Origin: Clostridia bacterium
GTDB lineage: Bacteria > Bacillota > Clostridia > Oscillospirales > CAG-272
Length of the DNA stretch: 64,000 nt
Assembly (NCBI GenBank): GCA_017537175.1
Contig: JAFYLH010000012.1
Location: 65,375 to 129,374 of the forward strand
Direction of reading: 5' to 3'
Part shown: positions 1-64,000 of the stretch, one piece after another
How the letters are laid out: every line of letters starts with the position of its first letter
How positions within the stretch are numbered: position 1 is the first letter of the stretch
Position numbers and translations under genes: made by a program
The notes under the pieces: generated by a model
The model's input: only the letters and a program-made list of their open reading frames with translations
Database searches by the model: none
What the model was told of the DNA's origin: nothing

Positions 1-115
1 ATTATTGTTTAATATTAAATCTTCTATTTGTAATTCAAGCTTACATGATATATCCGCATATAATTTCCTGTGTCCGAAAAAACAACAACACTTCATTTTC
101 TGCACTCCTCAAATA

Positions 116-189
116 TTGACCAGTATAGCGGACAACTTTTGGGACAATTATATCATAAAATATTCTCGGTTGCAACCAATACTGGTCAA
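116..189. promoter_or_regulatory. Perfect 11-bp inverted repeat TTGACCAGTAT (116-126) / ATACTGGTCAA (179-189) in the leader of the XRE regulator gene; candidate operator pair or 5'-UTR stem
   Basis: Read directly from the sequence; the right arm ends 3 nt before the AGGAG RBS (193-197). Confidence 0.35.
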
Positions 190-203
190 AACAGGAGTAA
201 TTT

Positions 204-443
204 ATGGAGCAGAAGATAAGACAGGATATGAATATCGGTGTTAACTTACGCAGACTGCGAGATAACAGCGGCTTGTCTCAGGAGAAGCTGTGTGCCGAAT
301 TGCAGTTAAGAGGTTGCGACATCGGTCGTTCTACTTATGCAAAATATGAAGCAGGCGAGCTGAACGTAAAGGTAAGCGTTATCATACAGCTGACAAAGAT
401 ATATAACTGTTCCTTTGACGAGTTTTTCAAGGATCTGGACTAA
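204..443 (+). CDS. XRE (Cro/C1) family helix-turn-helix transcriptional regulator, 79 aa
   Basis: ORF track; GVNLRRLRDNSGLSQEKLCAEL...STYAKYEAG is a typical HTH_3 pattern; AGGAG RBS 6 nt upstream of the ATG; a terminator follows. Confidence 0.8.
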   Translation: MEQKIRQDMNIGVNLRRLRDNSGLSQEKLCAELQLRGCDIGRSTYAKYEAGELNVKVSVIIQLTKIYNCSFDEFFKDLD

Positions 444-448
444 ACAAG

Positions 449-476
449 GATGTTGCTTTAGAGCAACATCTTTTTT
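449..476 (+). terminator. Rho-independent terminator after the XRE gene
   Basis: GATGTTGCT-TTAG-AGCAACATC stem-loop followed by TTTTTT. Confidence 0.75.
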
Positions 477-510
477 GATCGTTGTATTGTGCAAAATCAC
501 TATTAATTTA

Positions 511-539
511 TTGACATTTTTAAACTTTTGGTATATAAT
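511..539 (+). promoter_or_regulatory. Sigma-A type promoter for the GH18 surface protein gene
   Basis: TTGACA (511-516), 17-nt spacer, TATAAT (534-539); both hexamers match consensus exactly. Confidence 0.65.
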
Positions 540-589
540 AACTAATGATATGCGATAATATCATACTTTTAACACTATAAAGGAGGAGT

Positions 590-3500
590 ATGGCAATGAC
601 AAAAAGAGTGATATCATTATTGATGACCGTGGTAATGCTGATAGGAGTATCAGCCTTCGCCCTTCCTGTCAATGCCGCCGAGAGCTGCACGATTATATTT
701 GATGCCAACGGCGGTACAGGTGTGGGAATGCCCGAAAATATTACGGTAGATGCGGGAACTATAATCACACTTCCTGCAAGCTCACCCACAAAACCGGGAA
801 TGGTTTTTAGAGGTTGGGCATTCAGCAAAGAGGATGCCGACAACGGTGTTATTACCTATGCGGCAGGCACAACTCCTCAGATCCACGTAAACAACGGAGC
901 AATACTTTATGCTTCCTATGCATATTCGGTAGTTCTCAACCACGGTAACCGCGGCTGGGGTAATGCCGCAGTTCAGCTCTATAAATTCCCGGGTAAGGAC
1001 CTTGAGCTCTATCACAAAAAGGACCTGATCCAGCAGAATTACGGAATGCTCCCCGGTGCTTCGGGAGAGACCACCAACCTTATGGTATTTATGGAGTGGA
1101 ACACCTCTCAGGCATTTAACGGTTTAGGTGACGGCATAGGCTATCACGAAAGATATACCACCAATGCATCGACTACTCTTTATTGCATCTGGGGTAATCC
1201 TGTTGCCTACAACGCCAACGGCGGTACATTCCCCGCAACAGGCACAGACCGCCAGTCAAAGTACGTTGTAAACTGGAGTATAAACCGTCACGATGATACC
1301 ACCTTCGGTCTGTTTGATTTTCCGGATGAAGAAAACTCACCCGTAAAGGACGGCTGCCGTCTCTATACCAACGAAGCGGGCGAGACCGTTTATGCAAGAG
1401 TATTCTTGAACGGCAATATATACCGCTATGAGTCGGATGACAGCTGGCTTGATATGCCTATATTCAACGGCCCCGGCTATAAGTGGGAGGATTTTTATAC
1501 CTATATTCTGCCCATAGACGAAAGAGCGCTTGAGCTTTATGCAATTTGGGAGCCCTCTGTTACATACAAGGCTAACGGCGGCAAGGGTGCTGACATAGTT
1601 GAGTATATGGAGCATATAGGCCCTACACTTTTCAGCTATGCAGATTATACCGTACGTAACAATTCTTTTGTAAACGACGGACGTTTTCTCGGCTGGAATA
1701 CCAAGCCTGACGGCAGCGGCGAGAGCTACGAGGCAGGTCAGGTGATCACAGACTATGACACAAGCGAGCCTATAATTCTTTATGCTCAGTGGTCTGATGG
1801 CTGTGAAGCAAAGGAATATACCGTAACCTTTAATGCAATGGAGGGTTATCTCCCCTTTGAAGCGCAGAGCTTTGAAATAGCTTACGGCGAGAGCTTCAAG
1901 GATGCCTTTGAGCTTCCCATACCCACAAGATCGGGGTATCTCTTTAAGGGTTGGTATAACGAAGAAACAGAGTCTTATCTTAATTATGCAGATGAAATCT
2001 ACTCATTAGACCGTGACAGCGTTTATACAGCAGAGTGGGTGCGTCATGATAATCACTATATCGAGGACTTCAAAGTAGAGTCCACCTGTATGACCGAGGG
2101 CAGCTACACCTCTTACTGTACTACCTGTGATTATTACAATACCATTACTTACGGCAAGGTAGAACATACCTTCACCGACTGGAATTATGTAGGCGATACA
2201 AATCTTGTTGTAAGAAGCTGTACACTTTGCGGTGCAAGTGAAAATGACGAGATCCCTCCGTCGGTACAGCAGCAGGTAATTGCTTACTGTAACAAGAATG
2301 TAGCATACAAGGATGTGGATTTCCCCTATATCGATGTTCTCAATTACCTCGGCCCCGCAATCGACGGTGGTCCCGGTGAATATCCCTTCCAGGAGTCCTA
2401 CTTTGGTGAGGCTGCCTATATGAGAAAGGTAGCAACTGCAAAGAACCCCAATATCAAAATAGTTTGTACAGTCTTTAACAGAAACATAGTTAAGTTTGAA
2501 AATTGGCTGAGAACTCCCGCATCCCGTGCCGAGTTTGCAAACCACCTGACAGGCGTTGTATTTGCAAATAACTTTGACGGTCTTGATATCGACTTTGAGT
2601 TCCCGTCGGATCTGTCTCTGCGTGACGAATATGCACTTCTCTTGGGTGAGATCAGAGCAAGATTCAATGCAAAGACCGCACAGACAGGCAGACAGTATAT
2701 ACTGAGTATCGCTACTCCCGCAGCCCATTGGGCAACAGAAAAATTTGACCTTGTTGCCTGCGCTCAGTATCTTGACTACTTTAACATAATGAACTACGAC
2801 CTCTATTGCGGCTCGGCGGTTCCTTATACACATCACCATACACCTCCCTTTGACAATATCGACCCCTACGGACACGTTCCCACAGGCGGCTCTGTTCAGG
2901 GTGATATCAATATGTACAAGGCTCTTGGTATCCCCGGAGAAAAGATAGTTTCGGGTATGGGTCTTTATTCAAGAGAGTGGCAGGGCGTTCCCAACCGTAA
3001 CAACGGTCTCTTCCAGCCCGCAGCACTCCAGGCAAGTAACTATCACTATGACCTGCTTTTGGCATCCTTTGTTAACCGTAACGGCTATGTCCGTTACTGG
3101 GACGATACCTCAAAGGCACCTTATCTCTTTAACGCAGGAGCAGGTATATTCCTCTCCTACGAGGACCCCGAATCCATTAACTATAAGTGTCAGATAGTTT
3201 CAAAGGAAAGAGTCCGCGGTGTTATGGTATTTGACTACGTAACCTGCGACGGTACCGGAATATTTGCACATATAAGAAATCAGCTGGGCTCTGTGCTTCA
3301 CGCCTGCACACCCGGCAGAACCGAGACAAAGGCGGCAAGCTGCAGTGAAAACGGCTATACCAAGACCTACTGCTATTTCTGTGAAGCCCTTATCAAGCAT
3401 ACCGAGGTATACCACGAGGGTCATTATGCCACCGACTGGACTGTAGTTACCCCCGCAACAAAGGGTAGCGCCGGTATAGAAGAGGCAATATGCCTTAACT

Positions 3501-5017
3501 GTAACGAAAGCTTCACAAGAGAGATTCCCGCATTGGGCTATAAGATAAGCTTTGATGCAGGTGAGGGCAAAAAGCTCGGCTCCACCGCATTTATAATTCA
3601 AAAGGGTCAGAACTATGCAGAGATTGTAGGCGAGGATCCTCAGGCGATTCTCGAAGACACAAGCCTTGTTGGTTGGTATGCTGACGGCTATATGCTTAAT
3701 ACCGCAGACAGCTTTGACTTTGATGATGATGTAACCTTTACAGCAGTATGGGAAGAAGAGGGCGAGCACACCCACAGATATACCTCAAAGGTAACAAAGG
3801 AAGCAAGCTGTACCGCAGACGGTGTTATCACCTACACCTGCCGCTGCGGAGACAGCTATACAGAGATGATCCCCCAGCTCGGTCACGAATATGTTGGCTG
3901 TGAGACCCTTGCTCCCACCTGCGGTGCAGAGGGCGAATATACCTATACCTGTACCAACTGCGGGGAGGGCTACACCGAAAGTATTGCTAAGCTTGATCAC
4001 AGCTTTGACACAGGAACTACCACTACAATGCCTGCATGTACCACTGAGGGTACAAAGACCTATACCTGTACGGTATGCGGTGAAACCAAGACTGAATCTA
4101 TCGCGGCTCTCGGTCATGTATGGAGAGCCTGGGAGGTAGTAAAGGAAGCAACCGAGACTGAGGACGGCTTACAGCAAAGAATCTGCCGTCGCGGCTGTGG
4201 TACGGTTGAAGAAGAGATCATCCCCGCACTCGGCGGTGGAGAGGTAACCGAGGTTACAGTATCCTCCGACGGTCCTAACCTTACTATCAGCGGTATGGTT
4301 GATGTAAAGGATGTATTTATCGCTCTTGGTGATTACAATACCTACGCAGATGTTAAGGCAAACGCAGTAGTTCGTCTTACTCCCGATAAGCTTGCGGGAG
4401 CAGAGTCCTATACATACACACTCAAGGCAGGCGGTTACTACACCGTTCTTGTAAGATACAATGACGGCACAAGCGTATATCTGTATGAACAGATAGATGT
4501 TACCGAGCCCGGTTTCTCTGCAGACGGCTTACAGCTTACAGTATCTAACCTTGATAATGTAAAGGTTATCAGAACCGCATACGGTGAATACACCACAGTA
4601 TCTCAGATCAAGAAGGCAGAGGGCGCAAGAGCCTTCACCGCAAAGAACGACATCAAGGGTGCTGATTCCTATAAGATCCAGTACAGATACAACGGTAAGG
4701 TAACAGTAGCAGTACAGTACAATGACGGCTACACCAAGATCTACACCTATACCGTAGAGCAGAAGGTTCCCGTATTTACACAGTCTAACAATGTAGTTAC
4801 CATCGGCAATATCGACGATCTCTACATCGTAAGATATGCTCCCGGCGAGTGGAAGACATCATCCGAGATCAAGAAGGCAGCAGGCTCTGTAGCTATCAAA
4901 GCTTCTGCAGCAGTTGACGGTGTGATCACCGTAAAGAACCTCAAGTCGGGTACTTACACATTCTGTGTTCAGTATAACGATGAGTCTTATAATTATTACG
5001 TAATTACCGTAGAATAA
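590..5017 (+). CDS. Secreted multidomain glycoside hydrolase family 18 (chitinase-like) protein, 1475 aa, with Listeria-Bacteroides-type repeats, Cys-rich modules and three C-terminal tandem repeats
   Basis: N-terminal signal peptide (LMTVVMLIGVSAFALPVNA); repeats ending in F(R/L/K)GW; GH18 catalytic signature DGLDIDFE at nt 2576-2599; AGGAGG RBS. The start could instead be ATG 596. Confidence 0.8.
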   Translation: MAMTKRVISLLMTVVMLIGVSAFALPVNAAESCTIIFDANGGTGVGMPENITVDAGTIITLPASSPTKPGMVFRGWAFSKEDADNGVITYAAGTTPQIHVNNGAILYASYAYSVVLNHGNRGWGNAAVQLYKFPGKDLELYHKKDLIQQNYGMLPGASGETTNLMVFMEWNTSQAFNGLGDGIGYHERYTTNASTTLYCIWGNPVAYNANGGTFPATGTDRQSKYVVNWSINRHDDTTFGLFDFPDEENSPVKDGCRLYTNEAGETVYARVFLNGNIYRYESDDSWLDMPIFNGPGYKWEDFYTYILPIDERALELYAIWEPSVTYKANGGKGADIVEYMEHIGPTLFSYADYTVRNNSFVNDGRFLGWNTKPDGSGESYEAGQVITDYDTSEPIILYAQWSDGCEAKEYTVTFNAMEGYLPFEAQSFEIAYGESFKDAFELPIPTRSGYLFKGWYNEETESYLNYADEIYSLDRDSVYTAEWVRHDNHYIEDFKVESTCMTEGSYTSYCTTCDYYNTITYGKVEHTFTDWNYVGDTNLVVRSCTLCGASENDEIPPSVQQQVIAYCNKNVAYKDVDFPYIDVLNYLGPAIDGGPGEYPFQESYFGEAAYMRKVATAKNPNIKIVCTVFNRNIVKFENWLRTPASRAEFANHLTGVVFANNFDGLDIDFEFPSDLSLRDEYALLLGEIRARFNAKTAQTGRQYILSIATPAAHWATEKFDLVACAQYLDYFNIMNYDLYCGSAVPYTHHHTPPFDNIDPYGHVPTGGSVQGDINMYKALGIPGEKIVSGMGLYSREWQGVPNRNNGLFQPAALQASNYHYDLLLASFVNRNGYVRYWDDTSKAPYLFNAGAGIFLSYEDPESINYKCQIVSKERVRGVMVFDYVTCDGTGIFAHIRNQLGSVLHACTPGRTETKAASCSENGYTKTYCYFCEALIKHTEVYHEGHYATDWTVVTPATKGSAGIEEAICLNCNESFTREIPALGYKISFDAGEGKKLGSTAFIIQKGQNYAEIVGEDPQAILEDTSLVGWYADGYMLNTADSFDFDDDVTFTAVWEEEGEHTHRYTSKVTKEASCTADGVITYTCRCGDSYTEMIPQLGHEYVGCETLAPTCGAEGEYTYTCTNCGEGYTESIAKLDHSFDTGTTTTMPACTTEGTKTYTCTVCGETKTESIAALGHVWRAWEVVKEATETEDGLQQRICRRGCGTVEEEIIPALGGGEVTEVTVSSDGPNLTISGMVDVKDVFIALGDYNTYADVKANAVVRLTPDKLAGAESYTYTLKAGGYYTVLVRYNDGTSVYLYEQIDVTEPGFSADGLQLTVSNLDNVKVIRTAYGEYTTVSQIKKAEGARAFTAKNDIKGADSYKIQYRYNGKVTVAVQYNDGYTKIYTYTVEQKVPVFTQSNNVVTIGNIDDLYIVRYAPGEWKTSSEIKKAAGSVAIKASAAVDGVITVKNLKSGTYTFCVQYNDESYNYYVITVE

Positions 5018-5029
5018 TATAATGAAGAA

Positions 5030-5056
5030 AACAGCAGGGGTAACCCTGCTGTTTTC
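5030..5056 (+). terminator. Rho-independent terminator after the GH18 gene
   Basis: CAGCAGGG-GTAA-CCCTGCTG stem followed by TTTT. Confidence 0.7.
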
Positions 5057-5062
5057 AACCAT

Positions 5063-5163
5063 AATTCCGCACTCCGTGTTCCGACCGGAGGGAGTGCCAA
5101 GAGGCTTTGCCTCAGGCCGCATTCCGCATTCCTCTCATTTTCCGTTCATTATTTCCGCTTGAC
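5063..5163. repeat. Heptad-repeat mosaic element, partial copy C: TTCCGCA-type heptads flanking a 36-bp core (5081-5116)
   Basis: AATTCCGCACTCCGTGTT-[core]-CCGCATTCCGCATTCCTCTCATTTTCCG...; the core is 33/36 identical to the reverse complement of 60479-60514. Confidence 0.7.
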
Positions 5164-5187
5164 TTTTACTTTTAGCTTTGCTATAAT
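5159..5187 (+). promoter_or_regulatory. Sigma-A type promoter for coaX
   Basis: TTGACT (5159-5164), 17-nt spacer, TATAAT (5182-5187). Confidence 0.6.
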
Positions 5188-5216
5188 ATTTCCATTAATT
5201 TACGACGGAGGTAATT

Positions 5217-5981
5217 ATGCTTTTAGCTATTGATATCGGCAACACAAACATAGTGCTTGGCGGCTTTGTGGAGGATAAGTTATCCTTTATGGCTCGTATC
5301 GCTACAAATCCCTCAAAGACCGAGGACGAGTATGCCACAAAGATAAAAAGCGTTCTCTGTCTCCACGGCATAGAGAAGGCAGAGCTGAGAGGCGGTATTA
5401 TCTCCTCTGTTGTTCCGCCCCTTACCTCTATTGTCAAAAAGGCTATACAGAAGGCCTACGGCATCGAGTGTATGACCGTAGCACCCGGCATCAAGACAGG
5501 CATCAACCTGCTCTGCGACTCGCCCTCCACCGTTGGCTCCGACCTTATATGCGGCTGCGTTGCGGCGCATCACATCTACGGCAGCCCCTCACTTATAGTT
5601 GATATGGGTACTGCAACCAAGATACTTCTGGTTGACAAGAACGGTGCTTTCTGCGGCTGCTCCATCATCCCCGGTGTCAACATTTCGCTGAAAGCTCTTG
5701 CAAGCGGTACCGCACAGCTTCCCCAGATAGGTCTTGAAGCGCCTAAGTCTGTTATCGGTAAGAACACCGTTGACTGTATGCGCTCGGGTGTTGTGTTCGG
5801 TCACGCATCTATGATCGACGGCATGATTGACCGTTATATCGAGGAGCTGGGATACGACCTTAAGGTATATGCAACAGGCGGTCTTGCTCCCGCCATCGTG
5901 CCTCACTGCAAGCACGAGATAACCTATGACGATCACCTTGTATTAAAGGGATTGAACATCATTTACAAAAAGAATAATTAA
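5217..5981 (+). CDS. coaX: Type III pantothenate kinase
   Basis: MLLAIDIGNTN... N-terminus and overall pattern typical of CoaX; GGAGG RBS. Confidence 0.9.
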   Translation: MLLAIDIGNTNIVLGGFVEDKLSFMARIATNPSKTEDEYATKIKSVLCLHGIEKAELRGGIISSVVPPLTSIVKKAIQKAYGIECMTVAPGIKTGINLLCDSPSTVGSDLICGCVAAHHIYGSPSLIVDMGTATKILLVDKNGAFCGCSIIPGVNISLKALASGTAQLPQIGLEAPKSVIGKNTVDCMRSGVVFGHASMIDGMIDRYIEELGYDLKVYATGGLAPAIVPHCKHEITYDDHLVLKGLNIIYKKNN

Positions 5982-6061
5982 TTGTGTATAACTCATTTGA
6001 GTTAATATAAATTTTTATGCGTCGCACCACATAAGTGGGTGACAGCAAGGAGGAAATTTTT

Positions 6062-6643
6062 ATGAACACACAAGCGAGAAGAAAGAAGACCGAGCAGCTG
6101 GCCTTGTTAGCTTTGTTTACTGCATTGGTCGCTGTGCTTGCCTATTATGGCGGTTTTATCAAGATTGGAGGTCTTGCATCGATCTCTCTTACTCTGATAC
6201 CTGTTGTTCTCGGTGCGGCACTTTGCGGACCTTGGGCAGGTGCTTGGCTTGGAGCAGTATCCGGAATAGTATTCTTCTTTACTGCAGATGCAGGCTTTTG
6301 GTTTGGACTCAGCATACCCGGAACCGTTATAACAGTTATGTTAAAGGGAATCCTGTGCGGACTTTGTGCCGGCTTAGTCTACAAGCTGCTCGAAAAGAAA
6401 AACAAGTATTTGGCGGTGGCAACAAGTGCTGTAGTTTGTCCTGTTGTTAATACCGGTATATTCATATGTGGATGCTTTGCATTCTTTATGGATGCGGTAA
6501 ATTCAGGTGCTGCCGAAAAGGGAATGTCGGTAGGCATGTACCTTATAATTGTATTTGTAGGATTGAATTTTGTGTTTGAGCTTGTAACCAACATCATCCT
6601 CAGCCCTGCAATTGTAAGATTACTTAACATCAAAAAGAAATAA
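6062..6643 (+). CDS. ECF-transporter S (substrate-binding) component-like membrane protein, about 193 aa
   Basis: Multi-TM 190-200 aa protein with an S-component-like ISLTLIPVVLGAALCGPWAG segment; ATG 6062 has an AAGGAGG RBS. The track start at 6035 is GTG and lacks an RBS. Confidence 0.6.
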   Translation: MNTQARRKKTEQLALLALFTALVAVLAYYGGFIKIGGLASISLTLIPVVLGAALCGPWAGAWLGAVSGIVFFFTADAGFWFGLSIPGTVITVMLKGILCGLCAGLVYKLLEKKNKYLAVATSAVVCPVVNTGIFICGCFAFFMDAVNSGAAEKGMSVGMYLIIVFVGLNFVFELVTNIILSPAIVRLLNIKKK

Positions 6644-6644
6644 G

Positions 6645-6672
6645 AAAAGGCAGTCGTTTGACTGCCTTTTTT
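6645..6672 (+). terminator. Rho-independent terminator after the S-component gene; its stem GGCAGTC/GACTGCC recurs at 7360-7376
   Basis: AAAAGGCAGTC-GTTT-GACTGCCTTTTTT. Confidence 0.75.
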
Positions 6673-6692
6673 GAAAAGATGCGGATGTTGTA

Positions 6693-6721
6693 TTGCAAAC
6701 CGCGATACAATATGATATAAT
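6693..6721 (+). promoter_or_regulatory. Sigma-A type promoter (extended -10) for the toxin-antitoxin operon
   Basis: TTGCAA (6693-6698), 17-nt spacer, TG-A-TATAAT (6713-6721). Confidence 0.6.
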
Positions 6722-6744
6722 GATAGACGAAAGGTGGTGCCAAT

Positions 6745-7041
6745 ATGGCTAATAAAACAGCAAACGTAACTGCGAGGGTAAATCCCGAAGTCAAAAGACA
6801 AGCCGAAGAAGTATTACAGCAGCTCGGTGTTCCGGTTTCGGTTCTGATCGATTCGCTATACCGTCAGATCATTATGACCAACAGCATACCTTACTCTTTT
6901 GCGCTTAACACATTACCGACCCGTGATACTATGACGGACGCACAGTTTGATCGGATGATGGCAAAGGGCTTGGAGCAGGCAAAGAACGGACAGGGTGTAA
7001 GTCTGAGTGACGCTTTCTCTGAGATAAACGACAATATTTGA
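6745..7041 (+). CDS. Type II antitoxin, RelB/DinJ family, 98 aa
   Basis: N-terminal ANVTARVNPEVKRQAEEVLQQLGVPVSVLIDSLYRQI matches the DinJ/RelB ribbon-helix-helix pattern; the next gene starts 1 nt after its stop. Confidence 0.8.
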   Translation: MANKTANVTARVNPEVKRQAEEVLQQLGVPVSVLIDSLYRQIIMTNSIPYSFALNTLPTRDTMTDAQFDRMMAKGLEQAKNGQGVSLSDAFSEINDNI

Positions 7042-7042
7042 T

Positions 7043-7357
7043 ATGAAAGTTAATTTAACCGACCACGCCGTTGAACAGTTGAAAAATATCGTATGGTATA
7101 TTTCTAAAGTTCTTTTGGAACCCGAGACGGCGAAACGAGTGTCGAAAAGGATCGAGGATGAAATTTCCTCACTTGATCATATGCCTTACCGTTATCCTCT
7201 TGTAACCGAGGAGCCTTGGCGAACGCAAGGAATACGCAAAACAACGGTGAAAAATTTTATAGTTTACTATTGGATCGACGACGACAATTCTACGGTTTGG
7301 GTCACGGCGGTTGTATATGGCAGAAGGGATCAGATATCCGCTTTGAGAAATATGTAA
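7043..7357 (+). CDS. Type II toxin, RelE/ParE family, 104 aa
   Basis: About 100 aa, directly follows the antitoxin; ...IVYYWIDDDNSTVWVTAVVYGRRDQ C-terminal pattern typical of ParE/RelE toxins. Confidence 0.8.
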   Translation: MKVNLTDHAVEQLKNIVWYISKVLLEPETAKRVSKRIEDEISSLDHMPYRYPLVTEEPWRTQGIRKTTVKNFIVYYWIDDDNSTVWVTAVVYGRRDQISALRNM

Positions 7358-7380
7358 CAGGCAGTCTATGACTGCCTGTT
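7356..7380. terminator. Bidirectional hairpin terminator between the TA operon and the convergent gene; near-duplicate of the 6649-6666 hairpin
   Basis: AACAGGCAGTC-TAT-GACTGCCTGTT, 11-bp stem. Confidence 0.6.
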
Positions 7381-7381
7381 A

Positions 7382-7942
7382 TTATTTGATCAGCGTATGT
7401 CCGCAATCAAAGCATTTGATTGCGTTTATATGATTTTCGATACCGCATATGGGACATATGTAGCTTTTTTGATCATCCTTGAATACTACGTACTGCTTTG
7501 TGCAGCCTATATGTAATATATAGCTGCCGATAGGGTAGATATCCATAATGCTGTTCAGCGGAACATTTTTCGGCAGACGGATTATCTTATTGGATGTCGT
7601 ATCTCCGTTTTTTATAGAGAACATTAAAAACGTACCCGATGTCTTGCGATAGGGAACTAGTCTGTTTGCACCGCGGACGGGAAGCTCTACCGTAAGATCT
7701 TTTATCTTGACAACCTCTCCTGCCCAAGTCTTATCAAAAAGATTGTTTTTGAAAACAGGGAGATTATAAAATATGATAAATGATACGATAAGTCCGATGA
7801 CTACACCGACAGGCGGGATATATTGGCATGATATACATATGAATGTAACTATGCCCATGAGTGCAAGAAAGAACAGGACGTAGGGAATACGGCGTTTTAG
7901 TATATACATTCGGATGTCTTTGGGGATTTTGAAGTCTTTCAT
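7382..7942 (-). CDS. Hypothetical membrane protein with a C-terminal zinc ribbon, about 186 aa
   Basis: Two predicted TM helices; CPICG...CFDCGH at the C-terminus; ATG 7942 is preceded by AAGGTGA (the track start 7951 is GTG inside the RBS). Confidence 0.6.
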   Translation of the reverse strand: MKDFKIPKDIRMYILKRRIPYVLFFLALMGIVTFICISCQYIPPVGVVIGLIVSFIIFYNLPVFKNNLFDKTWAGEVVKIKDLTVELPVRGANRLVPYRKTSGTFLMFSIKNGDTTSNKIIRLPKNVPLNSIMDIYPIGSYILHIGCTKQYVVFKDDQKSYICPICGIENHINAIKCFDCGHTLIK

Positions 7943-8242
7943 TTTTATCACCTTAAGTATATATTACATTATAACATGTCGAAAGTCAATATTACTATAC
8001 TGAAATCAAATTTCACCAACCACAGTTTTAATGTATCTGACGTCGGTGAAGTTTTTACGCTTTGCGGAAAAGTATTGTAATTAGAGAGCACCTCACCCTC
8101 GTACAGTGATATACGCTATAGCAGATCAAGTGCTTCCCCTCAAGGGGAGGGACTATTGATCGTAGCCTCACCCTCGTGTGATGATGCACGGCTACAGCTT
8201 ACTTCACCCGATTGAAGGGTCAAGGGACAGGTCCCTTGAAAG

Positions 8243-8270
8243 AAAAAAACTCGACCTAAGTCGAGTTTTC
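8243..8270 (-). terminator. Rho-independent terminator of rplS
   Basis: Minus strand: AAACTCGAC-TTAG-GTCGAGTTT followed by TTTTTTT. Confidence 0.75.
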
Positions 8271-8285
8271 TTTTCTTGTTTTAAG

Positions 8286-8627
8286 TTAGATAAGCTCCTT
8301 AACCTTGGAAGCCTTACCAACTCTGCCACGGAGATAATAGAGCTTAGCTCTTCTAACCTTACCGCGTCTGATAGTTTCAACCTTTTCAACGTTGGGAGAG
8401 TGAACGGGGAATGTCTTCTCAACGCCTACACCGTAGGAAATTCTTCTAACTGTGAAAGTCTCGGAAATTCCGCCGCCGTGACGGGCAATAACTGTACCCT
8501 CAAAAAGCTGAATTCTTTCTCTTGCACCCTCTTTGATCTTGTTGTGTACACGAACTGTGTCACCAATCTTGATCTCGGGTACCTCTGTCTTTAACTGCTC
8601 ACTTGTAAAAGCCTTAATAAGATCCAT
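8286..8627 (-). CDS. rplS: 50S ribosomal protein L19
   Basis: [28 protein letters not shown]...; start moved to the internal ATG at 8627, which has an AGGAGGAAAG RBS. Confidence 0.95.
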
Positions 8628-8866
8628 TGTAGCTTTCCTCCTAATTCTTAACGGATATTCTTGCAGAGCGTCGCAGCGGACTATCCGTGTCATATTTATA
8701 ACAGCGAGATTATATCACAGTTTTTTCCTAAATGCAACACTTTTTTAAAAGTTTATTTTTTTGTTACAATTGCGGCAAGCTGCCGCACCCAAACTGCGCC
8801 CGTCAGCATCCTATTTCAAATCACACGGAATGTGGATCTATAGAAAAATAAAATTTTATAAAGGTC

Positions 8867-8895
8867 TTGTAAAAACAGACAGTATGTTATATAAT
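8867..8895 (+). promoter_or_regulatory. Sigma-A type promoter for the apgM-lepB... operon
   Basis: TTGTAA (8867-8872), 17-nt spacer, TATAAT (8890-8895). Confidence 0.55.
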
Positions 8896-8931
8896 ATATT
8901 ATTATACTAAATATGTCAAGAGGAAAAGACT

Positions 8932-10125
8932 ATGAAATATCTTGTACTTGTAACAGACGGCGCAGCCGATTATCCTATAGAAGAGCTGGGCGGAGCTACT
9001 CCCCTGGAGAAGGCGAACAAGCCTAACATCGATGCTTTGGCTAAAAAAGCCTTCTGCGGAACGGTATCCAATGTTCCCGAGGGTATGGTTCCCGAAAGCG
9101 ATACCGCAAATATTGCAATTATGTCCTATGACCCAAAGATCTACTCCAAGGGCAGAAGTCCCCTTGAGGCAGTAAGCATGGGTCTTAGTATGACCCCCAC
9201 TCAGACAGCCTTCCGTACCAATGTAGTTACAATGGGCGACGAGGAGGGCTACGAAAACAAGACTATGATCGACCACTCGGCAGACGAGATCACAACAGCC
9301 GAGGCCGATGAGCTTATCAAGGCTATTGACGCTGAGCTTGGTGACGAGCTTAAGCATTTCTATACAGGTGTAAGCTACCGTCACTGTCTGCTCTGGGAAA
9401 ACGCTCCCGAAAATGTGGACTTTATGAGACCCCATGATATCTTAGGTCAGAAGGTTACAGAATATCTTCCTCCCGAGCCCTTCCTTACCTTACAGAAGAA
9501 GAGCTGGGACATCCTTACAAATCATCCCGTAAACAAGGCGAGAGTAGAAAGAGGCCTTCGCCCCGCAAACTCTATCTGGCTCTGGAGCCCCGGCAAGAAG
9601 CCTGCGCTTCCCAACTTCAAGGAAAAGTGGGGAGTTGAGGCAGCGGTCATCTCTGCCGTTGACCTTATCAAGGGTATCGGTCTCTGTGCAGGCATGGAGT
9701 CTATCGATGTTGAGGGTGTAACAGGTAACGTACATACCAACTATAAGGGCAAGGCGGATGCGGCTATAGATGCATTCAAGAGAGGAAAGGAATTTGTTTA
9801 CATCCATGTAGAAGCTCCCGACGAGTGCGGCCACCGTGCCGAGCTTGACAACAAGATCCTTTCTGTTGAGCTTATTGACGAAAAGATCCTTAAGCCTGTA
9901 TACGAATACCTTGTATCTACAGGCGAGGATTTCAAGATACTTATCCTCCCCGACCATCCCACACCTATCTGCACCCGTACACACGCTATGGATCCCGTTC
10001 CCTTTGTGCTTTATTCCTCCAATGAAGAGGTAGAGGGAGCAGACTCCTTCAGCGAAAAGGCAATGGTGGGCAAGACCTATATTTCTGACGGAAGCACACT
10101 TCTGTCCTATATGATAAAGGAATAA
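8932..10125 (+). CDS. Cofactor-independent phosphoglycerate mutase family protein (archaeal ApgM type), 397 aa
   Basis: MKYLVLVTDGAADYPIEELGG...TPLE.A..PN.D N-terminus and size are characteristic of the ApgM/metalloenzyme superfamily. Confidence 0.8.
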   Translation: MKYLVLVTDGAADYPIEELGGATPLEKANKPNIDALAKKAFCGTVSNVPEGMVPESDTANIAIMSYDPKIYSKGRSPLEAVSMGLSMTPTQTAFRTNVVTMGDEEGYENKTMIDHSADEITTAEADELIKAIDAELGDELKHFYTGVSYRHCLLWENAPENVDFMRPHDILGQKVTEYLPPEPFLTLQKKSWDILTNHPVNKARVERGLRPANSIWLWSPGKKPALPNFKEKWGVEAAVISAVDLIKGIGLCAGMESIDVEGVTGNVHTNYKGKADAAIDAFKRGKEFVYIHVEAPDECGHRAELDNKILSVELIDEKILKPVYEYLVSTGEDFKILILPDHPTPICTRTHAMDPVPFVLYSSNEEVEGADSFSEKAMVGKTYISDGSTLLSYMIKE

Positions 10126-10129
10126 GATA

Positions 10130-10831
10130 ATGGATAACAATCAGATCGAAGCCGAGGTTAACACCGATAAGGCAGTAAAAAAGGAAAAGCAGAAATTCAG
10201 CCTTTGCCGCTCCGTGTTTGAATGGGTAGAGCTTGTAGCCATTTCCATAACCGTGGTAATACTGATACTCAACTGCTTTGCAAGATATTCTCCCGTTGAC
10301 GGTCAATCTATGAACGAGACCCTGCAGCATCAGGATATACTGATACTGAGCGATTTGTTCTATACACCCAAAAACGGAGACATAGTGGTATTTGCTTCTC
10401 AGCAAACAAAATATGATACCCCTTATGTCAAGCGTGTAATTGCGGTTGCGGGTCAGACTGTTGACTATGATCCGGTAACAGGCAGAGTTACCGTTGACGG
10501 TAAGGTTCCCGAGTGGGAAAAATATGCGGTTCATAAGACCAACGATGTAATCACGGGAGAAACGGTATATTGGGAGTATAATACGGAGGACGATACCGTA
10601 ACCAAAAACGGTCAGCCCTGTGATATGGCAGAGTATGAAGAACAGAGAAACAAGGGCTATGATGTTGGTCAGGTGACATATCCCTATACCGTACCCAAGG
10701 GACATATATTTGTAATGGGTGATAACCGTTGGCACTCCAGCGACAGCCGCTTGATCGGAGCTGTTGATGTAAGAACGGTCCTTGGTAAAGTGGTGTTCAG
10801 ACTTTTCCCGAATACGGGAATTGTAGATTAA
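10130..10831 (+). CDS. lepB: Signal peptidase I (S26 family)
   Basis: N-terminal TM; catalytic Ser box GQSMNETL, Lys box VKRVIAVAG, GDNRWHSSDSR box. Confidence 0.9.
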   Translation: MDNNQIEAEVNTDKAVKKEKQKFSLCRSVFEWVELVAISITVVILILNCFARYSPVDGQSMNETLQHQDILILSDLFYTPKNGDIVVFASQQTKYDTPYVKRVIAVAGQTVDYDPVTGRVTVDGKVPEWEKYAVHKTNDVITGETVYWEYNTEDDTVTKNGQPCDMAEYEEQRNKGYDVGQVTYPYTVPKGHIFVMGDNRWHSSDSRLIGAVDVRTVLGKVVFRLFPNTGIVD

Positions 10832-10920
10832 TTAGGAGTTAGGAGTTAGGAGTTAATGAAGATTTTTGTTTCTTTATGAAACAAAAATCCACATTAATTT
10901 TGCATTTTGCATTTTGCATT
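10832..10920 (+). repeat. Heptad-repeat palindromic element, copy A: (TTAGGAG)x3 - TTAATGAAG - 12-bp hairpin - CACATTAA - (TTTTGCA)x3
   Basis: Read directly; heptads at 10832-10852 and 10898-10918, stem 10861-10872/10878-10889; same architecture as 60451-60589. Confidence 0.8.
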
Positions 10921-10937
10921 CTCCGAAGGAGGTATTT

Positions 10938-11810
10938 ATGCCGTCAAATCAGATACAGTGGTTTCCCGGCCATATGGCCAAGACCCGCCGACTGATAACA
11001 GAAAATCTTTCGGCAGTTGATATAGTAATAGAAATTCTTGATGCCCGTATTCCCGAAAGCTCCAAGAACCCCGAGATTATGAGACTTTGCAAGGACAAGC
11101 CCATGCTTACTCTTCTTTCAAAGTCCTCTCTTGCAGACCCTGCGGCCTCTGATAAATGGAGAGCATATTATCAGAAGAACGACCGTCACTGTATGTTTAT
11201 CGACAGCGTAACAGGTGCAGGTGTCAAGGATATCGGGGACGCGGTGCGTGAGGTTCTCAAGGAAAAGGTAGAAAAATACGAAAGCAAGGGTATGCAGGGT
11301 AGAGCCTTAAAGGCGATGATCGTTGGTATACCCAATGTTGGCAAGTCCTCTCTTATCAACCGTCTTGCGGGACAGAAAAAGGCAAGGGTAGAGGATCGTC
11401 CCGGCGTTACAATGACAAAGCAATGGGTAACCACCAATGTGGGACTTGAGCTTCTTGATATGCCCGGAGTTCTCTGGCCCAAGTTTGAGGACGAATATGT
11501 AGGCGAGAATTTAGCTATCACGGGAGCTATCAAGGATCAGGTAATGGATCTTGACCGTATCTCCTGCGCTCTTGTTTCAAGACTGCGTAAGAGATATCCC
11601 GAGCTTCTTTGCGAGAGATACAAATTAGGTGATATTTCTCAGTATGACGACCTTGAGGACTGGGAGCTTGCTGAGGTCATCGGCAGAAAGAGAGGCTTCC
11701 TTATCTCGGGCGGAGAGGTAAGCTGGGAGAGACTGTCAAACATTCTTCTTGACGAGTTCAGAGGGGCAAAGATAGGAAGAATAACCTTAGAATTACCCGG
11801 AGAGAGATAA
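10938..11810 (+). CDS. rbgA: Ribosome biogenesis GTPase A (YlqF/RbgA)
   Basis: MPSNQIQWFPGHMAKTRR start typical of RbgA; GIPNVGKSSLINRL G1 motif; AAGGAGG RBS before ATG 10938. Confidence 0.9.
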   Translation: MPSNQIQWFPGHMAKTRRLITENLSAVDIVIEILDARIPESSKNPEIMRLCKDKPMLTLLSKSSLADPAASDKWRAYYQKNDRHCMFIDSVTGAGVKDIGDAVREVLKEKVEKYESKGMQGRALKAMIVGIPNVGKSSLINRLAGQKKARVEDRPGVTMTKQWVTTNVGLELLDMPGVLWPKFEDEYVGENLAITGAIKDQVMDLDRISCALVSRLRKRYPELLCERYKLGDISQYDDLEDWELAEVIGRKRGFLISGGEVSWERLSNILLDEFRGAKIGRITLELPGER

Positions 11811-12406
11811 TGAACTGGGATTACGAAAATAAATACTTTGAACAGGGCTACACCTGGGTATGCGGTACAGACGAGGCAGGCAGAGGCCCCCTTGCAGGGC
11901 CTGTGGTAGCCGCCGCCGTCATACTTCCCGAGGGGCTTATGATAGACGGCCTTAACGATTCAAAAAAGCTCTCGGAAAAGAAAAGGGAAAAGCTCTATGA
12001 TATTATCAGAGAAGAGGCGGTAAGCTTTGCCATATGCGAGGCAAGTGTGGAGGAGATAGATACACTCAATATTCTCAACGCCTCTCAGCTTGCTATGAGA
12101 AGATGCGTAGAGCAGCTTGTTCCCAAGCCCGAGGTAGTGCTTGTTGACGGCAATATAGCAAGGGATTTTCCCATAATTGCCGAACCTGTAATCAAGGGTG
12201 ATGCACTTTCTCCCTCTATAGCCGCGGCATCCATACTTGCAAAGGTTACAAGGGACAAAATGCTGGTGGAGCTTGACGCACAGTACCCCGAATATAATTT
12301 TAAAAAGCATAAGGGCTATCCCACAAAGGAGCATCGCGAAGCCGTTATCAAATACGGCCCCAGCCCGGTGCATAGAAAGACCTTTTTAAAATTTCTCGAT
12401 AAATGA
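11810..12406 (+). CDS. rnhB: Ribonuclease HII
   Basis: GTDEAGRGPLAGPVVAAAV catalytic motif; start overlaps the rbgA stop. Confidence 0.9.
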   Translation: MNWDYENKYFEQGYTWVCGTDEAGRGPLAGPVVAAAVILPEGLMIDGLNDSKKLSEKKREKLYDIIREEAVSFAICEASVEEIDTLNILNASQLAMRRCVEQLVPKPEVVLVDGNIARDFPIIAEPVIKGDALSPSIAAASILAKVTRDKMLVELDAQYPEYNFKKHKGYPTKEHREAVIKYGPSPVHRKTFLKFLDK

Positions 12407-12774
12407 GTACAAAAAAGGAAACAGGCGATTACGGTGAAAGACTTGCAAAACGGTATCTCAGATTCCGTTTTTACCGTATTCTTGAAACAAACTATAAAAC
12501 AAGACACGGTGAGATAGATATTATCGCCAAAAAGGGAAAGCATATCGTCTTTATAGAGGTCAAGACCCGAAAGCAGGAGCATACCGAGGTCTACGGCAGA
12601 CCCGCCCTTGCGGTAAACTATCAAAAGCGCGAGCACATGAGGTACAGCATAAAAAGCTATCTTGCCCGCAGTAATAGTAAGCTAATACCGAGAATAGATA
12701 TTATAGAGGTATATTTATCAGAGAAGGGACACCGTATAGAGCATATAAAAAATGCTTTCGGCGCACAGGGATGA
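12403..12774 (+). CDS. YraN family (UPF0102) endonuclease-like protein
   Basis: GERLAKRYL...GEIDIIAKKGKHIVFIEVKTR pattern; conserved position after rnhB. Confidence 0.8.
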   Translation: MSTKKETGDYGERLAKRYLRFRFYRILETNYKTRHGEIDIIAKKGKHIVFIEVKTRKQEHTEVYGRPALAVNYQKREHMRYSIKSYLARSNSKLIPRIDIIEVYLSEKGHRIEHIKNAFGAQG

Positions 12775-13637
12775 AGCTGATTGATCTGCATTGTGACACT
12801 CTTTACGAAATGTACAAAAGAGACTGTCACTTTGATAAAAATGAACTTAACATAAGCCTTAAAAAGGCAGAATGCTTTGATGAATACAAGCAGGTTCTTG
12901 CAGTATGGAGTCAAAATGACTTAAGCGAGGAAGAATGCTTTAAGCAATTTCTTTCGGTATATGAGATATATAAGGAAAGGATCCCAAAGGATTTCCCTCA
13001 TGTTCTTGCAGTTGAGGGAGGCAAGGCTCTTGGCGGCAGAATAGAAAGCCTTAAGCTCCTTTATGATATGGGAGTTTGCTTTCTTACCCTTGTATGGGCA
13101 GGGGAGTGTTCTCTTGGCGGTGCTCACGATACCGATATAGGATTGACCGATTTCGGCTATGAGGTACTCAACGGTTGCTTTGAGCTTGGCATCATACCCG
13201 ATATCTCCCACGCAAGCGATGTGATGTTTTGGCAGGTTTACGAGGAAGCAAAAAAGCGCGGAAAGCCCTTTGTTGCCACCCATTCTAACAGTAGATCGGT
13301 ACATAATCACAGAAGGAACTTGACAGATGAGATGTTCTGTGCTATAAAAGATGTTCAGGGTGTTGTGGGTATCAGCCTTGAGCCTACCCATACCTCGGCG
13401 GGTGAAGTGACGGTCAGGGATATATGTAAGCATATTCTTCATTATATATCTCTTGGCGGCGAGGACAATATCTGTCTTGGCTGTGACCTTGACGGTGTTA
13501 CCCGTAATATAAAGGATATTCCCGACATTTCACATCTTCCAAAGCTCTATGAGGCATTGAGGGCAGAGGGTGTGGATGCGGATAAAATATTTTATAACAA
13601 TGCAAATAATTTTCTTATAAGGAATGTAAAAATATGA
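12771..13637 (+). CDS. Membrane dipeptidase (peptidase M19) family protein
   Basis: MKLIDLHCDTLYEM N-terminus, HASD and ATHSNSR motifs. Confidence 0.7.
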   Translation: MKLIDLHCDTLYEMYKRDCHFDKNELNISLKKAECFDEYKQVLAVWSQNDLSEEECFKQFLSVYEIYKERIPKDFPHVLAVEGGKALGGRIESLKLLYDMGVCFLTLVWAGECSLGGAHDTDIGLTDFGYEVLNGCFELGIIPDISHASDVMFWQVYEEAKKRGKPFVATHSNSRSVHNHRRNLTDEMFCAIKDVQGVVGISLEPTHTSAGEVTVRDICKHILHYISLGGEDNICLGCDLDGVTRNIKDIPDISHLPKLYEALRAEGVDADKIFYNNANNFLIRNVKI

Positions 13638-15121
13638 AATACTACAGCACAAGAAATCTAAATCAAGAGGGAGTATCTGCGGCTCAGGCTATAAAGCAGG
13701 GTCTGTGTAATGACGGCGGTCTCTTTATGCCCGAGACTATTCCCGCGCTTACTCTTGAGGATATCACGGCTCTCAAGGATAAGAGCTATGCGCAGAGAGC
13801 GGCATATATCCTCTCCCTTTTCCTTACAGACTATACATACGAGGAGCTTTTGGCAGATTGCTCCGAGGCATACGGTGAAGCTCGCTTCAAGGGCGGTGCC
13901 GCACCTCTTGCAACCCTTAATGACAACACAAGTGTGCTCGAGCTCTGGCACGGTCCCACAAGCGCATTCAAGGATATGGCGCTTCAGATAATGCCCAGAC
14001 TTCTTTCCCGCGCCCTTGACAAGACAGGCGAGGAGAGAACCGCATTTATACTTGTTGCTACCTCAGGTGACACAGGTAAGGCAGCTCTTGAGGGCTACCG
14101 TGATGTAAACAAGGTAAGAATTACAGTATTCTATCCCGTTGACGGTGTCAGCCGTGTTCAGAAGCTTCAGATGGCTACCCAGGAGGGCGAAAATGTTGAG
14201 GTTTGTGCAGTTATCGGTAACTTTGACGATGCACAGAACGGCGTAAAGAAGATCTTTTCTGACAAGGCAATGGCAGAAAAGCTCAACGCCAACGGCTATT
14301 TCCTTTCCAGCGCCAACTCTATAAACTGGGGCAGACTTGCTCCCCAGATCGCATACTATGTTTCCGCTTACTGCGACCTTGTGGCTCAGGGTAAGATCGC
14401 TCTTGGCGACAAGATGAACGTATGCGTTCCCACAGGTAACTTCGGCAATATCTTTGCCGCTTATATCGCAAAGCGTATGGGTCTGCCCGTAAACAAGTTC
14501 ATCTGTGCCTCCAACAAGAACTCTATCCTTACAGATTTCTTAAACGAGGGCAAGTATGACCGCAACCGCGATTTCTATACCACCATGTCCCCCTCTATGG
14601 ATATCCTTATCTCCTCCAACCTGGAGAGACTTCTCTATCTCGTTGGCGGAAGCGAGCGTACCGCACAGTATATGAAGGATCTTAATGAGAAGGGCGTATA
14701 TACAGTAGATGCAGATATCAAGGCAGCACTGGATGCCGAGTTTGCAGGCTATTTTGCAGACGAGGACGAGTGTGCCGCTACCATAAAGAGCACCTTTGCA
14801 GACGGCTACCTCTGTGATACTCACACCGCAGTTGCAATTACAGCGGCTAAGAAGTATCAGGCAGAGTCGGGCGATGACACATATACAGTTGTTGCCTCCA
14901 CCGCCAGCCCCTATAAGTTTGCGGCAGATGTTTACAAGTCCATCAAAGCAGATGCAGATTTTGCCGATGACTATGACGCACTGCCCGCACTTAATGAGCT
15001 TTCCGGTGTTGAGATTCCCGAAGGACTTGCAACCCTTATGTCAAAGACAGTCCGCTTTGACAAGGTAATCGATGCCGCAAAGATGCCTGAGGAAGTGCTT
15101 TCCGAGCTTGGAATACAGTAA
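13634..15121 (+). CDS. thrC: Threonine synthase (long form)
   Basis: GGLFMPE..., PLP-lysine motif SAFKDMALQ, 495 aa. Confidence 0.9.
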   Translation: MKYYSTRNLNQEGVSAAQAIKQGLCNDGGLFMPETIPALTLEDITALKDKSYAQRAAYILSLFLTDYTYEELLADCSEAYGEARFKGGAAPLATLNDNTSVLELWHGPTSAFKDMALQIMPRLLSRALDKTGEERTAFILVATSGDTGKAALEGYRDVNKVRITVFYPVDGVSRVQKLQMATQEGENVEVCAVIGNFDDAQNGVKKIFSDKAMAEKLNANGYFLSSANSINWGRLAPQIAYYVSAYCDLVAQGKIALGDKMNVCVPTGNFGNIFAAYIAKRMGLPVNKFICASNKNSILTDFLNEGKYDRNRDFYTTMSPSMDILISSNLERLLYLVGGSERTAQYMKDLNEKGVYTVDADIKAALDAEFAGYFADEDECAATIKSTFADGYLCDTHTAVAITAAKKYQAESGDDTYTVVASTASPYKFAADVYKSIKADADFADDYDALPALNELSGVEIPEGLATLMSKTVRFDKVIDAAKMPEEVLSELGIQ

Positions 15122-15122
15122 C

Positions 15123-15152
15123 AAAAAAAGCGCATCTGCGGATGCGTTTTTT
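15123..15152 (+). terminator. Rho-independent terminator after thrC (A-tract/T-tract, potentially bidirectional)
   Basis: AAAAAAAG-CGCATC-TGCG-GATGCG-TTTTTT. Confidence 0.75.
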
Positions 15153-15174
15153 GTTAAATGAAAGGAGGTTTACT

Positions 15175-15879
15175 ATGGCATTATTCACCCTTGCCGACAC
15201 CCATCTGTCCATAACCACACACAAGCCTATGGACATTTTCGGATCCCGCTGGAAGGATCACACCAACCGAATAAAAGAAGAATGGGAAGCCGTAGTTACT
15301 CCCGACGATACCGTGGTCATCCCCGGTGATATCTCCTGGGGCATGAACTTTGAGGAGGCCAAGGAGGATTTTTTGTTCCTTGACGCTCTTCCCGGACATA
15401 AGCTGATAAGTAAAGGCAATCACGATTATTGGTGGGCTACAAAGACCAAGCAGGATGCCTTCTTTAATGAGATAGGTATTACCACCATAAGTCAGCTTTA
15501 TAACAATGCTTATAAGATAGGCGATCGTATGGTTTGCGGAAGCCGTGGCTGGTATAATGATGACCACAACGCACCAAAGGATTCTGATTATGACAAGATA
15601 GTCAACCGCGAGGTTGGACGAATGGAGCTGAGCATCAAGGCGGCAAACGATATCGATCCGAACCTCGAAAAGCTGATGTTTTTGCACTTTCCTCCCGTGT
15701 TCGGAGACTATGTCTGTCAGGAGATAGTTGACTGTCTCAAGCGGCATAATATCCGCCGCTGCTATTACGGTCATATCCACGGTAAGTACAGCTGTCCCCC
15801 GGTGCACAGCTATGAAGGAATAGATTTTTATATCATTTCGGCTGATTATCTTGAATTTAAGCCTATGTTGATTATTTAA
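15175..15879 (+). CDS. Metallophosphoesterase family protein
   Basis: ADTHL, GDISW, GNHDYW, GHIHG motifs; AAAGGAGG RBS before ATG 15175. Confidence 0.75.
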   Translation: MALFTLADTHLSITTHKPMDIFGSRWKDHTNRIKEEWEAVVTPDDTVVIPGDISWGMNFEEAKEDFLFLDALPGHKLISKGNHDYWWATKTKQDAFFNEIGITTISQLYNNAYKIGDRMVCGSRGWYNDDHNAPKDSDYDKIVNREVGRMELSIKAANDIDPNLEKLMFLHFPPVFGDYVCQEIVDCLKRHNIRRCYYGHIHGKYSCPPVHSYEGIDFYIISADYLEFKPMLII

Positions 15880-15978
15880 CAAATTGAAAATTTTACATAT
15901 TTTACTTGACTTTACATTATAAATAAGTACAATGTATTTGTTATAAAAGTTTTAAGAGATGAAAGGACATTGAAAACA

Positions 15979-17385
15979 ATGGTAAAAGTAAACAACATTG
16001 AGACCAACAAGGTAGAATTAGAGTTTACTATTGATAAGGAGAGCTTCGATAAGGCATGTAACGCCGCATACAAGAAGCAGGTAGGCAAGATCCAGATCCC
16101 CGGCTTCCGTAAGGGTAAGGCTCCCAAGGCTATGATCGAAAAGATGTACGGCGCAGGCGTATTCTATGAAGATGCATTAAACGATCTTCTTCCCGATGCA
16201 GTAGAGGCAGCAGTTAAGGAGGCAGACATCAAGGTTGTCAGCGCTCCCGAGTATGATATTGATACAATTGACGAAAACGGCGTTGTAGTTAAGGCTAAGT
16301 TCTTTGTATATCCCGCAGTAGAGCTCAAGGAGTACAAGGGTCTCAAGGCTGAGCGCAATGTAAAGAGCGTTACCGCAACCGAGGTAAACGAGGAGATCAA
16401 GAGAGTTCAGCAGAGAAATGCAAGAACTATCGATGTAACCGACAGAGCAGCTAAGAAGAACGATACAGTTAACATTGACTATGCAGGCTCTGTAGACGGT
16501 GTTCTCTTTGAGGGCGGTTCTGCACAGGGTCACGACCTCAAGCTCGGCTCCGGCCAGTTTATCCCCGGCTTTGAGGATCAGATCATCGGTCATAAGATCG
16601 GTGAGGAGTTTGATGTAGAGGTAACCTTCCCCGAAGAGTACCACGCAGCAGATCTTGCAGGCAAGGCAGCAGTATTTGCTACCAAGATCAATGCTATCAA
16701 GTATGAGGAGCTTCCCAAGCTTGACGACGAGTTTGCAAAGGATGTTTCCGAATTTGACACACTTGCTGAATACAAGGCAGATGTTAAGGCTAAACTCACA
16801 GAGAGAAACGAAAAGGCAGCTGACGCTGAGGTAAACGAGCTTCTTATGGAAGCACTCAGAGCAAACCTTGAGTGCGAAGTTCCCGCTCCCATGGTAGAGC
16901 GCGAGGCTGAGAATATGGTTCGTGACTACGATACCAGACTCCGTATGCAGGGTCTTGATCTCGCTACCTACTTCAAGTATACAGGTCAGACACTCGAAAC
17001 TCTCCGTGCTCAGTTTATGCCCGAGGCAGAAAAGCAGGTTAAGACCAGACTTGCTCTTGAGAAGATCGCACAGACAGAGGCTCTTGAGGCTTCTGAGGAT
17101 GAGATCAACGAGGAGTACAAGAAGCTTTCCGAGGCTTACGGTGTAGAGGTTGACAGAGTTAAGGAGCTTGTTGATGATTCTGCAATTGCAGAGGACATCA
17201 AGGTAAACAAGGCATTCGAGCTTGTTCGCGCTGAAGCTAAGATCACCAAGAAGAAGGCAGCTAAGAAGACCGAGGCTAAGGCTGAGGGCGAAGAGACTGC
17301 CGAAGAGGAAAAGCCTGCAGCTAAGAAGACAACTGCCAAGAAGACAACCAAGAAGGCAGCTGAAAAGAAGACCGAAGATAAATAA
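15979..17385 (+). CDS. tig: Trigger factor with a Lys/Ala/Glu-rich C-terminal tail
   Basis: Ribosome-binding motif GFRKGKAP, FKBP-type PPIase core; ATG 15979 preferred over the track TTG at 15970. Confidence 0.9.
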   Translation: MVKVNNIETNKVELEFTIDKESFDKACNAAYKKQVGKIQIPGFRKGKAPKAMIEKMYGAGVFYEDALNDLLPDAVEAAVKEADIKVVSAPEYDIDTIDENGVVVKAKFFVYPAVELKEYKGLKAERNVKSVTATEVNEEIKRVQQRNARTIDVTDRAAKKNDTVNIDYAGSVDGVLFEGGSAQGHDLKLGSGQFIPGFEDQIIGHKIGEEFDVEVTFPEEYHAADLAGKAAVFATKINAIKYEELPKLDDEFAKDVSEFDTLAEYKADVKAKLTERNEKAADAEVNELLMEALRANLECEVPAPMVEREAENMVRDYDTRLRMQGLDLATYFKYTGQTLETLRAQFMPEAEKQVKTRLALEKIAQTEALEASEDEINEEYKKLSEAYGVEVDRVKELVDDSAIAEDIKVNKAFELVRAEAKITKKKAAKKTEAKAEGEETAEEEKPAAKKTTAKKTTKKAAEKKTEDK

Positions 17386-17390
17386 TCTTT

Positions 17391-17426
17391 TCAATCACTT
17401 GCATCCTTGGTGCAAGTGATTGTTGT
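17391..17426 (+). terminator. Hairpin terminator/attenuator after tig
   Basis: CAATCACTTGCA-TCCTTGG-TGCAAGTGATTG 12-bp stem, then TTGTAT (weak T-tract). Confidence 0.55.
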
Positions 17427-17513
17427 ATATGGACATCACAAAAAACATACTGTAGGGGCGGATATCATCCGCCCGCACAAAACAGCAACAATTATATTTA
17501 GGAGGTAAATAAA

Positions 17514-18098
17514 ATGGCATTAGTACCAACCGTCATTGAACAGACCAACCGTGGCGAAAGAGCATATGATATATACTCAAGACTTTTAAACGACCGTATT
17601 ATCTTTCTTGCAGATCAGGTAAACGATGTAACTGCATCCCTTGTGGTTGCTCAGCTTCTTTTCCTTGAGGCACAGGATCCCGACAAGGATATCTGTATGT
17701 ACATCAACAGCCCCGGCGGAAGCGTATCTGCAGGTATGGCGATCTATGACACAATGAACTACATCAAGTGTGATGTATCCACCGTATGTATCGGTATGGC
17801 GGCAAGCATGGGCGCGTTCCTGCTTTCCTCGGGTGCAAAGGGTAAGAGAATCGCACTTCCCAACAGCGAAATTATGATCCACCAGCCTCTTGGCGGTATG
17901 CAGGGTCAGGCATCCGATATCAAGATCCACGCAGACCACATTCTGCGCACCAAGGCAAAGCTCAATGAGATCCTTGCTCTTAATACCGGTAAGCCTCTTG
18001 AGCAGATCGAGCGCGACACCGACCGTGATAACTTCTTAACAGCTCAGCAGGCTTTAGAGTACGGTCTTATAGACAAAGTTTTTGATAAGAGAGCGTAA
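17514..18098 (+). CDS. clpP: ATP-dependent Clp protease proteolytic subunit
   Basis: Highly conserved ClpP sequence (catalytic GMAASMG, IHQP); AGGAGG RBS. Confidence 0.95.
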
Positions 18099-18104
18099 TT
18101 TTTA

Positions 18105-19373
18105 ATGGCTAACGAAAACAACACAAAAAACACACCCTACCGTTGTTCCTTTTGCGGCAGAGAAGAGAAGGATGTGCTTTTCCTTATTCCTTCTCCCGTC
18201 AACAGAGGTACATTTATATGTAACGACTGTGTGGATGCCTGCACCGAGCTTCTCGGTGACTATGCTCCCGAGGCTGTAAAGACCTCGGATGGCGGTAAGC
18301 TGACCTACGAGACACTTCCCAAGCCCGTAGCTATCAAGGCTACCCTTGACGAATATGTTATCGGACAGGATGCGGCAAAAAAGGCATTGGCGGTAGCGGT
18401 ATACAATCACTATAAGCGTATCCTTTCCAAGGACAGGAAAAAAGATGACGACGGTGTGGAGATACAAAAGAGCAATGTTCTGCTCCTTGGCCCTACAGGT
18501 GTGGGTAAGACCTTCCTTGCTCAGACATTGGCAAAGACCCTCAAGGTTCCCTTTGCCATAGCCGATGCCACCACTCTTACCGAGGCAGGCTATGTGGGTG
18601 AGGATGTAGAGAACATATTGCTGCGCCTTATTCAGGCGGCTGATTTTGACATCGAGCTTGCAGAGAAGGGTATCATCTATATCGACGAGATCGACAAGAT
18701 CTCCCGTAGAAGTGAAAACCGCTCCATCACCCGTGATGTATCAGGTGAGGGCGTTCAGCAGGCACTTTTAAAGATACTTGAGGGAACGGTATCAAATGTT
18801 CCTCCTCAGGGCGGCCGTAAGCATCCCAACCAGGACTTTATACAGATCAATACCGAAAACATCCTCTTTATCTGCGGCGGTGCCTTTGACGGTATCTCCG
18901 AGATAATCGAGAAGCGCAAGGGCAGCGGCTCTATGGGCTTTGGCGCAGAGGTAAAGACAAAGCAGGATAAGCAGCAGACCGCTATCTACAAGGATGTAGG
19001 CCCCCACGATATTATGAAGTACGGACTTATCCCCGAGCTTGTGGGCCGTCTGCCTCTTATAGTAGGCCTTGAGGGACTTGACCGCGATGCTCTTGTACGC
19101 ATCTTAAGAGAGCCCAAAAATTCACTTATCAAGCAGTACAAAAAGCTGTTCGGTATGGATAATATGGAAATAGAGTTTACCGACGAGGCTCTTTACAAGG
19201 TGGCAGATCTTGCTATAGAGCGTAATATCGGTGCAAGAGGTCTGCGCTCCATTATGGAGGAGATGATGCTCACAATGATGTATGAGCTTCCCTCAAAGAC
19301 CGAGGTCAAAAAGGCCATCGTTAACGAAAAGGTGGTTACGGGCGAGGGCGAGCCTGAGCTTATAACAGAATAA
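18105..19373 (+). CDS. clpX: ATP-dependent Clp protease ATP-binding subunit ClpX
   Basis: N-terminal zinc finger CSFCG...CNDC, Walker A GPTGVGKT, conserved ClpX body. Confidence 0.95.
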
Positions 19374-19375
19374 TA

Positions 19376-19410
19376 AAATGTCCTGTGACACGATGTATCA
19401 CAGGACATTA
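19376..19410. repeat. Left copy of a 35-bp direct repeat that is itself a terminator hairpin (clpX terminator)
   Basis: AAATGTCCTGTGACACGATGTATCACAGGACATTA; 34/35 identical to 19743-19777. Confidence 0.85.
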
Positions 19411-19711
19411 CAGACTGTCGAAAAAGTCGGTCGGCCGTGTGGGGCAAGTTGCCCCTGCCATACTACGCGCTGTAGGACATTGGACATTTATCATAAAAAA
19501 CACGACACAACGCAAAAAGCATCTTACCAATATGGAAAGTTATTATTATAATGACTATATCTCCCAATATAGTCTGATAAGTATTCAAAAGTGGTGTATA
19601 CATCGAGTATACACCACTTCTTCACACTTTCCCGCGAAAAGGGTCACTACCGTACTTAGTACGCCTACGGACCCTTTTCACGAAAACCGACACTTCCTTT
19701 TTCGAAGTCTG
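19411..19711 (+). mobile_element. MITE-like non-coding element, copy 1 (301 bp) with CAGACT(G)TCGAAAAAG / CTTTTTCGAAGTCTG terminal inverted repeats
   Basis: TIRs read directly; blocks shared with 47156-47396 include a 13-bp-stem hairpin (19589-19619) and CTACCGTACTTAGTACGCCTACG. Confidence 0.75.
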
Positions 19712-19742
19712 CCAGCGTGTCGATAGGTTTATCGACACGCTG

Positions 19743-19777
19743 AAATGTCCTGTGACACGATGTGTCACAGGACATTA
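19743..19777. repeat. Right copy of the 35-bp hairpin direct repeat; overlaps the 3' end of the 19765-21039 gene
   Basis: AAATGTCCTGTGACACGATGTGTCACAGGACATTA; perfect 13-bp stem. Confidence 0.85.
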
Positions 19778-21039
19778 TTATATTTATTTATCGCCGCACA
19801 GCATATGGCATTGATCTTGGGTGAGCAGTCCTTTTCCTGCCATATACCCACATCATTTCTTTTTGACATAAGTCTTTGATATACGGTATGTCTTTGCTCA
19901 AGACCGTAGACAGAGAGGGCATATAACAAAAGCGCGGTCATTTCTGTATCAAGCACTTTTTTCGACAGTCCTTTCAGTATGCCTGGTATATCATCAAACA
20001 TAGGAATATCAAGCCCTAAATATATCATTACAAGCAGGGGCAGATCTGACAGCTGTTCGGTGTTGTCGGGGATATTGGAGGGCAGATCTGCATCCTCAAA
20101 GCAGTCTGTACAGGCATAGGTGGAGTGGCGTGTGCGTTCAAGCCATACCCCGTTTTGCTTGCAATAAGGACATAAGCCGAATTTAAATCTTGCAAGACGG
20201 AGGTTTTCTCTGCGCTTGCGGGAATTAAGAGCCGCCTTGTCACCGCGGACAAAGTTTTCGCGATAGAGCTTTTTACATCTGTCGGCATATTTTCCGCCGC
20301 TTCGGATGTATAAAAGTGTATCTATAGCCGAGCCGTCCTCGCTGTCCTTACAGCCAAGCGCGCCGTGTACTATACTCTCATCATCAAAGGTGATAATGGG
20401 AAAATTGTGCTTTATTCCCAAAAGCTTAAGGGAATAGAGATACAAGGGATCCTTTTCGTAGCCTATAGAGGTATACACGGTATCAAGAGCATTGGAAAGC
20501 TCGGTTTTTTCTACCGGCTTGCTTTCGTATACATCTTCAGACATCCTTGCGGCGTTTCTCAGCAGAGCCGCAGGATCCTCCCCCTGACATATTATTATTT
20601 CGTGACAGCCCTCGGGTACTGTAAGAATACTGTTGATGCTGTTATAGTACATTTCACCCGACAGGATAATAAACCCGATCTTTGTACCCCTTGAATACCG
20701 GATAACAGGTAAGCGCTGCTTACCCACGGTATATTTACGGTGATATATACTTTGCTTGTCTGCATCAACAGAAAATTTAAGCTCTGTTAAGGTATTTATA
20801 TTTCTTATCAGAACGCCTTTGTCTGCAAAGAAGCGGTCCTCTGTGCAAAACAGACTTACAAGAGTGTCATTACGGTATGTAAGACAGCGTGTAAGCCAGC
20901 TGCCCTCTTTTCCCAGGAACTGTAGCCTTGTAAAGGAGTTATCCGGTATGCCGAGCAGTCTGAGTGACATAAGCTCCGAGCTTATGTCAAAGCCGTCATA
21001 AAGCAGATATGCACTGCGGTGCAGCATATTACCACTCAT
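19765..21039 (-). CDS. Hypothetical protein, 424 aa, with an internal CPYC...CTDC zinc-ribbon-like motif
   Basis: Long ORF whose start overlaps the trmL stop by 11 nt; I recognise no family. Confidence 0.6.
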   Translation of the reverse strand: MSGNMLHRSAYLLYDGFDISSELMSLRLLGIPDNSFTRLQFLGKEGSWLTRCLTYRNDTLVSLFCTEDRFFADKGVLIRNINTLTELKFSVDADKQSIYHRKYTVGKQRLPVIRYSRGTKIGFIILSGEMYYNSINSILTVPEGCHEIIICQGEDPAALLRNAARMSEDVYESKPVEKTELSNALDTVYTSIGYEKDPLYLYSLKLLGIKHNFPIITFDDESIVHGALGCKDSEDGSAIDTLLYIRSGGKYADRCKKLYRENFVRGDKAALNSRKRRENLRLARFKFGLCPYCKQNGVWLERTRHSTYACTDCFEDADLPSNIPDNTEQLSDLPLLVMIYLGLDIPMFDDIPGILKGLSKKVLDTEMTALLLYALSVYGLEQRHTVYQRLMSKRNDVGIWQEKDCSPKINAICCAAINKYNNVL

Positions 21040-21526
21040 ACTGTGTCAGCTGTCCCTGCTCTATAAGACCCTCAAATCCTCTTTGACGGAAGGCCTCGTA
21101 TACGGCAATAGCCACCGTGTTTGAAAGGTTAAGACTTCTTAGATTCTCACGCATGGGCATACGCACGCATCTTTCGCGGTTATTGTACAAAAGCTCCTCG
21201 GGCAGACCCTTGGTCTCCTTGCCGAACACAAGAAAGACTCTCTTTGGATAAGTCACATCGCTGTAGCATTGTGGAGCCTTGGTGGTAAAGTAATAAAACT
21301 CTTCGCCCTTGTTTCTTTCAAAAAAGTCGTTTATATCTTTATAATATGTAATATCAAGCTCGTGCCAGTAATCAAGACCCGCCCGCTTGAGCTTGCGGTC
21401 ATCCACCTTAAAGCCCATAGGCTCAACCAGATGAAGCGATGCACCGGTAGCGGCACAGGTACGGGCAATATTGCCTGTATTCTGCGGTATCTCGGGCTCA
21501 ATAAGTACTATGTTTATGTTGCTCAT
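21029..21526 (-). CDS. trmL: tRNA (cytidine/uridine-2'-O-)-methyltransferase TrmL (SpoU/TrmH family)
   Basis: NIVLIEPEIPQNTGNIARTCAATG and C-terminal LNLSNTVAIAVYEA knot motifs; GAGGTGA RBS before ATG 21526. Confidence 0.85.
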   Translation of the reverse strand: MSNINIVLIEPEIPQNTGNIARTCAATGASLHLVEPMGFKVDDRKLKRAGLDYWHELDITYYKDINDFFERNKGEEFYYFTTKAPQCYSDVTYPKRVFLVFGKETKGLPEELLYNNRERCVRMPMRENLRSLNLSNTVAIAVYEAFRQRGFEGLIEQGQLTQYEW

Positions 21527-21579
21527 ATTTTCACCTCGGGTATATGATAGCACTTTAAAGGGGAAATATCAAGTAAGGG

Positions 21580-21608
21580 TTTACAATTTTATTTGTTTGT
21601 GATATAAT
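21580..21608 (+). promoter_or_regulatory. Sigma-A type promoter (extended -10) for secA
   Basis: TTTACA (21580-21585), 17-nt spacer, TG-A-TATAAT (21600-21608). Confidence 0.55.
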
Positions 21609-21623
21609 AATTTATTATAATTA

Positions 21624-24401
21624 ATGAAAGCGAGAAAAAAATTGGGTATTTTCAGTTCAATTTTCGGAACATACAGCCAGCGCCAGATCAAAAAGATCAC
21701 TGCTACAGTCGATTCTATCGAGGCAATGGCGGATAAATATTCTAAGATGACCGACGAGGAGCTCAAGGCAATGACCCCTGCGCTTAAGGCAAAGCTTGAA
21801 GCAGGTCAGACCCTTGACGATATACTCCCCGAGGCATTTGCCACAGTCCGTGAGGCTTGTACCCGTGTCCTTGACAAGACCCCCTTCCGTGTACAGCTTA
21901 TGGGCGGTATCATACTTCATCAGGGCCGTATCGCCGAGATGAAGACAGGTGAGGGTAAGACTATTGTTGCCACCCTCCCCGCATATCTTAACGCACTTAA
22001 CGGCAAGGGTGTTCATATCGTTACGGTAAACGAATACCTTGCCCGCCTTGGTGCAGAGGAGATGGGTCGAGTATACGAGTTCCTGGGACTTAGCGTAGGT
22101 CTTATCTGTCACGGACAGACCCCCCGCGAAAAGCAGCAGGCATATAACGCGGACATCACCTACGGTACCAACAACGAATACGGCTTTGACTACCTCAGAG
22201 ACAATATGGTGCTCTACAAGGAGCAGAAGATGCAGCGCAACCATGCCTTTGCCATTGTTGACGAGGTGGACTCTATCCTTATAGACGAGGCAAGAACTCC
22301 TCTTATCATTTCGGGTGAGGGTCAGAAGTCCACCGAGCTTTATGACCGTACCGAGACCCTTGTTGCAAGAATGCGTCAGTACCGCATCAAGGAGCTTGAC
22401 TCAAAGCAGGAAAACGACGATGTCGATGCAGACTATATCGTTGACGAAAAGGCAAGAAGCGTTGTGCTTACCGCCTCGGGTATTGCAAAGTGCGAGGAAT
22501 ACTTTGGTATAGAAAACCTTTCTGATGCCGAAAACTCTCTTCTCTCCCACCATGTACATCAGGCTATCCGCGCTCACGGTATTATGCACCGCGATGTAGA
22601 CTATGTGGTCAAGGATGGCGAGGTGCTTATAGTTGACTCCTTTACAGGCCGTATTATGCCCGGCCGTCGCTATTCGGACGGTCTGCATCAAGCAATCGAG
22701 GCAAAGGAGCATGTTAAGGTAGAAAAGGAAAACAAGACCCTTGCTACCATCACATTCCAGAACTTCTTCCGTCTCTATGAAAAGCTCTCGGGTATGACAG
22801 GTACCGCTCTTACCGAGGAGATGGAGTTCAGAGAAATATATAACCTTGACTGTGTAGAGATACCTACCAACAAGCCCATGATCAGACAGGATCATAACGA
22901 TGTTGTATATAAGACAACAGCCGCAAAGAACGATGCTATTGTCCGTCAGGTAATTGCCTGTCACCAAAAGGGACAGCCTGTGCTTGTGGGTACTGTTTCT
23001 ATCGATAAGTCCGAGGAGCTCAGCCGACTCTTAAAGCGCGAGGGTATAGAGCATACCGTCCTCAACGCCAAGAACAACGAAAAGGAAGCCGAGATAGTTG
23101 CCTGTGCAGGTAAGCTGGGCAGAGTTACCATATCCACCAATATGGCGGGCCGTGGTACAGATATTATGCTTGGCGGTAACCCCGAGTTTATGGCTAAGCA
23201 GGAAATGCGCAAGCAGGGCTATGAAGAGGATGTTATCGGTCTTGCAGTAGGCTCATCCTCCAATGTAAGCGAGGAGGTCCTTGCGGCAAGAGTAGTATAT
23301 AAGGATCTTTACAAGCAATATAAGGAGCAGATAGCTCCCGAGGCTAAGCGCGTATGCGAGGCGGGAGGTCTGTTTATCGTAGGTACCGAGCGACATGAAA
23401 GCCGCCGTATCGACAACCAGCTCCGCGGTCGTGCGGGCCGACAGGGTGACCCCGGTGAATCCCGCTTCTATCTCTCTCTTCAGGACGATCTTATGCGTCT
23501 GTTTGGAAGCGAAAGAGTTTTCAATGCGGTAGAGCGTATCGGACTTCCCGACGATCAGCCTATTGCGGCAGGTATACTTTCCAACTCTATAGAAAACGCC
23601 CAAAAGCAGCTTGAGGGCAACAACTTTGAAAGAAGAAAGCATGTACTGAGCTATGACGATGTTATGAATCAGCAGCGTAAGGTCATCTACGCACAGCGTG
23701 ACGATGTACTTAACGGTGCGGATCTTAAGGAAAAGATCACCAAGATGATCACAGATGTTATAGAGGCGGTTGTAGAAAGCGCAGCCCCCCATCCCGACGA
23801 TGAAGAGGGCGTATGGAATCTTGATGTGATCAAGCAGAGCTTCGGAACCCTTTTCATTACTGAGGAGGAGCTTGAATACAGTGATGAGGAGCTCAGCACT
23901 CTTACTCCCGACATTCTTACCGAAAAGCTTTGTAAAAACGCAATGGCTCTTTATGCCGAAAAGGAGGAGCTCTTTGGTGAAGAGCAGATGCGCGAGATAG
24001 AGAGAGTTGTTCTGCTTCGCCGTGTGGATATCAACTGGATGGATCAGCTTGATGCCATGGATGAGCTTAAGGGCAGCATCGGACTTCACGCATATGCACA
24101 GAGAGATCCTATAGCTATGTACAGACTCCAGGGTGCGGATATGTTCGACGATATGATCGCTACCATCCGTAACGAAACAGTCCGTGCGGTGCTGTCTGTT
24201 CGTCCCCGTGAGGAGGTAAAGCGAGAGGCGGCAGCCAAGGTAACAGGCGAGGGCTTTGTGGGTGCAGGCGACGGTACCGTTAAGAAAAAGCCTGTGGTCA
24301 AGAAGTCGGCAGATAAGGTTGGTCGTAACGATCCCTGTCCCTGCGGCAGCGGTAAGAAGTACAAAAAGTGCTGCGGAGCCAATCTTGACGAGACAAACTG
24401 A
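21624..24401 (+). CDS. secA: Preprotein translocase ATPase SecA
   Basis: Conserved SecA motor domains ([27 protein letters not shown]) and C-terminal zinc motif [14 protein letters not shown]. Confidence 0.95.
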
Positions 24402-24410
24402 ACAAAACAC

Positions 24411-24448
24411 AAAGGAACTTTTTGTCTAAAAGGCAGAAAGTTCCTTTT
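24411..24448 (+). terminator. Hairpin terminator after secA
   Basis: AAAGGAACTTT ... AAAGTTCCTTT 11-bp stem with a 15-nt loop, then TTAAAT. Confidence 0.5.
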
Positions 24449-24550
24449 AAATATGTAAAAAAGTTGGTTTTTTCACAAAAAATGTTGCTTATTTTTTAAA
24501 ATTTGATATAATGTATATGTATGAGTGTGTTCTTAAAAGGAGATAGTGTT

Positions 24551-26842
24551 ATGTTGACTCTCAAACGAACAGTTGCATATGTATTGACTATTGTTATGCT
24601 GTTCGGCATTGTTTGTTCGGGCACGTCCGCTGTCAGCGCAAAGACAGTCTCGCCTGTTATCTCTTTTTCTGTCAATATTGATACCGATTCTCTGATCACT
24701 TATCTTGAAGAAGAGCTTGTGACATGTCCCAAGAGAGTGGATGTATCGGCTTTCGGTATACCCTATACCAATGAGGACGGTGTAGCGCTTCAAAATCTGG
24801 TATGGCACGGTACTCCCTTGCTGTTCCATGTATCGGGTATAGGTTTGTCGGGTGCTAACGGTATTATAGAATATTTGTTTTTCACATATCATTATACCGC
24901 CACAGAATACAGACGGATGCTTGATGAATGTATGGCGGTGGCTGATAAAATGACGGCAGATATCAAGGATAACAAGGCTATCGACGATGTCACCAAAGCG
25001 CTTCTGCTCCACGACCGTATTATAGTAAATTGTGAGTATGACCTTAAGGGTGCAACCTCAGGTAATATTTCAAATGAAAGTCAGGAGATGTACGGTGCTC
25101 TTGTAAACGGTGTTGCTACCTGTCAGGGTTATGCGTATGCGTATATGTATCTTCTTGAGCTTGTAGGCATAGAGAGCTATGTATGTACCTCGGAGGATAT
25201 GCGTCACGACTGGAACATTGTTATCCTCAACGGCAAAAAGTATCATGTTGATGTTACCTTTGACGATCCGGTACAGGATGTTACGGGCAGGGTATATCAC
25301 GATTACTTCCTGCTTTCCACTCAGGCACTTAAAAAATCAGAGCATAACTACAACGATTTTGACTCCTCTCCCAATGCTACTACCTACGACAATTACTATT
25401 GGCGCAACTCAAGAGCAGAGTTTGTGCTTGTTGGCTCGGATATATATTATATCGACAATATCAATGAGTACCTTTACCGTTTAGGTAATTCAAATCCAAT
25501 TTTGGATATAAGCGATATATGGACTACATACGAGGGTAACTACTGGAAGGGCAATTTTTCCAGACTGTCAACTGACGGTGTTAATATTCTCTATTCAAAA
25601 TCGGATGCCGTATGTATGTATACTCCATCAAGCGGTGCTAAAAAGACGGTATACCGCCCCTCATTTTCGGGTGAAGCAACAGGTATTTACGGCTTTACCT
25701 GTGATGGCGGATATATGATAATAGACCGCTTTGATAGCCCGGCCTTTGAATCTGATACCAAGTCAAAATATCAGCTCAGGGTTCCCTATGACACACAGGC
25801 ACCCAAGGCTGCCGCTTCATACACCAACAATGTAAGCGCATACCAGACTCTTACCTTCAGCTTTTCCGATAACAACGGTATTGCGGGATATTATTGGGGC
25901 AGAGAAGAGCTGTACAGCGCAAACAAGCTTATCTCTACCCACTCTGCCTCTGTGACCGAATATGTTTCTCAGTCGGGAAAATATTATCTTACCGCCATGG
26001 ATACGGCAGGGAATCTTTCCGAGACCGTTTCGGTTGAATTTGTTTTGACAAGGCTTGAGACAGACGGAGCCGGCATTGTTACCGCTTCTGTAATAACACC
26101 CAAGGGCGAGAGCTTTACTTTACCCGTTCCTGCAAAGAACGGCTATGAGTTTATCGGCTGGTCAGAAACCTATACCGATATGGGAAATTATATCGAGAGA
26201 TATACTCCAAAGTCTGACGGTGTGCTTTATGCCCTGTGGCGTTATACCGGAGAAAGCGATCCATCTGTCGACCAACCCGTATATAAGAAAAGCTTTGAGG
26301 ATGTACCCGGGTCGGCCTGGTATGCGGATGCTGTGGCATACTGTGTAGGCAAAGGCTATATCAACGGTGTTTCGGACACCAGATTTTCTCCCGCTGCCAA
26401 CCTTACAAGAGAACAATTTGTTGTTATTCTTGCCAATGTGGCGGGTATAAAGACCGACAATTATAAGTTTGTAAACAGCGGCATGAAGGATGTGGCTGTG
26501 GGCAGATGGTACAGCGGAGCTGTTGCCTGGGGGGTATCCGAGGGATATGTCAAGGGTATGTCCGCAGACCGCTTTGGCTTAGGGCAGAATATAACCCGTG
26601 AGCAGCTTGCCCGACTCTTTTATGTCTATGCCGAGGATATCGGTATTGATGTAAAGGGCAGAGCATCACTTACAGGCTTTTCGGACCGTGCTTCGGTATC
26701 CGACTGGGCATACGAAAATGTTGAGTGGGCTGTATATTCGGGCATTATTTCAGGTATGACAGAGAACGCCCTGGGACCGAGGGGATATGCCACAAGAGCA
26801 CAGGCTGCAAGGATGTTTATGGTGTTCGATAAACTTCAATAA
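24551..26842 (+). CDS. Secreted transglutaminase-like (Cys-His-Asp) protein with one Listeria-Bacteroides repeat and three C-terminal SLH domains
   Basis: Signal peptide; CQGYAYAYMYLL ... HDWNIV ... DVTFDD triad pattern; GYEFIGW repeat; three SLH units (FEDVPGSAWYADAV..., MKDVAVGRWYSGAV..., FSDRASVSDWAYENV...); AAGGAGA RBS before ATG 24551. Confidence 0.8.
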   Translation: MLTLKRTVAYVLTIVMLFGIVCSGTSAVSAKTVSPVISFSVNIDTDSLITYLEEELVTCPKRVDVSAFGIPYTNEDGVALQNLVWHGTPLLFHVSGIGLSGANGIIEYLFFTYHYTATEYRRMLDECMAVADKMTADIKDNKAIDDVTKALLLHDRIIVNCEYDLKGATSGNISNESQEMYGALVNGVATCQGYAYAYMYLLELVGIESYVCTSEDMRHDWNIVILNGKKYHVDVTFDDPVQDVTGRVYHDYFLLSTQALKKSEHNYNDFDSSPNATTYDNYYWRNSRAEFVLVGSDIYYIDNINEYLYRLGNSNPILDISDIWTTYEGNYWKGNFSRLSTDGVNILYSKSDAVCMYTPSSGAKKTVYRPSFSGEATGIYGFTCDGGYMIIDRFDSPAFESDTKSKYQLRVPYDTQAPKAAASYTNNVSAYQTLTFSFSDNNGIAGYYWGREELYSANKLISTHSASVTEYVSQSGKYYLTAMDTAGNLSETVSVEFVLTRLETDGAGIVTASVITPKGESFTLPVPAKNGYEFIGWSETYTDMGNYIERYTPKSDGVLYALWRYTGESDPSVDQPVYKKSFEDVPGSAWYADAVAYCVGKGYINGVSDTRFSPAANLTREQFVVILANVAGIKTDNYKFVNSGMKDVAVGRWYSGAVAWGVSEGYVKGMSADRFGLGQNITREQLARLFYVYAEDIGIDVKGRASLTGFSDRASVSDWAYENVEWAVYSGIISGMTENALGPRGYATRAQAARMFMVFDKLQ

Positions 26843-26858
26843 AATCTGTTTTTACCTA

Positions 26859-26887
26859 TTGACAAATCATACATAGTCTGCTATAAT
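26859..26887 (+). promoter_or_regulatory. Sigma-A type promoter for the sortase-substrate gene
   Basis: TTGACA (26859-26864), 17-nt spacer, TATAAT (26882-26887); exact consensus. Confidence 0.65.
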
Positions 26888-26931
26888 ATTCGCAGTATTT
26901 TGTAAATAATATATTTAGAGAGGTTACTATA

Positions 26932-27378
26932 ATGAAAAAGATTTTTGCTATACTTATGGTAGTTGTAATGCTGTTTGCAATCGCAATTCCCGTATCTGCT
27001 GAGATCAGCCCTAAGCCCCAGCCCGATGTTGATATTTCTGTTGTTCCCGAAAAGGGCGGCGAGATCACCGAAAAGGACAACGGCGACGGTACTATCACCA
27101 TCACTGTTAAGCCCAACAGCGGCTATGACTTTGTTAAGTGGGAGCTCACAGGAGAGTACGAGATCGTTTCCGGTAAGCTTACCGACAAGACCATCACTAT
27201 CAAGCCCATTACCGATGTTAAGGCACAGGCTGTTATGAAGACACAGACCACAGTTAAGCCTACACCCGGTCCCGGCACATCTTCTCCTTCTACAGGTGTT
27301 GCACCTGCTATGATGGTAGTTGCTTTTGTTGGCTCTATGGCAGCTGCAGGCTACTCCTTCAAGAAGAGCAGCAAGTAA
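26932..27378 (+). CDS. Small cell-wall-anchored surface protein, 148 aa, with a C-terminal SPSTG sorting signal
   Basis: Signal peptide; SPSTG (nt 27283-27297), then hydrophobic VAPAMMVVAFVGSMAAAGY and a KKSSK tail; sits next to srtB. Confidence 0.75.
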   Translation: MKKIFAILMVVVMLFAIAIPVSAEISPKPQPDVDISVVPEKGGEITEKDNGDGTITITVKPNSGYDFVKWELTGEYEIVSGKLTDKTITIKPITDVKAQAVMKTQTTVKPTPGPGTSSPSTGVAPAMMVVAFVGSMAAAGYSFKKSSK

Positions 27379-27395
27379 TTAACAAGCATTTTAAG

Positions 27396-27421
27396 ACCTA
27401 CCTCTCACAGGGGTAGGTTTT
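27396..27421 (+). terminator. Hairpin terminator/attenuator between the substrate gene and srtB
   Basis: ACCTACC(T)-CTCACAG-(G)GGTAGGT followed by TTTTATCATTTTT. Confidence 0.6.
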
Positions 27422-27449
27422 ATCATTTTTGTCATATGACGAGGATATT

Positions 27450-28310
27450 ATGAAAGATTCTTCAAATAAAAAAATCGCGGGTAAAGTAATATGGAGTATC
27501 ATCGGTGTATTCTTTCTTGTTCTGGCACTTATCTTTGCGGTGTTGTTTTTTTTCAGCATCCGCGGATGTGAAGGGAATATCGGGGATATAACCGATAACC
27601 CGGGAAACAAGGTTACATTGCCGGTAGAAACAGGTGAGGACACCTCTGATATTACTACGCCTCCCGAGCCTGAGGAGCCCATAATTACAGGTGAGCTTCC
27701 TTCCGAGATAGACGAAAAGTATGATATCAATTTTGCCGAAATGTATGATATCAATCCGGATATCCACGCCTGGATATATATTCCCGAAACTCCGGTCAAC
27801 TACCCCGTGCTCCAGAGTCAGGTAAGCGACCTTTATTACGAGCGCAGGAGCTATACAGGAGAATACAGCATATCAGGATGTATATTTACACAGTATTATA
27901 ACGAGCCCGATTTCAGTGACCGCAATACTGTGCTTTACGGACATTATATGCTTGACGGGACATTTTTCGGTACTCTTCATAACTACAAGGACCCCGAGTT
28001 TTTTGAAAATAACAGATATGTGTATATAACTATACCCGGTCATATTCTTGTTTACGAGGTCTTTGCGGCATATGAGACCGATAACCGTCATGTTCTTACC
28101 CTGTGTAACTACTATGATGACGAGGAGTATCTTGAATATCTCAACAGCTGTCTCAATCCGTCTACAATGGTGCGTAATATCAGAGAGGGTACCGAGCTTA
28201 CCGTGGATGACAGGATAATTACCCTCAGCACCTGCACCTCGTATTATACCTACACCAACCGCAGATATTTAGTACAGGGGGTACTTGTAGCAGATGTCGA
28301 AACAAAATAA
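27450..28310 (+). CDS. srtB: Class B sortase
   Basis: N-terminal TM anchor; DINPDIHAWIYIP, NTVLYGH, catalytic TLSTC and C-terminal RRYLVQG pattern typical of SrtB; ATG 27450 preferred over the track TTG at 27429. Confidence 0.85.
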   Translation: MKDSSNKKIAGKVIWSIIGVFFLVLALIFAVLFFFSIRGCEGNIGDITDNPGNKVTLPVETGEDTSDITTPPEPEEPIITGELPSEIDEKYDINFAEMYDINPDIHAWIYIPETPVNYPVLQSQVSDLYYERRSYTGEYSISGCIFTQYYNEPDFSDRNTVLYGHYMLDGTFFGTLHNYKDPEFFENNRYVYITIPGHILVYEVFAAYETDNRHVLTLCNYYDDEEYLEYLNSCLNPSTMVRNIREGTELTVDDRIITLSTCTSYYTYTNRRYLVQGVLVADVETK

Positions 28311-29355
28311 AAACATAACCTCTGCCGACCGTTCCGATAAGAAAAAGAAGATCCGCCGTGTGATACTGTGGATATTACTGTCTGTTGCAATAATTATAGC
28401 TGCTGCTGCGGTCAGCGCAGGTGTGGCTATGGGCGTTATGTATAACAAGGGCAGAATATCCATGTCCAACGAAGAGATCAAGGTCACAGCACCCCAGGGA
28501 GTAGAGATCATTGACGACGGAGCAGAGGTTCACTATAACGGCGGAAAATATAATTTTAACAAAAACATTATTTCTATACTTATCATAGGTGTTGATAAGG
28601 AAAATCTCCTGGATGTGGGAGATATGGGCTATAACGGACAGGCTGATGCTCTGTTTCTTTTGGTTGCCGATACCTCAACGGGAGAGGTGGATCTTATCAA
28701 TATATCCCGTGATTCTATGGTCAATGTTGATGTATATACTCCCGACGGAACCTATATTACAAACCGAAAAATGCAGCTCTGTCTGTCCTATGCCTACGGC
28801 AAGGACGAGCAGGCAAGTGCAGAAAATGTGATAAAATCTCTGTCCGAGCTTATGTACGGTGTTCCCATAAACTCTTATTTTACAATGGATATTGCTGCCG
28901 TGCGTATGCTTGTTGACAAGGTTGGCGGAGTAACGGTTCCCGAGTATACCGACAATTATTCCAAGCCCACAGGTAGGACCGTAACTTTGTGGGGCAAGGA
29001 TGCCGAAAAATACATCCGCGAAAGAAATACAAATGTGCTTGATTCTAACCTTGTCCGAATGGAAAGACAAAAGGCATTCATTTCTGCCTTTGTCTCAAGG
29101 ACTGTCGAGCTTACAAAAAAGGATCTTATGACACCCATAAATCTCTATAATTCGCTTGATGGCTATATTTACACCGACATAGGTCCCGAGGAGGTAACCT
29201 ACCTTGCCGCCAATTTTATGCAGGGTGTTGCAAATATGGATACCTATAATGTAGCGGGACAGGTGGTCAAGGGCGAGCAGTATGCCGAGTATGATGTGGA
29301 TATGCAGGCATTGTACGAGCTCATATTAGAGGTATTTTATGTAAAGGTGGAGTAG
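28294..29355 (+). CDS. LytR-CpsA-Psr (LCP) family cell-wall glycopolymer ligase
   Basis: N-terminal TM; ILIIGVD...GQADALFLLVAD...INISRDS LCP core pattern; overlaps the srtB end by 17 nt. Confidence 0.85.
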   Translation: MSKQNKNITSADRSDKKKKIRRVILWILLSVAIIIAAAAVSAGVAMGVMYNKGRISMSNEEIKVTAPQGVEIIDDGAEVHYNGGKYNFNKNIISILIIGVDKENLLDVGDMGYNGQADALFLLVADTSTGEVDLINISRDSMVNVDVYTPDGTYITNRKMQLCLSYAYGKDEQASAENVIKSLSELMYGVPINSYFTMDIAAVRMLVDKVGGVTVPEYTDNYSKPTGRTVTLWGKDAEKYIRERNTNVLDSNLVRMERQKAFISAFVSRTVELTKKDLMTPINLYNSLDGYIYTDIGPEEVTYLAANFMQGVANMDTYNVAGQVVKGEQYAEYDVDMQALYELILEVFYVKVE

Positions 29356-29464
29356 TTTATTCTTTATTTACAAATAATCCCATGTACCGAAATATTCTCA
29401 TAATTATCGGTTTATAAATCTCTGTTATGATTAGATATAGCATTTTTCAGAGAAGGTGAACCGG

Positions 29465-29635
29465 ATGAACGAAAACAAGGTACCCACATACGGAGCGGTG
29501 GTATCGTCTATAGATTATGACACCAAGCTCAGAAGGCGTCTGTGGTTTAAAAAGCACGGTACAAAGCTTTTTGCTGCCTGCGGTGCGGCTGTTGCGACAG
29601 CGTTGATAATAGTTGCATTATTTGTATTGATATAA
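29465..29635 (+). CDS. Unannotated small ORF, 56 aa, predicted tail-anchored membrane protein
   Basis: My own translation: MNENKVPTYGAVVSSIDYDTKLRRRLWFKKHGTKLFAACGAAVATALIIVALFVLI; AAGGTGA RBS; ends at a strong terminator. Below the 60-aa cutoff of the ORF track. Confidence 0.4.
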   Translation: MNENKVPTYGAVVSSIDYDTKLRRRLWFKKHGTKLFAACGAAVATALIIVALFVLI

Positions 29636-29666
29636 AAAAGATGCGGATCAAATCCGCATCTTTTTT
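29635..29666. terminator. Bidirectional rho-independent terminator (small ORF on +, rpe on -)
   Basis: AAAAA-GATGCGGAT-CAA-ATCCGCATC-TTTTTT. Confidence 0.8.
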
Positions 29667-29686
29667 CTTTAGTGTTATTAAAAAAT

Positions 29687-30331
29687 TTATGCTTTAAGCT
29701 CCTGTACGGTCTTGGGTATATCGCTTGAGCCGAATACCGCAGAGCCTGCAACGATAACATTTGCGCCTGCTTCCTTTACTATGTGGGCGTTCTTGGGTGA
29801 AACCCCGCCGTCAACCTCAAGCTCTATCTCGCGGCCGATTTCCTTGATCATAGCATCGCAGGCCTTGATATTTTCAACGGTAGCATCTATAAAGGACTGA
29901 CCGCCAAAGCCGGGCTCAACAGTCATAACCAGGATAAGGTCAACACGGTCAAGATAGGGCTTAAGTATTTCGGGCTTGGTGTTGGGCTTGATGGACAATC
30001 CCACTTTTTTGCCGTTAGCCTTGATACGGTCAATTGCCGCATTTACATCAAAGGTGCTTTCTACATGAATAGTGATAAGATCTGCGCCTGCCTTTGCAAA
30101 ATCATCGATATAACGGATAGGGTCGGTTATCATAAGATGAACATCAAAGAAAAGCTCTGAATACTTGCGGATAGCCTTGACAACGCAGGGACCTAAAGTA
30201 ATGTTAGGCACAAATATGCCGTCCATAACATCGATATGCAGATACTCTACACCTGCATCCTCTACCTTTTTGATCTCGCTCTGCAGATTTGCAAAATCGC
30301 AGGCAAGAATCGAGGGTGAAACCTTGATCAT
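29687..30331 (-). CDS. rpe: Ribulose-phosphate 3-epimerase
   Basis: MIKVSPSILACDFANL...HIDVMDG...conserved Rpe sequence; GGAGGAAA RBS. Confidence 0.95.
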   Translation of the reverse strand: MIKVSPSILACDFANLQSEIKKVEDAGVEYLHIDVMDGIFVPNITLGPCVVKAIRKYSELFFDVHLMITDPIRYIDDFAKAGADLITIHVESTFDVNAAIDRIKANGKKVGLSIKPNTKPEILKPYLDRVDLILVMTVEPGFGGQSFIDATVENIKACDAMIKEIGREIELEVDGGVSPKNAHIVKEAGANVIVAGSAVFGSSDIPKTVQELKA

Positions 30332-30500
30332 TTTAATTTCCTCCGAAATTTATTGAAATGTATTTTTGACATAATTAAAAATATCTCATAAGATATTAAA
30401 GGAGCGATAAAGCCCGGGTACGAGGTGTTCAGCCGACTTAAAAAGAAACGGAAGTGCAACCAAACTCTGTTCAGCTTGTACTCTTTATATAAAATTCCCG

Positions 30501-30557
30501 GAAACCGCTTCGGCGGTTTTCTTCATTAATTCCGCACTCCGCACTCCGCATTCCGCA
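30501..30557 (-). repeat. Heptad-repeat element, half copy D: (GCGGART)x4 - TAATGAAG - terminator hairpin, read on the minus strand; supplies the ispF C-terminus, stop codon and terminator
   Basis: Plus strand: GAAACCGC-TTCG-GCGGTTTT CTTCATTAA (TTCCGCA/CTCCGCA)x4; heptads at 30530-30557. Confidence 0.75.
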
Positions 30558-31023
30558 CTATCAGTGCCACTGCGTGGGCACTGATCCCCTCCAGCCTTCC
30601 GGTAAAGCCAAGCTTTTCCTCGGTTGTGGCCTTGATGCTTACACGGGAGATATCAATGCCTAAGGCATCGGCTATGTTTTTTCTCATACCGTCGATATAA
30701 GGAGCTAATTTGGGCTTCTGTGCTATGACGGTTGCATCTATGTTTGAGACCTTGTAGTCTCCCAAAAGAGATACACAGTGCTTAAGCAATACTATACTGT
30801 CAGCGCCTTTGTATTTAGGGTCTGTGTCGGGAAAATGCTTTCCTATATCCCCAAGAGCCAATGCGCCCAGCAGGGCATCGCTTACCGCGTGGCAAAGCAC
30901 ATCTGCATCGCTGTGACCTAAAAGACCCATTTCGTATTCTATTTCTGTTCCGCCTAAAATAAGCTTTCTGTTTTCGGCAAAGCGGTGAACATCATATCCG
31001 TGGCCGATGCGTATATCCGTCAT
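30526..31023 (-). CDS. ispF: 2-C-methyl-D-erythritol 2,4-cyclodiphosphate synthase
   Basis: [10 protein letters not shown]...[11 protein letters not shown]...conserved IspF; the last 9 residues RNAECGVRN are encoded by the heptad repeat. Confidence 0.95.
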
Positions 31024-31757
31024 TGTTTTTCCTCCTTTAACAGCATTTGCGCAATGTAAATATCCTCGGGGGTGGTTATCTTTATATTGCGGTATCCGCA
31101 GTCCACCATTTTGACCTTGCCGCCCAGATGCTCCACAAGGGAGTTATCGTCTGTTGCACCATAGCCCTCCTTGAGAGCCATAAAGGCAGCTGCCCGGTAG
31201 AGATCTGCTCTGAATATCTGAGGTGTCTGTGCCGCCCACAGGGTAGCGCGGTCGGGGGTAGAGAGGACAAAGCCCTCCTTGTTTGTTATCTTTACGGTAT
31301 CCTTTACGGGATTTGCCGCACTTGCTGCCTCGTGCAGCTCTGCCTCATGCAGAACCTTTTCTATTATTTTTGGGGTCACAAGACATCTTGCGCCGTCGTG
31401 TATTGCAACAAAATCGCAGTCGTCGTCTATTTTCTTAAAGCCGTTGAGCACAGACTCCTGTCTTGTGTCTCCGCCCTTAACTATGCGTCTGACCTTTTTA
31501 AAGGAATATTTCTTCACAAATTCCTTGTATATATCGATCTCGTCAGCCTTTGCAACAATGATGATATCCTTGACCGCAGGAGTCTTTTCAAAGGCGAGGA
31601 TAGTCCTTACCACCACAGGTATACCGTCAAGCTCCATCATCTGCTTTGTAACATTACCGCCCATACGGCTGCCGCTTCCGCCTGCAACTATTATGGCGCA
31701 TACATGCTTTGCGCATCTTTTGGGAACAAAATTCCCCAGTATTTTTTTAAGCTTCAT
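31020..31757 (-). CDS. ispD: 2-C-methyl-D-erythritol 4-phosphate cytidylyltransferase
   Basis: [14 protein letters not shown]-loop-like motif; stop overlaps the ispF start; ATG 31757 (GGAG RBS) preferred over the track TTG at 31769. Confidence 0.9.
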
Positions 31758-31841
31758 TTGCAACTCCAATACTTTGATAAGGGTATTGTATCACATTTTT
31801 TTAAATTTGTACAGATAATTGAAAAAAGTCTTAAATTTAGA

Positions 31842-31870
31842 TTGAAATTATATCATATTTATGATATAAT
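31842..31870 (+). promoter_or_regulatory. Sigma-A type promoter (extended -10) for cdaA
   Basis: TTGAAA (31842-31847), 17-nt spacer, TG-A-TATAAT (31862-31870). Confidence 0.6.
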
Positions 31871-31907
31871 GTACCCGGAGAATTATTTGCACAGCCCGGA
31901 GGACAAG

Positions 31908-32771
31908 ATGACAGGAATAGTAGCGTGGATCGTTGAGGTATGGACATTTTTTATCAGTCACATACTGTCTATAGGAATATCTGATGTTATCGATATCATA
32001 TTGGTATCGGTGCTGATATATTATATTTACAAGTTTATCCGTGAGCGCAGAGCAGGTAAGCTTGCTATGGGTATCGGCGTGCTTGCGCTTATGATGATAC
32101 TCAGCAATGTGTTTGAGCTTTCGGTAATAAACTACTTTATGAAAAACATATTCCAGATCGGTCTTATAGCGGCGGTCATTATATTCCAGCCCGAGCTGCG
32201 CTCACTGCTTGAAAATATGGGTGGTGACTCTATTAAGGGTCTTCGCAGTATAGGCGAGGATAAAGAAAATCAGCAGACTCTCAAGTTTATTAACGAGGTC
32301 TGTGAGGCTGTGGGCGAAATGTCTATGTCAAAGACCGGTGCTCTTATAGTTATAGAGCAGTCCACAAAGCTCGGTGATATCATCGCCACAGGCACTACAG
32401 TCAACGCAGATACATCATCCATGCTTATCCGCAATATATTCTTCAACAAGTCTCCTCTCCATGACGGTGCAATGATAATCCGTGACAGACGCATCTTTGC
32501 GGCAGGCTGTCTCTTGCCTCTTGCCACAAAGAACAATATCACAAAGGAGCTGGGTACCCGTCACCGTGCGGCAATAGGTGCAAGCGAAGCAAGTGATGCT
32601 CTGGTCGTTGTTGTTTCCGAGGAAACAGGCACCATATCCCTTGCTCATAAGGGACATATGCACAGAGGCTATGATGTTGTCCGCCTCAAGGCAAAGCTTG
32701 ACTCCCTGCTCATAGAGGAAAAGAGCAAGAAGAAGAGCATTTTATCCAAGAAAAACCGCACACAGAAATAA
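31908..32771 (+). CDS. cdaA: Diadenylate cyclase CdaA (membrane-bound DAC domain)
   Basis: Three N-terminal TM helices; DAC motifs DGAMII and TRHRAAIG; GGAGG RBS before ATG 31908. The upstream part of track ORF 31047-32771 is antisense to ispD. Confidence 0.9.
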   Translation: MTGIVAWIVEVWTFFISHILSIGISDVIDIILVSVLIYYIYKFIRERRAGKLAMGIGVLALMMILSNVFELSVINYFMKNIFQIGLIAAVIIFQPELRSLLENMGGDSIKGLRSIGEDKENQQTLKFINEVCEAVGEMSMSKTGALIVIEQSTKLGDIIATGTTVNADTSSMLIRNIFFNKSPLHDGAMIIRDRRIFAAGCLLPLATKNNITKELGTRHRAAIGASEASDALVVVVSEETGTISLAHKGHMHRGYDVVRLKAKLDSLLIEEKSKKKSILSKKNRTQK

Positions 32772-32791
32772 TACCGAAGGGAGGATATGAT

Positions 32792-34063
32792 ATGGCGCGC
32801 AAGCAGGACAGTATAGTTATGGGTGCAAACGAAGAAGCAGCCCGTAAAAAAGGACATAACATAATCCCCAAGGTAGTGTCGGTCTTAATAGCATTTATAC
32901 TTTGGTTCTATGTAATGTCGGTGGAGTCTCCCACCTACGAAAAGGTATTTTCTCAGATACCTATTGAGATAAAAACAGCACAGGGATCAAAGCTCACCCC
33001 CAATCTTGACTATATTCCTACAGTTGACATAACAGTCAGCGGCAGAAGAAGTGAGCTTAACCGCCTTTCTAAAGAGGATATCAAGGCTACTGTTGATGCA
33101 AGCGGCAGTATCCAGCCCGATACATATTCTCTGCCCATAGATGTTGAGGTTCCCGGCAACTTCAGCGTTGTGGAAAAGTCAAGCAATATCTTAAAAATAG
33201 ACCTTGACGAAAGAGTTACCATTTCTCTGCCGATAAAGGTTGTGCCGGAGGTAGGAAGCCATGATAGCTATCTTGAGATCGCAACAGATTCCGAGATAGA
33301 AAAGAGTGCTGAGGTGGTGGTCATCGAGGGACCGTCTATAGAGCTTGACAAAATAGCAGGAGCCCGTGTGACTATCAAAAAGGGTGAGGTGAGTTCCGAA
33401 TTTAGCGGAACAGAGGATGTTGTGCTTCTTGGCAAGGACGGTGAGCCTGTTAACGTAAATTATGTTACTGTAAAGCCGAGCAAGGTAACCGTTACCATTC
33501 CCGTATTTATGACAAAGGAGATAGATCTTGAAGTTGACTTTGAGCACGGACTTCTTGACTCCTCCAACTGTAAGGTTACACTTTCTCCCGAAAAGCTGAC
33601 GGTAAGAGGACCCGTGGAGGTGCTTTCCGCAATTGGCTCTACCTATGTTATCAATATAAACGAAAAGACCCTTGATACCGAAAATCACCGTGATATTTTC
33701 CTTACCGAGCTTAAGGAAATGGGTGTGACCTGTGTTGACGGAACACAGTCGGTAACCGTAGATATATCCCATGTAGGAACCAATACAAGAAATATCAGCG
33801 TTGATACTGCAGATATAGAGGTCAAAAATCCGGATAAGCTGGAGTACAGCATCGACACCGACAGTATAAGCATTAAGCTCAGAGGCAAGAACTCGGATCT
33901 TGCCAAGGTCAAGGTCGAGGATATCAGTATTTCGGTAGATCTTTCAGGCATTTCGGGGGCGGGTAGTGTTACTCTGCCCTTAAAGATAGAGATATCCGAC
34001 AAATATTCGGAGACGGTATATGAGCTCGGTACAGAATATAATGTCGCGGTAACCGTTAAGTGA
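32792..34063 (+). CDS. cdaR: CdaA regulatory protein CdaR (YbbR-domain repeats)
   Basis: N-terminal TM, repeated YbbR-like beta-rich modules, conserved position after cdaA. Confidence 0.8.
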   Translation: MARKQDSIVMGANEEAARKKGHNIIPKVVSVLIAFILWFYVMSVESPTYEKVFSQIPIEIKTAQGSKLTPNLDYIPTVDITVSGRRSELNRLSKEDIKATVDASGSIQPDTYSLPIDVEVPGNFSVVEKSSNILKIDLDERVTISLPIKVVPEVGSHDSYLEIATDSEIEKSAEVVVIEGPSIELDKIAGARVTIKKGEVSSEFSGTEDVVLLGKDGEPVNVNYVTVKPSKVTVTIPVFMTKEIDLEVDFEHGLLDSSNCKVTLSPEKLTVRGPVEVLSAIGSTYVININEKTLDTENHRDIFLTELKEMGVTCVDGTQSVTVDISHVGTNTRNISVDTADIEVKNPDKLEYSIDTDSISIKLRGKNSDLAKVKVEDISISVDLSGISGAGSVTLPLKIEISDKYSETVYELGTEYNVAVTVK

Positions 34064-35628
34064 TGAAAACAATAGTATTCAAGAATATACGACTGCCTTA
34101 TACGCATCCCTGCGATGAGGCAGTCGATATTGCCCTAAAAAGGGCAGGAAATGCGGGGATCAAAATATACGATCCCTATATTTATAAGCGCTCAATAGAC
34201 TCAAGACACAAGGATGATATACTCTTTGTATACTCGGTAGCTGCTACCTGTGAAAGAGTAAGCGACAAGCAGCTCAAAAAAGCGGATGCAAGCCTTGAAA
34301 AGCAGGGCTGGAGCACTCCCACGGAGGGCAAAGAGGAGCTTTTGGGCAGAGTAATTGTCTGCGGCTTTGGTCCTGCAGGAATGTTTGCCGCCCTTCTGCT
34401 TGCCGAGCAGGGATATCGCCCCATAGTTCTTGAGCGGGGCTCTGATGTTAAGACAAGAGCGCAAAAGGTAGATACCTTTATGAAAACAGGTGTCCTTGAC
34501 ACCAATTGCAATATACAGTTCGGTGCAGGCGGTGCGGGAACATTTTCTGACGGAAAGCTGGTGACCCGTATATCCGACCCTGCCTGCCGATATGTTTTTG
34601 AAAGACTGGTGGAGTTTGGTGCTCCCAAGGAGATAATGTATGACGCCAAGCCTCATGTGGGTACAGATAAGCTGCTTGGTATAGTTGATGCCATATCCGA
34701 GAGGGTAGTTTCTCTCGGTGGTGAGATATATTATGACACCACCCTTAAGGGCATCAACAGAGCAAACGGTCATATCACCTCTGTGACTACAGACAAGGGA
34801 GAGATCGGCTGCGGAGCATTGATACTTGCCGTGGGCAACTCCTCAAGAGACACATTCAGATATCTGATGGGCGATAACTATATAGTCGAGCCCAAGCCCT
34901 TTTCGGTAGGTGTGCGTATAGAGCACTTACGAGAGGATATAGACCGCGCAATGTACGGCAGTCACGCGGGAGATCCCATATTGGGAGCGGCACCCTATGC
35001 TTTTTCCAAAAGAGTGGGCGAGGATGCAGTATATACATTTTGTATGTGCCCCGGCGGTGAGGTTGTAGCTGCCGCCTCTGAGGAAAATACGGTAGTGACC
35101 AACGGTATGAGCCGTTATGCCCGTGACAATATAAATTCCAACGCGGCCGTAGTGGTATCGGTGCGCTCGGATGACCCCATAGCATATCAGGAGGCTCTTG
35201 AAAGAAGAGGCTTTATGGCAGGGGGAGGGGAATATTATGCTCCCTGTCAGTCTGTAGGCGATTTTCTTGACAAAAAAACGGGTAAGCTCCCCACACACAT
35301 CAAGCCCACATATATGGGCGGCAAGGTCAGAGAATATGATCTTAACGGTCTCTTTGAGGACCGCATATGCGATATGCTTAAGTTAGGAATTACCGCCTTT
35401 GACCGCAGTCTTCCCGGCTTTGCGTCAAGGGATGCTCTGCTCACAGGCCCCGAGACCAGAACCAGCGCGCCTGTAAGGATAACAAGAAACGAGGAGTATC
35501 TTGCTCTGGGTACAGATAATCTCTATCCCTCGGGCGAGGGTGCGGGCTATGCAGGTGGCATTACCAGCGCTGCAGTTGACGGACTTCGCTGTGCCTCTGC
35601 CCTTATTTCAAGATACAAAAGGAATTAA
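34060..35628 (+). CDS. FAD-dependent oxidoreductase (COG2509-like)
   Basis: Rossmann motif VIVCGFGPAGMFAALLLAEQG; about 520 aa, typical for this family. Confidence 0.7.
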   Translation: MMKTIVFKNIRLPYTHPCDEAVDIALKRAGNAGIKIYDPYIYKRSIDSRHKDDILFVYSVAATCERVSDKQLKKADASLEKQGWSTPTEGKEELLGRVIVCGFGPAGMFAALLLAEQGYRPIVLERGSDVKTRAQKVDTFMKTGVLDTNCNIQFGAGGAGTFSDGKLVTRISDPACRYVFERLVEFGAPKEIMYDAKPHVGTDKLLGIVDAISERVVSLGGEIYYDTTLKGINRANGHITSVTTDKGEIGCGALILAVGNSSRDTFRYLMGDNYIVEPKPFSVGVRIEHLREDIDRAMYGSHAGDPILGAAPYAFSKRVGEDAVYTFCMCPGGEVVAAASEENTVVTNGMSRYARDNINSNAAVVVSVRSDDPIAYQEALERRGFMAGGGEYYAPCQSVGDFLDKKTGKLPTHIKPTYMGGKVREYDLNGLFEDRICDMLKLGITAFDRSLPGFASRDALLTGPETRTSAPVRITRNEEYLALGTDNLYPSGEGAGYAGGITSAAVDGLRCASALISRYKRN

Positions 35629-35630
35629 GT

Positions 35631-36032
35631 ATGATACAAAAAGGTAAGGTCATTTCTCTTGACGGGGAATATGCTGTAGTAGAGGTCATGCGCACCTCGG
35701 GGTGTGTAGGCTGCTCTAAGCAGGAGGGCTGTGTAGCCTGTAAGAAAAAGATAAAGAGCCGCGCCTACAACAAGGCAGGAGCTAAGGTGGGGGACACCGT
35801 GACACTGGAGAGCCGTTCCGATACGGTGCTTGCCTATGCACTTGTGGTGTTTGTGCTGCCCTTGGTACTGACTATTGCCGCATATTTGCTTTCGGGACTG
35901 TTTTTTTCGGCACAATTACCTCAAATTTTGGTAAGTACTTGCATTTTTGTACTTACTTATGTTATAATATACTTTACCCTTGACCGTAGACCGGAGGTCA
36001 AAAAAAGCGTAAAGATCACAAAGATAGATTAG
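35631..36032 (+). CDS. RseC/MucC (SoxR-reducing system) family protein
   Basis: N-terminal GEYAVVEVMRTSGCVGCS..GC.AC Cys cluster followed by two TM helices. Confidence 0.7.
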   Translation: MIQKGKVISLDGEYAVVEVMRTSGCVGCSKQEGCVACKKKIKSRAYNKAGAKVGDTVTLESRSDTVLAYALVVFVLPLVLTIAAYLLSGLFFSAQLPQILVSTCIFVLTYVIIYFTLDRRPEVKKSVKITKID

Positions 36033-36042
36033 GAGACCCGCT

Positions 36043-38154
36043 ATGCGCAGATGGCAGTTTGCTTATGACAATCAAATAGACGATACTGCCGTAAGTGCAT
36101 TGTGCGGTGAGCTTGACATACTTCCCGCCACAGCGAAGCTTTTGTGGCAGAGAGGATATACCACCCCCGAGCTTGCGGGCAGATTTATCCGAAGCGAGGA
36201 CAGCTATTTCCACGATCCCTTCCTTATGGCGGATATGGACAAGGCTGTAGCGCGTATACTCCTTGCCCTTGACAAAAAAGAAAAGGTAATGATATTCGGC
36301 GACTATGATGTGGACGGTGTAACCAGCGTGTCCACACTTTACCTGTTCTTAAGGTCTATAGGAATCAGCTGTGACTATCATATTCCCAGCCGTATAGGCG
36401 AGGGATACGGCATCAGTATAGGTGCCATAGACAATATAATTGCCGAGGGCTATACTCTTATGATATCGGTGGATACAGGTATTACCGCCTGTGCCGAGAT
36501 AGAGTATGCGGCAAAGGGTGGACTCGAAACGGTTGTGACCGACCATCACGAATGTCACGCAGACATTCCCAACGCAGTAGCCGTGGTAAACCCCAAGCGC
36601 CCCGACTGTCCCTATCCCTTTAAGGAGTTGGCAGGTGTAGGCGTGGTGTTTAAGGTCATTACCGCACTGCGTATGAGACTTGACCAAAGACAGGGCATAG
36701 ACGGCAACCCCTTCCGCAGTATATGTAACGAGTATGCGGATCTTATAGCAACAGGTACTATTGCCGATGTAATGCCACTGATAGATGAAAACAGACTTAT
36801 CGTTTGTATGGGACTTTCCCGTATGGAAAAGGATACCCGTATGGGTATTGCGGCACTTCTTGATATTGCAGGTGCAAGCAAGACTAAGCGCATTACCTCC
36901 TCTACGGTAGGATATACTATTGCGCCCCGTATAAACGCGGCAGGCAGACTGAGCGAAGCCTCCATAGCCTGTGAGCTTATGCTCTGCTCTGATGAGAAAA
37001 AGGCTATGTCCTTGGCTCAGACCCTGTGCGACTTTAACGAGCAGCGCCGTGCAGAGGAAAATGCCATAGCCAAGGAAGCGGCAGAAATGATAGCCGCCGA
37101 CTATGATTTTGAACAGAATCCCGTCATCGTACTTGCCAAGGAAAACTGGCATCACGGTGTTATAGGTATAGTTTCATCAAGACTTACCGATAAATACGGA
37201 CTTCCCACCATCCTTGTATCCTTTGACGAGGAGGGTATGGGTAAGGGAAGCGGCAGAAGCGTCAAGGGCCTGAACCTTGTGGACGCCCTTTCTGCTGTCA
37301 GCGATACTCTTGAAAAGTTCGGAGGTCACGAGCTGGCAGCGGGACTCAGTGTCAAGCGGGAAAACTTTGAAGCCTTCTGCGAAAAAATAAACGAATATGC
37401 CCGTGAGCATTTTGATCACGATGCAACCTCGCTGACCTGTCAGGCAGACCTGATACTGGAAGCAGAGGATATAGACCTCAGGCAGGCAAACGAGCTCTTT
37501 TTACTTGAGCCCTTTGGTACAGATAACCCCGCACCCGTATTTGTAATCTGCGATGTTACCATAAGCGATATCCGAGGTATCGGAAACAACAAGCACAGCC
37601 GTATTACCGTTACCAAGGGAGAAAGATCCTTTGGATGTGTGTATTTCGGTATGTCGCCTGAGGATGCCTCCTTTAAGAAGGGGGATAAGGCAGATGTGGT
37701 GTTCTCCCTTGAGATAAACGAATACCGCGGTGTTACCACACCTCAGATCAATATCCGTCACATACTGCCCGACCGTAAGACTGTTGCAAAGTATGATGAG
37801 CAAAAGCAGCTTTACCGTTCTGTCAAAAACGGTATGCACTATAAATATTCGGACGAAATATTCCCTCAGCGCAAGGAATTTGCGGCACTTTATACCTATA
37901 TCAAGCGCCACGAAAAGAGGGGAGTATTCACCCTGCCCGAGCTTATAGCTCAAAGCGGTCTTACAGGTGAAAACGCAATATGCAAGCTTAAATTTATGAT
38001 TGATGTATTTACCGAAATGAAGCTTATTACGGTGGATAAGACCGAGGATGACTTTGAGGTAAAATACAATATTGCACTCAGGTTTGTCCGCGGCAAGGTC
38101 AACCTTGATAAATCGATATTATTACAGAATTTGAGATCAAAACAGGAAAAATAA
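36043..38154 (+). CDS. recJ: Single-stranded-DNA-specific exonuclease RecJ
   Basis: DHH motifs (IFGDYDVDGVTS, VVTDHHE), DHHA1 region with GGHELAAG. Confidence 0.9.
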   Translation: MRRWQFAYDNQIDDTAVSALCGELDILPATAKLLWQRGYTTPELAGRFIRSEDSYFHDPFLMADMDKAVARILLALDKKEKVMIFGDYDVDGVTSVSTLYLFLRSIGISCDYHIPSRIGEGYGISIGAIDNIIAEGYTLMISVDTGITACAEIEYAAKGGLETVVTDHHECHADIPNAVAVVNPKRPDCPYPFKELAGVGVVFKVITALRMRLDQRQGIDGNPFRSICNEYADLIATGTIADVMPLIDENRLIVCMGLSRMEKDTRMGIAALLDIAGASKTKRITSSTVGYTIAPRINAAGRLSEASIACELMLCSDEKKAMSLAQTLCDFNEQRRAEENAIAKEAAEMIAADYDFEQNPVIVLAKENWHHGVIGIVSSRLTDKYGLPTILVSFDEEGMGKGSGRSVKGLNLVDALSAVSDTLEKFGGHELAAGLSVKRENFEAFCEKINEYAREHFDHDATSLTCQADLILEAEDIDLRQANELFLLEPFGTDNPAPVFVICDVTISDIRGIGNNKHSRITVTKGERSFGCVYFGMSPEDASFKKGDKADVVFSLEINEYRGVTTPQINIRHILPDRKTVAKYDEQKQLYRSVKNGMHYKYSDEIFPQRKEFAALYTYIKRHEKRGVFTLPELIAQSGLTGENAICKLKFMIDVFTEMKLITVDKTEDDFEVKYNIALRFVRGKVNLDKSILLQNLRSKQEK

Positions 38155-38155
38155 C

Positions 38156-40381
38156 ATGGAAGACAAATATGCTCCGATAGGTAAATTACTTTCTGCCCTT
38201 GAAAAAACAGGGAAGAAGTATGATTTTGACAAAATTAAAAAAGCATATCTCCATGCCGCCGAGTTTCACGAGGGACAGTTCCGTCAAAGCGGAGAGCCCT
38301 TTGTATACCATCCCATTGCGGTAGCGGAGATAGTCGCTACCCTTGAGCTTGACACAGACTCTATCTGTGCGGCGCTTCTTCACGATACCGTAGAGGACTG
38401 CGGCGATAAGGTGGATGTAGGTCAGATCCGCCGTGAGTACGGTGAAGAGGTGGCAATGCTGGTTGACGGCCTGACAAAGCTGGTGCAGATCCCCTTTGAG
38501 GATAAGGAGGATGAGCATGTAGAGAACCTCAGAAAGATGTTCCTTGCTATGTCCAAGGATATCCGCGTTATCTTTATCAAGCTCTGTGACCGCCTTCATA
38601 ATATGCGCACCCTCTCGGCAAAAAGGCCTGAAAAGCAGAGGGTCACCGCTCTTGAAACAATGTATGTATATGCTCCTCTTGCTCACCGTCTCGGTATGCA
38701 GCGTATCAAGCAGGAGCTTGAAAACATATCCCTTTCCTATCTTGACCCCATAGGCTATTCTCAGGTCAAGACCGATATAGACAAACGCTACGGCCAAAGC
38801 CGTGATTTTATAGAAAATGCAAGATCAAGTATCACCGAAAAGCTGGAAGAGGCCAAGCTCAAATATTCCCTTGAGGGAAGAGTAAAGACTGTATATTCCA
38901 TCTATAAAAAGATGTTTGAGAATAACAAGAGCTTTGAGGAGATCTTTGATTTCTACGCACTTCGCATTATCGTTGACACCGAGCTTGAGTGCTATACCGT
39001 GCTTGGTATCATCCACGATATGTTCAGAAGCGTTCCGGGCAGATTCAAGGACTATATTTCCACCCCCAAGCCCAATATGTACCGTTCGCTGCATACTACG
39101 GTCATCGGCCGTGACGGCATCCCCTTTGAGGTACAGATCCGTACCTGGGATATGCACCGCATTGCAGAATACGGTCTGGCGGCTCATTGGAAGTATAAGA
39201 CCGGAGCCGAAAGCAAGGCAGAGATAGATCAGAAGCTCCAGTGGGTATCAAAGCTTATCGACGTTGAGGATGAAACCAACGACCACGATGAGTTTATGCA
39301 TACTCTTAAAATCGATATTTTCCACGACGAGACCTTTGTGTTTACCCCCAAGGGGGATGTTATAACCCTGCCCCAAGGTTCTACCGTCATTGACTTTGCC
39401 TATGCCATACATTCGGCTGTAGGTAACAAGATGGTGGGTGCCAAGATCAACGGTATGATAGTACCTATCGACCGTGTTCCCCAGAACGGTGAGATCGTTG
39501 AGATCCTTACCTCCAACTCCTCCAAGGGACCCAGCCGAGACTGGCTTAAGATAATAAGAACAAGCGAAGCCAGAACCAAGATAAGACAGTGGTTCAAAAA
39601 GGAAAAGCAGGCAGAGAATATCCTTGTGGGCCGATCCGAGATAGATAAGGAATTCAAGAAGTTCAACCGTCCCGCAACCGAGGAGCAGCGCGAGGAGATA
39701 CTTTCCAATGTTTCTGCACGTATCGGTATACAGAGCGTAGAGAGTCTTTATAATACCATAGGCTATGGCGGCATCAGTATGAACAAGGTAGCCTCCAAGC
39801 TCCGTGATGAGTTTGAACGTATAGTCAAGCCTGTAGCCTCAGAGCCTGTACAGGTGGATATAGAAGCTCTTAACAGACAGGCAGCTCCCCGCAAGACCAG
39901 TAAGAGCGGCGGCGTTATCATCGACGGTGTTGACGGCTGTATGGTCAAGTTTGCTAAGTGCTGCAATCCTCTTCCCGGTGACGATCTTATCGGATTTATC
40001 ACCAAGGGATACGGAGTATCTGTACACAAGCGTGACTGTCCCAATGTTATTGCCAATATGCAAAAGCCCGAGTACGAGGGCAGATGGGTCAGCGCATACT
40101 GGGAGCAGGGAGCAAGCCTTATGGGAACATCTTCCCAGTATTTCGAGGCAATGCTTCGTATATATGCCAAGGACAATATAGGTCTTCTGGCGCTTATAAC
40201 CGTAGCACTTGCGGATATGAGAGTAAATCTCGTGTCTGTATCCACACAGAAGTGCGCAGGTGACGATATAATAATTAATCTTACAGTCAACGCCAAGAAC
40301 CTTGAACACGTCAACAGTATCGTTTCAAGGCTTAAGTCGATTGACAATATAGAAGACGTAACGAGAGGATTCGGCTCATGA
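38156..40381 (+). CDS. relA: Bifunctional (p)ppGpp synthetase/hydrolase (RelA/SpoT homolog)
   Basis: HD hydrolase motif (LLHDTVED), synthetase motif RFKDYISTPKPNMYRSLHTTV, TGS and ACT regions. Confidence 0.95.
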   Translation: MEDKYAPIGKLLSALEKTGKKYDFDKIKKAYLHAAEFHEGQFRQSGEPFVYHPIAVAEIVATLELDTDSICAALLHDTVEDCGDKVDVGQIRREYGEEVAMLVDGLTKLVQIPFEDKEDEHVENLRKMFLAMSKDIRVIFIKLCDRLHNMRTLSAKRPEKQRVTALETMYVYAPLAHRLGMQRIKQELENISLSYLDPIGYSQVKTDIDKRYGQSRDFIENARSSITEKLEEAKLKYSLEGRVKTVYSIYKKMFENNKSFEEIFDFYALRIIVDTELECYTVLGIIHDMFRSVPGRFKDYISTPKPNMYRSLHTTVIGRDGIPFEVQIRTWDMHRIAEYGLAAHWKYKTGAESKAEIDQKLQWVSKLIDVEDETNDHDEFMHTLKIDIFHDETFVFTPKGDVITLPQGSTVIDFAYAIHSAVGNKMVGAKINGMIVPIDRVPQNGEIVEILTSNSSKGPSRDWLKIIRTSEARTKIRQWFKKEKQAENILVGRSEIDKEFKKFNRPATEEQREEILSNVSARIGIQSVESLYNTIGYGGISMNKVASKLRDEFERIVKPVASEPVQVDIEALNRQAAPRKTSKSGGVIIDGVDGCMVKFAKCCNPLPGDDLIGFITKGYGVSVHKRDCPNVIANMQKPEYEGRWVSAYWEQGASLMGTSSQYFEAMLRIYAKDNIGLLALITVALADMRVNLVSVSTQKCAGDDIIINLTVNAKNLEHVNSIVSRLKSIDNIEDVTRGFGS

Positions 40382-40842
40382 AGGCTGTTATACAGAGAGT
40401 TTCCCATGCTGCCTGCCACGCATTAGGCGAGGTAACCGGAGAATGTAATGAGGGACTTTTGATACTTCTTGGTGTTGCCGCAGGTGACACCGAGGAGGAT
40501 GCAAGACTCCTTGCCGAAAAGATTTCCAAGCTCCGCATATTCAGCGACGAAAATGATAAATTGAATCTTTCCGTAATGGACGTAGGCGGCTCTGTGCTTG
40601 TTATAAGCAACTTTACACTTATGGCAAACTATGCCCACGGCAACCGCCCCGACTATATGGGTGCGGAGAAGCCCGCGAGAGCAAACGAGCTTTACGAATA
40701 TTTTATGAAGCTGCTTTGCGATAAGGGCATCCCTGTAGGTAAGGGAGCCTTTGGCGAGCATATGGAGATAGTGACAAGCCTTCACGGACCTATCACCATA
40801 GTTATGGAAAGTGATGTATTGAAGAAGAAGGGAAAGCAATGA
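40378..40842 (+). CDS. dtd: D-aminoacyl-tRNA deacylase
   Basis: MKAVIQRV... start, SNFTL and GPITIVMES motifs; conserved rel-dtd pairing. Confidence 0.9.
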   Translation: MKAVIQRVSHAACHALGEVTGECNEGLLILLGVAAGDTEEDARLLAEKISKLRIFSDENDKLNLSVMDVGGSVLVISNFTLMANYAHGNRPDYMGAEKPARANELYEYFMKLLCDKGIPVGKGAFGEHMEIVTSLHGPITIVMESDVLKKKGKQ

Positions 40843-42332
40843 TAGTTAATATTGACGGTAATATCAACAGATTTTATGCGCAGACCCTATGTATGGTATT
40901 TTTCCCCGGTGCCAAGTTTGCCGAGGATGAAATAGCGACCGAAAACACTCCCATAGTAGATCTTATACAGCGTGACACCGATGAGGGCTGTTATGCCAAG
41001 GCGACTATCACCATAGGTGAAAAGTCGGTCTCCTGTGAGCATACAGAGCCCTATTCGGATACCAATGTCAAGATAAAGATCGAAAAGGTGGCGGTAGGTG
41101 CGGCACTCTTCAAGGCGGGAGAAAGGTTCTTCCGTATATCCCCCTCCTGGGGTATCCTCACGGGTGTCAGACCCGCAAAGATAGCAAGAGATATGCTCAA
41201 CCGCGGTCTTGGTATCAAGGAGATGAAATCGGTACTGACCAAGCAGTATTTTGTCAGCCACAAAAAGGCGACCCTGCTTGGTAATATAGCAAAAAACGAA
41301 AACCGCATAATCAAGCAGATGGGCGAGGGTACCTGCAGTCTTTATATTTCAATACCCTTCTGTCCTTCCAGATGCTCATACTGCTCCTTTGTTTCTTATT
41401 CTACCAAGAGACTTCTCTCTCTTATTCCCGATTATCTTGCAAAGCTGCTTTATGAGGTAGAAAATTCGCTCAAGCTTATCCGTGAGCTTGATCAGCGGCT
41501 TATTGCCATCTACATAGGCGGCGGTACACCCTCAATACTTACCCCCGACCAGATGAGACTTCTTTTGGGTGTTATTAGAGATAATGCCGATCTTTCTGAG
41601 GTAAGGGAATTTACCTTTGAGATGGGCAGACCGGATACGGTTACCGAGGAGAAGGTAAGAGTGGCTATGGAATACGGTGTCAACCGTATCAGTATAAATC
41701 CTCAGACCTTAAACGATGCGGTGCTCGAAACTATCGGAAGAAACCATACCGTAGATCAGTTTTACCGCGCTTATAATATAGCAAGGGAAGCCGGCATACA
41801 ATGTATCAATACCGATCTTATCGCAGGCCTGCCGGGTGAGAGCCCTGCAAGCTTCCAGAAGACGGTGGATGAGATACTTAAGCTCAGACCCGAGAATGTC
41901 ACCTTCCACACCTTCTGTGTCAAGAAGGCGGCGGATATCTTAAAGGACGAATGCAATGTTTATTCTCCCTTCGATCCCAATGTAGGTAAGTGCGTGGACT
42001 ATGCTCAGGTCAATGCCAAGAACAACGGATATATCCCCTACTATATGTACAGACAGAAGAATACCGTAGGTAACTTTGAAAACGTTGGTTATTCCTTACC
42101 CGGACACGAGGGTCTGTATAACATCTATATGATGGAGGAGATACATTCGGTATTTGCCTGCGGTGCAGGTGCGGTGACCAAGCTTGTATCTCCGCAAAAG
42201 GACACTATCAAGCGTGTGTTTATGCCCAAGTATCCTTACGAATATCTTTCGGACAAGGTTACAGAGGATCAGATACAGAATACATACGACAGTTTCAGAG
42301 AGTTTTACAATATCCATTTCAAGGAGCAATAA
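40839..42332 (+). CDS. Radical SAM protein, HemN/HemZ-like coproporphyrinogen dehydrogenase family
   Basis: CPSRCSYCSF CxxxCxxC motif; about 497 aa with the N-terminal extension typical of HemZ. Confidence 0.75.
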   Translation: MIVNIDGNINRFYAQTLCMVFFPGAKFAEDEIATENTPIVDLIQRDTDEGCYAKATITIGEKSVSCEHTEPYSDTNVKIKIEKVAVGAALFKAGERFFRISPSWGILTGVRPAKIARDMLNRGLGIKEMKSVLTKQYFVSHKKATLLGNIAKNENRIIKQMGEGTCSLYISIPFCPSRCSYCSFVSYSTKRLLSLIPDYLAKLLYEVENSLKLIRELDQRLIAIYIGGGTPSILTPDQMRLLLGVIRDNADLSEVREFTFEMGRPDTVTEEKVRVAMEYGVNRISINPQTLNDAVLETIGRNHTVDQFYRAYNIAREAGIQCINTDLIAGLPGESPASFQKTVDEILKLRPENVTFHTFCVKKAADILKDECNVYSPFDPNVGKCVDYAQVNAKNNGYIPYYMYRQKNTVGNFENVGYSLPGHEGLYNIYMMEEIHSVFACGAGAVTKLVSPQKDTIKRVFMPKYPYEYLSDKVTEDQIQNTYDSFREFYNIHFKEQ

Positions 42333-44038
42333 TGAAAAATAACAAAGCAAAAAGCACAGCCAACCTGTTTGTAACGGGAGTTGTGGTGCTGACTATCGCA
42401 AACCTGCTTGTCAAGGTCATAGGTGTGGCACTCAAGGTGCCGCTGGACTGGGTATTCAATACGGGTGTACCCGAAAGCGCCAAGGGCGATGCTATGGGCT
42501 TCTACAGTGCGGCATACGATGTATATGTATGGCTGTATATGATATCCACGGCAGGCCTGCCGGTTGCTATTTCCATGATGGTAAGCGAGAGCCGTGCCAA
42601 GGGTAACTTAAGAGAGCCCAAAAAGATATTCTCTATGACACTTGCCCTGCTTACAGCGGTTGGAACGGTTGGTACCTGTATCCTTATCTTTGGTTCAAGG
42701 TATATCGCCAACAATATATACAAGCTTCCGGGACTGGAATATGCCCTTTGCGCCATAGCGCCCACCCTTTTGTTCATATGCATATCGGCTGCTATCCGCG
42801 GATATTTCCAGGGCTATCAGATAATGACCCCCTCGGCAGTATCCGAGGTAATAGAATCCTTTGGTAAGCTTGTTTTCGGTATGACCTTGGCATATATCGC
42901 AATGAATATGCTTCCCGCAGACCTTGTAATGCTCAAGGACGGTATTGAGGGTAAGTATGCCATTGCGGCGGCTATGACCATATCCGGACTTACCTTGGGT
43001 GTGGGTGTATCCCTGATATATCTCTTTATAAAAAAGGCGACCTTTAAGTCTGCGGTGTATGATCTGGAGTTCAAAAATCACCACAGCTATGATAAGCCGG
43101 TGCGCTCAAATGCTAAGATCATCAAGTCGCTTATTGCTATAGCCATTCCCATAACCATCAGCTCCTCTGTAATGAGCTTTACCAGTATGCTTGACGGTGT
43201 TATCATATCCAACACCATGCAGGATGCTCTTAAGCTTTCGGCAGATGATGTTACGGGTATAATAGGTCTTTTCAAGACCCATGTAGTAACACTTTTCAAT
43301 ATGCCTCCCGCACTTATCTATCCTATCTCGGGCTCTATAGTACCCTATCTCTCGGGTATAATAGCCAAGGGCGATAAGGAAAAGGCAACCAAAATAATGA
43401 ACAGCTCTCTCAGAGTTGCTACCATGATTGCGCTTCCTTGCGCTTTGGGATTAAGCACACTTTCCGAGCCTATAATCCGTCTTTTCTTCAACAGTAGCTT
43501 CAGCCCCGATACCTGCAACACCCCCGCGCTTTTGTCTATACAGGCAATCGCGGTATTCTTTGTGGGAATGCTGGCTATGACCACCTCCATACTTCAGGCA
43601 CATAAGCAGGAGCGCAAGCCTATCATCAGTATGCTTGCGGGCGGTGCTGTCAAGATCCTGTCCAGCTATCTGCTTATAGGTAAGATAGGCATCTACGGAG
43701 CTCCCGTAGGTACACTTCTTTGCTATATCACCATCGTTTTATTCAACTTCTTCTTTGTGGCAAAGTATGTCAAGTTTATACCCAGGTTTACTCAGGTATT
43801 CTTAAAGCCTCTTATTTCGGCTGTGATCTGCTCGGGCGCGGCGCTTCTTTCCTACCGTGTTCTTGAGCATTACGGACTTAGCTTCCGTATTGCTGTAATT
43901 GCGGCAATACTTATTGCTATGGTGGTTTATGCAATAATGATCATACTCTTAAGAGCTCTGCGTAAGGAGGACTTTGAGATAATCCCCAAGGGACAAAAGC
44001 TCTATAATATACTCAGTAAGGCAAGGTTGATAAAATGA
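42332..44038 (+). CDS. MOP-superfamily polysaccharide/lipid II flippase-like protein (YabM/SpoVB/MurJ-like)
   Basis: 568 aa with about 14 TM helices; occupies the yabM position upstream of mazG (yabN). Confidence 0.7.
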   Translation: MKNNKAKSTANLFVTGVVVLTIANLLVKVIGVALKVPLDWVFNTGVPESAKGDAMGFYSAAYDVYVWLYMISTAGLPVAISMMVSESRAKGNLREPKKIFSMTLALLTAVGTVGTCILIFGSRYIANNIYKLPGLEYALCAIAPTLLFICISAAIRGYFQGYQIMTPSAVSEVIESFGKLVFGMTLAYIAMNMLPADLVMLKDGIEGKYAIAAAMTISGLTLGVGVSLIYLFIKKATFKSAVYDLEFKNHHSYDKPVRSNAKIIKSLIAIAIPITISSSVMSFTSMLDGVIISNTMQDALKLSADDVTGIIGLFKTHVVTLFNMPPALIYPISGSIVPYLSGIIAKGDKEKATKIMNSSLRVATMIALPCALGLSTLSEPIIRLFFNSSFSPDTCNTPALLSIQAIAVFFVGMLAMTTSILQAHKQERKPIISMLAGGAVKILSSYLLIGKIGIYGAPVGTLLCYITIVLFNFFFVAKYVKFIPRFTQVFLKPLISAVICSGAALLSYRVLEHYGLSFRIAVIAAILIAMVVYAIMIILLRALRKEDFEIIPKGQKLYNILSKARLIK

Positions 44039-44673
44039 TATCTCTTGAAGCATTAAAAAACAAGGACCTCTATACTATGGAGGATCTTTGTGAGATAATG
44101 AAATACCTCAGAGTAGGCTGCCCCTGGGACAAGGAGCAGACCCACGAGAGCATACGCACCTGCTTTATCGAGGAGGTGTACGAGGTCTGCGATGCCATAG
44201 ACAAAAAGGATCCCGACCTTATGTGCGAGGAGCTGGGCGATGTGCTTTTGCAGGTGGTGTTCCACGCACAGATGGCAGAGGAGGATGGCGAGTTTACCCT
44301 TGCCGACTCTGTAGACGGTATCTGTCGTAAGCTTATTATCCGCCACCCCCATGTGTTTGGTGATGTCAAGGCGGACACCTCAGGACAGGTGCTTTATAAT
44401 TGGGACAAGATCAAGGCAGAGACCAAGGGACAAAAATCTGTTGCCGATACGGTAAGGGATGTACCCAAGGCTCTTCCCGGACTTATGCGCGCCCAGAAGA
44501 TAGCCAAGCGCGCTGCCAAGGGTGAGAGCTATGAGCTTGAGAGCCGTGAGCTTACAAAGGAGAGTCTGGGTGAGGAGCTTTTTAAGCTGTGCTCTGCGGC
44601 ACAGAGGGCAGGAATCGATGCAGAAGAGGCTCTTGGTGGGTATTGTGAGCACTTTATTGCCGAATTTGAGTGA
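44035..44673 (+). CDS. mazG: MazG nucleoside triphosphate pyrophosphohydrolase
   Basis: CPWDKEQTHESI, EEVYEV, EELGDVLLQVVFHAQ MazG motifs. Confidence 0.85.
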   Translation: MISLEALKNKDLYTMEDLCEIMKYLRVGCPWDKEQTHESIRTCFIEEVYEVCDAIDKKDPDLMCEELGDVLLQVVFHAQMAEEDGEFTLADSVDGICRKLIIRHPHVFGDVKADTSGQVLYNWDKIKAETKGQKSVADTVRDVPKALPGLMRAQKIAKRAAKGESYELESRELTKESLGEELFKLCSAAQRAGIDAEEALGGYCEHFIAEFE

Positions 44674-44711
44674 AAATATTACCAAAAAACTAAAAATTTT
44701 GTATAAATCTA

Positions 44712-44740
44712 TTGATATTACCGAAGAATGATGTTATAAT
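44712..44740 (+). promoter_or_regulatory. Sigma-A type promoter for hup
   Basis: TTGATA (44712-44717), 17-nt spacer, TATAAT (44735-44740). Confidence 0.6.
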
Positions 44741-44785
44741 TATAGGGTAATGAAATAATATTAAAACAGAAAGGTGATTTTTATT

Positions 44786-45061
44786 ATGATGACCAAGGCA
44801 AATATCGTTGATGCAGTAGCAACCAAGACCGGTGCAACCAAGAAGGCTTCCGAGGCAGCTGTTAACGCAGCATTCGAGGCAATCGTTGATGCTCTTAAGG
44901 CCGGCGATAAGGTTCAGGTATTCGGTTTCGGTACCTTTGAGGTTAAGGAGCGCGCAGCTCGTACAGGCAGAAATCCCCGTACAGGCGAGACTCTTGAGAT
45001 CGCTGCTTCCAAGAACGTAGGCTTCAGCGCAGCTAAGGCTCTTAAGGACGCTGTAAAGTAA
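44786..45061 (+). CDS. hup: DNA-binding protein HU
   Basis: MTKANIVDAVA...GFGTFEVKERAARTGRNPRTGE classic HU sequence; AAAGGTGA RBS. Confidence 0.95.
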   Translation: MMTKANIVDAVATKTGATKKASEAAVNAAFEAIVDALKAGDKVQVFGFGTFEVKERAARTGRNPRTGETLEIAASKNVGFSAAKALKDAVK

Positions 45062-45080
45062 TAGCTACATTATGCACACA

Positions 45081-45148
45081 TCGGGAATCCTTGAGACCAA
45101 GGGTTCCCGATACGATTTTGTAGGGAACGCATTTATGCGTTTTGTTTT
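45081..45148 (+). terminator. Two tandem hairpin terminators after hup
   Basis: TCGGGAATCCTTG-AGAC-CAAGGGTTCCCGA (13 bp) then AACGCA-TTTA-TGCGTT followed by TTGTTTT. Confidence 0.7.
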
Positions 45149-45156
45149 AAAAGGTA

Positions 45157-45399
45157 ATGAGATTAGATAAATATTTAAAAATATCAAGAATAATCAAGCG
45201 CCGTACCGTGGCAAACGATGCCTGCGATGCAGAGCATGTACAGGTGAACGGCAGACGCGCCAAGGCTTCATATGATGTCAAGGTGGGCGATATCATCGAG
45301 ATAACCTTTGGTGAACGCACCTTAAAGCTGAGGGTCCTTGAGGTCAAGGAGCATGTGGCAAAGGCTGATGCCTCGGGAATGTACGAGGTTATAAATTAA
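45157..45399 (+). CDS. RNA-binding S4 domain protein (YabO-like)
   Basis: MRLDKYLKISRIIKRRTVAND... S4 motif; yabO position. Confidence 0.8.
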   Translation: MRLDKYLKISRIIKRRTVANDACDAEHVQVNGRRAKASYDVKVGDIIEITFGERTLKLRVLEVKEHVAKADASGMYEVIN

Positions 45400-45442
45400 G
45401 ACAGTCCTGCATATTATGTGGTATCACATAAGGAGGCAGGAT

Positions 45443-45700
45443 ATGAAGGAAAATCAGACTATAACCCTTACCGACAGAGCCGCAGCCGAGATCACGGGTG
45501 TAGAGGAGGTATTGTCCTATGACGAGAGCTCTGTAAGAATACAGACCGCTCTTGGACAATTAACTCTTGACGGAGAGGGGTTAAATGTAGTACAATTAGA
45601 TTTAGGGAGAGGCATTGTAAGTGTAGAGGGGCATATAGATGCCTTCTATTATATGGAGCAGAAGGGAAGAAGATCTCTCTTTTCCCGTATCTTGGGATAG
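45443..45700 (+). CDS. yabP: Sporulation protein YabP
   Basis: YabP/YqfC-family pattern (ITGVEEVLSYDESSVRIQT..G.L...GEGL); AAGGAGG RBS before ATG 45443. Confidence 0.8.
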   Translation: MKENQTITLTDRAAAEITGVEEVLSYDESSVRIQTALGQLTLDGEGLNVVQLDLGRGIVSVEGHIDAFYYMEQKGRRSLFSRILG

Positions 45701-45703
45701 TCT

Positions 45704-46168
45704 ATGTCTCACAGCTCAAACGGGGTAGTATTATTTATCCTGCAATCGGCACTTATAGGCTTTTTTCTCGGAGGAATATACGAGGTATTCCGTACAGTCC
45801 GTGTTATAGCGCACATGACAGGCAGACGGATATTTACCGATACGGTATATTTTGTCTGCGATATACTGTTTTTTGTTTGCTGTGCCATTGTTTCGGCAAT
45901 ATTTATTTTCTATGCCAACAACGGCAGTGTGCGCGGGGTAGCCCTTATGGGCTCGCTTTTCGGCTTTGTTGTATATTATAACACCTTAGGCAGACTTATG
46001 TCCTTTGTTATAAAGCTTCTTATACGGGCGATGTACAGGCTTATTTGTCTTATTTGGACATATGCAATATTACCTGTGGGACATATTTGTATCAGGCTGT
46101 GCGACCGTATATATACCCTCAGGCAGACAGGACGGAAAATAAGGAAATTCAAAAGGAAAGGATGTTGA
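45704..46168 (+). CDS. yabQ: Spore cortex biosynthesis protein YabQ
   Basis: Small multi-TM protein directly after yabP; GGIYEVFR pattern. Confidence 0.7.
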   Translation: MSHSSNGVVLFILQSALIGFFLGGIYEVFRTVRVIAHMTGRRIFTDTVYFVCDILFFVCCAIVSAIFIFYANNGSVRGVALMGSLFGFVVYYNTLGRLMSFVIKLLIRAMYRLICLIWTYAILPVGHICIRLCDRIYTLRQTGRKIRKFKRKGC

Positions 46169-46171
46169 GCT

Positions 46172-46444
46172 GTGACAAGATCGAATATATTTATCAAGAT
46201 CGCGGTAGTTGTTGTTATAGTAGTCTGTCTTATCACCATACTCAGACTGCAGATACAGTTCAACAAGCTTACCGACGAAAAAAAGGTCCTTGAGACTCAG
46301 GTAGAAGAATACCGTGAGGATATCGAGGAGTTAAAGGCAGAGATAGAACGTCCCTTTGACGACGAATATGTTATCCGCGTTGCAAGGGAAAAGCTGGGCT
46401 ACCACCTGCCGGATGAGATAATATATTATAACGATCTGAATTAG
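46172..46444 (+). CDS. Septum formation initiator (FtsB/DivIC family)
   Basis: N-terminal TM plus coiled coil, C-terminal IRVAREKLGYHLPDEIIY motif; GTG start. Confidence 0.75.
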   Translation: MTRSNIFIKIAVVVVIVVCLITILRLQIQFNKLTDEKKVLETQVEEYREDIEELKAEIERPFDDEYVIRVAREKLGYHLPDEIIYYNDLN

Positions 46445-46445
46445 T

Positions 46446-47150
46446 ATGAGAAATATAATAGTAACCGGCGGCAGCAGAGGAATAGGTGCCGCCATAGTTC
46501 GCCGCTTTGCCCAAAACGGTGATAATGTGGTATTCTTTTATCGCACAAACGACAGGGCGGCAGCTGAGGTAGGCATACCCTGTATCAAGGGTGATATCTC
46601 TGATCCTCTTGCGGTAAAGAGGATGATATCAAGAGCGGCAGATTATCTTGGCGGTGTAGATGTGCTGGTCAACAATGCGGGTATAGCACAGTCGGCAATT
46701 ATGGGTGATATTACCGATACCGACTATATGAATATGATCAACACAGACCTTTCGGGCTCTTTTTATTGCTGCCGTGAGGTCATACCCTATTTTCTTCGCA
46801 ATCACAGCGGTGCTATAGTTAATATCTCCTCTATGTGGGGAGAGGTAGGCGCATCTATGGAGGTTCATTATTCTGCGGCAAAGGCAGGAGTTATCGGACT
46901 TACCAAGGCTCTTGCAAAGGAGCTTGGTCCCTCGGGGGTGCGGGTAAACTGTGTGACCCCCGGTATGATAGATACCGATATGAACAAGGGCTACACTAAG
47001 GAGGATATTCAGGCAATAGCAGACGAGACCCCTCTTATGCGTATAGGTAAGCCCGAGGATGTAGCCGAGGCGGTGTTCTTTTTGGCATCGGACAAGGCAA
47101 GCTTTATTACAGGACAGATACTCGGTGTTAACGGCGGATATATTATATAA
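46446..47150 (+). CDS. Short-chain dehydrogenase/reductase (FabG-like)
   Basis: TGGSRGIG cofactor motif, NNAG, catalytic S...YSAAK. Confidence 0.85.
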   Translation: MRNIIVTGGSRGIGAAIVRRFAQNGDNVVFFYRTNDRAAAEVGIPCIKGDISDPLAVKRMISRAADYLGGVDVLVNNAGIAQSAIMGDITDTDYMNMINTDLSGSFYCCREVIPYFLRNHSGAIVNISSMWGEVGASMEVHYSAAKAGVIGLTKALAKELGPSGVRVNCVTPGMIDTDMNKGYTKEDIQAIADETPLMRIGKPEDVAEAVFFLASDKASFITGQILGVNGGYII

Positions 47151-47155
47151 ACTGA

Positions 47156-47396
47156 CAGACTTCGAAAAAGTCGGTCGGGCGTGTTAAATAAATATATCTT
47201 TGGTTTATTACCCCAACCAACAGACAGTGATCAAATATTTATCATTGCTCCCAATAAAGTCAGATAAGCATTCAAAAGTGGTGTATACATCGAGTATACA
47301 CCACTTTTTCACACTTTACCGCCAAATCCTCTCTACCGTACTTAGTACGCCTACGAGAAGATTTGACGGCAACCTACCTTCCTTTTTCGAAGTCTG
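47156..47396 (+). mobile_element. MITE-like non-coding element, copy 2 (241 bp) with perfect 15-bp terminal inverted repeats CAGACTTCGAAAAAG
   Basis: TIRs read directly; shares hairpin AAGTGGTGTATAC-ATCGA-GTATACACCACTT (47276-47306) and the CTACCGTACTTAGTACGCCTACG core with copy 1. Confidence 0.75.
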
Positions 47397-47419
47397 CAGG
47401 GAGTTTTTTAAACTCCCTG
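47397..47419 (-). terminator. Hairpin at the 3' end of the cysteine desulfurase gene (stop codon in the loop)
   Basis: CAGGGAGTTT-TTT-AAACTCCCTG directly abutting the right TIR of the element. Confidence 0.5.
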
Positions 47420-48547
47420 TTTTACTTTTTGTAACGTATCGCAGAATATATCTACCTCTTGCGGAGTGTTGTAAGCACCAAAGGATACTCTCACAGCACC
47501 TTTATCTCCCGTGCCAAGTGCTCTGTGAGCCAAGGGGGCACAGTGGAAGCCTGCCCGTACACATATACCCTCTTTGTCAAGGGCTTCTGCCACAAGATCG
47601 GGAGACACACCCTTTATATTGAAGAGTACTATCTCAGAGCTTTGCATATCAGGACAGTATACCTCTATGCGGTCATCGTTGCACAGCCTCTCAAGCATTC
47701 TCCTGCAAAGCATGGTACCGTGATCCCTTATATCAGCCAATCCCCGTTGTCGTACCTCCTTTACTCCCGCCAGCAGACCCGCAATGGCAGGAGTGGCAAG
47801 GGTGCCTGCTTCAAGGCGCTCGGGAAGATAAAGAGGCATATTCTCTTCAAGTGATGCCATACCGCTGCCGCCCTGAACTAAGGTATGCAGCATTCTTGCA
47901 GCTTTACCCTTGTATTTTTGAGAGAATACTATTCCCCCCACACCTTGAATACCGTACAGGGATTTGTGTCCCGCAAAGCAAAGGGCATCAATATTGCATT
48001 TACTCATATCTATAGGGTATATTCCCGCAGTCTGTGCCGCATCCACTATAAAGAACAGACCCCTTTGTCTGCACAGCTCTCCTACAGCTCCGATGGGAAG
48101 TCCCACGGGACAGATGTTGGAGTGGTGGGTACATACTATCCCCCTTGTACGGGATGTTATCCTTGAGCATATCTCCCTTATCATAGCCTCGGTGGGCTTG
48201 AGGGTATCAAAGACATCATAATCATAGCCCTCGGCTATAATAGGGCGCAGTACCGAGTTGTGCTCCATATTTGATATCAGTATATGGTCGCCCTTGCGGG
48301 CTATCCCCTTGATGGCGATGTTGAGGGCATGGGTGGTGTTGAGGGTAAAGACCACCGACTCGGGCTTGGCAGAAAAAAGCTCGGCAAGCTCACAACGGCA
48401 GTCATAAACCGTTTTGGCTGCTGCTGCCGACATACGGTGTCCCCCTCTTCCGGGGTTACCGCAGTACTGATCTATACATCTGCCTACCTCAGCTTTGACC
48501 GACTCGGGCTTTGGGAAGGTAGTTGCGGCATTGTCAAAATATATCAT
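47408..48547 (-). CDS. Class V aminotransferase-fold cysteine desulfurase / selenocysteine lyase family protein
   Basis: PLP-lysine region FAGHKSLYG, active-site Cys in RAGFHCAP; 379 aa. Confidence 0.85.
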   Translation of the reverse strand: MIYFDNAATTFPKPESVKAEVGRCIDQYCGNPGRGGHRMSAAAAKTVYDCRCELAELFSAKPESVVFTLNTTHALNIAIKGIARKGDHILISNMEHNSVLRPIIAEGYDYDVFDTLKPTEAMIREICSRITSRTRGIVCTHHSNICPVGLPIGAVGELCRQRGLFFIVDAAQTAGIYPIDMSKCNIDALCFAGHKSLYGIQGVGGIVFSQKYKGKAARMLHTLVQGGSGMASLEENMPLYLPERLEAGTLATPAIAGLLAGVKEVRQRGLADIRDHGTMLCRRMLERLCNDDRIEVYCPDMQSSEIVLFNIKGVSPDLVAEALDKEGICVRAGFHCAPLAHRALGTGDKGAVRVSFGAYNTPQEVDIFCDTLQKVKQGV

Positions 48548-48549
48548 GG

Positions 48550-48762
48550 CTATGATATGGGGATACTGTAGCTTATCAGTATCTGCTTTGCCGCGGCAGT
48601 ATCCCTGCAGGATACCGCTACCCCGTTGATACAGCCTCTTTTACTGTCTGTTTCCTTTACCTCTGACGCCCCGATCCCCTTTAGCCTTAAGAGCTTGGCG
48701 GCACTTATGGCATAGGTCTGTGAGGGCAGATATATCATACATCTGTCATTTGATTTCACCAT
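48550..48762 (-). CDS. DUF3343-like small protein (putative S/Se carrier-like)
   Basis: About 70 aa, MVKSNDRCMIYLPSQTYAISAAKLL...; GGGAGG RBS before ATG 48762; sits directly upstream of the desulfurase, a pairing I recall for DUF3343. Confidence 0.6.
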   Translation of the reverse strand: MVKSNDRCMIYLPSQTYAISAAKLLRLKGIGASEVKETDSKRGCINGVAVSCRDTAAAKQILISYSIPIS

Positions 48763-48891
48763 AAATTTCAACCTCCCTATTTCAGTATATGCAAAAATTC
48801 GTAATTGGGAATTAAATGAAGAAAACTGTTGCCTTAAAGCAACAGTTTTCAACTACAATTATTCATCATTCATTATTCATTACACTTGTGC

Positions 48892-49113
48892 TTACAGCAC
48901 AAGTGTATCCGGATCAAGACCGGGAATTTGGCTTGCGGGCTTGGGGTCTCTTTTAAGAGGATCGTATACAAACTTCCTGCATACATGACCGCAGGAAACA
49001 ACACCGTTGAGAGAACAGAGTACAATATCGGTGTTGTTGAGTATCTGCGCCCTTTCACAGCTTTGGCAGACACGGTTTATCTCGTGCTTTGTATTCTTTT
49101 TCTTTTTACACAT
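48892..49113 (-). CDS. Hypothetical Cys-rich small protein, 73 aa
   Basis: AAGGAG RBS 6 nt upstream of the ATG; six Cys including CQSC; family not recognised. Confidence 0.5.
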   Translation of the reverse strand: MCKKKKNTKHEINRVCQSCERAQILNNTDIVLCSLNGVVSCGHVCRKFVYDPLKRDPKPASQIPGLDPDTLVL

Positions 49114-49149
49114 AACGATCTCCTTAATACATTCTCTGATAAGTATACA

Positions 49150-49977
49150 CTAAAAAAAGAGTTTTTTCAAGTATATAATCAAAAAAACACCGCTTGCCTG
49201 TATTACTTTGCCTATATAGTATTTTTTCATAGAAAATCTGCCCTTTACCGTGGCGGCGGTCTGCATATGTACCGATACTCCCGACCATATAACGGCAAAG
49301 CCAAGCAGGGGAGCATATCTCACACTTTCGCAGATATATCTTACACCGTTTGATATCTCAAGCAGAGAGTATACAAGAGCTTTAATATACATCGGCACAG
49401 GCAACAGACCCACAAAAGAGCAGAGAAGGGCAAAGATCACCACAAAGCCGCAGATATTGAGCATAGGAGTCACCGAGGCTGTCACCGCTTTGGGGATTAC
49501 TGTAAAATCAACGACCGCTTTTTTGTTTATCTCAGGCTTTTGGGAGAGCTTTTTGGGTCTTGTTATGACTCCGTATAACAGGGTAATGATGCATTGAAGC
49601 ACAAATAGGGAAATGCCTGTATTTTCATTTCCCCACAGACTCCCCACAGCGGCAATTGCAAAGGCAGGTCCTGTGTTATTGCAGAAGGCAAGAGCATGCT
49701 CTGCCTCCTTTTTTGTACAGCCGCCCTTGTCATATATTTCTGCTATGGCATATGCTCCCTGGGGATAGCCTGATATAATACCCAGTATATAAGCCGAGGC
49801 AAGATTGCCGTTGAGATGAAAGGCTGCTTCAAAGGGTCTTTTAATCAGCCTTTTTACCATAGAATCAAATCCGCAGGAGATAAGGAGATTTGTCAGCACC
49901 ATAAAGGGAAAAACCGAGGGTATCACTGTCTCAGCGCAGAGCCTCAGAGCATCGGTAATTATGTAATTTACAGCCAT
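49150..49977 (-). CDS. YlbJ-like sporulation integral membrane protein (nucleoside-recognition/Gate domain), short form
   Basis: VIPSVFPFMVLTNLL...GYPQGA...FCNNTGPAF resembles the B. subtilis YlbJ family. At 275 aa it is shorter than the roughly 400-aa B. subtilis protein as I recall it. Confidence 0.65.
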   Translation of the reverse strand: MAVNYIITDALRLCAETVIPSVFPFMVLTNLLISCGFDSMVKRLIKRPFEAAFHLNGNLASAYILGIISGYPQGAYAIAEIYDKGGCTKKEAEHALAFCNNTGPAFAIAAVGSLWGNENTGISLFVLQCIITLLYGVITRPKKLSQKPEINKKAVVDFTVIPKAVTASVTPMLNICGFVVIFALLCSFVGLLPVPMYIKALVYSLLEISNGVRYICESVRYAPLLGFAVIWSGVSVHMQTAATVKGRFSMKKYYIGKVIQASGVFLIIYLKKLFF

Positions 49978-50031
49978 CCCTCCGCATAGAATATTTTGAT
50001 AAATTATACTTTAACGGAGGAGAAAATATAC

Positions 50032-50316
50032 ATGAAGCGCAGGAAAAGAAGTATGACCGAGGCAATAGCCGATGCCTTCAGATTTCCGGATACCGTATCT
50101 GCCACAGTACCCGATATTCATATCATCGGCACAAGGGAGATATCCATAGACGGCTGTGTGGGAATACTTAGCTATGAGCGGGACAGTATACTTTTGCGCC
50201 TGAGGGACCGCTGCGCCCGTATAACCGGTACAGATCTTACACTCAAGACCTATTACACAGGTCATGTGTCGGTAAAGGGACGGATAATGTCGCTTAGCTT
50301 TGAGGAGGGTTTATAA
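50032..50316 (+). CDS. yqfC: Sporulation protein YqfC
   Basis: YabP/YqfC-family pattern; GGAGGAG RBS before ATG 50032; followed by yqfD. Confidence 0.8.
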   Translation: MKRRKRSMTEAIADAFRFPDTVSATVPDIHIIGTREISIDGCVGILSYERDSILLRLRDRCARITGTDLTLKTYYTGHVSVKGRIMSLSFEEGL

Positions 50317-51494
50317 TGGCTTTTTCGGGGGTAAAATGGCTATGGGGGTATCGTCTGATCTCCTGTGAGGGCAAAAGCTCTGCACGGCTTATCAATCTTA
50401 TGACGGACAGGGGTATAGATTATTTCGGTTTAAGGGTCGATGAAAACGGGGAAATGCGCTTTTTTCTTTTGGAAAAAGAATACAAAATACTAACCTCGAT
50501 TCTTGACAAAAGCGACATAAAGGTTTATAGTGTATACGGAAGAGGTTTGCCTTTTGTTATAAAGCAAAGGCGCAACAGGGCAGGCCTTCTTTTAGGGCTT
50601 GTGATATACCTTGCGCTTATATATACCTCCTCTCTTTTTGTGTGGGATATAAGGGTGGTTTCGGACACCGACACCCCCCACAATATCATAATCAAAAATC
50701 TTGAGGCACTCGGCTGCTGTGAGGGCGCATATCTTAAGTCAATAGACTTTGAAAATTTATGCATCGACTATCTGGACAGGTATAGTGATTTTTCCTGGAT
50801 ATCGGTAAATATGCAGGGCACGGTTGCCTATGTGGAGATACAGGAAAAGCGGCTTTACGGTGAACAGGCAAACACACCGCGGAATCTTATTGCCGCCTAC
50901 GGGGGCATCATAGAGGATTACAGCGTTTACGAGGGCAGAAGCCATGTAAAAAGCGGAAATGTGGTCAAAAAGGGAGATCTTCTGGTCAGCGGTATCCTTG
51001 AGGATAAGGACGGTGAGCTCAGGGTCTGCCGAGCCCGCGGAGAGGTTATGGCAACAGTAGATCTCAGCTTGAGTGTAGAGGTGCCTTATAATTATCAAAA
51101 GCAGGTTTATACAGGCAGAAGCTATGAAAAAAACAGGCTCAGGTTCTTCAATATCACCTTCCCTTATTTTTCGGACAAAATACCCCGTGATATTACCTGC
51201 ACCACCCTTAACCAAACGCAGGCGGCTGTGCTTTTTGAGCGCATAGAGCTTCCACTGTCCCTTGAAAAGCAGGTGTACAGAGAATATACCGTAAAGGATC
51301 TTGTATATTCCGCAGATGAAGCAAAGGCGGCGGCTCACAGGCTGATGGAAAAGAAGGTTGCAGATGAGCTTTCAAGGGCAGAGCTTTTGAATACAGAGAC
51401 GGTCGAAAAGCAGACAGAGAGCTCTTATATACTGACACTTAACATAAAATGCAGGATGGATATAACCAAGCCTGCCGATATAGAAACACAGTAA
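50316..51494 (+). CDS. yqfD: Sporulation protein YqfD
   Basis: About 390 aa with one central TM; conserved yqfC-yqfD-phoH order. Confidence 0.8.
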   Translation: MAFSGVKWLWGYRLISCEGKSSARLINLMTDRGIDYFGLRVDENGEMRFFLLEKEYKILTSILDKSDIKVYSVYGRGLPFVIKQRRNRAGLLLGLVIYLALIYTSSLFVWDIRVVSDTDTPHNIIIKNLEALGCCEGAYLKSIDFENLCIDYLDRYSDFSWISVNMQGTVAYVEIQEKRLYGEQANTPRNLIAAYGGIIEDYSVYEGRSHVKSGNVVKKGDLLVSGILEDKDGELRVCRARGEVMATVDLSLSVEVPYNYQKQVYTGRSYEKNRLRFFNITFPYFSDKIPRDITCTTLNQTQAAVLFERIELPLSLEKQVYREYTVKDLVYSADEAKAAAHRLMEKKVADELSRAELLNTETVEKQTESSYILTLNIKCRMDITKPADIETQ

Positions 51495-51513
51495 TTTGAA
51501 AGGATCTACCTTA

Positions 51514-52539
51514 ATGGCAGAAAGAATTATTTTAACAGATACAATAGAACAGACGGCAATAATCTTTGGCAGCTTTGATGCAAATACAGTTCTTGTGGAA
51601 AAGGCCTTCGGTGTTACAATAAATAACCGCGATACCGAAAAGACTGCGGGGGATGCCATAGTTATCACAGGTGACACCGAGGCAGTAAATATGGCGGCTG
51701 ATGTCATTACCTGTATGAAGCGCATGGCTACCTTTAACGAGGAGCTGAGCCATCAGAGCATTACCTATCTTTGCGATATGGTAAAGGAGGGTAAGCAGGA
51801 GGAGCTGGCAGGCTTTGTTGACGATGATTGCATATGCATCACTACCCGCGGAAAGCCTATCAAGGCAAAGACGGTGGGTCAGCGCAAATATGTAGAGGAT
51901 ATAGAAAAAAACACTATAGTTATGGGTGTTGGCCCTGCAGGTACGGGTAAGACCTTTTTGGCTGTTGCAATGGCGGTCAAGGCTCTCAGGGCAAAGCAGG
52001 TAAACCGCATAATCCTTACCCGACCCGCAGTGGAGGCAGGCGAGAGACTCGGTTATTTGCCGGGTGATCTTCAGAGTAAGATAGACCCCTATCTTCGTCC
52101 TCTTTACGATGCGCTTTTTGAGATGTTAGGCCCCGAAAACTATCAGAGATATCTTGAGAGAGGAACTATAGAGATAGCACCCCTTGCATATATGCGAGGC
52201 AGAACCCTTGATGATTCCTTTATCATACTTGACGAGGCACAGAACACCACTCCCGAGCAGATGAAGATGTTTTTGACCCGTTTGGGCTTTAACTCCAAGG
52301 CTGTGGTAACAGGAGATGTTACCCAGACCGACCTGCCCTTCGGCAAAAAGAGCGGACTTGTAGAGGCGACAAAGATATTGGCGGATATAGAGGGTATCTC
52401 TATTCACCGCTTTACCGACCGCGATGTTGTAAGACATCACCTTGTACAGAAGATAATCAAGGCATACGAAAAATACGACAAAGAGAGAAAAGAGAACGGC
52501 AATGAGGAAAGACGGACACGACATTTTTATAAAAAATGA
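51514..52539 (+). CDS. phoH: PhoH-like ATPase
   Basis: Walker A GPAGTGKT, ILTRPAVEAGE.LG.LPG, IILDEAQN motifs. Confidence 0.9.
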   Translation: MAERIILTDTIEQTAIIFGSFDANTVLVEKAFGVTINNRDTEKTAGDAIVITGDTEAVNMAADVITCMKRMATFNEELSHQSITYLCDMVKEGKQEELAGFVDDDCICITTRGKPIKAKTVGQRKYVEDIEKNTIVMGVGPAGTGKTFLAVAMAVKALRAKQVNRIILTRPAVEAGERLGYLPGDLQSKIDPYLRPLYDALFEMLGPENYQRYLERGTIEIAPLAYMRGRTLDDSFIILDEAQNTTPEQMKMFLTRLGFNSKAVVTGDVTQTDLPFGKKSGLVEATKILADIEGISIHRFTDRDVVRHHLVQKIIKAYEKYDKERKENGNEERRTRHFYKK

Positions 52540-52975
52540 GCAGGATATCATTACAGTTACCCCCGAGCTTAAAAGGCTTATGGTAAATGCGGTTGCCAAG
52601 AGTCTGAAATACGAGGAATTTCCCGATAAATGCGAGGTCTCAATTACCCTTGTGGATAACGAAGAGATACACGCTTTAAACCTTGAGTACCGCGGTGTTG
52701 ACCGCCCCACCGATGTTCTGTCCTTTCCCATTTTTGACGAGGACGATATGGGCGGTAAAACAATACTGGGCGATATAGTTCTCTCCCTCGAAAGAGCCAC
52801 TGAGCAGGCAGCGCAGTACGGACACTCTTTTGAAAGAGAGGTCGCTTTTCTGACCGTTCACTCTATGCTTCACCTCTTAGGCTATGACCACGAGGAGGGA
52901 AAAGCCGCCGAGAGCGAAATGTTTTCCCGTCAGGAAGCAATTTTATTAAAAATGGGTCTTGCACGAAATGCTTAA
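52502..52975 (+). CDS. ybeY: rRNA maturation endoribonuclease YbeY
   Basis: Zinc motif HSMLHLLGYDH; TDVLSFP; overlaps the phoH end. Confidence 0.9.
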   Translation: MRKDGHDIFIKNEQDIITVTPELKRLMVNAVAKSLKYEEFPDKCEVSITLVDNEEIHALNLEYRGVDRPTDVLSFPIFDEDDMGGKTILGDIVLSLERATEQAAQYGHSFEREVAFLTVHSMLHLLGYDHEEGKAAESEMFSRQEAILLKMGLARNA

Positions 52976-53012
52976 TTATAGTATAATATATTGAATACAC
53001 TTTGTGTATTCA

Positions 53013-53181
53013 GCTAAATTCGCTATGCGAGCTAAATGTGCAGAGCACGCTAAATTACTTCGTAGCTAAATTGACCTTCGGTCAGCTGATATGCGAATTT
53101 AATTTAGCTGTTTCACAGAAACAATTTAGCTATCACGCAAAGCGGGATAATTTAGCTTTGCACGTAAGGGCAAAATTTAGC
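53013..53181. repeat. Array of eight octamers: four GCTAAAT(T/G) (53013, 53031, 53049, 53065) then four AATTTAGC (53101, 53123, 53149, 53174), with self-complementary spacers
   Basis: Read directly from the ybeY-era intergenic region; spacer hairpins include TGTTTC-ACA-GAAACA, TATC.CGC-AAA-GCG.GATA, TTTGC-N8-GCAAA and GACC-TTCG-GTC. Confidence 0.85.
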
Positions 53182-53221
53182 CCAACATAAGATTTTAAAG
53201 ATAATTGAGGACATATCGTTA

Positions 53222-54115
53222 ATGAAAAAAACAGGTTTTGTCGCAATAGTAGGTCGACCCAATGTAGGTAAATCGACTCTGCTTAATGCACTTTTAGGCG
53301 AAAAGATCGCTATCATATCAAAAAAGCCCCAGACCACCCGTAACCGTATTACAGGTATACTTACCAGAGGCGAAACACAGTTCGTGTTCCTTGATACCCC
53401 CGGTATGCATAACCCCAAGACCAAGCTGGGCGATTTTATGGTCAAGTCGGTTACCTCTGCTATAGGTGATGTGGATGCGGCAATACTTGTGGTGGAGGCA
53501 GGAAGTAAGCCCCACGCAATAGAGCTTGGACTTATCGAAAAGTTCAAGCGTATGGATATGCCCGCTCTTCTTGTTATCAATAAGACAGATAAGTCGGATG
53601 CAGGCAAGATAGCCGAAACTATAAACGAATATGCACCCCTCTATGAGTTTGCTTCTGTTGTTCCGATCTCGGCACTTAACAATGACGGTGTTGATATAGT
53701 ACTTAACGAAACCGAGAGCTTTATGGAGGAGGGCGTTTGGTTCTTCCCTGAGGATGCAATTACAGATCAGCCTGAGCGACAGATCGCGGCTGAGATCATC
53801 CGTGAAAAGATCCTTCGCACCCTTGATGACGAGATACCTCACGGTACTGCGGTTGTTATCGAGGCATTTGAAGAAAGCTCCAAGCTTATTAAGATCAGAG
53901 CAGAGATATTCTGTGAGAAGGCCTCCCACAAGGGAATAATCATCGGTAAGCACGGTGCATCTCTTAAGACTATAGGCTCCTATGCCCGTGAGGATATGGA
54001 AAAGTTCTTCGGCACCAAGGTGTTCCTTGATCTCTGGGTCAAGGTAAAGGAGAACTGGAGAGACTCCAACTTCAACATAAGTAACTTCGGCTTTAAGGAC
54101 GATATGGGAGAATAA
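53222..54115 (+). CDS. era: GTPase Era
   Basis: G1 GRPNVGKST, G3 DTPG, NKTD, C-terminal KH domain. Confidence 0.95.
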   Translation: MKKTGFVAIVGRPNVGKSTLLNALLGEKIAIISKKPQTTRNRITGILTRGETQFVFLDTPGMHNPKTKLGDFMVKSVTSAIGDVDAAILVVEAGSKPHAIELGLIEKFKRMDMPALLVINKTDKSDAGKIAETINEYAPLYEFASVVPISALNNDGVDIVLNETESFMEEGVWFFPEDAITDQPERQIAAEIIREKILRTLDDEIPHGTAVVIEAFEESSKLIKIRAEIFCEKASHKGIIIGKHGASLKTIGSYAREDMEKFFGTKVFLDLWVKVKENWRDSNFNISNFGFKDDMGE

Positions 54116-54116
54116 A

Positions 54117-54899
54117 ATGCGTAAGACCTTTGAGGGGCTTATACTCAGCGAGACGGTCCTGAAGGAAAGGGACAAGATACTTACCATCCTTACCGCAGAG
54201 CGGGGCAGGATCTCGGTCTATGCAAAAAATGTCCGCAGTCTTAAAAGAGGCAGTCTTGCGTATACCATGCCCTTTCAGCTTTGCCGATTTGAGGTAGAGG
54301 AGCGCACAGGCGGTATGTCCCTTATTAACGGTGATGTGCTGCATTCCTTTTACGATATTACAAACGATCTTGCGGCATTTGCCTTAGGTCAGTATGTCCT
54401 TGATATTGCAAGAGAGCTGACGGTAGAAAATAACGGTGAAGCGGATATGCTCCGTCTTACCCTTAATACATTGTATCTTATACAAAAAGCGCAAAGATCT
54501 CTTTCTCATATCAAGGCAACCTTTGAGTTCAGAGCAATGGCTCAGGCAGGCTATATGCCCGACCTTAGCGGCTGTGATATATGCGGATGCGAGGACGGAG
54601 AAATGCTCTTTGATGTAATGAACGGCATTATCTATTGCCGTGAATGTCAGAAGATAAGAAATATGGGGGATGTAAAGCCCGAGGATACGGGAACCGCATC
54701 AATAGTTCTTCAGCTGACACCCTCGATACTTAAAGGTCTTCGATATGTGCTTTCGGCCGAGCCGAGTAGAGTTTTCTCTTACTCGATAGCTGAGGACGAG
54801 CAGACAGACTATTCAGAGGTCTGCGAAAAATATATTTTAAACCATCTTGAAAGGGGCTTTACCACCCTTGACTTCTATCACGAAGTCGTGAATATGTAA
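54117..54899 (+). CDS. recO: DNA repair protein RecO
   Basis: OB-fold N-terminus and Cys4 zinc motif CDICG...CRECQ; era-recO order. Confidence 0.9.
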   Translation: MRKTFEGLILSETVLKERDKILTILTAERGRISVYAKNVRSLKRGSLAYTMPFQLCRFEVEERTGGMSLINGDVLHSFYDITNDLAAFALGQYVLDIARELTVENNGEADMLRLTLNTLYLIQKAQRSLSHIKATFEFRAMAQAGYMPDLSGCDICGCEDGEMLFDVMNGIIYCRECQKIRNMGDVKPEDTGTASIVLQLTPSILKGLRYVLSAEPSRVFSYSIAEDEQTDYSEVCEKYILNHLERGFTTLDFYHEVVNM

Positions 54900-54900
54900 T

Positions 54901-57285
54901 ATGTTTGATAAAGCAATAAAAACCTTAGAATTTCATAAGATCAAGGAAATGCTCTGTGAGATAGCACCCACCGAGGGTGCCCGTAAGCTCGCTCTTGCCC
55001 TTGAGCCCTCTCCCGAGGTCTATACAGTCAGAAGAAGGCTTCTTTGCACAACTGACGCAAAGAGACTTATTGACGAAAAGGGAATGGCTCCCTTCGGGGA
55101 TATCAAGGACATCCGCGACTCGATAGAGCGCACGGTAAAGGGAGCAAGCCTTAATACGGTAGAGCTGTTGCGTATAGCAGAGGTACTTGCAAGTGCCAGA
55201 CGCTTACAGGAGTATATCGATACCAACAAGCGCTTTGAGACAATCCTTGACGAGACCTTTTATCTTCTCACACCTAACAAGGCACTTGAGGACAGGATAA
55301 GAAAGGTCATTATAACAGCGGATATGATAGCGGACGATGCGTCCCCCGAGCTTAGCGACATCCGCCGTAAGATAAGAAACACCAACAACAAAATTAAAGA
55401 AACACTTTCAAAATATACAGGCGGACAGTATGCAAAGTATCTGCAGGAAAATATAGTCACTCAGCGCGACGGCAGATATGTTGTTCCGGTAAAGATCGAG
55501 TACAAGAACGAAATAAAGGGTCTTGTACACGACACCTCCGCTTCAGGCGCTACACTCTTTATCGAGCCTATGGCGGTGGTTGAGTCAAACAATACCCTCC
55601 GTGAGCTTGAAGCGGCAGAAAAGCACGAGATAGAGCGCATACTTGCCATACTTTCAAGCGAATGTGCCACTAACTCTCAGGAGATAATGGCAAACTATGA
55701 CAACATAACAGACCTTGCCCTTTGTTTCACTATGGGTAAGCTGTCGGTCAATATGGATGCCTGTATGCCTTCTGTTAACGAGGACGGAGAATATAACCTC
55801 ATCAAGGCAAAGCACCCCCTGCTTGACCCCAAAAAGGCGGTTGCCATTAATGTTGCGGTAGGCGGCAAGTATGATACCCTTGTGGTAACAGGACCGAATA
55901 CAGGCGGTAAAACAGTAACCTTAAAGACCCTCGGTCTTTATGCAATAATGCTTCAATGCGGACTTCATGTCCCCTGCGACCCCCAGTCTACAGCCTGTGT
56001 CTTTGATAAGGTGCTGTGCGATATAGGTGACGAGCAGAGTATAGAGCAGTCATTATCCACCTTCTCGGCTCATATGGTCAACACCGTTGAGATAATCAAG
56101 CAGGCAGGCAAGGGTTCTCTTGTACTCTTTGACGAGCTTGGCGCGGGAACCGACCCTGTAGAGGGTGCAGCTCTTGCTGTTTCAATACTCGAAAAGATAA
56201 GAGAAAAGGGTGCGCTTTGTGCGGCAACAACACACTATGCCGAGCTTAAGGTATATGCCCTTGATACAGAGGGAGTATGCAACGCATCCTGTGAGTTTGA
56301 TATAGAGACACTTCGTCCCACCTACAGACTTATAACAGGAACACCCGGTAAGTCAAATGCCTTTGCCATATCCCGTAAGTTAGGTCTGCCCGAGGATATA
56401 ATTGATAGAGCCGGCAGCTATGTGGCAAGCGATAACAAGAGATTTGAAATTGTTATAGAAAAGCTTGAAGCCACCCGAATTGAAATGGAACGGGAGCGCG
56501 ACAAGGCAAGAAGCTTAAAGAATGAATACGAGAGCTTCAAGCGTAACGCAGAAAAGAAGATGCGCGCAAGACTTGAGGAGTCAGAAAGACAGATAGAAAA
56601 GGCTGAAGCAAAGGCACAGGCTATGATAGCCTCAGCCAGAGCATCAAGCGACTTTGTGTTCCGCGAGCTTGAAAAGGTCAAGAAGCAGCGGGACAGCGAA
56701 AGACTTGCCGAGGGACTTGAGGAGGCAAGAGCCAATATCCGTAAGAAACTCCGTGATGCCGACGATAAGGCAAACCCCGTAATTGACAGAGCAAACGAGG
56801 GCTACAAGTTGCCCCGCAAGCTCAAAAAGGGTGACCTTGTCAAGCTTATGAACATCGACCGTGAGGGTATAGTTGCAGAGGAGCCTAAGGGTGATGGTAA
56901 CATATCCGTCCGCATCGGTCAGATGATAACCAAGACCAAGGAAAAGAACCTTATGCTGGTGGGTGACGGAGCGATATCGGTAACCACCAAGGATAACAAA
57001 AAAGTCACCACGGGCAGCTTTGCAAAGACGGTGTCAAGCAGCTTCAAGCCTGAGCTTGATCTTCGCGGTATGAACGGCGAGGATGCCTGGTATATGGTTG
57101 ACAAGTACCTTGACGATGCACTTCTTTCGGGAGTCAAGATAGTGACTCTCATCCACGGCAAGGGAACAGGCAAGCTTAAAGCGGCACTTAAGCCCTTACT
57201 CAAAAAAGACCGCAGAATATCAACCTTCCGTGAAGGAATGTACGGCGAGGGCGACGGCGGTGTTACCATTGTAGAACTTAAATGA
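54901..57285 (+). CDS. mutS2: Endonuclease MutS2 (MutS domain plus C-terminal Smr)
   Basis: Walker A GPNTGGKT, DELGAGTDP, Smr motif LDLRG...HGKGTGKL. Confidence 0.95.
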   Translation: MFDKAIKTLEFHKIKEMLCEIAPTEGARKLALALEPSPEVYTVRRRLLCTTDAKRLIDEKGMAPFGDIKDIRDSIERTVKGASLNTVELLRIAEVLASARRLQEYIDTNKRFETILDETFYLLTPNKALEDRIRKVIITADMIADDASPELSDIRRKIRNTNNKIKETLSKYTGGQYAKYLQENIVTQRDGRYVVPVKIEYKNEIKGLVHDTSASGATLFIEPMAVVESNNTLRELEAAEKHEIERILAILSSECATNSQEIMANYDNITDLALCFTMGKLSVNMDACMPSVNEDGEYNLIKAKHPLLDPKKAVAINVAVGGKYDTLVVTGPNTGGKTVTLKTLGLYAIMLQCGLHVPCDPQSTACVFDKVLCDIGDEQSIEQSLSTFSAHMVNTVEIIKQAGKGSLVLFDELGAGTDPVEGAALAVSILEKIREKGALCAATTHYAELKVYALDTEGVCNASCEFDIETLRPTYRLITGTPGKSNAFAISRKLGLPEDIIDRAGSYVASDNKRFEIVIEKLEATRIEMERERDKARSLKNEYESFKRNAEKKMRARLEESERQIEKAEAKAQAMIASARASSDFVFRELEKVKKQRDSERLAEGLEEARANIRKKLRDADDKANPVIDRANEGYKLPRKLKKGDLVKLMNIDREGIVAEEPKGDGNISVRIGQMITKTKEKNLMLVGDGAISVTTKDNKKVTTGSFAKTVSSSFKPELDLRGMNGEDAWYMVDKYLDDALLSGVKIVTLIHGKGTGKLKAALKPLLKKDRRISTFREGMYGEGDGGVTIVELK

Positions 57286-57299
57286 ATGAGGATATAAAC

Positions 57300-58085
57300 A
57301 TGGAAAAGATGAAATTCGGTGTACAGATATACACCATCCGTGACTACCTGACCACCACACCTCTTTTTGAGAAGTCTATCCGCAAGCTCCCCGAGCTTGG
57401 CTATAAGTACTTCCAGCTCTCGGGTGAGGGCGAGGGTGTTACCAACCCCAAGAGACTTCGTGAGCTTATGGACGAGACAGGCCTTGTATGCGGTCTTACC
57501 CACTGGGATGACAAGGAGATAGTAGGCAACACCGAGAAGTGTATCGAGGACCACGATATTATGGGTGTCAACGGTATCGGTATCGGCGGTATGCCCGGTG
57601 AGTTCAGAAACTATGAGGGCTACAGCCGCTTTATAGAAAAATATGCTCCTGCCGTTGAAAAGATAGGCAAGGCAGGCAAGAGCTTCTGCTACCATAACCA
57701 TTGGTTCGAGTTTGAACGTTTTGAAAACGGCAAGACAGGTCTTGAAATGCTCCTTGAGGGTATGCCCGAGGGCTTCAAGTTCACCTTTGATACCGCCTGG
57801 GCTCAGATAGCAGGTATCGACTGTGCCGCATTTATCCGTAAGTATTCTGACAAGATCTTTGCTACACACTTCAAGGATCTCACCGTTGTTGACAACAACC
57901 TTCAGGTAACAGAGCTTCTTACAGGTAATATGAACTTTGATGCTATCGTTGAGGCTTGTGCTGAGGCGGGCATTGAGTGGAACTTTGTTGAGCAGGATAC
58001 AGTAAGACGCTATAACCTCTATGATTCCATCAAGGTAAGCCGTGACAATATTATGGCAAGATACGGCGATTACTTCTTGCAATAA
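57300..58085 (+). CDS. Sugar phosphate isomerase/epimerase (xylose isomerase-like TIM barrel)
   Basis: AP-endonuclease-2/TIM-barrel-like pattern (YHNH...E, D.AW); GAGGAT RBS before ATG 57300. Confidence 0.7.
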   Translation: MEKMKFGVQIYTIRDYLTTTPLFEKSIRKLPELGYKYFQLSGEGEGVTNPKRLRELMDETGLVCGLTHWDDKEIVGNTEKCIEDHDIMGVNGIGIGGMPGEFRNYEGYSRFIEKYAPAVEKIGKAGKSFCYHNHWFEFERFENGKTGLEMLLEGMPEGFKFTFDTAWAQIAGIDCAAFIRKYSDKIFATHFKDLTVVDNNLQVTELLTGNMNFDAIVEACAEAGIEWNFVEQDTVRRYNLYDSIKVSRDNIMARYGDYFLQ

Positions 58086-58095
58086 GGGTAAAAAT

Positions 58096-58944
58096 ATGGT
58101 AGAATTCAAGTTAAGTGCTTTCGCGGACGAATACAGTCCCGAAATTGACAAGCAGATAGAGTGGTTAAGCTCAAACGGTGTATCACTTCTTGAGATAAGA
58201 GGAGTTGACGGTACACCCGTTGCGGATATCACCCTTGACAAGGCAAGAGAGGTCAAGGCTAAGCTTGACAAGGCGGGAATAGCTATCTCCGCCATCGGCT
58301 CTCCTGCCGGTAAGATAAACATTAAGGATGACTTTGACGCACATCTTGTGCAGTTCAGACATCTTATAGACATCGCACATATCCTTGAGGCTAAGAGAAT
58401 GCGTATCTTCAGCTTCTTTATGCCCGAAGGCGAGGACGTATCCCTTTACCGCGACGAGGTGGTAAGACGTCTTAACGTTATGTGTGATATAGCGGCAGAG
58501 GAGGGAATAACCCTCTGTCACGAAAACGAAAAGCAGATCTACGGCGAAACTCCCGAGCGTTGCCGTGAGCTTTATGAGGCAACAGGCGGCAGAATGAAGT
58601 GTGTATTTGACCACGCAAACTTCATTTCCTGCGATATAGAGCCTTATCCCTATGCTTACGATATAGTCAAGGACACCCTTTGCTATATGCATATAAAGGA
58701 CGCAAATGCAGAGAAGGAAATGGTCGTAGCAGGCGAGGGAATAGGCAATATTCCCGACACCCTTGCGGCAGTAAAAAATGACTTTGAGGGCGAGTTTATC
58801 CTCACCCTTGAGCCTCACCTTATCGAGTTCGACGGTCTCAAGGGCCTTGAGAGCGAGGGTCATACCTCTAACGTAGGTAACAAATATAAAAACACAGACG
58901 AAGCCTTTGGTGATGCTTTGTCTTCACTTAAAAAATATTTATAA
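58096..58944 (+). CDS. Sugar phosphate isomerase/epimerase (xylose isomerase-like TIM barrel)
   Basis: LCHENE, HIKD, LEPH metal-ligand-like motifs of the family; ATG 58096. Confidence 0.7.
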   Translation: MVEFKLSAFADEYSPEIDKQIEWLSSNGVSLLEIRGVDGTPVADITLDKAREVKAKLDKAGIAISAIGSPAGKINIKDDFDAHLVQFRHLIDIAHILEAKRMRIFSFFMPEGEDVSLYRDEVVRRLNVMCDIAAEEGITLCHENEKQIYGETPERCRELYEATGGRMKCVFDHANFISCDIEPYPYAYDIVKDTLCYMHIKDANAEKEMVVAGEGIGNIPDTLAAVKNDFEGEFILTLEPHLIEFDGLKGLESEGHTSNVGNKYKNTDEAFGDALSSLKKYL

Positions 58945-58967
58945 TTAACATACAGGGGGACTTTAAC

Positions 58968-60440
58968 ATGGCAGATTTCAAAATGTTAGCCATAGACCTT
59001 GGTGCTTCCAGCGGTAGAGGTATCGTAGGTCGCTTTGACGGCACAAAGCTTTCTCTTGAAGAGAACCACCGTTTTGATAACGATCCCGTAATTGCGGCAG
59101 GTACATTCTACTGGGATATCCTTCGCATATTCTTCGAGATCAAGAACTCTATCCGTAAGTGTGCACTTTCCGCAGACAAGGACATCCAGTCTATCGGTAT
59201 CGACACCTGGGGTGTTGACTTTGGTCTTCTTGACAAAGAGGGCAAGCTTATGGCAAATCCCGTTCACTACCGTGATGCACGAACCATGGACTTTGAGAAC
59301 TGGGCATTCAACAAGCTCTCAAAGGAGGATATCTTCAATAAGACAGGTATCGCACATGTAAACTTCAACAGCGTATTCCAGCTTATGTCTGCACTCCGCA
59401 CCAACCCCAATGCCTTTGATGCGGCAGACAAGCTCCTCTTTATCCCCGACCTTCTTAACTATTTCCTTACAGGTCAGGCAAAAACAGAGTATACAGTAGC
59501 CTCCACAGGCGGTCTTCTTGATGTTAAGACCCGCAACTGGGCTATGGATATGATAGCAGAGCTCGGTATTCCCACAAATATGTTTACCGAGATCGCACAG
59601 CCCGGTACAGTACTCGGCAAGCTTCTTCCTCAGATCAGTGAGGATACAGGTATCTATGATGCAAACGTAGTTCACGTTGCGGCTCACGATACTGCAAGCG
59701 CAGTTGTATCCGTTCCCGCTAAGGGCGAGGACTTCATCTACATAAGCTCAGGTACCTGGTCGCTTATGGGTATGGAGCTCAACGACCCCAATCCCTCTAT
59801 CGAGGCTATGAACTGCGGCTTCACAAATGAGGGCGGCACCAACGGCAAGATCAGATTCCTTCGTAACATTATGGGTCTCTGGCTTGAGCAGGAGTCCAAG
59901 AGACAGTGGGCTCGTGAGGGTGAAAAGACCACCTACGACCAGCTCTCGGATATGGCTATGGCAAGCGAGGCACACAAGTGCTTCATCAATCCCGACGATC
60001 CCTCCTTTATGGCACCCGGCAACCTCCCCAAGAGAGTTGCAGAGTTCTGTGAAAAGACAGGTCAGTATGTTCCTCAGACCAAGGGTGAGATCATCCGTTG
60101 TATCTTTGAGTCCCTTGCGCTTAAGTACCGTTGGACTGTAGAGAATATGGATGCTATGATGGGTAAGTACACTCCCTTCATCAACATCGTTGGCGGCGGC
60201 ACCAAGGAAGCTCCTCTCTGCCAGTTCACAGCAGACGCTTGTAAGAGACCCGTATACGCAGGTCCTACAGAGGCAACCTCTATCGGTAACCTTCTCGTTC
60301 AGCTTATGGCGGCAGGCAAGGTTGCAAACCTCGACGAGGCTCGTCAGGTAGTTCGTGACTCCTTCGAGATCAAGTGCTACGAGCCCAAGGATGCTGACAA
60401 GTGGGATGCGGCGTACGAGCGCTTCCTCAAGCTTCTTTAA
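58968..60440 (+). CDS. rhaB: Rhamnulokinase (FGGY family)
   Basis: LAIDLGASSGRGIVG...; GIDTWGVDFGLLD; about 490 aa; next to rhaA. Confidence 0.9.
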   Translation: MADFKMLAIDLGASSGRGIVGRFDGTKLSLEENHRFDNDPVIAAGTFYWDILRIFFEIKNSIRKCALSADKDIQSIGIDTWGVDFGLLDKEGKLMANPVHYRDARTMDFENWAFNKLSKEDIFNKTGIAHVNFNSVFQLMSALRTNPNAFDAADKLLFIPDLLNYFLTGQAKTEYTVASTGGLLDVKTRNWAMDMIAELGIPTNMFTEIAQPGTVLGKLLPQISEDTGIYDANVVHVAAHDTASAVVSVPAKGEDFIYISSGTWSLMGMELNDPNPSIEAMNCGFTNEGGTNGKIRFLRNIMGLWLEQESKRQWAREGEKTTYDQLSDMAMASEAHKCFINPDDPSFMAPGNLPKRVAEFCEKTGQYVPQTKGEIIRCIFESLALKYRWTVENMDAMMGKYTPFINIVGGGTKEAPLCQFTADACKRPVYAGPTEATSIGNLLVQLMAAGKVANLDEARQVVRDSFEIKCYEPKDADKWDAAYERFLKLL

Positions 60441-60450
60441 TAAGATAAAA

Positions 60451-60589
60451 AGTTAGGAGTTAGGAGTGAGGAGTTAGGCCCGAGGCAAAGCCTCTTGGCA
60501 CTTCCTTCGGTCGGAGTTAATGAAGATTTTTGTTGCTTTGGGCAACAAAAATCCACCTTAATTCCGCATTCCGCATTCTGCACTCCGCA
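60451..60589 (+). repeat. Heptad-repeat palindromic element, copy B: (AGTTAGG-type)x4 - 36-bp core - AGTTAATGAAG - 12-bp hairpin - CACCTTAA - (TTCCGCA-type)x4
   Basis: Heptads 60451-60478 and 60562-60589; core 60479-60514; stem 60525-60536/60542-60553. Confidence 0.8.
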
Positions 60590-60621
60590 TTAAATAAATA
60601 ATAATTTGGAGGATTACATAA

Positions 60622-61878
60622 ATGATCAACAAGAGCTATGAATTAGCAAAAGAGATCTATGCGGCACAGGGTATTGATACCGATGCTGCGATCGCTAAGC
60701 TTAAGAACATTCCCGTTTCACTTCACTGCTGGCAGGGTGATGACGTTATCGGTTTTGACCACGACGGCCCCCTCAACGGCGGTATCCAGACCACAGGTAA
60801 CTACCCCGGCAAGGCAACCACTCCCGAGCAGCTTATGGCTGATATGGACAAGGTTCTCTCCCTTTGCCCCGGTACAAAGAAGATCAACGTTCACGCTTGC
60901 TACGCTATCTTTGAGGACGGTCAGTTTGTAGACAGAGACAAGCTTGAGCCCAAGCATTTCGCTAAGTGGGTAGAGTTTGCAAAGGCACACGGCTGCGGTC
61001 TCGACTTCAACCCCACCTTCTTCTCTCATCCTATGCAGAAGGACGGCCTTACACTTTCCAGCCCCGACGAAAACATCCGTAAGTTCTGGGTAGAGCACGG
61101 CAAGGCTTGTATCCGCATTTCCGAGTATTTTGCAAAGGAAACAGGTATGCCCTGTGTTATGAACATCTGGATCGGCGACGGCTTTAAGGATATTCCCGCT
61201 GACCGTATGGGCCCCAGAATGAGATATAAGCAGTCTATCGAGGAGATCCTCTCCGAGCCTTATGACTTCAACCTCGTTAAGCCCTGCGTTGAGTCCAAGG
61301 TATTCGGTATCGGTGTTGAGTCCTATACTGCAGGCTCTGCAGAGTTTGCTCTCTCCGTTGTAGCGGCTAACTCCGACAAGTGCATTCCCCTTATGGATAA
61401 CGGTCACTACCATCCCACCGAGGTTGTTTCCGACAAGATCCCCGCACTTCTTTGCTTCTTCCCCGAGATCGCACTTCACATTACAAGAGGTGTTCGTTGG
61501 GACTCCGACCATGTTGTTCTCTTTGACGACGAGACCAAGGAAATGGCAAAGGAGATCGTTCGTTGCGATGCTCTTGACCGTGCTTACATGGCACTTGACT
61601 ACTTTGATGCTTCCATCAACCGTATCTCCGCTTGGACCACAGGCTTCAGAAGCTGGCAGAAGGCTCTTCTTGCGGCTATGTGTACTCCCAACGCAGCTCT
61701 CAAGGAGCTTCAGGATCAGGGTAACTTCACCAAGCTTATGGTTATGCAGGAAGAGGCTAAGATGCTTCCCTTCGGCGCAGTATGGGCTAAGTATTGCGAG
61801 GAGTGCGGCGTAGCAGGCGACGCTTCTTGGTTTGACGAAGTAGAGAAGTACGAAGCAGAGGTACTCAGCAAGAGATAA
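60622..61878 (+). CDS. rhaA: L-rhamnose isomerase
   Basis: IPVSLHCWQGDDV... and overall conserved RhaA sequence, 418 aa; GGAGG RBS. Confidence 0.95.
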   Translation: MINKSYELAKEIYAAQGIDTDAAIAKLKNIPVSLHCWQGDDVIGFDHDGPLNGGIQTTGNYPGKATTPEQLMADMDKVLSLCPGTKKINVHACYAIFEDGQFVDRDKLEPKHFAKWVEFAKAHGCGLDFNPTFFSHPMQKDGLTLSSPDENIRKFWVEHGKACIRISEYFAKETGMPCVMNIWIGDGFKDIPADRMGPRMRYKQSIEEILSEPYDFNLVKPCVESKVFGIGVESYTAGSAEFALSVVAANSDKCIPLMDNGHYHPTEVVSDKIPALLCFFPEIALHITRGVRWDSDHVVLFDDETKEMAKEIVRCDALDRAYMALDYFDASINRISAWTTGFRSWQKALLAAMCTPNAALKELQDQGNFTKLMVMQEEAKMLPFGAVWAKYCEECGVAGDASWFDEVEKYEAEVLSKR

Positions 61879-62130
61879 TCGACTTTTTGTCGATTATCTC
61901 AATGAAATGAATCCTTGCGGATTCGTGAAATGCCGAGCAGACTCACGCCCGCAGTGCGGGATGAAGTGAGGCTGGGAGGACGGCAGACACCCAATGAGTT
62001 CAAGCGACTTTAGGAGCGAAGAAGGAATTGCTGGTGTCAACGAGTGACCTTGCGGTCATGAAATGACGGCTTTGCCGTCGTGAAATGCAACTTCGTTGCA
62101 TTAAGGAAACCTTTTGCCCGAGGGCAAAAG
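61877..62130 (+). repeat. Array of six short tetraloop-type hairpins joined by four TGAAATG linkers, split by a 110-nt central segment
   Basis: Hairpins 61877-61895, 61909-61924, 62045-62058, 62065-62079, 62085-62101, 62111-62130; TGAAATG at 61903, 61926, 62059, 62081. Confidence 0.75.
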
Positions 62131-62181
62131 CTAATTCCATTATATCATTTTAATTAAACAAAAAAGAAGGTTATACTTATC

Positions 62182-63222
62182 ATGATGAATCTTGAAAAGG
62201 AGATCCGCGAGCAGCCCGAGGTGCTTGGCAGAGTTCTCACAACAAACAAAGAAGTTCTTGAGGCAGCAGCTGCTGCAATCAAGGCAAGAGGTGATATCAC
62301 CAACGTAGTATTCGCAGCAAGAGGTACATCCGACCACGCTTGTATCTACGCTCAGTATCTCTATCAGAGATATCTCGGCCTCCCTTGCGGCCTTGCTACT
62401 TCCTCGGTTAACACCAAGTACGGTGCTACCATCAACTACAAGAACACACTTGTAATCGGTGTTTCCCAGTCCGGTATGGCTAAGGACGTTCTCGCTATCA
62501 TCGAGATGGCAAAGGCTACAGGTGGTCTCACCGTTACCATTACCAACAATACCGAGTCTCCCGTAGCTAAAGCAGGCGACTTCCACCTCTTCATCGACTC
62601 GGGTCACGAGGCTTCTATCGCTGCTACCAAGACCTTTACAAGTGAGATGTATCTTCTCGCAAAATTAGGTCAGCTCTGGGCAGGTGACGAGGCTCTGGGT
62701 GCTGAGCTTGACTCTGTTCCCGCAGCAGTTGCAGAGCTCCTTGACTATCTTCCCGACCAGGTTCTTTCTACCGTTGAAAGATTCCGCTTTATGCGTGAGG
62801 GCGTACTTGTTGGCCGCGGTATGACATATCCCATCGCCCTTGAGGGTGCGCTTAAGATCATGGAGACCAACTGTCTCAAGATCTCAGGCTACGCAATCAG
62901 CGACTTCCAGCACGGTCCCCTTGCACAGCTCAATAAGAACGGTCTCTGCATCGTGCTTGCAGCTAAAGGTGCTTGTCTTGATGACGCAAAGATCGTAATC
63001 GAGAAGGTTAAGCCCACAGAGGCAGAGGTGCTTGTTATCACCGATACCGACGAGTTCGATGATATGCCCCTCGTATTCAAGCTTCCCAAGCTTGCTTCCG
63101 ACAACGTATCTCCTTACCTCTTTGCAGTATGCGTACAGCTTATCGCAATGGAGCTTACCAAGGTAAGAGGCATTGACCCCGATGTTTCTGTAGTTCTTAA
63201 CAAGATCACAGTAACTAAGTAA
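62182..63222 (+). CDS. SIS-domain sugar isomerase/deaminase-like protein (GlmS C-terminal / AgaS / FrlB-like)
   Basis: Two SIS-type modules (VIGVSQSG, VGRGMTYPIALEGALKIME); 346 aa. Confidence 0.75.
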   Translation: MMNLEKEIREQPEVLGRVLTTNKEVLEAAAAAIKARGDITNVVFAARGTSDHACIYAQYLYQRYLGLPCGLATSSVNTKYGATINYKNTLVIGVSQSGMAKDVLAIIEMAKATGGLTVTITNNTESPVAKAGDFHLFIDSGHEASIAATKTFTSEMYLLAKLGQLWAGDEALGAELDSVPAAVAELLDYLPDQVLSTVERFRFMREGVLVGRGMTYPIALEGALKIMETNCLKISGYAISDFQHGPLAQLNKNGLCIVLAAKGACLDDAKIVIEKVKPTEAEVLVITDTDEFDDMPLVFKLPKLASDNVSPYLFAVCVQLIAMELTKVRGIDPDVSVVLNKITVTK

Positions 63223-63230
63223 ACAACCGA

Positions 63231-63260
63231 GAGCCGCCCTATAGGGCGGCTCTTGCAATT
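63231..63260 (+). terminator. Rho-independent terminator after the SIS gene
   Basis: GAGCCGCCC-TATA-GGGCGGCTC then TTGCAATTTT. Confidence 0.7.
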
Positions 63261-63348
63261 TTACGAAATGAAAATATCTCAAATCCCTGTAGTATTAACA
63301 TATCCTTTTGTGTACTTATTAACAGAAGCACAAAAAGGAGGCTGTAAA

Positions 63349-64000
63349 ATGAAAGCATTATCAAGAGTTTTAGCAATAGTCATATGCATTGCCGTGACCG
63401 TGACCTCGATCCCCGTGTTTGCAGAAAACGAAAAGGTTCCTGTAATATACGTTTTTGATGATCTTGTTCCACGCAGCTGGTATTTAAGTGGTATAAGCTT
63501 TTGCTATGAGCGTAACATTATGGCAGGGGTAGGGAATAACCGTTTTGAGCCGAACTCACCTCTGACCCGTGAAATGGTTGCTATGATGCTCTATAAATAT
63601 TTAAAAGAAGATGAAAAATACACCGAATACAGCTTTGATGACGTAGAGGCAGGAGCTTGGTATGCCGATGCGGTAGAATGGATGTACCGTAACGGATATA
63701 CCGCAGGCGTAAATGAAAAGGAATTCGGTGTCGGCAGATATATCACAAGACAGGATCTTATGACCCTTGTGTATAACGTTATATTCCGAGAGTGGTATCT
63801 TTGCGGCAATTATTATTATAGAGAAGATACCATAAAGAGCTTTAGCGATGCGGAAGAAATTTCGGATTATGCGTTTGAAGCTATGAGCTTTGCGGCGGGT
63901 CTTGCCTGGTCAGGGATGTGCAGGGGTAGCGGAGAGTATGAGATAGAGCCCATATTATACGGTAACAACGGAAAAATAAAACCCAAAGATAACTGTACCC
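63349..64000 (+). CDS. Secreted SLH-domain protein, 5' partial (runs off the window end)
   Basis: My own translation: MKALSRVLAIVICIAVTVTSIPVFAENEK...; SLH-like units (FDDLVPRSWYLSGISF..., FDDVEAGAWYADAVEWMYRNGYTAG...); AAAGGAGG RBS. Absent from the ORF track because no stop lies in the window. Confidence 0.7.
   Translation, partial: MKALSRVLAIVICIAVTVTSIPVFAENEKVPVIYVFDDLVPRSWYLSGISFCYERNIMAGVGNNRFEPNSPLTREMVAMMLYKYLKEDEKYTEYSFDDVEAGAWYADAVEWMYRNGYTAGVNEKEFGVGRYITRQDLMTLVYNVIFREWYLCGNYYYREDTIKSFSDAEEISDYAFEAMSFAAGLAWSGMCRGSGEYEIEPILYGNNGKIKPKDNCT

Follow-up and report, generated by a model that had tools for sequence, protein, structure and literature searches.

Does the spacer between lepB and rbgA carry a functional RNA? 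An earlier note on this DNA had described a palindromic element of heptanucleotide repeats there (copy A), whose arms pair as sense-strand RNA into an extended rod of about 40 bp, and had related it to RNA processing, stability or protein binding. We analysed the whole 64-kb stretch of DNA (the window) with its neighbouring sequence, about 78 kb of this genome in all, and compared it with a few relatives. The element does exist and occurs more than once, and its central stem is kept by compensatory changes, but the extended rod did not hold up as a conserved or functional feature. Copy A is instead probably one of a set of lineage-specific, mosaic, roughly palindromic intergenic DNA repeats with heptanucleotide arrays.

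The lepB stop codon occupies 10829-10831 and the rbgA ATG lies at 10938; between them, coordinates and sequence agree exactly with the layout described before. The left array is followed directly by TTAATGAA. The central stem pairs GATTTTTGTTTC with GAAACAAAAATC (10861-10889, 12 bp, loop TTTAT) and is followed by CACATTAA, while TTCTCCGAAGGAGG fills the interval between the right array and the rbgA ATG. Tandem Repeats Finder (TRF) returned both arrays as 100% matches, and the core contains the signature of the family, ATTTTTG...CAAAAAT. The features of this and the other heptad loci are listed in Table 1.

Table 1. Heptad-array features in the window
Feature	Position	Strand	Basis or remark
Copy A, left purine-rich array (TTAGGAG)x3	10832..10852	+	first base directly 3' of lepB stop; TRF
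Copy A, core: TTAATG/CATTAA outer helix and central hairpin	10853..10897	+	sequence, folding
Copy A, right pyrimidine-rich array (TTTTGCA)x3	10898..10918	+	sequence, TRF
Partial heptad TTCTCC, then GAA and GGAGG	10919..10932	+	predicted small hairpin; CTCC pairs with the rbgA Shine-Dalgarno sequence
Copy B, left array TTAGGAG TTAGGAG TGAGGAG TTAGGC	60453..60479	+	sequence, TRF
Copy B, extra module (CCGAGGCAAAGCCTCTTGGCAC...GGTCGGAG), small dispersed hairpin-forming insert	60480..60516	+	recurrence, fold
Copy B, core hairpin (ATTTTTGTTGC TTTGG GCAACAAAAAT), flanks TTAATGAAG / CCACCTTAA	60517..60561	+	sequence, folding
Copy B, right array TTCCGCA TTCCGCA TTCTGCA CTCCGCA	60562..60589	+	sequence, TRF
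Third heptad locus: TTCCGCA CTCCGTG TTCCGAC, inverted extra module, CCGCAT TCCGCAT TCC	5065..5132	+	3' of terminator-like hairpin 5026-5060
Fourth heptad locus: (TGCGGAR)x4	30526..30557	-	encodes last 9 IspF residues (RNAECGVRN), then ispF stop
Fifth heptad locus: AATGAAGAAAAC-hairpin-GTTTTCAAC, then ATTATTC ATCATTC ATTATTC	48816..48882	+	TRF, sequence

Two conventional roles for the central hairpin of copy A were rejected. As an intrinsic terminator it was not called by the terminator scan, and its T run stands 5' of the stem with none 3'; as a promoter it offered no convincing -35/-10 elements. The window gave no match to Rfam 15 at the gathering threshold. Permissive thresholds yielded far-sub-threshold chance matches only, located at copies A and B and at 30320-30540, to eukaryotic microRNA and snoRNA models and two bacterial sRNA models.

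Copy B, between rhaB and rhaA (60453-60589), repeats the plan of copy A, as had been claimed, with the addition of a 37-nt extra module. The compensatory swap in the central stem (T10871-A10879 in copy A versus G60535-C60543 in copy B) is real. Across the elements the signature stem comprises seven invariant pairs and three covarying pairs, whereas its top and the loop are variable. An 18-mer common to the copies, TTAATGAAGATTTTTGTT, has four matches at no more than three mismatches versus 0.11 expected. Within the window and in relatives with at least 93% RbgA identity, the ATTTTTG...CAAAAAT hairpin is confined to such elements, at a density of 2-3 per 20-64 kb. Further copies were not found in the roughly 14 kb of genome outside both window ends, and the 15 loci that a metagenome search with AATGAAGATTTTTGTTNCTTT as core pattern brought up were all chance matches in unrelated sequence.

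Including copies A and B, the window holds five heptad loci, and the other three are preceded by terminator-like hairpins (5026-5060, 30503-30519 and 48827-48849). At the third locus, the 18-nt centre of the extra module of copy B recurs exactly in inverted orientation (5094-5111), inside an array whose ortholog in the relative L142 is uninterrupted (TTCTGCA CTTTGCA CTCTGCA TTATGCA). The fourth locus, read on the plus strand, consists of a hairpin, TTCATTAA and (YTCCGCA)x4; the Pfam YgbB match covers residues 4-155 of the 165 of IspF. The array of the fifth locus is (TTCATTA)n, the 7-mer being identical to that in the TTCATTAA hairpin flank. TRF reported period 7 with 3.4-4.4 copies at 10832, 10897, 30531, 60451, 60561 and 48858. 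Arrays of about three or more units numbered 4-6 in the window for period 7 and 0-2 for periods 5, 6, 8 and 9. The periodic arrays and the hairpin common to both copies are beyond chance.

Comparison with relatives showed how quickly such elements change. At the lepB-rbgA junction, where the earlier note had proposed a check for presence or absence, the element is not conserved but absent or rebuilt. The closest ortholog (L139, RbgA 96%) has the hairpin and a right array (TTATGCA TTCTTCA TTTTGCA TTTTGCA) and lacks the left array. Relatives with RbgA of 94% and 93% carry unrelated GC-rich hairpins, and one with 92% combines (TGCAGAA)n with another hairpin and with (TTCCGAA/TTCCGCA)n; the L231 junction carries TTCCGAA/TTCCGCA. 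In two further relatives (RbgA 94% and 87%) the spacers are empty, with 12 and 10 nt. Despite this sequence turnover, three lineages have an architecture of purine array, hairpin, pyrimidine array and CTCC/GGAG hairpin at the junction. CTCC-GAA(A)-GGAG before rbgA is common to the window, L139 and L231, and L142 and L143 carry TTCC-TGAAA-GGAG. Such recurrence could reflect maintenance of the architecture.

Other loci behaved similarly. At clpX-spoU the arms of different relatives are TGCGGAA/TTTTGCA, TGCAGAA/TTCTGCA and TGCAAAA/TTTTGCA, and unit numbers drift too. Copy B is identical in another sample (L201) and absent in L148, where RhaA is 99% and the flanking DNA 92-94% identical and where an empty site leaves a clean indel of about 150 nt. 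No target-site duplication was recognisable between the filled and the empty site, a point made undecidable by the AT-rich, low-complexity flanks. For this comparison the top RhaA homologues P0121-P0123 (557-594 aa) were left out on account of internal duplications, which are probably assembly artefacts. Short-read contigs break inside elements, as expected of multicopy repeats, and Logan contigs end inside the extra module of the third locus. The elements themselves as assembly artefacts were rejected: identical elements came from independent samples and assemblers, and arrays are also present in long-read MAGs.

Because close relatives either do without the element or carry a rebuilt one, we favour a fast-turnover repeat. 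Such an element consists of an AT-flanked small hairpin (ATTTTTG...CAAAAAT, variable stem top) together with tandem 7-nt arrays: on the 5' side a purine-rich array (TTAGGAG, TGCGGAA, TGCAGAA or TGCAAAA), usually beginning at the stop codon of the upstream gene, and on the 3' side a pyrimidine-rich array (TTCCGCA, TTCTGCA or TTTTGCA), with extra small hairpin modules inserted in some elements. The arrays act like hypermutable heptanucleotide simple-sequence repeats: units are homogenised within an arm, unit number and sequence shift between close relatives, arms come, go or are exchanged independently, and whole elements appear as insertions or deletions against near-identical strains. This anatomy, the turnover and the missing conservation are shown by the data, as is the place of the arrays in a class that crosses phyla. 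Growth of the arrays probably proceeds by replication slippage, and modules may spread by copy-and-paste or recombination; neither a target-site duplication nor a transposase or other mobilising function was found. Any effect on the lepB-rbgA transcript would be generic and would not need the rod: the stem-loop could form a barrier or a site of processing, while the CTCC at the end could pair with the rbgA Shine-Dalgarno sequence.

The arrays belong to a class that extends far beyond this lineage. YTCCGCA/TGCGGAR arrays were found at over 119 loci of many phyla and also in 52 viral contigs, a further 25 viral contigs carry heptad arrays, and purine-heptad arrays occur in at least ten bacterial phyla, one archaeal MAG and phage contigs. 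Arrays at 119 related loci numbered 260 for period 7 versus 4-22 for other periods. In inverted pairs the order is fixed, the purine array standing 5' of the pyrimidine array in 35:0. Arrays that start no more than 10 nt from the stop codons of genuine genes (with genes approximated by long ORFs) have the sense-purine orientation in 51:8; for TTAGGAG, including arrays in viral contigs, the ratio is 10:0, and among other heptads the sense strand is the purine-rich one in 37:16. Slippage alone does not explain the 35:0 order, the polarity at stop codons or the recurrence of the same heptads across distant phyla. These three regularities suggest that a directional mechanism is at work or that selection acts on the transcript. 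The strand specificity emphasised in the earlier note survives in part, as some strand-specific, gene-related constraint on after-stop arrays, but not with the rod as its basis.

It is possible, if doubtful, that we are dealing with a previously undescribed cross-phylum system in which heptad arrays rich in purines, such as TGCGGAN and TTAGGAG, are placed in sense orientation with their start at stop codons and are optionally mirrored downstream by a pyrimidine array, never in the reverse order. Their polarity would then come from a transcript-level function at the termination boundary (ribosome release or re-initiation, Rho loading, decay) or from transcription- or translation-coupled writing of 7-nt repeats. 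Recognition of the heptads in single-stranded RNA or DNA, whether by a trans-acting factor or the machinery of translation or termination, we consider unlikely. Here a sense-oriented purine array at the stop codon would act on mRNA decay, on Rho loading or on the release or re-initiation of ribosomes, with the pyrimidine array as its antagonist through pairing; periodicity and orientation would matter rather than a rod. Both the after-stop bias and the invariant chirality of the pairs would be accounted for, and so would the hexamer TGCGGA plus one free base, which is kept across phyla and phages. Different loci of one genome also tend toward one heptad variant, and heptamer binding has precedents: each cold-shock protein binds a single heptamer (PMC4679880), and for Nostoc a partner that binds heptamers has been proposed (bioRxiv 10.1101/2022.06.06.494920). 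However, the elements are dispensable between near-identical strains, and the drift to TGCAGAA and TGCAAAA loses GGA/GGAG. While TTAGGAG and TGCGGAG do fit Shine-Dalgarno mimicry, general mimicry by after-stop arrays was rejected, only 4/53 of the other heptads containing GGAG, GAGG or AGGA. A preferred placement of pyrimidine arrays before start codons was likewise rejected, as no orientation bias was found there (44 vs 39). In-frame arrays, moreover, occur in both orientations within PurL, Mfd, MutL, HypF and other genes of other phyla. The analysis yielded no candidate factor.

The rod itself, that is, a functional periodic helix of about 40 bp formed in sense RNA only from the arrays and the central stem and serving, for example, RNase III cleavage or other processing, stability or protein binding, we judge quite improbable. 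Its starting observations were borne out. The arms are complementary at 5/7 positions per heptad in both copies, and in copy A these are two Watson-Crick and three G-U pairs, versus 2/7 on the minus strand. Folding supports pairing of the copy A arms in the lepB-to-rbgA sense RNA only, but weakly: mean arm-arm pair probability is 0.31 on the plus and 0.003 on the minus strand, the outermost heptad is essentially unpaired, and the minimum free energy structure represents 2% of the ensemble. Copy B, with G-C pairs, does better on the plus strand (0.57, versus 0.30 on the minus strand). Both double-armed copies are operon-internal and have the sense orientation, and in two cases (copy A and the clpX locus of L139) the intermediates are G-U rather than A-C, which fits sense RNA. 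Yet two random heptamers of the window reach 5/7, G-U included, with p=0.076 when the register is fixed and 0.36 when it is free, so that pairing of the arms does not by itself exceed chance.

Covariation was found in the central stem only, not between the arms. In 32 inverted pairs of the wider family the variable base is Watson-Crick paired in 44/84 versus 35 expected, that is, without covariation. An apparent case at clpX (TGCAGAA/TTCTGCA versus TGCAAAA/TTTTGCA) was rejected as one 50% coincidence plus parallel GC-to-AT drift, broken by L139; at this locus 115-180 nt, including two independent hairpins, separate the arms. TTAGGAG normally partners CTCCTAA, so the regular 2x2 mismatch of copy A reflects a hybrid of two heptad types and not design. 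Its G-U pattern requires two homogenised C-to-T transitions only, of a kind seen at other loci and in other lineages too, and on the fast-turnover reading the sense-only rod would be a by-product of a TTAGGAG array beside a TTCCGCA-type array that underwent them. Helical blocks of 5 bp split by 2x2 loops are also a poor RNase III substrate. The finding that would count against the rod according to the earlier note, further copies without arm-to-arm complementarity, has largely been made. Of the window loci, 3/5 have no inverted arm pair (one is single-armed, one carries same-sense arrays and one has a degenerate left arm only), and solitary arrays make up 72/121 in the wider class. With the left array missing in the closest ortholog, spacers replaced or empty in other relatives and copy B absent in a near-identical strain, pairing of the arms is not maintained by compensatory change across copies or orthologs.

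Least probable of all, and in our view very improbable, is a classical MITE with the inverted arrays as terminal inverted repeats bearing multiple transposase sites and mobilised in trans by an autonomous element: the fixed array orientation, the unit insertion of copy B, arms and core common to two copies, assembly breaks suggestive of multicopy repeats and the presence of arrays in phages would fit, but no target-site duplication was recognisable at copy B or at the 35 inverted pairs elsewhere, nearest arms are separated by spacers of 12 to about 105 nt that have no sequence in common, the number and type of units varies from arm to arm, many arms stand alone, orthologous arrays change in place, no transposase adjoins any copy in the window, and no RAYT (Y1 transposase) gene was present among the long ORFs next to these copies.

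How does the fast-turnover repeat relate to known systems? With at least three units per array, an excess of period 7 and dispersed, variable sites, the arrays belong to the heptanucleotide tandem repeats (STRR or long SSR), and their organisation is REP/BIME-like; they may have a role at the RNA level, though not in the form of a conserved rod. The earlier view that such a family had not been described holds for these particular heptads, but heptanucleotide tandem repeats, including inverted pairs, are in the literature (PMC4692102, PMC2700814, PMC4679880). They are the over-represented long-SSR class in bacteria, for which slippage has been proposed (PMC4679880, PMC4692102, summarising earlier work). 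The STRR of heterocystous cyanobacteria and TTTTGAA/TTCAAAA of Nostoc PCC 7120 are likewise short 7-nt arrays at many intergenic sites of one genome, with several unit types side by side and fast variation between relatives (PMC4692102, PMC4679880, bioRxiv 10.1101/2022.06.06.494920). In contrast, the units here are TTAGGAG and TGCGGAN/NTCCGCA, placed around a conserved hairpin in a gut/rumen Clostridia-type MAG, and we found no report in that literature of a fixed purine-5'/pyrimidine-3' order or of polarity at stop codons.

Inverted heptamer pairs with stem-loop or cruciform potential are known from Xanthomonas (GGGAATC) and Geobacter metallireducens (GGACCGG; MTYCTGA 'class 3 sites'), where they are intergenic and in Geobacter intragenic too (PMC4692102, PMC2700814). 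Those were read as G-quadruplex formers or regulator sites, whereas the present heptads do not form G4 structures and the hairpin signature is lineage-specific. TAACTGA of marine Beggiatoaceae, cyanobacteria and Bacteroidetes is a heptamer shared by distant phyla with no evident mechanism of transfer, intergenic and gene-oriented, for which a translational role was proposed (PMC4679880). It lies mainly just upstream of start codons and is almost never inverted; the arrays described here start at stop codons and often form inverted pairs. REP, BIME and REPIN elements of enterobacteria and pseudomonads also build strain-variable mosaics of extragenic palindromes in operons or after genes and can stabilise upstream mRNA as stem-loops (for REPINs see PMC3116915). 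They are conserved palindromes of about 35 nt with a GTAG-type tetranucleotide and RAYT, unlike the conserved 7+7-bp AT stem base and tandem-heptad arms found here. Finally, Rickettsia palindromic elements (RPEs) and Borg repeats share the addition of peptide segments by in-frame repeats (compare the IspF tail RNAECGVRN and the arrays within PurL, Mfd, MutL and HypF). RPEs are conserved palindromes of 100-150 nt in one genus. Borg repeats are tolerated in protein-coding genes and come in many unit lengths (PMC9879509). The unit here, by contrast, is always 7 nt, and for this reason insertions keep the frame only at certain total lengths.

For the lepB-rbgA spacer, these results caution against annotation as a regulatory RNA: conservation of the rod is lacking, and every close lineage has rebuilt this hot-spot spacer. 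On the practical side, short-read assemblies break at the arrays, and proteins gain short peptides from them as tails or inserts, as IspF does here. Decades after their recognition as the over-represented class of long bacterial repeats, heptanucleotide arrays still lack a mechanism. Three regularities, the occurrence of TGCGGAN in distant phyla and phages, the invariant order within inverted pairs and the sense-oriented start at stop codons, now make a mechanism testable, and they raise the question whether the writing of the arrays, or selection on them, depends on transcription or translation.

Copy A, the heptad-repeat palindromic element of the lepB-rbgA spacer, matches the layout proposed for 10832-10920 in the earlier note exactly, and both of its arrays are perfect period-7 repeats (Tandem Repeats Finder). 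Copy B in the rhaB-rhaA spacer follows the same plan, except that an additional 37-nt module separates its left array from the core, and the central stems do differ by the claimed base-pair swap (T-A against G-C). The core 18-mer common to both copies lies far above chance (4 matches versus 0.11 expected). Three further heptad loci were found in the window, where every array with roughly three units or more has period 7. Together the five loci show elements built from a hairpin with a pyrimidine-rich heptad array on its 3' side, to which a 5' purine-rich mirror array may be added; copies A and B, having both arms, represent the full form.

Heptad arrays and associated features (positions refer to the window unless a related contig is named)
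Feature	Position (strand)	Content
lepB stop	10829-10831	TAA, then directly (TTAGGAG)x3, then TTAATGAA
Copy A stem, 12 bp, 5-nt loop	10861-10889	GATTTTTGTTTC TTTAT GAAACAAAAATC
Copy A, 3' of stem		CACATTAA, then (TTTTGCA)x3
After (TTTTGCA)x3		TTCTCCGAAGGAGG, containing the rbgA Shine-Dalgarno (SD) sequence
rbgA start	10938	ATG
Copy B	60453-60589	Plan as in copy A
Extra module, about 37 nt, hairpin-forming	5086-5116 (-); 60480-60516 (+)	Centre GGCAAAGCCTCTTGGCAC; within arrays
Heptad locus	5065-5132	Terminator-like hairpin, TTCCGCA CTCCGTG TTCCGAC, inverted extra module, CCGCATTCCGCATTCC
Heptad locus	30526-30557	Hairpin, TTCATTAA, (YTCCGCA)x4 on + strand
ispF	30526-31023 (-)	3' end (TGCGGAR)x4, encoding C-terminal tail RNAECGVRN
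Heptad locus	48816-48882	Hairpin, (TTCATTA)n; 7-mer equals TTCATTAA hairpin flank
Perfect 35-nt hairpins	19376-19410; 19743-19777	AATGTCCTGTGACAC...GTGTCACAGGACATT, 97% identical; flank about 330 nt of hairpin-rich sequence 3' of clpX
Extra gene	19765-21039 (-)	Common to window and L231; not in L139, L142, L143
Mini-ORFs over hairpin	10856-10879; 60520-60561	MKIFVSL (copy A) and MKIFVALGNKNPP (copy B), each then stop
lepB-rbgA, L139-141	RbgA 96%	Shorter core hairpin, TTATGCA TTCTTCA TTTTGCA TTTTGCA; left array absent
lepB-rbgA, L142 / L143	RbgA 94% / 93%	Unrelated GC-rich hairpins
lepB-rbgA, L231	RbgA 92%	TGA, (TGCAGAA)x3 (TGAAGAA)x2, different A/T-flanked hairpin, (TTCCGAA/TTCCGCA)x4
lepB-rbgA, L232	RbgA 94%	Empty spacer, 12 nt
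lepB-rbgA, L145	RbgA 87%	Empty spacer, 10 nt
Arms 3' of clpX, facing convergent spoU		L139 TGCGGAA/TTTTGCA; L142 TGCAGAA/TTCTGCA; L143 TGCAAAA/TTTTGCA
thrC-metallophosphatase spacer	L139 14195-14470; L143 6880-7130	Palindromic mosaic of about 250 nt, built on the same core

The ispF stop codon lies within TTAA after the array, and the Pfam YgbB model stops at IspF residue 155 of 165. The two insertions of the extra module lie in opposite orientations. In the related contig L142 the array that follows the large surface protein gene is unbroken; the module therefore entered this array in the window's lineage. Very small dispersed repeats insert into heptamer arrays in Nostoc, a likeness to the module described here. 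In three samples, Logan short-read contigs (L002-L004, L204 and L205) break off precisely where the copy A hairpin begins (10861) or inside the extra module (5101), consistent with a multicopy state of these pieces in the genome. The mini-ORFs, which start at a conserved ATGAAG 3' of the AGGAG-rich left array, are probably incidental.

The earlier note had proposed a rod of about 40 bp, formed by the arms and the central stem in the sense-strand RNA only. When copy A was folded as RNA, the arms of the + strand paired as 5-bp blocks with 2x2 loops between them, and on the - strand the central stem alone formed (mean arm-arm pair probability 0.31 versus 0.003). Pairing on the + strand reached 0.7-0.99 in the inner heptad, about 0.6 in the middle and about 0 in the outer one; the corresponding means for copy B were 0.57 (+) and 0.30 (-). 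The strand asymmetry thus holds in silico, although the rod itself is weak. Each copy A heptad has two of seven positions in Watson-Crick and three in G-U pairs, and random heptamers of the window reach 5/7 pairs including G-U with p=0.076 in a fixed register and 0.36 in any register. Rfam returned no family match, and the central hairpin, which has no T run 3' of its stem, was not reported as a terminator by the scan.

Among the matches listed, TTAGGAG arrays elsewhere pair with a CTCCTAA partner; the TTAGGAG/TTYYGCA combination of the window is therefore a hybrid, which explains its regular UA-opposite-GC mismatch. The G-U pattern of copy A, and with it the strand specificity of the rod, needs only two C-to-T transitions homogenised over three units, and like drift occurs at other loci (TTCCGCA to TTCTGCA to TTTTGCA; TGCGGAA to TGCAGAA to TGCAAAA). 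Because the + strand has 91% of the coding sequence and positive GC skew, a strand-biased C-to-T rate could also yield G-U rather than A-C intermediates.

Within the lineage we compared seven related contigs with about 78 kb of this genome; relatives were located through RbgA homologues, and their gene order is that of the window. The arms turn over independently: the closest ortholog lacks the left array, and in the others the spacer is rebuilt or empty, so that the rod put forward as functional is not conserved. The 3' end alone is common to all filled spacers (CTCC-GAA(A)-GGAG or TTCC-TGAAA-GGAG), forming a 4-5-bp hairpin over the rbgA SD (window 10919-10932; L139, L231, L142, L143) that the empty spacers do not have. 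Elements also come and go between near-identical strains. Contig L148 (RhaA 99% identical, flanking DNA 92-94% identical) has a clean empty site with a 28-nt spacer in place of copy B, which recurs unchanged in another sample of the window's own strain. No target-site duplication was recognisable at this empty/filled site, whose flanks are AT-rich. RhaA homologues P0121-P0123 (557-594 aa, ENA assemblies) each duplicate a stretch of about 150-170 residues internally, most likely through misassembly.

The clpX-spoU arrays of relatives vary in unit number, each beginning 0-1 nt after its gene's stop codon; the window has different repeated hairpins, together with an additional gene, in their place. 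The thrC mosaic, which the window and L142 lack, consists of four left units, each with a constant 7-8-mer and a variable mini-hairpin, the ATTTTTG..CAAAAAT core and four mirrored right units. Its constant motif (ATGAATTG/CAATTCAT or GTGAAAT/ATTTCAC) differs between L139 (ATGAATTG) and L143 (GTGAAAT), with arm-to-arm complementarity kept. The ATTTTTG...CAAAAAT signature occurs at such elements only and in relatives with RbgA identity of at least 93% only, and in the core stem seven basal pairs are invariant, while three upper pairs have changed on both sides. It is therefore the central hairpin, not the arms, that is conserved.

Copy A also belongs to a cross-phylum class of heptad arrays. Scanning one genome per species with the pattern TTCCGCAYTCCGCAYTCCGCA gave at least 119 loci, which among the matches listed fall in Acidobacteriota, Verrucomicrobiota, Planctomycetota, Chloroflexota, Gemmatimonadota, Nitrospirota, Bacteroidia, Clostridia, Cyanobacteria, Desulfobacterota and one archaeal MAG. 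TTCCGCAYTCCGCAYTCCGCA-type arrays occur in at least 52 viral contigs and (TTAGGAG)x3 in at least 25; every locus of this wider set thus lies on a MAG or viral contig. Array-bearing contigs L023, L036, L054 and L084/L109 are assigned to MAGs of Klebsiella, Bifidobacterium, Akkermansia muciniphila and Campylobacter; at least L023 is probably mis-binned, because it has a GAGCCTCCTSACGTCGGCTGCT motif in common with Verrucomicrobiia contigs L033 and L040. Across the 119 loci listed, period-7 arrays numbered 260 (about 90 of them unrelated heptads), versus 4-22 for periods 5, 6, 8 and 9 and 0 for 10 and 11. Many lie in frame within genuine genes (PurL, Mfd, MutL, HypF, oxoprolinase and aminotransferase, among the matches listed; identities taken from printed translations). 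Within conserved genes of distant phyla, in-frame arrays or inverted pairs were seen at L010, L024, L036, L063, L076, L102, L116, L118 and L119, with PurL twice, glucoamylase-like and U32 peptidase genes also among the hosts and added peptides such as AECGMRNAE.

On all features tested, the window element falls into the heptanucleotide long-SSR/STRR class, and its organisation resembles that of REP/BIME mosaics. Inverted heptad pairs are reported from Xanthomonas and Geobacter too (PMC4692102, PMC2700814), and TAACTGA repeats have a comparable cross-phylum distribution (PMC4679880). The literature searched yielded no description of TTCCGCA- or TGCGGAA-type arrays.

The best-supported view of copy A is thus that it is one of a family of mosaic DNA repeats that evolve fast and in which heptanucleotide tandem arrays surround a small hairpin. 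The arrays would expand and homogenise through replication slippage, the explanation proposed for heptanucleotide repeat excess (PMC4679880, PMC4692102), and hairpin-plus-array modules would spread by a copy-and-paste or recombination route. Any RNA effect would be generic, comprising a stem-loop within the lepB-rbgA transcript and the CTCC/GGAG hairpin at the rbgA SD.

The arrays are also oriented, which was unexpected. Among the matches listed (L005-L200), 51 arrays begin no more than 10 nt downstream of a long ORF's stop codon in the purine-rich reading, (TGCGGAN)n, and 8 in the pyrimidine-rich one, (NTCCGCA)n. These counts are indicative, as genes outside the window's lineage were approximated as stop-to-stop ORFs; reading the same arrays on both strands provides a fair internal control. 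TTAGGAG followed stops within 12 nt 10 times versus 0, and other heptads had the purine-rich strand as sense at 37:16 (both among the matches listed). The six upstream ORFs checked (TrpE, GlmS, AtpD, an FtsX-type permease, an M16 peptidase and DnaB) are all real genes with natural C termini. In the window's lineage, every array adjoining a gene end (lepB, rhaB, clpX, spoU, ispF) follows the rule. Among the matches listed, no bias was seen upstream of start codons (44 versus 39), and SD-like content was not general in after-stop arrays. Arm order is likewise fixed: an inverted partner lies upstream of about a quarter of the arrays and downstream of none, and (TGCGGAN)n...(NTCCGCA)n was counted directly 35 times versus 0 for the opposite order (L005-L200), all among the matches listed. 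Because of this polarity and order, the most interesting alternative is that oriented heptads act at the transcript level without a rod, but the elements are dispensable and the heptad sequences drift, and we consider such a role unlikely.

A functional sense-RNA rod, as read from the sequence, appears less probable still. The arm-to-arm complementarity that copies were expected to keep is not maintained in the wider family, where, among the matches listed, the seventh base varies freely, without covariation (Watson-Crick in 44/84 unit pairs versus 35 expected if independent). Spacers between paired arms are unrelated in those matches. A classical MITE would account for the fixed arm order, but with no recognisable target-site duplications, no conserved internal sequence and no transposase beside the window copies it is the least credible reading. 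The locus itself is moderately interesting; what deserves follow-up is the chirality of the wider class and its stop-codon polarity.

Follow-up and report, generated by a model that had tools for sequence, protein, structure and literature searches.

A putative hairpin-targeting MITE family with a folded internal module in uncultured Clostridia

Two element copies in a clostridial contig

The analyzed window, a stretch of 64,000 nucleotides from a Clostridia bacterium contig (JAFYLH010000012.1), contained two copies of a short element bounded by inverted repeats, hereafter referred to as class A (Table 1). The first copy was located between clpX and a convergently oriented gene of 424 aa, with the duplicated terminator described below on its two sides. 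A profile search of the window with nhmmer detected no third copy. The two copies had their ends in common (CAGACT(G)TCGAAAAAG / CTTTTTCGAAGTCTG), and both carried the perfect 13-bp hairpin AAGTGGTGTATAC-ATCGA-GTATACACCACTT; the 31-nt hairpin and the 23-nt core were each found exactly twice in the window, with an expectation of zero in shuffled sequences. A first-pass annotation made by reading the DNA letters had already quoted the two copies together with their inverted ends, the 13-bp hairpin and the 23-nt core, all of which were recovered in place. Pairwise alignment also agreed with its account of about 30 shared bases at the left, a shared block of about 130 nt at the right and a middle segment unrelated between copies. 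The conserved left end of copy 1 extended to approximately position 19440.

The only good promoter-like match within copy 1 (TTACCA-17-TATAAT, 19524-19552, plus strand) was rejected as an internal promoter, since it lies in the copy-specific middle segment and is not kept in other copies. An open frame of 113 codons also runs through copy 1 (19385-19726, plus strand); it is specific to this copy, the frame being closed in the other family members, and could lead to the annotation of a spurious protein at this position. Elsewhere in the window, Pfam marks on the matching contig indicated a RelB/ParE-type toxin-antitoxin pair at approximately 6745-7357, amid housekeeping genes.

Features of the copy 1 locus that were absent from the earlier annotation and were added by the present analysis are a hairpin designated H and a target-site duplication formed by the clpX terminator. 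The segments 19376-19410 and 19743-19777 form a 35-bp direct repeat with one mismatch, which was scored as terminator-like. The arms of H are similar to the element ends (CAGnnTGTCGA), and H adjoined most class-A copies and was never solitary in the examined sequence. The mobile unit of copy 1 is 19411-19742, H included; the 301-bp MITE of the earlier description stood, but the unit that moves is longer than had been noted. Copy 2 had neither H nor a duplicated hairpin.

Table 1. Positions of the class-A copies, of their parts and of related elements. Coordinates are those of the window unless a collected locus (L number) is named.
Feature	Coordinates	Strand	Description
clpX	18105-19373	+	upstream neighbour of copy 1
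Left target-site duplication, copy 1	19376-19410	+	palindromic intrinsic terminator 3' of clpX, AAATGTCCTGTGACACGATGTATCACAGGACATTA
Copy 1, class-A element	19411-19711		301 bp; begins CAGACTGTCGAAAAAG, ends CTTTTTCGAAGTCTG
Left terminal inverted repeat (TIR), copy 1	19411-19426	+	CAGACTGTCGAAAAAG; present in every complete family member
Variable middle, copy 1	19441-19575		about 60 extra bases found in copy 1 only
Hairpin 1, copy 1	19587-19621	-	13-bp stem (19589-19619), A and T tracts alongside
Helix 2, first arm, copy 1	19629-19645	-	TTCCCGCGAAAAGGGTC
Apical core, copy 1	19647-19669	-	23 nt, CTACCGTACTTAGTACGCCTACG; internal hairpin CGTAC-TTA-GTACG
Helix 2, second arm, copy 1	19670-19686	-	GACCCTTTTCACGAAAA
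Right TIR, copy 1	19697-19711	+	CTTTTTCGAAGTCTG
Hairpin H	19713-19742	.	30 bp, CAGCGTGTCGATAGGTTTATCGACACGCTG; one base beyond the right end of copy 1
Right target-site duplication, copy 1	19743-19777	+	second copy of the terminator hairpin
Convergent gene, 424 aa	19765-21039	-	downstream neighbour of copy 1
Copy 2, class-A element	47156-47396	+	241 bp, perfect 15-bp inverted ends
Hairpin, copy 2	47276-47306
Helix 2, copy 2	47315-47332 with 47356-47373
Core, copy 2	47333-47355
Terminator-like hairpin	47397-47419	+	CAGGGAGTTTTTTAAACTCCCTG; directly adjoins the right end of copy 2
48-nt insertion sites in class-A copies	L008 8-56; L011 8-56; L026 3893-3935; L048 4699-4747
Class B			about 190 bp, from Christensenella-like MAGs; imperfect ends (about 28 bp) of its own, GGAGCGTCCCATGCACGTTGCTTT ... 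GCCACTCC
Class C	L064 (RHMF01064646.1), about 1250-1600	-	same core, unrelated helix, then hairpin GGCGAGGGCGTAAAGCCCGTCGCC

Spread, mobility and target sites of the class-A family

In order to collect the family, one genome per species was scanned with the 23-nt core as query. The scan resulted in 53 loci, spread over about 10 MAGs of uncultured gut and rumen Clostridia and Christensenellales, and 35 loci in 7 MAGs belonged to class A, the element type of the window copies. For many loci the nearest contig end was only 40-170 bases away, which is the expected pattern for a dispersed repeat. Class-A elements were typically about 243 bp long (range 231-301 bp), their TIRs of 15-16 bp, CAGACT(G)TCGAAAAAG, were conserved across all complete copies, and no reading frame was open across them. 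They were located between gene 3' ends; the gene upstream lay on the plus strand in 19/23 cases, the one downstream on the minus strand in 20/26.

Direct repeats of 22-35 bp, with at most one mismatch, flanked the unit in 12 of the 19 distinct complete class-A loci elsewhere, and in the duplication-bearing loci the unit (element, one nucleotide and H) measured 257-287 bp. The repeats differed from locus to locus, and each was a near-perfect palindrome set between an A tract and a T tract, that is, the local intrinsic terminator; their ends were symmetric about the dyad, 0-4 bases from the limit of complementarity. Palindromic targets differing in both sequence and length, as expected of structure-directed insertion, were present at no fewer than 12 loci. 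Copies devoid of H (copy 2 of the window, L023 and L048) showed no duplication, an observation that counts against the model of duplicative insertion into hairpins presented below. At two loci (L017 and L026) the flanking hairpins were diverged or loop-flipped between the two sides. Those of L017 (element at 1027-1271) differ by a loop inversion, TTTT on one side and AAAA on the other, which is the signature of a template-switch mutation in a palindrome. The variable stems were also considered as a possible guide to the target, a candidate that was rejected because the stems, when compared by eye with the flanking terminator, bore no resemblance to it.

Exact empty sites were sought through the proteins flanking both window copies, and this search returned only identical, element-carrying strains. 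A locus without the element was reached through ClpX homologues (L069, ClpX 93% identical): the same convergent gene pair was present there with a single hairpin (AAGGACGGAATTTATTCCGTCCTT) and no element. As the sequence of this hairpin has diverged, the locus shows the pre-insertion architecture, not an exact empty site. The same hairpin (L069 2766-2790) matches the loop-less hairpin 1 of another locus (L005, AAGGACGGCATTTATGCCGTCCTT) at 22 of 24 bases, a likeness that is either a coincidence or the trace of an element remnant.

The proposal in the first-pass annotation that the segment is a MITE was borne out by multiple copies in at least 7 MAGs, inverted ends, the lack of a conserved ORF, target duplications and an empty orthologous site; class A is a non-autonomous DNA transposon that has been mobile. 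Two further loci, from assemblies of other samples and with a ClpX identical to that of the window (L054 4307-4640 and L072 20480-20840), carried a chimeric element, whose left half was that of copy 1 and whose right half came from another copy (helix CCAAGCCGTCT/AGTCGGCTTG, core variant ...GCCGACG). Downstream there was a different terminator hairpin and then an Ldh gene in place of the 424-aa gene of the window, which looks like a strain-level rearrangement via recombination between copies. Class A not only breaks MAG assemblies but also appears to mediate rearrangement among strains, with the same clpX followed by different downstream genes. As a separate observation, four class-A copies, each at another locus and from two MAGs in all, carried a 48-nt palindromic insertion (GGTTGGGGTTCCCCGAAACGAGCTTGTCGAGTTTTGGGGGTTCCGAACC) within the right arm (Table 1). 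The insertion is the marker of a subfamily that spread after gaining it, and may be a tiny mobile element on its own.

No transposase gene with class-A ends was detected in about 0.5 Mb of loci, in plasmid, phage and viral collections, or in the annotated part of the window, roughly two thirds of its length, across which the earlier statement that the window holds no transposase was upheld. An all-against-all comparison of the ORFs of at least 200 aa from every locus yielded only orthologues and paralogous housekeeping genes, with no transposase among them. Neither blastn of copy 2 against plasmid and phage collections nor scans of viral contigs with the core and with the left end returned any match, and a literature search with both orientations of the 13-nt palindrome retrieved no publication.

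Pairing, strand and apical core of the folded module

The right-hand portion of the element, of about 135 nt, constitutes a folded module made up of hairpin 1 and helix 2. A helix enclosing the core had been described for copy 1 (GAAAAGGGTC/GACCCTTTTC, 10/10 pairs) and copy 2 (AAATCCTCT/AGAAGATTT, 8/9 pairs), and this pairing was confirmed; the helix is nevertheless longer than had been noted, with about 17 pairs in copy 1 (19629-19645 with 19670-19686). Adjoining its first arm, A 19646 is bulged. Over all classes, every one of the 45 distinct arm-core-arm combinations folded into a long helix capped by CGUAC-UUA-GUACG, so that the helix seen in the two window copies was kept in the further copies as well. 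The inner stem occurred in 17 class-A variants as GGGTC/GACCC, GGCTC/GAGCC, GCCTC/GAGGC, GTCTC/GAGAC, GACTC/GAGTC and TGGTC/GACCA, and intermediates with a single mismatch were also present.

In the structure specified for helix 2, 91.6% of the cells paired and seven pairs were changed on both sides, while controls with slid partners paired in 26-50% of cells. The covariation score was 0.121 vs. 0.048 in shuffles, and none of the 500 shuffles reached it. In the alignment, changes on both sides were found at 10 of the 15 pairs of hairpin 1 and at three pairs of H. The stem of hairpin 1 was hypervariable between copies and its loop (ACATCGAGT) conserved, and variability was in general 3-4 times higher in stems than in loops and linkers. 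The stems of the module are fast-evolving yet paired, and its loops and linkers constant. The folding of all arm combinations and the covariation relative to shuffles substantiate the claim, made in the first-pass annotation, of a selected structure as opposed to mere decay, although the strand that folds is most likely not the one originally read.

On the plus strand, helix 2 contained 59 C.A/A.C cells vs. 6 G.U cells, and the number of distinct G.U positions was 19 on the minus strand vs. 6 on the plus strand. As a consequence of these one-sided mismatches, the class-A helix pairs better on the minus strand (98.5% of cells, 29 of them G.U) than on the plus strand (91.6%, 2 G.U). The folding energy of copy 1 was also lower for minus than for plus (-87.1 vs. 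-69.4 kcal/mol). Folding therefore most likely takes place on the minus strand of the window, in the form of RNA or of single-stranded DNA. No promoter was conserved across copies on either strand, and any RNA product is putative. The Rfam search of the whole window gave no hits at the gathering score; at E<=10, copy 1 matched only microRNA-type noise on perfect hairpins and a class-B locus matched nothing, so that a known ncRNA family, one of the matches that the first-pass annotation had named as refuting its reading, did not turn up.

The 23-nt core also caps helices in two further MITE-like families with unrelated ends, classes B and C (Table 1). In class B it sits on a GCGAAAAC/GTTTTCGC helix, and reciprocal sites were found for this class, filled in L051 and empty in L063. 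The possibility that class B represents a gene end (TnpB, IscB or another gene) was rejected, given that the neighbouring ORFs are unrelated from locus to locus. Class B also occurred as head-to-tail tandem pairs (L002 4009-4385 and L057 6237-6613), and downstream of the element in L032 / L061 a short remnant of end sequences only was present, at one locus. The class-C insert lies between diverged repeats of about 70 bp that comprise the 3' end of a PPDK-like gene and its terminator. Since the collection scans used the core as query, its invariance is in part due to ascertainment; 22 of its 23 bases were still kept in L054 and in diverged neighbours found by proximity (L003+7644, L004+5020 and L002+4324). 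Two class-B copies were broken at the same point of the core, after CTACCGTAC: in L022 (3486-3784) 108 unrelated bases stand in place of TTAGTACGC, and L058 (323-466) lacks the right half. These breaks may be due to a fragile hairpin tip, to insertion targeted at hairpins or to a specific nuclease.

Several readings of the module other than the one that we favour were weighed against this evidence. It could be the gene of a trans-acting small RNA, either a riboregulator or a protein sponge, for which the MITEs would be mere carriers; the 23-nt tip would then be the recognition loop, and the minus-strand transcript would end at hairpin 1 followed by a U tract. Conserved loops, covarying stems, G.U pairs biased to one strand and the same tip in three element families with unrelated ends all suit a small RNA, and hairpin 1 followed by UUUU on the minus strand would form a terminator. 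Upstream of the module on that strand, however, there is no conserved promoter, the space being taken up by H, the element end and the terminator copy, and there is no Rfam match either, so that we regard this reading as rather unlikely.

A second possibility is that the core hairpin is a site of cleavage or recombination in single-stranded DNA (an HUH-type nick or a recombinase crossover), with movement via the core instead of the ends. Its tip is highly conserved, its folding is strand-specific, G.T pairs are tolerated in single-stranded DNA too, and the two independent class-B copies are broken at one and the same core position. Such breaks, however, would also be expected from the fragility of palindromes or from hairpin-targeted insertion by a similar transposase. 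Moreover, each element has a single core, 40-80 nt inside its boundary, insertions are delimited by the inverted ends and target duplications, and no recombinase gene is linked to the elements, which makes this reading very unlikely.

The location nearly always between gene 3' ends (19/23 upstream genes on plus, 20/26 downstream genes on minus) and the several strong hairpins per unit, two of them followed by T tracts, would also be in accordance with terminator or insulator cassettes retained by the host, similar to REP/BIME and selected for blocking read-through or for 3'-end stability. A need for termination, however, does not account for the invariant 23-nt tip or the conserved linkers, the duplicated hairpins already provide terminators, and the copy-number spread and contig-breaking repeats indicate selfish amplification; we give this explanation, too, a low probability. 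Finally, a decaying transposon relic, with palindromes arising by chance or as mutational by-products, would fit the unconstrained middle segment and the truncated or recombined state of some copies, but is scarcely credible, as it is contradicted by compensatory changes at many pairs together with single-mismatch intermediates, by the 45 folding arm combinations, by the covariation statistics, by the pairing of 91.6% of cells vs. 26-50% in slid controls and by stems more variable than loops.

Proposed mechanism and comparison with known systems

Class A is probably a MITE that seeks out hairpins, duplicates terminators and contains a folded module that is under selection and specific to one strand. 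According to this model, a transposase supplied in trans would read the hairpin or cruciform structure of the target, not its sequence, and the element ends would be joined at the two feet of the extruded palindrome. Joining at the feet would in turn lead gap repair to copy the whole hairpin. Both convergent genes would thus keep a terminator and the insertion would be nearly harmless, a safe-landing strategy in which the terminator hairpin is copied on insertion. Palindromes of 22-35 bp duplicated symmetrically about the dyad would represent natural evidence for extruded hairpins as transposase targets.

The folded module may function in single-stranded form, RNA or DNA, and be required in cis for the propagation or tolerance of the copies, and its 23-nt tip would be a putative binding site for a shared factor. 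A conserved folded module whose tip recurs in three MITE families suggests an as yet undescribed host or transposase factor in these uncultured gut and rumen Clostridia. In the parental IS, the module would have been adjacent to the left end, and an autonomous partner would be expected to be bounded by CAGACTGTCGAAAAAGTCGG and its complement. A more specific and unlikely role is that of a putative RNA or single-stranded DNA cofactor bound by the hairpin-seeking transposition machinery; if this were true, the machinery would recognize folded nucleic acid and not sequence, in the target (any terminator palindrome) as well as in the donor signal.

With bacterial MITEs such as Correia/CREE, RUP, ERIC and MITEAba12, class A shares a small size, the lack of coding capacity, multiple intergenic copies, inverted ends, target duplications and mobilisation in trans. 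The duplications of those elements, in contrast, are short and fixed (TA, or up to 9 bp), and to our knowledge none of them duplicates a whole hairpin of variable length or has an apical motif common to families with different ends. REP/REPIN sequences and their RAYT enzymes resemble class A as non-autonomous palindromic extragenic repeats that form hairpins at gene 3' ends and spread within genomes. REPINs, however, are doublets of one short conserved palindrome that depend on an HUH enzyme (RAYT) and produce no target duplication, whereas the flanking hairpins of class A are locus-specific copies of the target and its ends are classical inverted repeats. The inverted ends, the duplications and the single core hairpin per element likewise set class A apart from HUH systems of the IS200/IS605 or REP/RAYT type.

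Cas1-Cas2 and casposon integration proceeds by staggered attacks at the borders of a part-palindrome of about 14-37 bp, and gap repair duplicates the segment. A palindromic segment is duplicated on integration in these systems and in class A alike; theirs, however, is one fixed repeat or target used with Cas1, whereas the class-A palindrome differs at each locus, and no cas1 gene was linked to class-A elements. Integron attC sites provide a parallel for the module, given that they are recognized as a folded single strand, with conserved structure, variable sequence and preference for one strand. The arrangement is nonetheless different, since in attC the conserved bases lie at the hairpin foot and the middle varies, while the class-A tip is conserved and the stem varies; in addition, no integrase or cassette array is found at class-A elements.

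DDE transposases of the IS1182 type are known under the Pfam names DDE_Tnp_1_6 and DUF772, and the direct repeats listed in ISfinder for the IS1182 family span 0-60 bp. Given this range, duplication of whole hairpins may exist in the family unremarked. An annotated IS1182 element was sought in pBtoxis (1-50 kb) for comparison of the ends and none was found; as no transposase was found for class A, any link to the family is one of behaviour only. IS1272 and TnSha1, IS1182-family elements of staphylococci with a DDE transposase, recognize their targets by structure; these are palindromic hairpins of 21-85 bp, mostly terminators, which are unrelated in sequence and lie just 3' of genes (PMC5678879, PMC4923244). 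On insertion of IS1272 the target hairpin is lost wholly or in part and no duplication arises, and IS1272L bears an additional end repeat (PMC5678879, PMC4923244). A cruciform-foot model was drawn for IS1272 as 'pathway b' by Wan et al. 2017, with whole-hairpin duplication as a possible outcome (PMC5678879, PMC4923244), for which no documented case was found in the literature.

Class A differs from IS1272 in that it duplicates the hairpin that IS1272 deletes, which counts against the hairpin-seeking model, and a deletion-like outcome at the target was seen only for H-less class-A copies and class B. It differs also as a non-coding element of 243 bp compared with an autonomous one of about 1.9 kb, and by its folded internal module, since none comparable has been described for IS1272. 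On the other hand, both have short inverted repeats and hairpin targets directed by structure and not by sequence, and the extra end repeat of IS1272L parallels H. The structure-dependent hairpin targeting of IS1272 and TnSha1 is the closest known behaviour to that of class A.

Follow-up and report, generated by a model that had tools for sequence, protein, structure and literature searches.

Results

The element and its neighbors

Between two convergent genes in the window (the whole 64,000-nt stretch of DNA analysed here) lies a 241-bp element at positions 47156–47396. The ORF on its left (46446–47150) encodes a short-chain dehydrogenase (SDR; adh_short_C2, E 7e-64), and the ORF on its right (47408–48547, minus strand) encodes a class-V aminotransferase/cysteine desulfurase (E 8e-72). 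The element begins 5 nt past the SDR stop codon, in what would now be the 3' untranslated region of that gene, and adjoins on its other side a hairpin, CAGGGAGTTT-TTT-AAACTCCCTG, which contains the desulfurase stop codon (47408–47410). This hairpin scores as a terminator on the plus strand, where the T-run comes after it. A sequence-only reading of the locus had placed the element in just this way and had described it as the second copy of a MITE-like repeat with perfect 15-bp terminal inverted repeats (TIRs). The two repeats are indeed free of mismatches (0 in 15 bp). Their sequence, CAGACTTCGAAAAAG, has three matches in the window against 0.09 expected, the third being located at 19697–19711 on the minus strand, within copy 1.

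When the two copies are aligned, approximately 30 bp at the left end and 150 bp in the right part are conserved, while the middle is divergent (Table 1). The helix formed by 47324–47332 and 47356–47364, taken in the earlier reading for an alternative version of a helix in copy 1, pairs at 8 of 9 positions and extends to the full limits of H2, in keeping with that view. The suspicion that the ORF predicted across the element (47200–47622) is spurious was also well founded: it has no Pfam match, and part of it runs antisense to the desulfurase gene. Erroneous ORF calls of this type are one consequence of the repeats described below.

Table 1. Positions of the two copies of the element in the window, of their parts and of the adjoining palindromes.
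Feature	Position	Strand	Remarks
Copy 2, class-A element	47156–47396	+	241 bp; without H3 and flanking duplication
Copy 2 left TIR CAGACTTCGAAAAAG	47156–47170	+	family consensus CAGACTGTCGAAAAAG then TCGGTCGGRCGTG
Copy 2 AT-rich middle segment	47171–47261	+	sequence differs by subfamily, length constant
Copy 2 hairpin H1, AAAA-GTGGTGTATAC-ATCGA-GTATACACCAC-TTTTT	47274–47309	+	resembles a bidirectional terminator
Copy 2 helix H2, enclosing the core	47320–47368 (47320–47333/47355–47368)	+	subfamily CAAATCCTCTC/GAGAAGATTTG
Copy 2 core, 21 nt TACCGTACTTAGTACGCCTAC	47334–47354	+	inner hairpin CGTAC-TTA-GTACG
Copy 2 inverted IR	47382–47396	-	internal IR in the consensus; serves as right end of copy 2
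Native terminator palindrome outside copy 2	47397–47419	.	presumed target; holds the desulfurase stop codon
Copy 1, complete element	19411–19742	+	aligned with copy 2
Copy 1 left IR	19411–19426		
Copy 1 core	19648–19668		
Copy 1 internal IR	19697–19711	-	
Copy 1 H3	19713–19742		
Copy 1 duplicated 34-bp terminator palindrome, left copy	19376–19409	.	
Copy 1 duplicated palindrome, right copy	19743–19776	.	1 mismatch with left copy, beside the loop

A repeat family of uncultured Clostridia

A scan of 185,579 species genomes for exact matches to the invariant 21-mer TACCGTACTTAGTACGCCTAC yielded 53 loci in about 10 metagenome-assembled genomes (MAGs) of uncultured Clostridia from gut and rumen, labeled Oscillospiraceae, "Eubacteriales" or Christensenella-like. 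At least 35 of these loci, from 7 MAGs, carry elements of the type found in the window, here called class A, and four of the MAGs hold 7–10 copies each. The elements are small and non-coding, have TIRs and occur as many dispersed copies in different contexts, within and across genomes; the description of the repeat as MITE-like and multi-copy was therefore apt. Some near-identical copies have different flanks (L017, L029, L040 and L043), which points to recent activity. Class-A copies are often found at contig ends, where the repeats terminate contigs in MAG assemblies (L001, L056, L068, L070 and L071). No protein is encoded in class A, and the ORFs that cross the element have no Pfam match.

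Family members measure 263–334 bp, with a consensus of about 275 bp. From left to right, the consensus comprises the left inverted repeat (IR), an AT-rich segment, GATAAGCATTCAA, hairpin H1, TTTCACACTTTTCC, helix H2 with the core, AAAACCTACCTTCC, an inverted copy of the IR, one base and hairpin H3. The left IR reads CAGACTGTCGAAAAAGTCGGTCGGACGTG and its internal inverted copy CTTTTTCGAAGTCTG. Although the AT-rich segment is variable in sequence, the distance from the left end to the core is about 180 nt in nearly all copies. H3 is a 30-bp terminal hairpin, CAGCGTGTCGATA-GGTT-TATCGACACGCTG. The true right end of the element lies after H3, whose outer arm is itself an IR copy, and further internal IR copies exist besides those at the ends. 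The family ends, CAGACTGTCGAAAAA (left) and TTTATCGACACGCTG (right, with CAGCGTGTCGATAAA as its reverse complement), are complementary at 12 of 15 positions. Thus, what had been described as the right TIR of copy 2 is a genuine inverted repeat, but an internal one by the family consensus, typical copies having an additional 30 bp of H3.

Two sequence variations affect the interior of some elements. In L009, L012, L027 and L049, about 47 nt (GGTTGGGGTTCCCCGAAACGAGCTTGTCGAGTTTTGGGGGTTCCGAA) are inserted after ...CACGAAAACC; this nested insertion forms an imperfect hairpin and occupies the same position in different subfamilies. At this place copy 1, L020, L055 and L060 have AAAACCGACACTTCC instead of AAAACCTACCTTCC, which may be a scar.

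Copy 2 departs from the consensus in several respects. It retains the left IR (minus one G), H1, the H2-core module and the internal IR; H3 and the left palindrome copy are absent. Its perfect 15-bp TIRs exist because one G was lost from the consensus left end CAGACTGTCGAAAAAG. The CAG...CTG hairpin that follows the right repeat had been regarded as a trait shared by both copies. This interpretation does not hold: in copy 1, and in most other copies, the hairpin is H3 and belongs to the element, whereas in copy 2 it is the terminator native to the locus, and its right arm encodes the C-terminus of the desulfurase (...QKVKQGV*). The likeness of this native hairpin to H3 looks like a coincidence or the product of a microhomology deletion. 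Homologues of the desulfurase end in ...IIKEDD*, and since this C-terminal tail is not conserved, it constitutes evidence neither for nor against an alteration. Three other copies are devoid of H3 (L024, L042 and L049), with at most one adjacent hairpin each.

Inspection of the flanks of copy 2 revealed no target duplication. The copy is identical across other assemblies of the same species, and all the same-species contigs compared contain the element; the nearest relatives show 70% amino-acid identity in the desulfurase and a different synteny, so that no empty site of copy 2 offers itself for comparison. A six-nucleotide resemblance between the left flank, TAAACTGA, and TAAACTCCCTG was considered as the remnant of a lost hairpin; being a post-hoc 6-mer match, it is not claimed as such. 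Copy 2 might once have had H3 and the left palindrome copy and since lost them, or it might have arisen by a one-sided insertion.

Target choice and duplication of the palindrome

Of the 13 complete class-A copies for which both flanks could be read, 11 are bracketed by a direct duplication of one hairpin. The duplicated unit, 22–35 bp long, consists of a G+C stem-loop with 2–3 A on one side and 2–3 T on the other, and its sequence is different at each locus. In L007, L038 and L050 the same kind of duplication was judged by eye. The absence of a target duplication, noted in the earlier reading, is therefore correct for copy 2 but not for the family, copy 1 included, in which the entire terminator palindrome is duplicated. 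No pre-insertion (empty) site was recovered.

The ORFs that flank the elements point toward them in about 24 of 26 cases on the left and about 24 of 26 on the right, and 13 of the 16 fully resolved sites are convergent. With ORFs pointing inward and hairpins specific to each locus, the targets are bidirectional intrinsic terminators, recognized without a common sequence. A preference for terminator hairpins between convergent genes had been surmised before; comparing the flanks of the copies supported it, the flanks being gene 3' ends in nearly all cases and the hairpins unrelated in sequence. Insertion contexts were not random and the structure of the element was conserved.

The paired hairpin copies differ in or beside the loop, and the one difference in L027 is a compensatory pair. 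Since the changes are confined to loops or are compensatory, they suggest that both flanking copies stay under selection as hairpins. In these copies, the full T-run is found only on the outer side. The two exceptions among the 13 complete copies, L026 and L055, have a different hairpin on either side, which may reflect recombination or assembly chimerism. L055 (3800–4160), from another assembly of the window's species, is identical to copy 1 as far as H1, beyond which it has another right half, with H2 of the CAAGCCGTCTC type and the core variant GCCGAC, beside an Ldh gene. The join could be either a recombination between copies or an assembly chimera; with its different right half, L055 counts as a third copy in this species, in addition to the two in the window.

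The close association with extragenic palindromes, combined with several conserved covarying hairpins that could form in single-stranded DNA, calls to mind elements that are moved as single strands by an HUH enzyme (IS200/IS605 type or REP/RAYT-like), the hairpins being the recognition structures of that enzyme. However, IS200/IS605 and REP/RAYT elements have neither TIRs nor target duplications, class A has both, and no Y1/HUH gene was found near the copies. Membership in either group therefore fails, and we deem movement by such an enzyme very improbable.

Covarying hairpins and an invariant core

H1, H2 and H3 covary strongly, in agreement with the earlier proposal of a structurally conserved interior. 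The loop of H1, CATCGAG, is conserved. Covariation was quantified in an alignment of 23 sequences (A2) over the cells of H1, the inner core hairpin and H3: 95.9% of the cells are in standard pairs, as compared to 30–41% with slid partners, and 17 pairs change on both sides, as compared to 5–11 in slid controls; none of 500 shuffles equalled the observed values. RNAalifold found compensatory changes in 20 of 38 pairs. H2 exists in 44 distinct 61-nt versions that all adopt one fold, in which an outer helix leads through an internal loop to the hairpin CGUAC-UUA-GUACG; the version in copy 2 (CAAATCCTCTC/GAGAAGATTTG) is also present in goat-caecum MAGs. The 21-nt core is essentially invariant, as the copies outside the exact-match selection differ at only 1 position. 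Folding of copy 2 gave z = -10.2 and -12.0, relative to shuffled sequence, on the two strands. Substitutions in the IRs behave differently in that they are not compensated (for example, copies on SVTI contigs have CAACGTCTG as internal IR and an unchanged left end), which fits the IRs being protein-binding sites rather than a helix.

One could envision that the element is mainly a structured non-coding RNA gene family for which mobility is secondary. Its transcript, about 200–270 nt long, would end at the flanking terminator copy, and the core would bind a conserved host factor. The covariation of the three hairpins and the near-absolute conservation of the core, even beyond the exact-match set, would be expected of such a gene, as would the fold z-scores of -10 to -12, and the T-runs on the outer side of the hairpin copies would terminate transcripts leaving on either strand. 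The occurrence of the core in classes with unrelated ends (see below) also fits. So does a promoter-like site in copy 1 (TTACCA-17-TATAAT). On the other hand, copy 2 has no promoter and none is conserved in the family. Nor does folding decide on a strand: G-U pairs are more frequent on the minus strand, which has the better fold in 48 of the 53 segments, but z-scores hardly differ (-7.65 versus -7.19), and we did not retain G-U asymmetry as an indicator of the RNA strand. No known RNA was recognized: the covariance models of Rfam 15 gave 0 matches in the window at the gathering score, searches of 18 related loci returned only a T-box and tRNAs located elsewhere, searches in E-value mode produced only noise in the form of microRNA-like hairpins, and tRNA-like features were not found. 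Inverted-repeat ends combined with a target duplication are the hallmark of DNA transposition rather than of gene duplication. We therefore think it improbable that the element is primarily an RNA gene.

The H2-core module is not confined to class A. Class-B elements, about 200 bp long with ends GGAGTGTCCCATGCAC...GTGCCACTCC (GGAGTG...CACTCC), carry the same module in Christensenella-like MAGs (L003, L031, L032, L058, L066 and others). They show no hairpin duplication, and some copies are tandem units of about 185 bp. In L013, a class-B copy (1025–1337) precedes a T-box leader (Rfam RF00230, 99 bits) by about 90 nt. In a third core-bearing element, L065 (RHMF01064646.1, ~1428–1448), a direct repeat of about 70 bp lies on either side and comprises a gene end and its terminator; the two hairpin copies have diverged by compensatory changes. 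L004 is a fourth variant with the module.

Search for a parent element

Neither a transposase nor a full-length parent turned up when the window, about 550 kb of related loci and collections of plasmids, phages and viruses were searched. Fuzzy searches for the element ends in the related loci and a survey of inverted repeats within the window disclosed no autonomous partner. Clustering of ORFs across loci produced only MATE, P-type ATPase and S-layer families. Neither blastn of the element, the left IR and the longer-variant junction (described below) against plasmids and phages nor scans of viral contigs identified a parent, and a metagenome scan with the left end gave 0 matches. L060 was examined as a junction with a parent and dismissed, the adjacent ORF being an ordinary metabolic gene on a low-coverage contig.

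A longer class-A variant is found at two loci of one Oscillospiraceae lineage: L010 (1–100) and L041 (1–60; also L070, 12530–12546, and L071). It matches the short element through H2 and ...CCTACCATCCT, and then continues with CGTATAATATAGTCAGTAG...GTAAGTATAATGCTACACTGTAAAAGGTGCTTGTGGA. The junction reads ...AAAACCTACCATCCT|CGTATAATATAGTCAG... in SIG691-like Oscillospiraceae (contigs SVTI010000xx and Ga0318466). The new sequence contains TATAAT-like and AAAGG-like motifs, reminiscent of a promoter and a ribosome-binding site, as if a gene were to follow. Every contig with the longer variant ends there; when approached through the flanking DUF2079 gene, both JGI contigs stop at the same junction. 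If the longer variant were the parent, the MITE would be a fusion of the left 230 bp and the right 45 bp of that variant, and the right end of the parent would be predicted to read ...TTTTTCAACGTCTG-C-CAGCTTGTCGATAGGTTTATCGACAAGCTG.

The gene-like context of the longer variant (L010, L041 and L070), together with a long structured non-coding region at one end, might suggest an orphan guide-RNA scaffold, either the bridge RNA of an IS110 element or the omega RNA of a TnpB/IscB system. Yet identical elements are present at unrelated targets, which indicates that targeting is not guided by sequence, and it is the loops that are invariant and the stems that vary, the reverse of what programmable loops would require. 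Furthermore, no Rfam match was obtained, and the IS110, TnpB and IscB families do not duplicate their target. A guide-like relation between H2 and the target can be dismissed, as identical H2 copies are found at different hairpins. The element thus fails to qualify as a scaffold of either kind, IS110 bridge RNA or omega RNA of TnpB, and we regard this interpretation as very improbable.

Discussion

The findings described above make it probable that the sequence at 47156–47396 belongs, as a decayed or truncated copy, to a family of non-autonomous DNA transposons (MITEs), about 275 bp long, that inhabits uncultured gut Clostridia. We propose that the element depends on a transposase acting in trans, which would bind the IRs and choose its target for its DNA structure, an extruded cruciform or hairpin, rather than for its sequence. 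The enzyme would connect the two element ends across the hairpin base, at points separated by a few bases, and repair would then duplicate the whole palindrome. A stagger of a few bp across the base of an extruded palindrome would generate a duplication made of the palindrome plus 2–3 bp on each side. That the length of the duplication tracks the palindrome implies that the target is recognized by DNA shape. H1, the H2-core module and H3 would be structures acting in cis, in single-stranded DNA or in RNA, with H1 having the appearance of an internal bidirectional terminator.

Each of the convergent neighbors would keep a terminator following insertion, making the event nearly harmless. If this model holds, a transposon that confines its insertions to bidirectional terminators, duplicating each one, leaves both neighbors with a terminator and can reach a high copy number at almost no cost. 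Targeting based on shape would also be relevant to the mechanism of transposases and to the design of structure-directed integration tools.

The closest documented behavior is that of IS1272/TnSha1, of the IS1182 family; the analogy is one of behavior. These elements insert into inverted-repeat or terminator hairpins just downstream of genes with no sequence specificity (PMC4923244, PMC5678879). IS1272 has 16-bp terminal IRs, with extra IR copies in IS1272L and three IRs in TnSha1, and removes or replaces the target hairpin without leaving a duplication (PMC4923244, PMC5678879). Both papers credit palindrome targeting in the IS1182 family to Siguier et al. (PMC4923244, PMC5678879). Class A resembles IS1272 in being hairpin-specific and in having IR-type ends with extra IR copies. 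Unlike IS1272, which deletes the hairpin, class A duplicates it (in the 11 of 13 complete copies mentioned above); moreover, IS1272 is autonomous and 1.9 kb long, whereas class A has no linked transposase. Another member of the IS1182 family, ISPse1, duplicates 4 bp when it inserts into ordinary DNA (PMC3281130). A 4-bp duplication in one case and hairpin targeting in the other would fit a model of "small stagger plus palindrome". Our literature search found no description of a terminator-duplicating insertion sequence and no match to the sequence strings of the element.

Classical bacterial MITEs such as Correia, RUP, ERIC and Nezha are likewise small, gene-less, multi-copy, TIR-bounded and intergenic, and they too break short-read assemblies. 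They differ from class A in making fixed duplications of 2–10 bp, as opposed to duplications of 22–35 bp set by the palindrome. In addition, the interior of class A contains several covarying hairpins and a 21-nt core common to different MITE classes.

Bacterial group II introns of class C, like the insertion sequences that target REP, land on extragenic stem-loops or intrinsic terminators. As in class A, such sites serve as safe landing places for the REP-targeting elements IS1397 and ISPpu9/10 and for the introns. However, these elements make no duplication or one of 3–4 bp, and they rely on a ribozyme and reverse transcriptase or on the specific REP sequence (for the REP targets of insertion sequences, see PMC1525189). 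Neither intron domains nor a REP consensus were found in class A.

Further analogies can be drawn with IS231, of the IS4 family. This insertion sequence favors the short palindrome GGG(N)5CCC, which becomes the duplication, and has non-autonomous derivatives. The likeness to class A lies in these two features, the palindromic target that becomes the duplication and the existence of non-autonomous forms; the difference lies in the duplication itself, which in IS231 is fixed at 10–12 bp with a sequence consensus and does not involve whole terminators of variable length. A derivative named MIC231 is mentioned in PMC6199540.

The role of the core deserves separate consideration. Its presence in MITE classes with unrelated ends is hard to explain if it is a transposase-binding site, and its sequence conservation across these classes argues that it does something other than bind a transposase specific to one class. 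The core hairpin is a candidate for a new cis-acting RNA or DNA motif of gut Clostridia. It is tempting to speculate that the family reflects two novelties at once: a transposase that recognizes extruded terminator cruciforms or hairpins and integrates across their base, and the core as a new structured module read by a conserved host factor. We hold this combined proposal to be possible but doubtful. If true, it would define a mode of integration measured by structure, a complement to the hairpin-deleting mode of IS1272, and would make TACCGTACTTAGTACGCCTAC a structured RNA or single-stranded DNA module present in at least three MITE classes from different orders of Clostridia and carried or exploited by the MITEs.

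Other repeats in the window

The window contains two further pairs of repeats. Segments 10849–10921 and 60513–60585 are 85% identical and form a hairpin whose arms, TTAATGAAGATTTTTGTTTC/GAAACAAAAATCCACATTAA, measure about 20 nt; three tandem copies of the 8-nt repeat TTTTGCAT come after it, degenerate in the second segment (60513–60585). Segments 5016–5066 and 48810–48860 are terminator-like hairpins with conserved flanks, AAT.AATGAAGAAAAC...GTTTTCAAC.A.AATT, and different stems (CAGCAGGG/CCCTGCTG versus TGTTGC/GCAACA); they may represent another small repeat family.

Follow-up and report, generated by a model that had tools for sequence, protein, structure and literature searches.

Among the closest described counterparts of the element presented here are the 23S rRNA intervening sequences (IVSs) of Leptospira, Coxiella and other bacteria. 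In the Coxiella IVS, RNase III cuts a 28-bp stem, and heptamers in variable number precede the open reading frame of S23p, a protein that forms a homopentamer (PMC4990558); the S23p-type structure PDB 2RLD likewise contains five chains. This protein family (PF05635, here IVP) consists of Avd-like four-helix bundles. Its members number thousands in gut bacteria, pentameric structures have been solved for the family, and Avd, a factor of DGRs, is a relative; the proteins are still termed functionally uncharacterised (PMC4990558; bioRxiv 10.1101/2024.02.27.582315). Intergenic tandem heptamers have also been described in Xanthomonas, (GGGAATC)n, and Nostoc, GGGGA(T/C)T. Four units are preferred, the arrays lie between co-oriented ORFs and are mostly transcribed, and their function is unknown; each Xanthomonas genome holds about 70 convergent (inverted) array pairs (PMC4692102).

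The window analysed here, which is the whole 64-kb stretch of DNA, carries inverted heptamer arrays in a 246-bp spacer (52976-53221), with a YbeY gene (PF02130, E 6e-47) on one side and an Era-type GTPase gene (MMR_HSR1 and KH_2) on the other. No exact-sequence record was found for the window's Era and YbeY proteins. A first-pass annotation had read the arrays as octamers, and a recheck of the sequence found all its coordinates and spacings correct: GCTAAATT at 53013, 53049 and 53065, GCTAAATG at 53031, and AATTTAGC at 53101, 53123, 53149 and 53174, with start-to-start distances of 18/18/16 on the left and 22/26/25 on the right. Its observation that every spacer is self-complementary also stands: all seven spacers, together with an extra 5' hairpin (52992-53012), pair from their outermost bases inward and form flush hairpins. 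One refinement concerns the length of the repeated unit, which is a heptamer, GCTAAAT: the A that precedes each unit and the T in eighth place form the closing pair of the neighbouring hairpin. This closing pair switches jointly to G-C or C-G, as in hairpin H2 of the window (G53038-C53048) and at loci L296 and L317. The parts of the element and its surroundings, with heptamers denoted as rungs O1-O8 and hairpins as H0-H7, are as follows.

52959..52987, + strand: promoter-like TTGCAC-17 nt-TATAAT, read from the sequence; overlaps the ybeY stop codon
52992..53012, + strand: 9-bp hairpin H0, TGAATACAC-TTT-GTGTATTCA, flush with rung 1; an inverted repeat with 100% complementarity, paired in the MFE fold
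53013..53019, + strand: rung O1, GCTAAAT, partner O8 (heptamer search, RNAalifold, covariation)
53020..53030, + strand: hairpin H1, TCGC-TAT-GCGA (inverted repeat; 4/4 pairs covary)
53031..53037, + strand: rung O2, GCTAAAT, partner O7 (heptamer search, RNAalifold, covariation)
53038..53048, + strand: hairpin H2, GTGC-AGA-GCAC; closing pair G-C where T-A is usual
53049..53055, + strand: rung O3, GCTAAAT, partner O6 (heptamer search, RNAalifold, covariation)
53056..53064, + strand: hairpin H3, TAC-TTC-GTA (covariation); same sequence in the closest relative, L312
53065..53071, + strand: rung O4, GCTAAAT, partner O5 (heptamer search, RNAalifold, covariation)
53072..53084, + strand: hairpin H4, TGACC-TTC-GGTCA (self-complementarity)
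53085..53101, + strand: centre (apex), a degenerate fifth left heptamer, GCTGATA, then T-GCGA-ATTTA
53102..53108, + strand: rung O5, ATTTAGC (heptamer search, RNAalifold, covariation)
53109..53123, + strand: hairpin H5, TGTTTC-ACA-GAAACA (6/6 pairs covary)
53124..53130, + strand: rung O6, ATTTAGC (heptamer search, RNAalifold, covariation)
53131..53149, + strand: hairpin H6, TATC-A-CGC-AAA-GCG-G-GATA, with an internal A.G mismatch (covariation)
53150..53156, + strand: rung O7, ATTTAGC (heptamer search, RNAalifold, covariation)
53157..53174, + strand: hairpin H7, TTTGC-ACGTAAGG-GCAAA (covariation)
53175..53181, + strand: rung O8, ATTTAGC, 3' end of the ladder; the covariance-model match ends at 53181
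53182..53221, + strand: 40-nt tail that arrived with the insertion (comparison of filled and empty sites)

The array proved to be no singleton. It is a member of a large, widespread and apparently undescribed family from gut and rumen Clostridia, linked to PF05635 genes and tRNA terminators, which we here name heptamer ladders. Its grammar is H0; four units of GCTAAAT plus hairpin; a conserved centre; and three units of ATTTAGC plus hairpin, followed by a last ATTTAGC. The first-pass annotation had recommended searching other genomes for such arrays. A metagenome scan, whose pattern did not include the centre motif, returned at least 120 loci, and among the matches listed at least 64 combine the centre motif with the full grammar; with the window and L001 the full-grammar set comprises at least 66 loci and at least 56 distinct sequences. 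The sequences come from metagenome-assembled genomes, among them independent assemblies of goat, sheep, deer, buffalo and human gut. The covariance model R1, whose 12 seed sequences include the window, matched the ladder in the window at full length (1-181) with 152 bits (E 4e-40) and scored 103-161 bits on 18 non-seed members.

Ladders with 4+4 copies form the commonest class (20 of the 64 parsed loci among the matches listed), and unbalanced natural copies (4+2, 2+2, 4+1) are numerous. Unit number differs among strains and changes via recombination between direct heptamers. Subfamilies are distinguished by their rungs: GCTAAAT/ATTTAGC, GTGAAAT/ATTTCAC, GTGAAG/CTTCAC, TGAATTG/CAATTCA and GTTATGA/TCATAAC. 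Rungs are fixed within a subfamily and swapped on both arms together between subfamilies, with the arms always complementary. The T-GCGA-ATTTA of the centre is a copy of the H1 3' arm followed by the first 5 nt of the inverse rung, and this design (H1 3' arm copy, partial rung, rung) is retained in all ladder subfamilies. At the site of the H6 mismatch, most family members have tandem G.A/A.G.

The annotation's statement that no element of this design had been described is not contradicted by Rfam 15 or the literature searched. Rfam 15 reported no family at or above the gathering threshold in the window (best sub-threshold match 16 bits, E 0.3) and no rRNA; at eight other loci it recognised tRNAs and a single hammerhead but none of the ladders. 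The literature searched gave no description of the rung sequences, of the Bacteroides array sequences or of IVP together with repeats. A blastn comparison of the element with phage and plasmid collections gave chance fragments only. A specific-pattern scan of IMG/VR identified just two true ladders, both at tRNA-adjacent loci of the human-gut lineage. A looser viral scan, which asked for three direct heptamers, picked up tandem repeats as well as operator palindromes of phages; these have no hairpin spacers and were rejected as unrelated.

The family has a recurrent gene partner. A PF05635 gene (E 1e-27) lies directly downstream of the ladder at L222, L232, L296 and L305, and a short tblastn match at L309 corresponds to the start of another. 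When the search began from the protein, the order terminator-ladder-IVP was found at all three Clostridial loci looked up and at four of five loci from the viral collection, directly 3' of a tRNA gene or a tRNA-like 3' end (the viral loci were read by eye). Typically, a tRNA gene is followed by a terminator, the ladder, 16-60 nt and the IVP start codon; at each IVP-linked locus examined, the tRNA ahead of the ladder, the ladder and the IVP gene behind it all point the same way. An H0 hairpin adjoins O1 in nearly all family members; in tRNA-linked members its position is that of the tRNA's intrinsic terminator. A consensus terminator scanner missed A/U-flanked tRNA terminators that are evident by eye. 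Solo copies occur inside operons, at pgk|tpiA (L271), era|recO and, in the window, ybeY|era. Like L271, the window copy lacks the typical tRNA-terminator and PF05635 context: no PF05635 gene and no tRNA were found in the 64 kb.

In Bacteroidetes, the PF05635 gene itself stands between the arms, as (AATTGAC)x4-5, IVP, (GTCAATT)x4, inside operons and with no hairpins; the sites are the araD|araA and aminotransferase|DAHP synthase spacers. L348 contains a hairpin-free array of the AATTGAAA type. This shows that IVP genes in two phyla are accompanied by a constant non-coding partner, which consists of two inverted arrays with 4-5 heptamers each. The IVP protein matched NCBIfam NF033474 weakly (E 3e-4, below the cut-off) and is absent among the defence proteins of PADLOC. 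A link to DGRs through Avd was considered and dropped: no reverse transcriptase or template/variable repeats occur near the ladders examined. We read the window element as a solo copy of the IVP-linked ladder family, which would fold as RNA and act as an IVP-binding or processing platform, and give this reading a probability of roughly 0.6.

Comparison with related loci established the history of the site. The interval 52992-53221 is an inserted, ORF-less (solo) copy of the ladder, a lineage-specific replacement of about 230 bp. At L002-L009 (Era 84-97% identical) the ybeY-era spacer measures about 50 bp and has neither the ladder nor H0. The element is common to the window and L001 only and is missing from the ybeY-era spacer of other Era loci; it is absent from the remaining 70, among which L067 has a different ladder located after era. 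In the filled site, 229 nt stand in place of 29 nt, with no target-site duplication. Where the empty alleles have a 29-nt AT-rich spacer and an AGGAG site, the window has the 40-nt tail, whose GAGGA (53207-53211) is the present ribosome-binding site of era. A comparison of the window with L001 gives 0/190 differences over H0 and the ladder, one in the 40 nt of the tail, and one in the whole of 52977-53262, compared with 11.7-16% in ybeY, era and recO. The element is a recent insertion, acquired by horizontal transfer or recombination.

Such a pattern could also arise if the element moved as folded single-stranded DNA, in the style of REP/BIME, IS200/IS605 relatives or MITEs, with hairpins and rungs read by a transposase or recombinase, any RNA structure a by-product and IVP a cargo or accessory. 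We consider this unlikely. It would fit an insertion with independent flanks at different loci, left and right flanks that recombine freely and exactly at O1 and O8, an element identical in two genomes that are 12-16% diverged, and unit numbers that differ among strains. Ladders adjoin terminator hairpins, a known target type for elements that depend on single-stranded DNA, and the centre is complementary to the left end, which recalls the guide-to-cleavage-site pairing of IS200/IS605. Left-half loops are mostly UNC or UNNC, which read as GNA or GNRA on the opposite strand; that strand, or DNA, could conceivably have a role. However, genes for a transposase, an integrase or a RAYT-like protein do not recur around the ladders examined, and the flanks of about 15 loci contained no related transposase-bearing element with the same ends. 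The window site has no target-site duplication and shows 29 nt replaced, not a clean insertion, and the orientation to the tRNA and IVP gene is constant. Moreover, hairpins that differ in sequence yet keep their structure point to long-term structural selection rather than recent copy-and-paste.

The first-pass annotation had proposed that the arrays pair in nested fashion with hairpins branching off on both sides, and this is favoured by RNAalifold, by hairpin covariation and by the concerted change of rungs. RNAalifold returned the nested ladder with its hairpins from 12 distinct members. In a set of 30 members, pairing holds in 96.6% of cells (84.0% after shuffling, 25-48% after sliding), and double-sided changes affect 21 pairs and 182 cells; the covariation score of 0.312, against 0.085, was reached by 0/500 shuffles. 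Covariation is seen at every hairpin pair in this set: across copies, hairpin sequence is free and pairing is kept. The ladder was absent from the orthologous spacers of L002-L009, in which the annotation had suggested looking for hairpin covariation; the strong covariation comes from the family at large. The MAFFT alignment across subfamilies misplaced the GTGAAAT and GTGAAG ladders and was not used for counts; the sequences themselves were read for rung covariation between subfamilies. No rung pair varies inside the GCTAAAT subfamily, and the ladder pairing therefore rests on the concerted change between subfamilies, a change that a palindromic protein-binding array would show as well.

The fold of the window sequence alone has an MFE of -69.4 kcal/mol in a shifted register (O1:O7, O2:O6, O3:O5), compared with -52.9 for the strict ladder. 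Because all rungs are interchangeable, a single-sequence MFE is ambiguous, and we therefore relied on comparative folding. One conserved pairing is left unexplained by the simple ladder. The stretch 53015-53023 (TAAATTCGC), which joins the end of O1 to the 5' arm of H1, is complementary to 53093-53101 in the centre (GCGAATTTA); this pairing covaries across the family (centre and H1 5' arm: CGCC/GGCG, CAC/GTG, CGC/GCG, TGCC/GGCA, CGGC/GCCG, CCACC/GGTGG, AAATCC/GGATTT, CAAC/GTTG) and is incompatible with H1 and O1:O8.

Several features distinguish the strands. R1 scored 152 bits on the + strand and 64 bits on the - strand; right-half hairpins have 37 G.A cells, mostly tandem G.A/A.G, as well as GNRA loops; and in all hairpins, read on the + strand, G.U outnumbers A.C by 22 to 8. 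Comparison gives good support to a fold in which the + strand, single-stranded and most likely as RNA co-transcribed with era, would form the hairpins and nested ladder. We infer the existence and direction of this transcript from the sequence.

A double-stranded DNA binding array with eight symmetric heptamer sites, be it an iteron, centromere, operator or transposase end, had been the annotation's alternative and is now disfavoured; we judge it highly improbable. It would fit heptamers that are invariant in two inverted blocks, arms that change together between subfamilies and the phage contigs with operator-like GCTAAAT/ATTTAGC palindromes, and IVP relatives such as Avd have been reported to bind nucleic acids. 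Yet the spacing is irregular (16-26 nt for the window copy, with every other member spaced in its own way), with no helical phasing, and such an array offers no reason for flush hairpin spacers kept by compensatory changes, nor for tandem G.A, GNRA loops and G.U on one strand, nor for the strand asymmetry of 152 versus 64 bits. An origin of the hairpins as P-nucleotides or transposon footprints was rejected, since the loops are non-palindromic and of RNA type.

The annotation had also drawn attention to the position of the array between ybeY and era, where B. subtilis carries dgkA and cdd. Nothing specific attaches to this position, given a recent insertion that is missing from close relatives. 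YbeY and Era are RNA-binding factors in ribosome maturation, and a conserved -10 box precedes the element, which probably falls within the era 5' UTR. The block TATAGTATAATATAT is kept in L001-L009 with or without the ladder; TTGCAC/TATAAT is likely host sequence outside the insertion, from which the era transcript would start at ~52993-52996, the foot of H0. A consensus promoter scanner made no call there because the -35 matches only 3/6. A dedicated era cis-regulatory leader or ybeY-era processing site (riboswitch, thermometer, autoregulation) is nevertheless extremely unlikely and, as a conserved regulator, refuted: the element is missing from the orthologous spacer of all relatives but one, ladders also occupy the pgk-tpiA spacer and sites 3' of tRNA genes and ahead of IVP genes, another species has a different ladder between era and recO, and no Rfam family matches. 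The window copy is recently acquired and no ybeY-era regulator; in the era 5' leader, to which it would add a very stable structure, it is probably a selfish passenger.

A functionless by-product of slippage or repeat expansion in an AT-rich spacer, of assembly or of chance is already refuted: unit numbers do change by recombination between direct heptamers and the sequences are metagenome-assembled, but shuffles, heptamer density and a generic scan exclude chance, independent goat, sheep, deer, buffalo and human gut assemblies carry the element, and slippage makes neither seven different hairpins nor pairing maintained through 182 double substitutions. Exact GCTAAATT/AATTTAGC octamers occur nine times in the 64 kb, and seven of these copies belong to the array. 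Shuffled sequences had a mean of 3.15 and a maximum of 7 (0/100 reached 9), so the octamer frequency, raised by the annotation as a possible explanation, does not account for eight copies by chance. Eight of the window's ten GCTAAAT/ATTTAGC heptamers fall within 53013-53181. About 12 are expected in the whole window, and simple arithmetic from this expectation places the chance probability of eight within 169 nt far below 1e-10. The array is also the sole site in the window at which at least three copies of any 7-mer are followed by at least three reverse complements within 260 nt. Two other candidates were rejected: a coding role for the 62-aa ORF 53002-53190, which has no Pfam match and in which family indels fall inside the hairpins, and a CRISPR array, since the repeats are 7 nt (vs at least 23 nt), those of the second half run in inverse orientation and each spacer forms a hairpin.

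Returning to the IVP-linked RNA ladder, we propose that the + strand RNA forms all hairpins while the arrays zip up in nested order, O4:O5, O3:O6, O2:O7 and O1:O8. Because every hairpin is flush with the rungs, each step would be a perfect four-way junction with the hairpins as side arms, which could allow the four 7-bp rungs to stack into a quasi-continuous helix of ~28 bp. The stacked rungs would then be the same object as the uninterrupted heptamer-repeat stem around Bacteroidetes PF05635 genes and would resemble the 28-bp terminal stem of the ORF-carrying 23S rRNA IVS. The ladder family would be the non-coding partner of IVP genes. Rungs are strictly conserved within a subfamily and switch together with the IVP lineage, which suggests that their stack serves as a platform for sequence-specific recognition. 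As its reader, the homopentameric IVP itself would be the most economical candidate, with four or five rungs for five subunits, and its reading of the rungs could serve autoregulation or packaging of the IVP mRNA. Alternatively, the reader may be a double-strand-specific processing enzyme, as RNase III is on IVSs. The element is best read as a selfish, IVS-like RNA-structure module.

It is possible, if on balance doubtful, that ladders, Bacteroidetes stems, IVS heptamers and perhaps the Xanthomonas and cyanobacterial arrays constitute one class, in which 4-5 stacked, identical 7-bp duplexes would be read sequence-specifically by homopentameric IVP/S23p. If true, this would be a new kind of selfish ribonucleoprotein module living in highly transcribed operons, and the first function for a protein family that has been without one since 1993. 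Intergenic heptamer arrays of other phyla that still lack an explanation might be accounted for in this way. The architecture of the Clostridial form is RNA-like and unusually regular, with perfect four-way junctions predicted to follow one another in a chain and very strong covariation behind it, and a natural junction-ladder fold would be of interest for RNA structural biology and for the annotation of gut metagenomes.

Among known systems, the IVSs of Leptospira, Coxiella and others (S23p / 23S_rRNA_IVP) have much in common with the ladder. Both are associated with PF05635 and lie within or beside stable-RNA transcription units, and in both two complementary arms give a stem of ~28 bp, which for the ladder presumes stacking. 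The Coxiella IVS has tandem heptamers (GACAGAT), strain-variable in number, just ahead of the ORF, and both elements are sporadic, horizontally spread and regarded as selfish (for the IVS, PMC4990558). Unlike the IVS, which replaces the tip of 23S helix 9, 25 or 45, the ladder is not located in an rRNA helix, and the window copy lies between protein-coding genes; both arms of the ladder are 5' of the ORF, or there is no ORF, as in the window; and its arms, 4 x 7 bp complementary, have a private hairpin between successive 7-bp rungs. Excision by RNase III is demonstrated for the IVS and is only a candidate for the ladder; 7-bp rungs with junctions between them do not make a canonical substrate of this enzyme. 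The Bacteroidetes PF05635 arrays resemble the ladder in their 4-5 + 4 units, inverted arms, partner family and location in housekeeping-operon spacers; they differ in being head-to-tail without hairpins, with the ORF between the arms and AATTGAC or AATTGAAA as rungs.

The Xanthomonas and Nostoc repeats are contiguous and G-rich, have been interpreted as G-quadruplex formers, and no link to IVP has been drawn (PMC4692102). They match the ladder in unit length, number, inverted pairing and location, and differ in contiguity, as hairpins intervene between the units of the ladder. BOX (boxA-boxB(n)-boxC) in pneumococcus, REP/BIME in enterobacteria, Correia elements and MITEs are small, intergenic, co-transcribed, strongly folded and modular, with variable internal unit numbers; they occupy several loci and are recombination substrates. 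Copies of these elements share sequence, whereas the ladder conserves only rungs and centre, and its hairpins keep pairing alone. In contrast to REP/BIME, the hairpin sequences differ within and between copies, with no conserved palindromic unit, and in contrast to MITEs, no TIR/TSD signature or partner transposase was found for the window element, whose only terminal repeats are the rungs. Avd of the diversity-generating retroelements is a homologous four-helix-bundle pentamer that acts with structured RNA and a reverse transcriptase. In the trp leader with the 11-mer protein TRAP, CsrB/RsmZ with CsrA and the type III toxI repeats with ToxN, a short motif is presented several times to an oligomeric protein. 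The ladder resembles these RNAs, as a functional analogy only, in having a short invariant motif, repeated at close effective spacing, upstream of or next to the gene of a small oligomeric protein, and differs from them in that its motif is also present as the complement, so that the sites can pair together.

The 246-bp spacer between ybeY and era (gene order yqfD-phoH-ybeY-[array]-era-recO) contains the inverted repeat array described by the first-pass annotation, and sequence inspection and gene calls confirmed both the octamer coordinates and the location. The array is present as described, but its true unit is a heptamer. The T after each unit pairs with the A before the next and closes the intervening hairpin; in hairpin H2 of the window and in other family members, this pair switches jointly to G-C or C-G. 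All spacers are self-complementary inward from their outermost base, as had been claimed, and an additional hairpin, H0, abuts the first unit. We refer to the whole element as a ladder, to its heptamers as rungs O1–O8, and to the apex between O4 and O5 as the centre.

Rungs and leading hairpin of the window ladder
52992–53012, + strand: H0, a 9-bp hairpin adjoining the first rung (inverted-repeat search)
Starts 53013, 53031, 53049 and 53065, + strand: four GCTAAAT rungs (heptamer search)
Starts 53102, 53124, 53150 and 53175, + strand: four ATTTAGC rungs (heptamer search)

The 169-nt array stretch holds 7 of the 9 exact octamers and 8 of the 10 heptamers of the whole 64-kb window. A generic scan for k-mers present at least three times and followed by their reverse complement at least three times found no second such site in the 64 kb. 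Nor does the window contain a tRNA gene, an Rfam family at gathering score or a gene for the PF05635 '23S rRNA intervening-sequence protein' (IVP, also S23p).

Orthologous spacers were compared in 80 related loci, fetched using Era as an anchor. The array was present only in L001, a goat-caecum MAG. In the relatives L002–L009 (Era 84–97% identical), the spacer is ~50 bp long; it keeps the TATAGTATAATATAT block, which is directly followed by an AGGAG ribosome-binding site. In the filled site, 29 nt of the empty allele have given way to 229 nt made up of H0, the ladder and a 40-nt tail that supplies a new GAGGA site; comparing the two alleles revealed no target duplication. Judged from these alleles, the window array is an insertion, not a feature of ybeY–era. 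Divergence between the window and L001 is 11.7–16% in ybeY, era and recO; H0 and the ladder are identical over all 190 positions, and a 286-bp tract (52977–53262) reaching 41 nt into era contains a single difference. This tract looks like a recombination patch. Since hairpin sequence varies freely across the family, the identity of the two ladders is better explained by horizontal spread or recombination in the recent past than by constraint on every base. A TTGCAC-17-TATAAT motif at 52959–52987 overlaps the stop codon of ybeY. Conservation of the −10 block in L001–L009 suggests that era may have its own promoter in the window's lineage.

Ladders without an adjoining IVP gene also occupy other housekeeping-operon spacers, PGK|TIM (L271) and era|recO (L067). 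In the latter, a roe-deer Clostridia MAG of a different species, ybeY and era are adjacent, and a ladder of a different rung type (2560–2745) comprises a terminator-like H0, four TGAATTG rungs with hairpins and two CAATTCA rungs. It represents a separate ladder insertion, the second in this operon.

A scan of metagenome contigs for a pair of direct octamers with one inverse octamer after it returned at least 120 loci. Among the matches listed, 64 show features that were not queried, namely extra rungs, flush hairpins throughout, H0 and a near-invariant centre, AGCTnnnnnGGCGAATTTA-ATTTAGC. At least 56 distinct ladder sequences were obtained, the window and L001 included. In the human-gut contigs L237/L292, L300/L316 and L311/L236, the same ladder has different left/right flank combinations between assemblies, implying genome rearrangement via ladder–ladder recombination in at least three loci of one lineage. 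Parsed loci among the matches listed have 4+4 (20), 4+2 (10), 2+2 (9), 4+3 (6), 4+1 (5) and other unit numbers; in otherwise near-identical loci, entire units are present or absent, as recombination between direct heptamers would predict. The flanks on the two sides vary independently of each other, with breakpoints precisely at the first and last rung.

With 12 distinct 4+4 members as seed, a covariance model gave 152 bits (E 4e-40) for the window, itself part of the seed, and 103–161 bits for 18 non-seed members, with no other match in the window and none in the empty-site relatives. Rfam 15 held no match to the window array or to eight other loci with ladders or related arrays. Two array types were set apart from the family. 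ATTTAGC-N5-GCTAAAT palindrome clusters beside a terminator in enterobacterial-type phage contigs (L093, L105, L148, L164, L195) were rejected as ladders, being operator-like and free of hairpin spacers, with the heptamer shared by chance. In contrast to ladders, the inverted heptamer array of the viral contig L157 (7435–7623), TTAGCAT x4 then ATGCTAA x5, has unstructured spacers and is of the ordinary DNA-site type.

RNAalifold on 12 members returned the nested ladder (O1:O8, O2:O7, O3:O6, O4:O5) with its hairpins, in agreement with the pairing first proposed; the minimum free energy fold of the window itself (−69.4 kcal/mol) adopts a shifted register (O1:O7, O2:O6, O3:O5), against −52.9 for the strict ladder. 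Such single-sequence predictions cannot choose the register. The folding z-score of the window array was −5.15 relative to shuffles. Across 30 top-strand members, standard pairs filled 96.6% of pair cells, compared with 84.0% after shuffling and 25–48% when the partner was slid by 1–3 columns. Two-sided changes affected 21 pairs (182 cells), and the covariation score of 0.312, versus 0.085, was reached by 0 of 500 shuffles. Every pair of every hairpin helix showed compensatory change, while the rung pairs were invariant in this set.

The same architecture occurs with other rungs: GTGAAAT/ATTTCAC (L344, L347), GTGAAG/CTTCAC (L345, L346), TGAATTG/CAATTCA (L067), GTTATGA/TCATAAC (L276, 900–1049) and, in degenerate form and with U.U at its middle, GTGTTAT/ATATCAC (L315, 3510–3673). 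The latter two lie 0.5–2 kb from a GCTAAAT ladder; because each contig thus holds two rung types, several ladder types can coexist in one genome. Subfamilies differ at three of the seven rung positions; these changes occur on both arms and simultaneously in every rung, and they are comparative evidence for rung pairing. Since the hairpins are flush with the rungs, each step is predicted to be a four-helix junction without unpaired bases, and successive rungs may stack as one ~28-bp helix.

The + strand is indicated as the structured strand by the model scores (152 bits, against 64 on the − strand), by 37 G.A cells in right-half hairpins (mostly tandem G.A/A.G) together with GNRA loops, by an excess of G.U over A.C across all hairpins (22 to 8), and by the IVP-linked loci, where the ladder is always co-oriented with neighbouring genes. 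The centre is complementary to the last bases of O1 and the 5′ arm of H1, and covariation among the three segments is seen in every subfamily (CGCC/GGCG, CAC/GTG, CGC/GCG, TGCC/GGCA, CGGC/GCCG, CCACC/GGTGG, AAATCC/GGATTT, CAAC/GTTG). Because this pairing is incompatible with H1 and O1:O8, a conformational switch or tertiary contact is likely. In the left half, most hairpin loops read UNC or UNNC, which complements GNA or GNRA; the simple ladder accounts neither for this bias nor for the pairing with the centre.

In four loci (L222, L232, L296, L305), a PF05635/TIGR02436 gene of 114–120 codons (E 1e-27; PDB 2RLD match, E 2e-28) begins 16–60 nt after the ladder; a short stretch of L309 matches the beginning of an IVP gene, and L308 ends at a start codon that opens, by eye, a similar N-terminus. 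Reverse look-up of three Clostridial IVP homologues (78–80% identical) gave tRNA gene(s), intrinsic terminator, ladder and IVP in 3/3 distinct loci, with Rfam-confirmed tRNAs and the terminator in the H0 position. Four of five viral-collection IVP loci share this arrangement with other rung sequences, the tRNA or tRNA-like 3′ end being read by eye. Shortly before the ladder in L321 (~2480–2780), a ~52-nt block comprising the last 19 nt of a tRNA and its terminator is present in two copies ~300 nt from each other; the duplication is att-like and suggests that a small segment was integrated or excised. L305 also carries a type II hammerhead ribozyme (Rfam, 10711–10775, +; 43.9 bits, gathering score 37), ~10 kb from its ladder.

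The ladder family is real, statistically overwhelming and widespread. Ladders would be transcribed with their host operon, in the window probably from TTGCAC-17-TATAAT, which would make H0 the 5′-terminal structure of the era mRNA. The transcript would fold as a ladder whose stacked rungs form a sequence-specific platform. We favour an IVP pentamer as candidate reader because the rungs number four full and one degenerate, because rung type tracks IVP lineage, and because the ladder immediately precedes the IVP ribosome-binding site, a position suggesting autoregulation or RNP formation. Alternatively, by analogy with rRNA intervening sequences (IVSs), a double-strand-specific RNase might process the ladder. 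For the window, a passenger is the most likely reading, one that would put a very stable structure into the era leader. A mobile element acting through single-stranded DNA is the strongest competitor, though an unlikely one; a binding array in duplex DNA is less plausible again, set beside the strand signals. We give little credence to a dedicated era regulator, given an array confined to the window and L001 among the Era-anchored loci, and least of all to a functionless by-product.

Rfam 15 and the literature searched contain no description of the ladder, of the Bacteroides arrays or of an IVP–heptamer link, in keeping with the initial impression of an undescribed design. With this link, an orphan protein family thirty years old becomes directly testable. 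The components of the ladder have precedents in IVS stems, tandem heptamer arrays and modular intergenic repeats such as BOX. Bacteroidetes relatives of 2RLD sit inside sugar and amino-acid operons (araD|IVP|araA; aminotransferase|IVP|DAHP synthase), bracketed by contiguous (AATTGAC)x4–5 upstream and (GTCAATT)x4 downstream, so placed that the IVP ORF would lie in the loop of a ~28–35 bp heptamer stem. The unit can also be 8 nt, as L348 carries AATTGAAA units.

Arrays flanking IVP genes
L334–L336 and L340, 2434–2501 and 2851–2942: Bacteroidetes heptamer arrays
L337–L339, 2491–2501 and 2878–2959: Bacteroidetes heptamer arrays
L348, ~590–700 and 1045–1080: contiguous AATTGAAA x5 upstream, complement x2–3 downstream

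In Coxiella, two to three GACAGAT heptamers, strain-variable in number, precede the S23p ORF of an IVS whose 28-bp terminal stem is cut by RNase III; S23p is a toroidal homopentamer with a function described as unknown (PMC4990558). Hundreds of intergenic heptamer arrays in Xanthomonas and Nostoc lack an explanation; they lie between co-oriented ORFs, mostly with four units, most of them are transcribed, and Xanthomonas has ~70 inverted pairs per genome. That study drew no connection to S23p (PMC4692102). Ladder and Bacteroidetes arrays share one design, with hairpins at rung boundaries in the former and none in the latter. From the Bacteroidetes, Coxiella and Xanthomonas/Nostoc arrays, the Clostridial hairpins may be read, by analogy, as structurally neutral insertions between the rungs of an ancestral heptamer stem.
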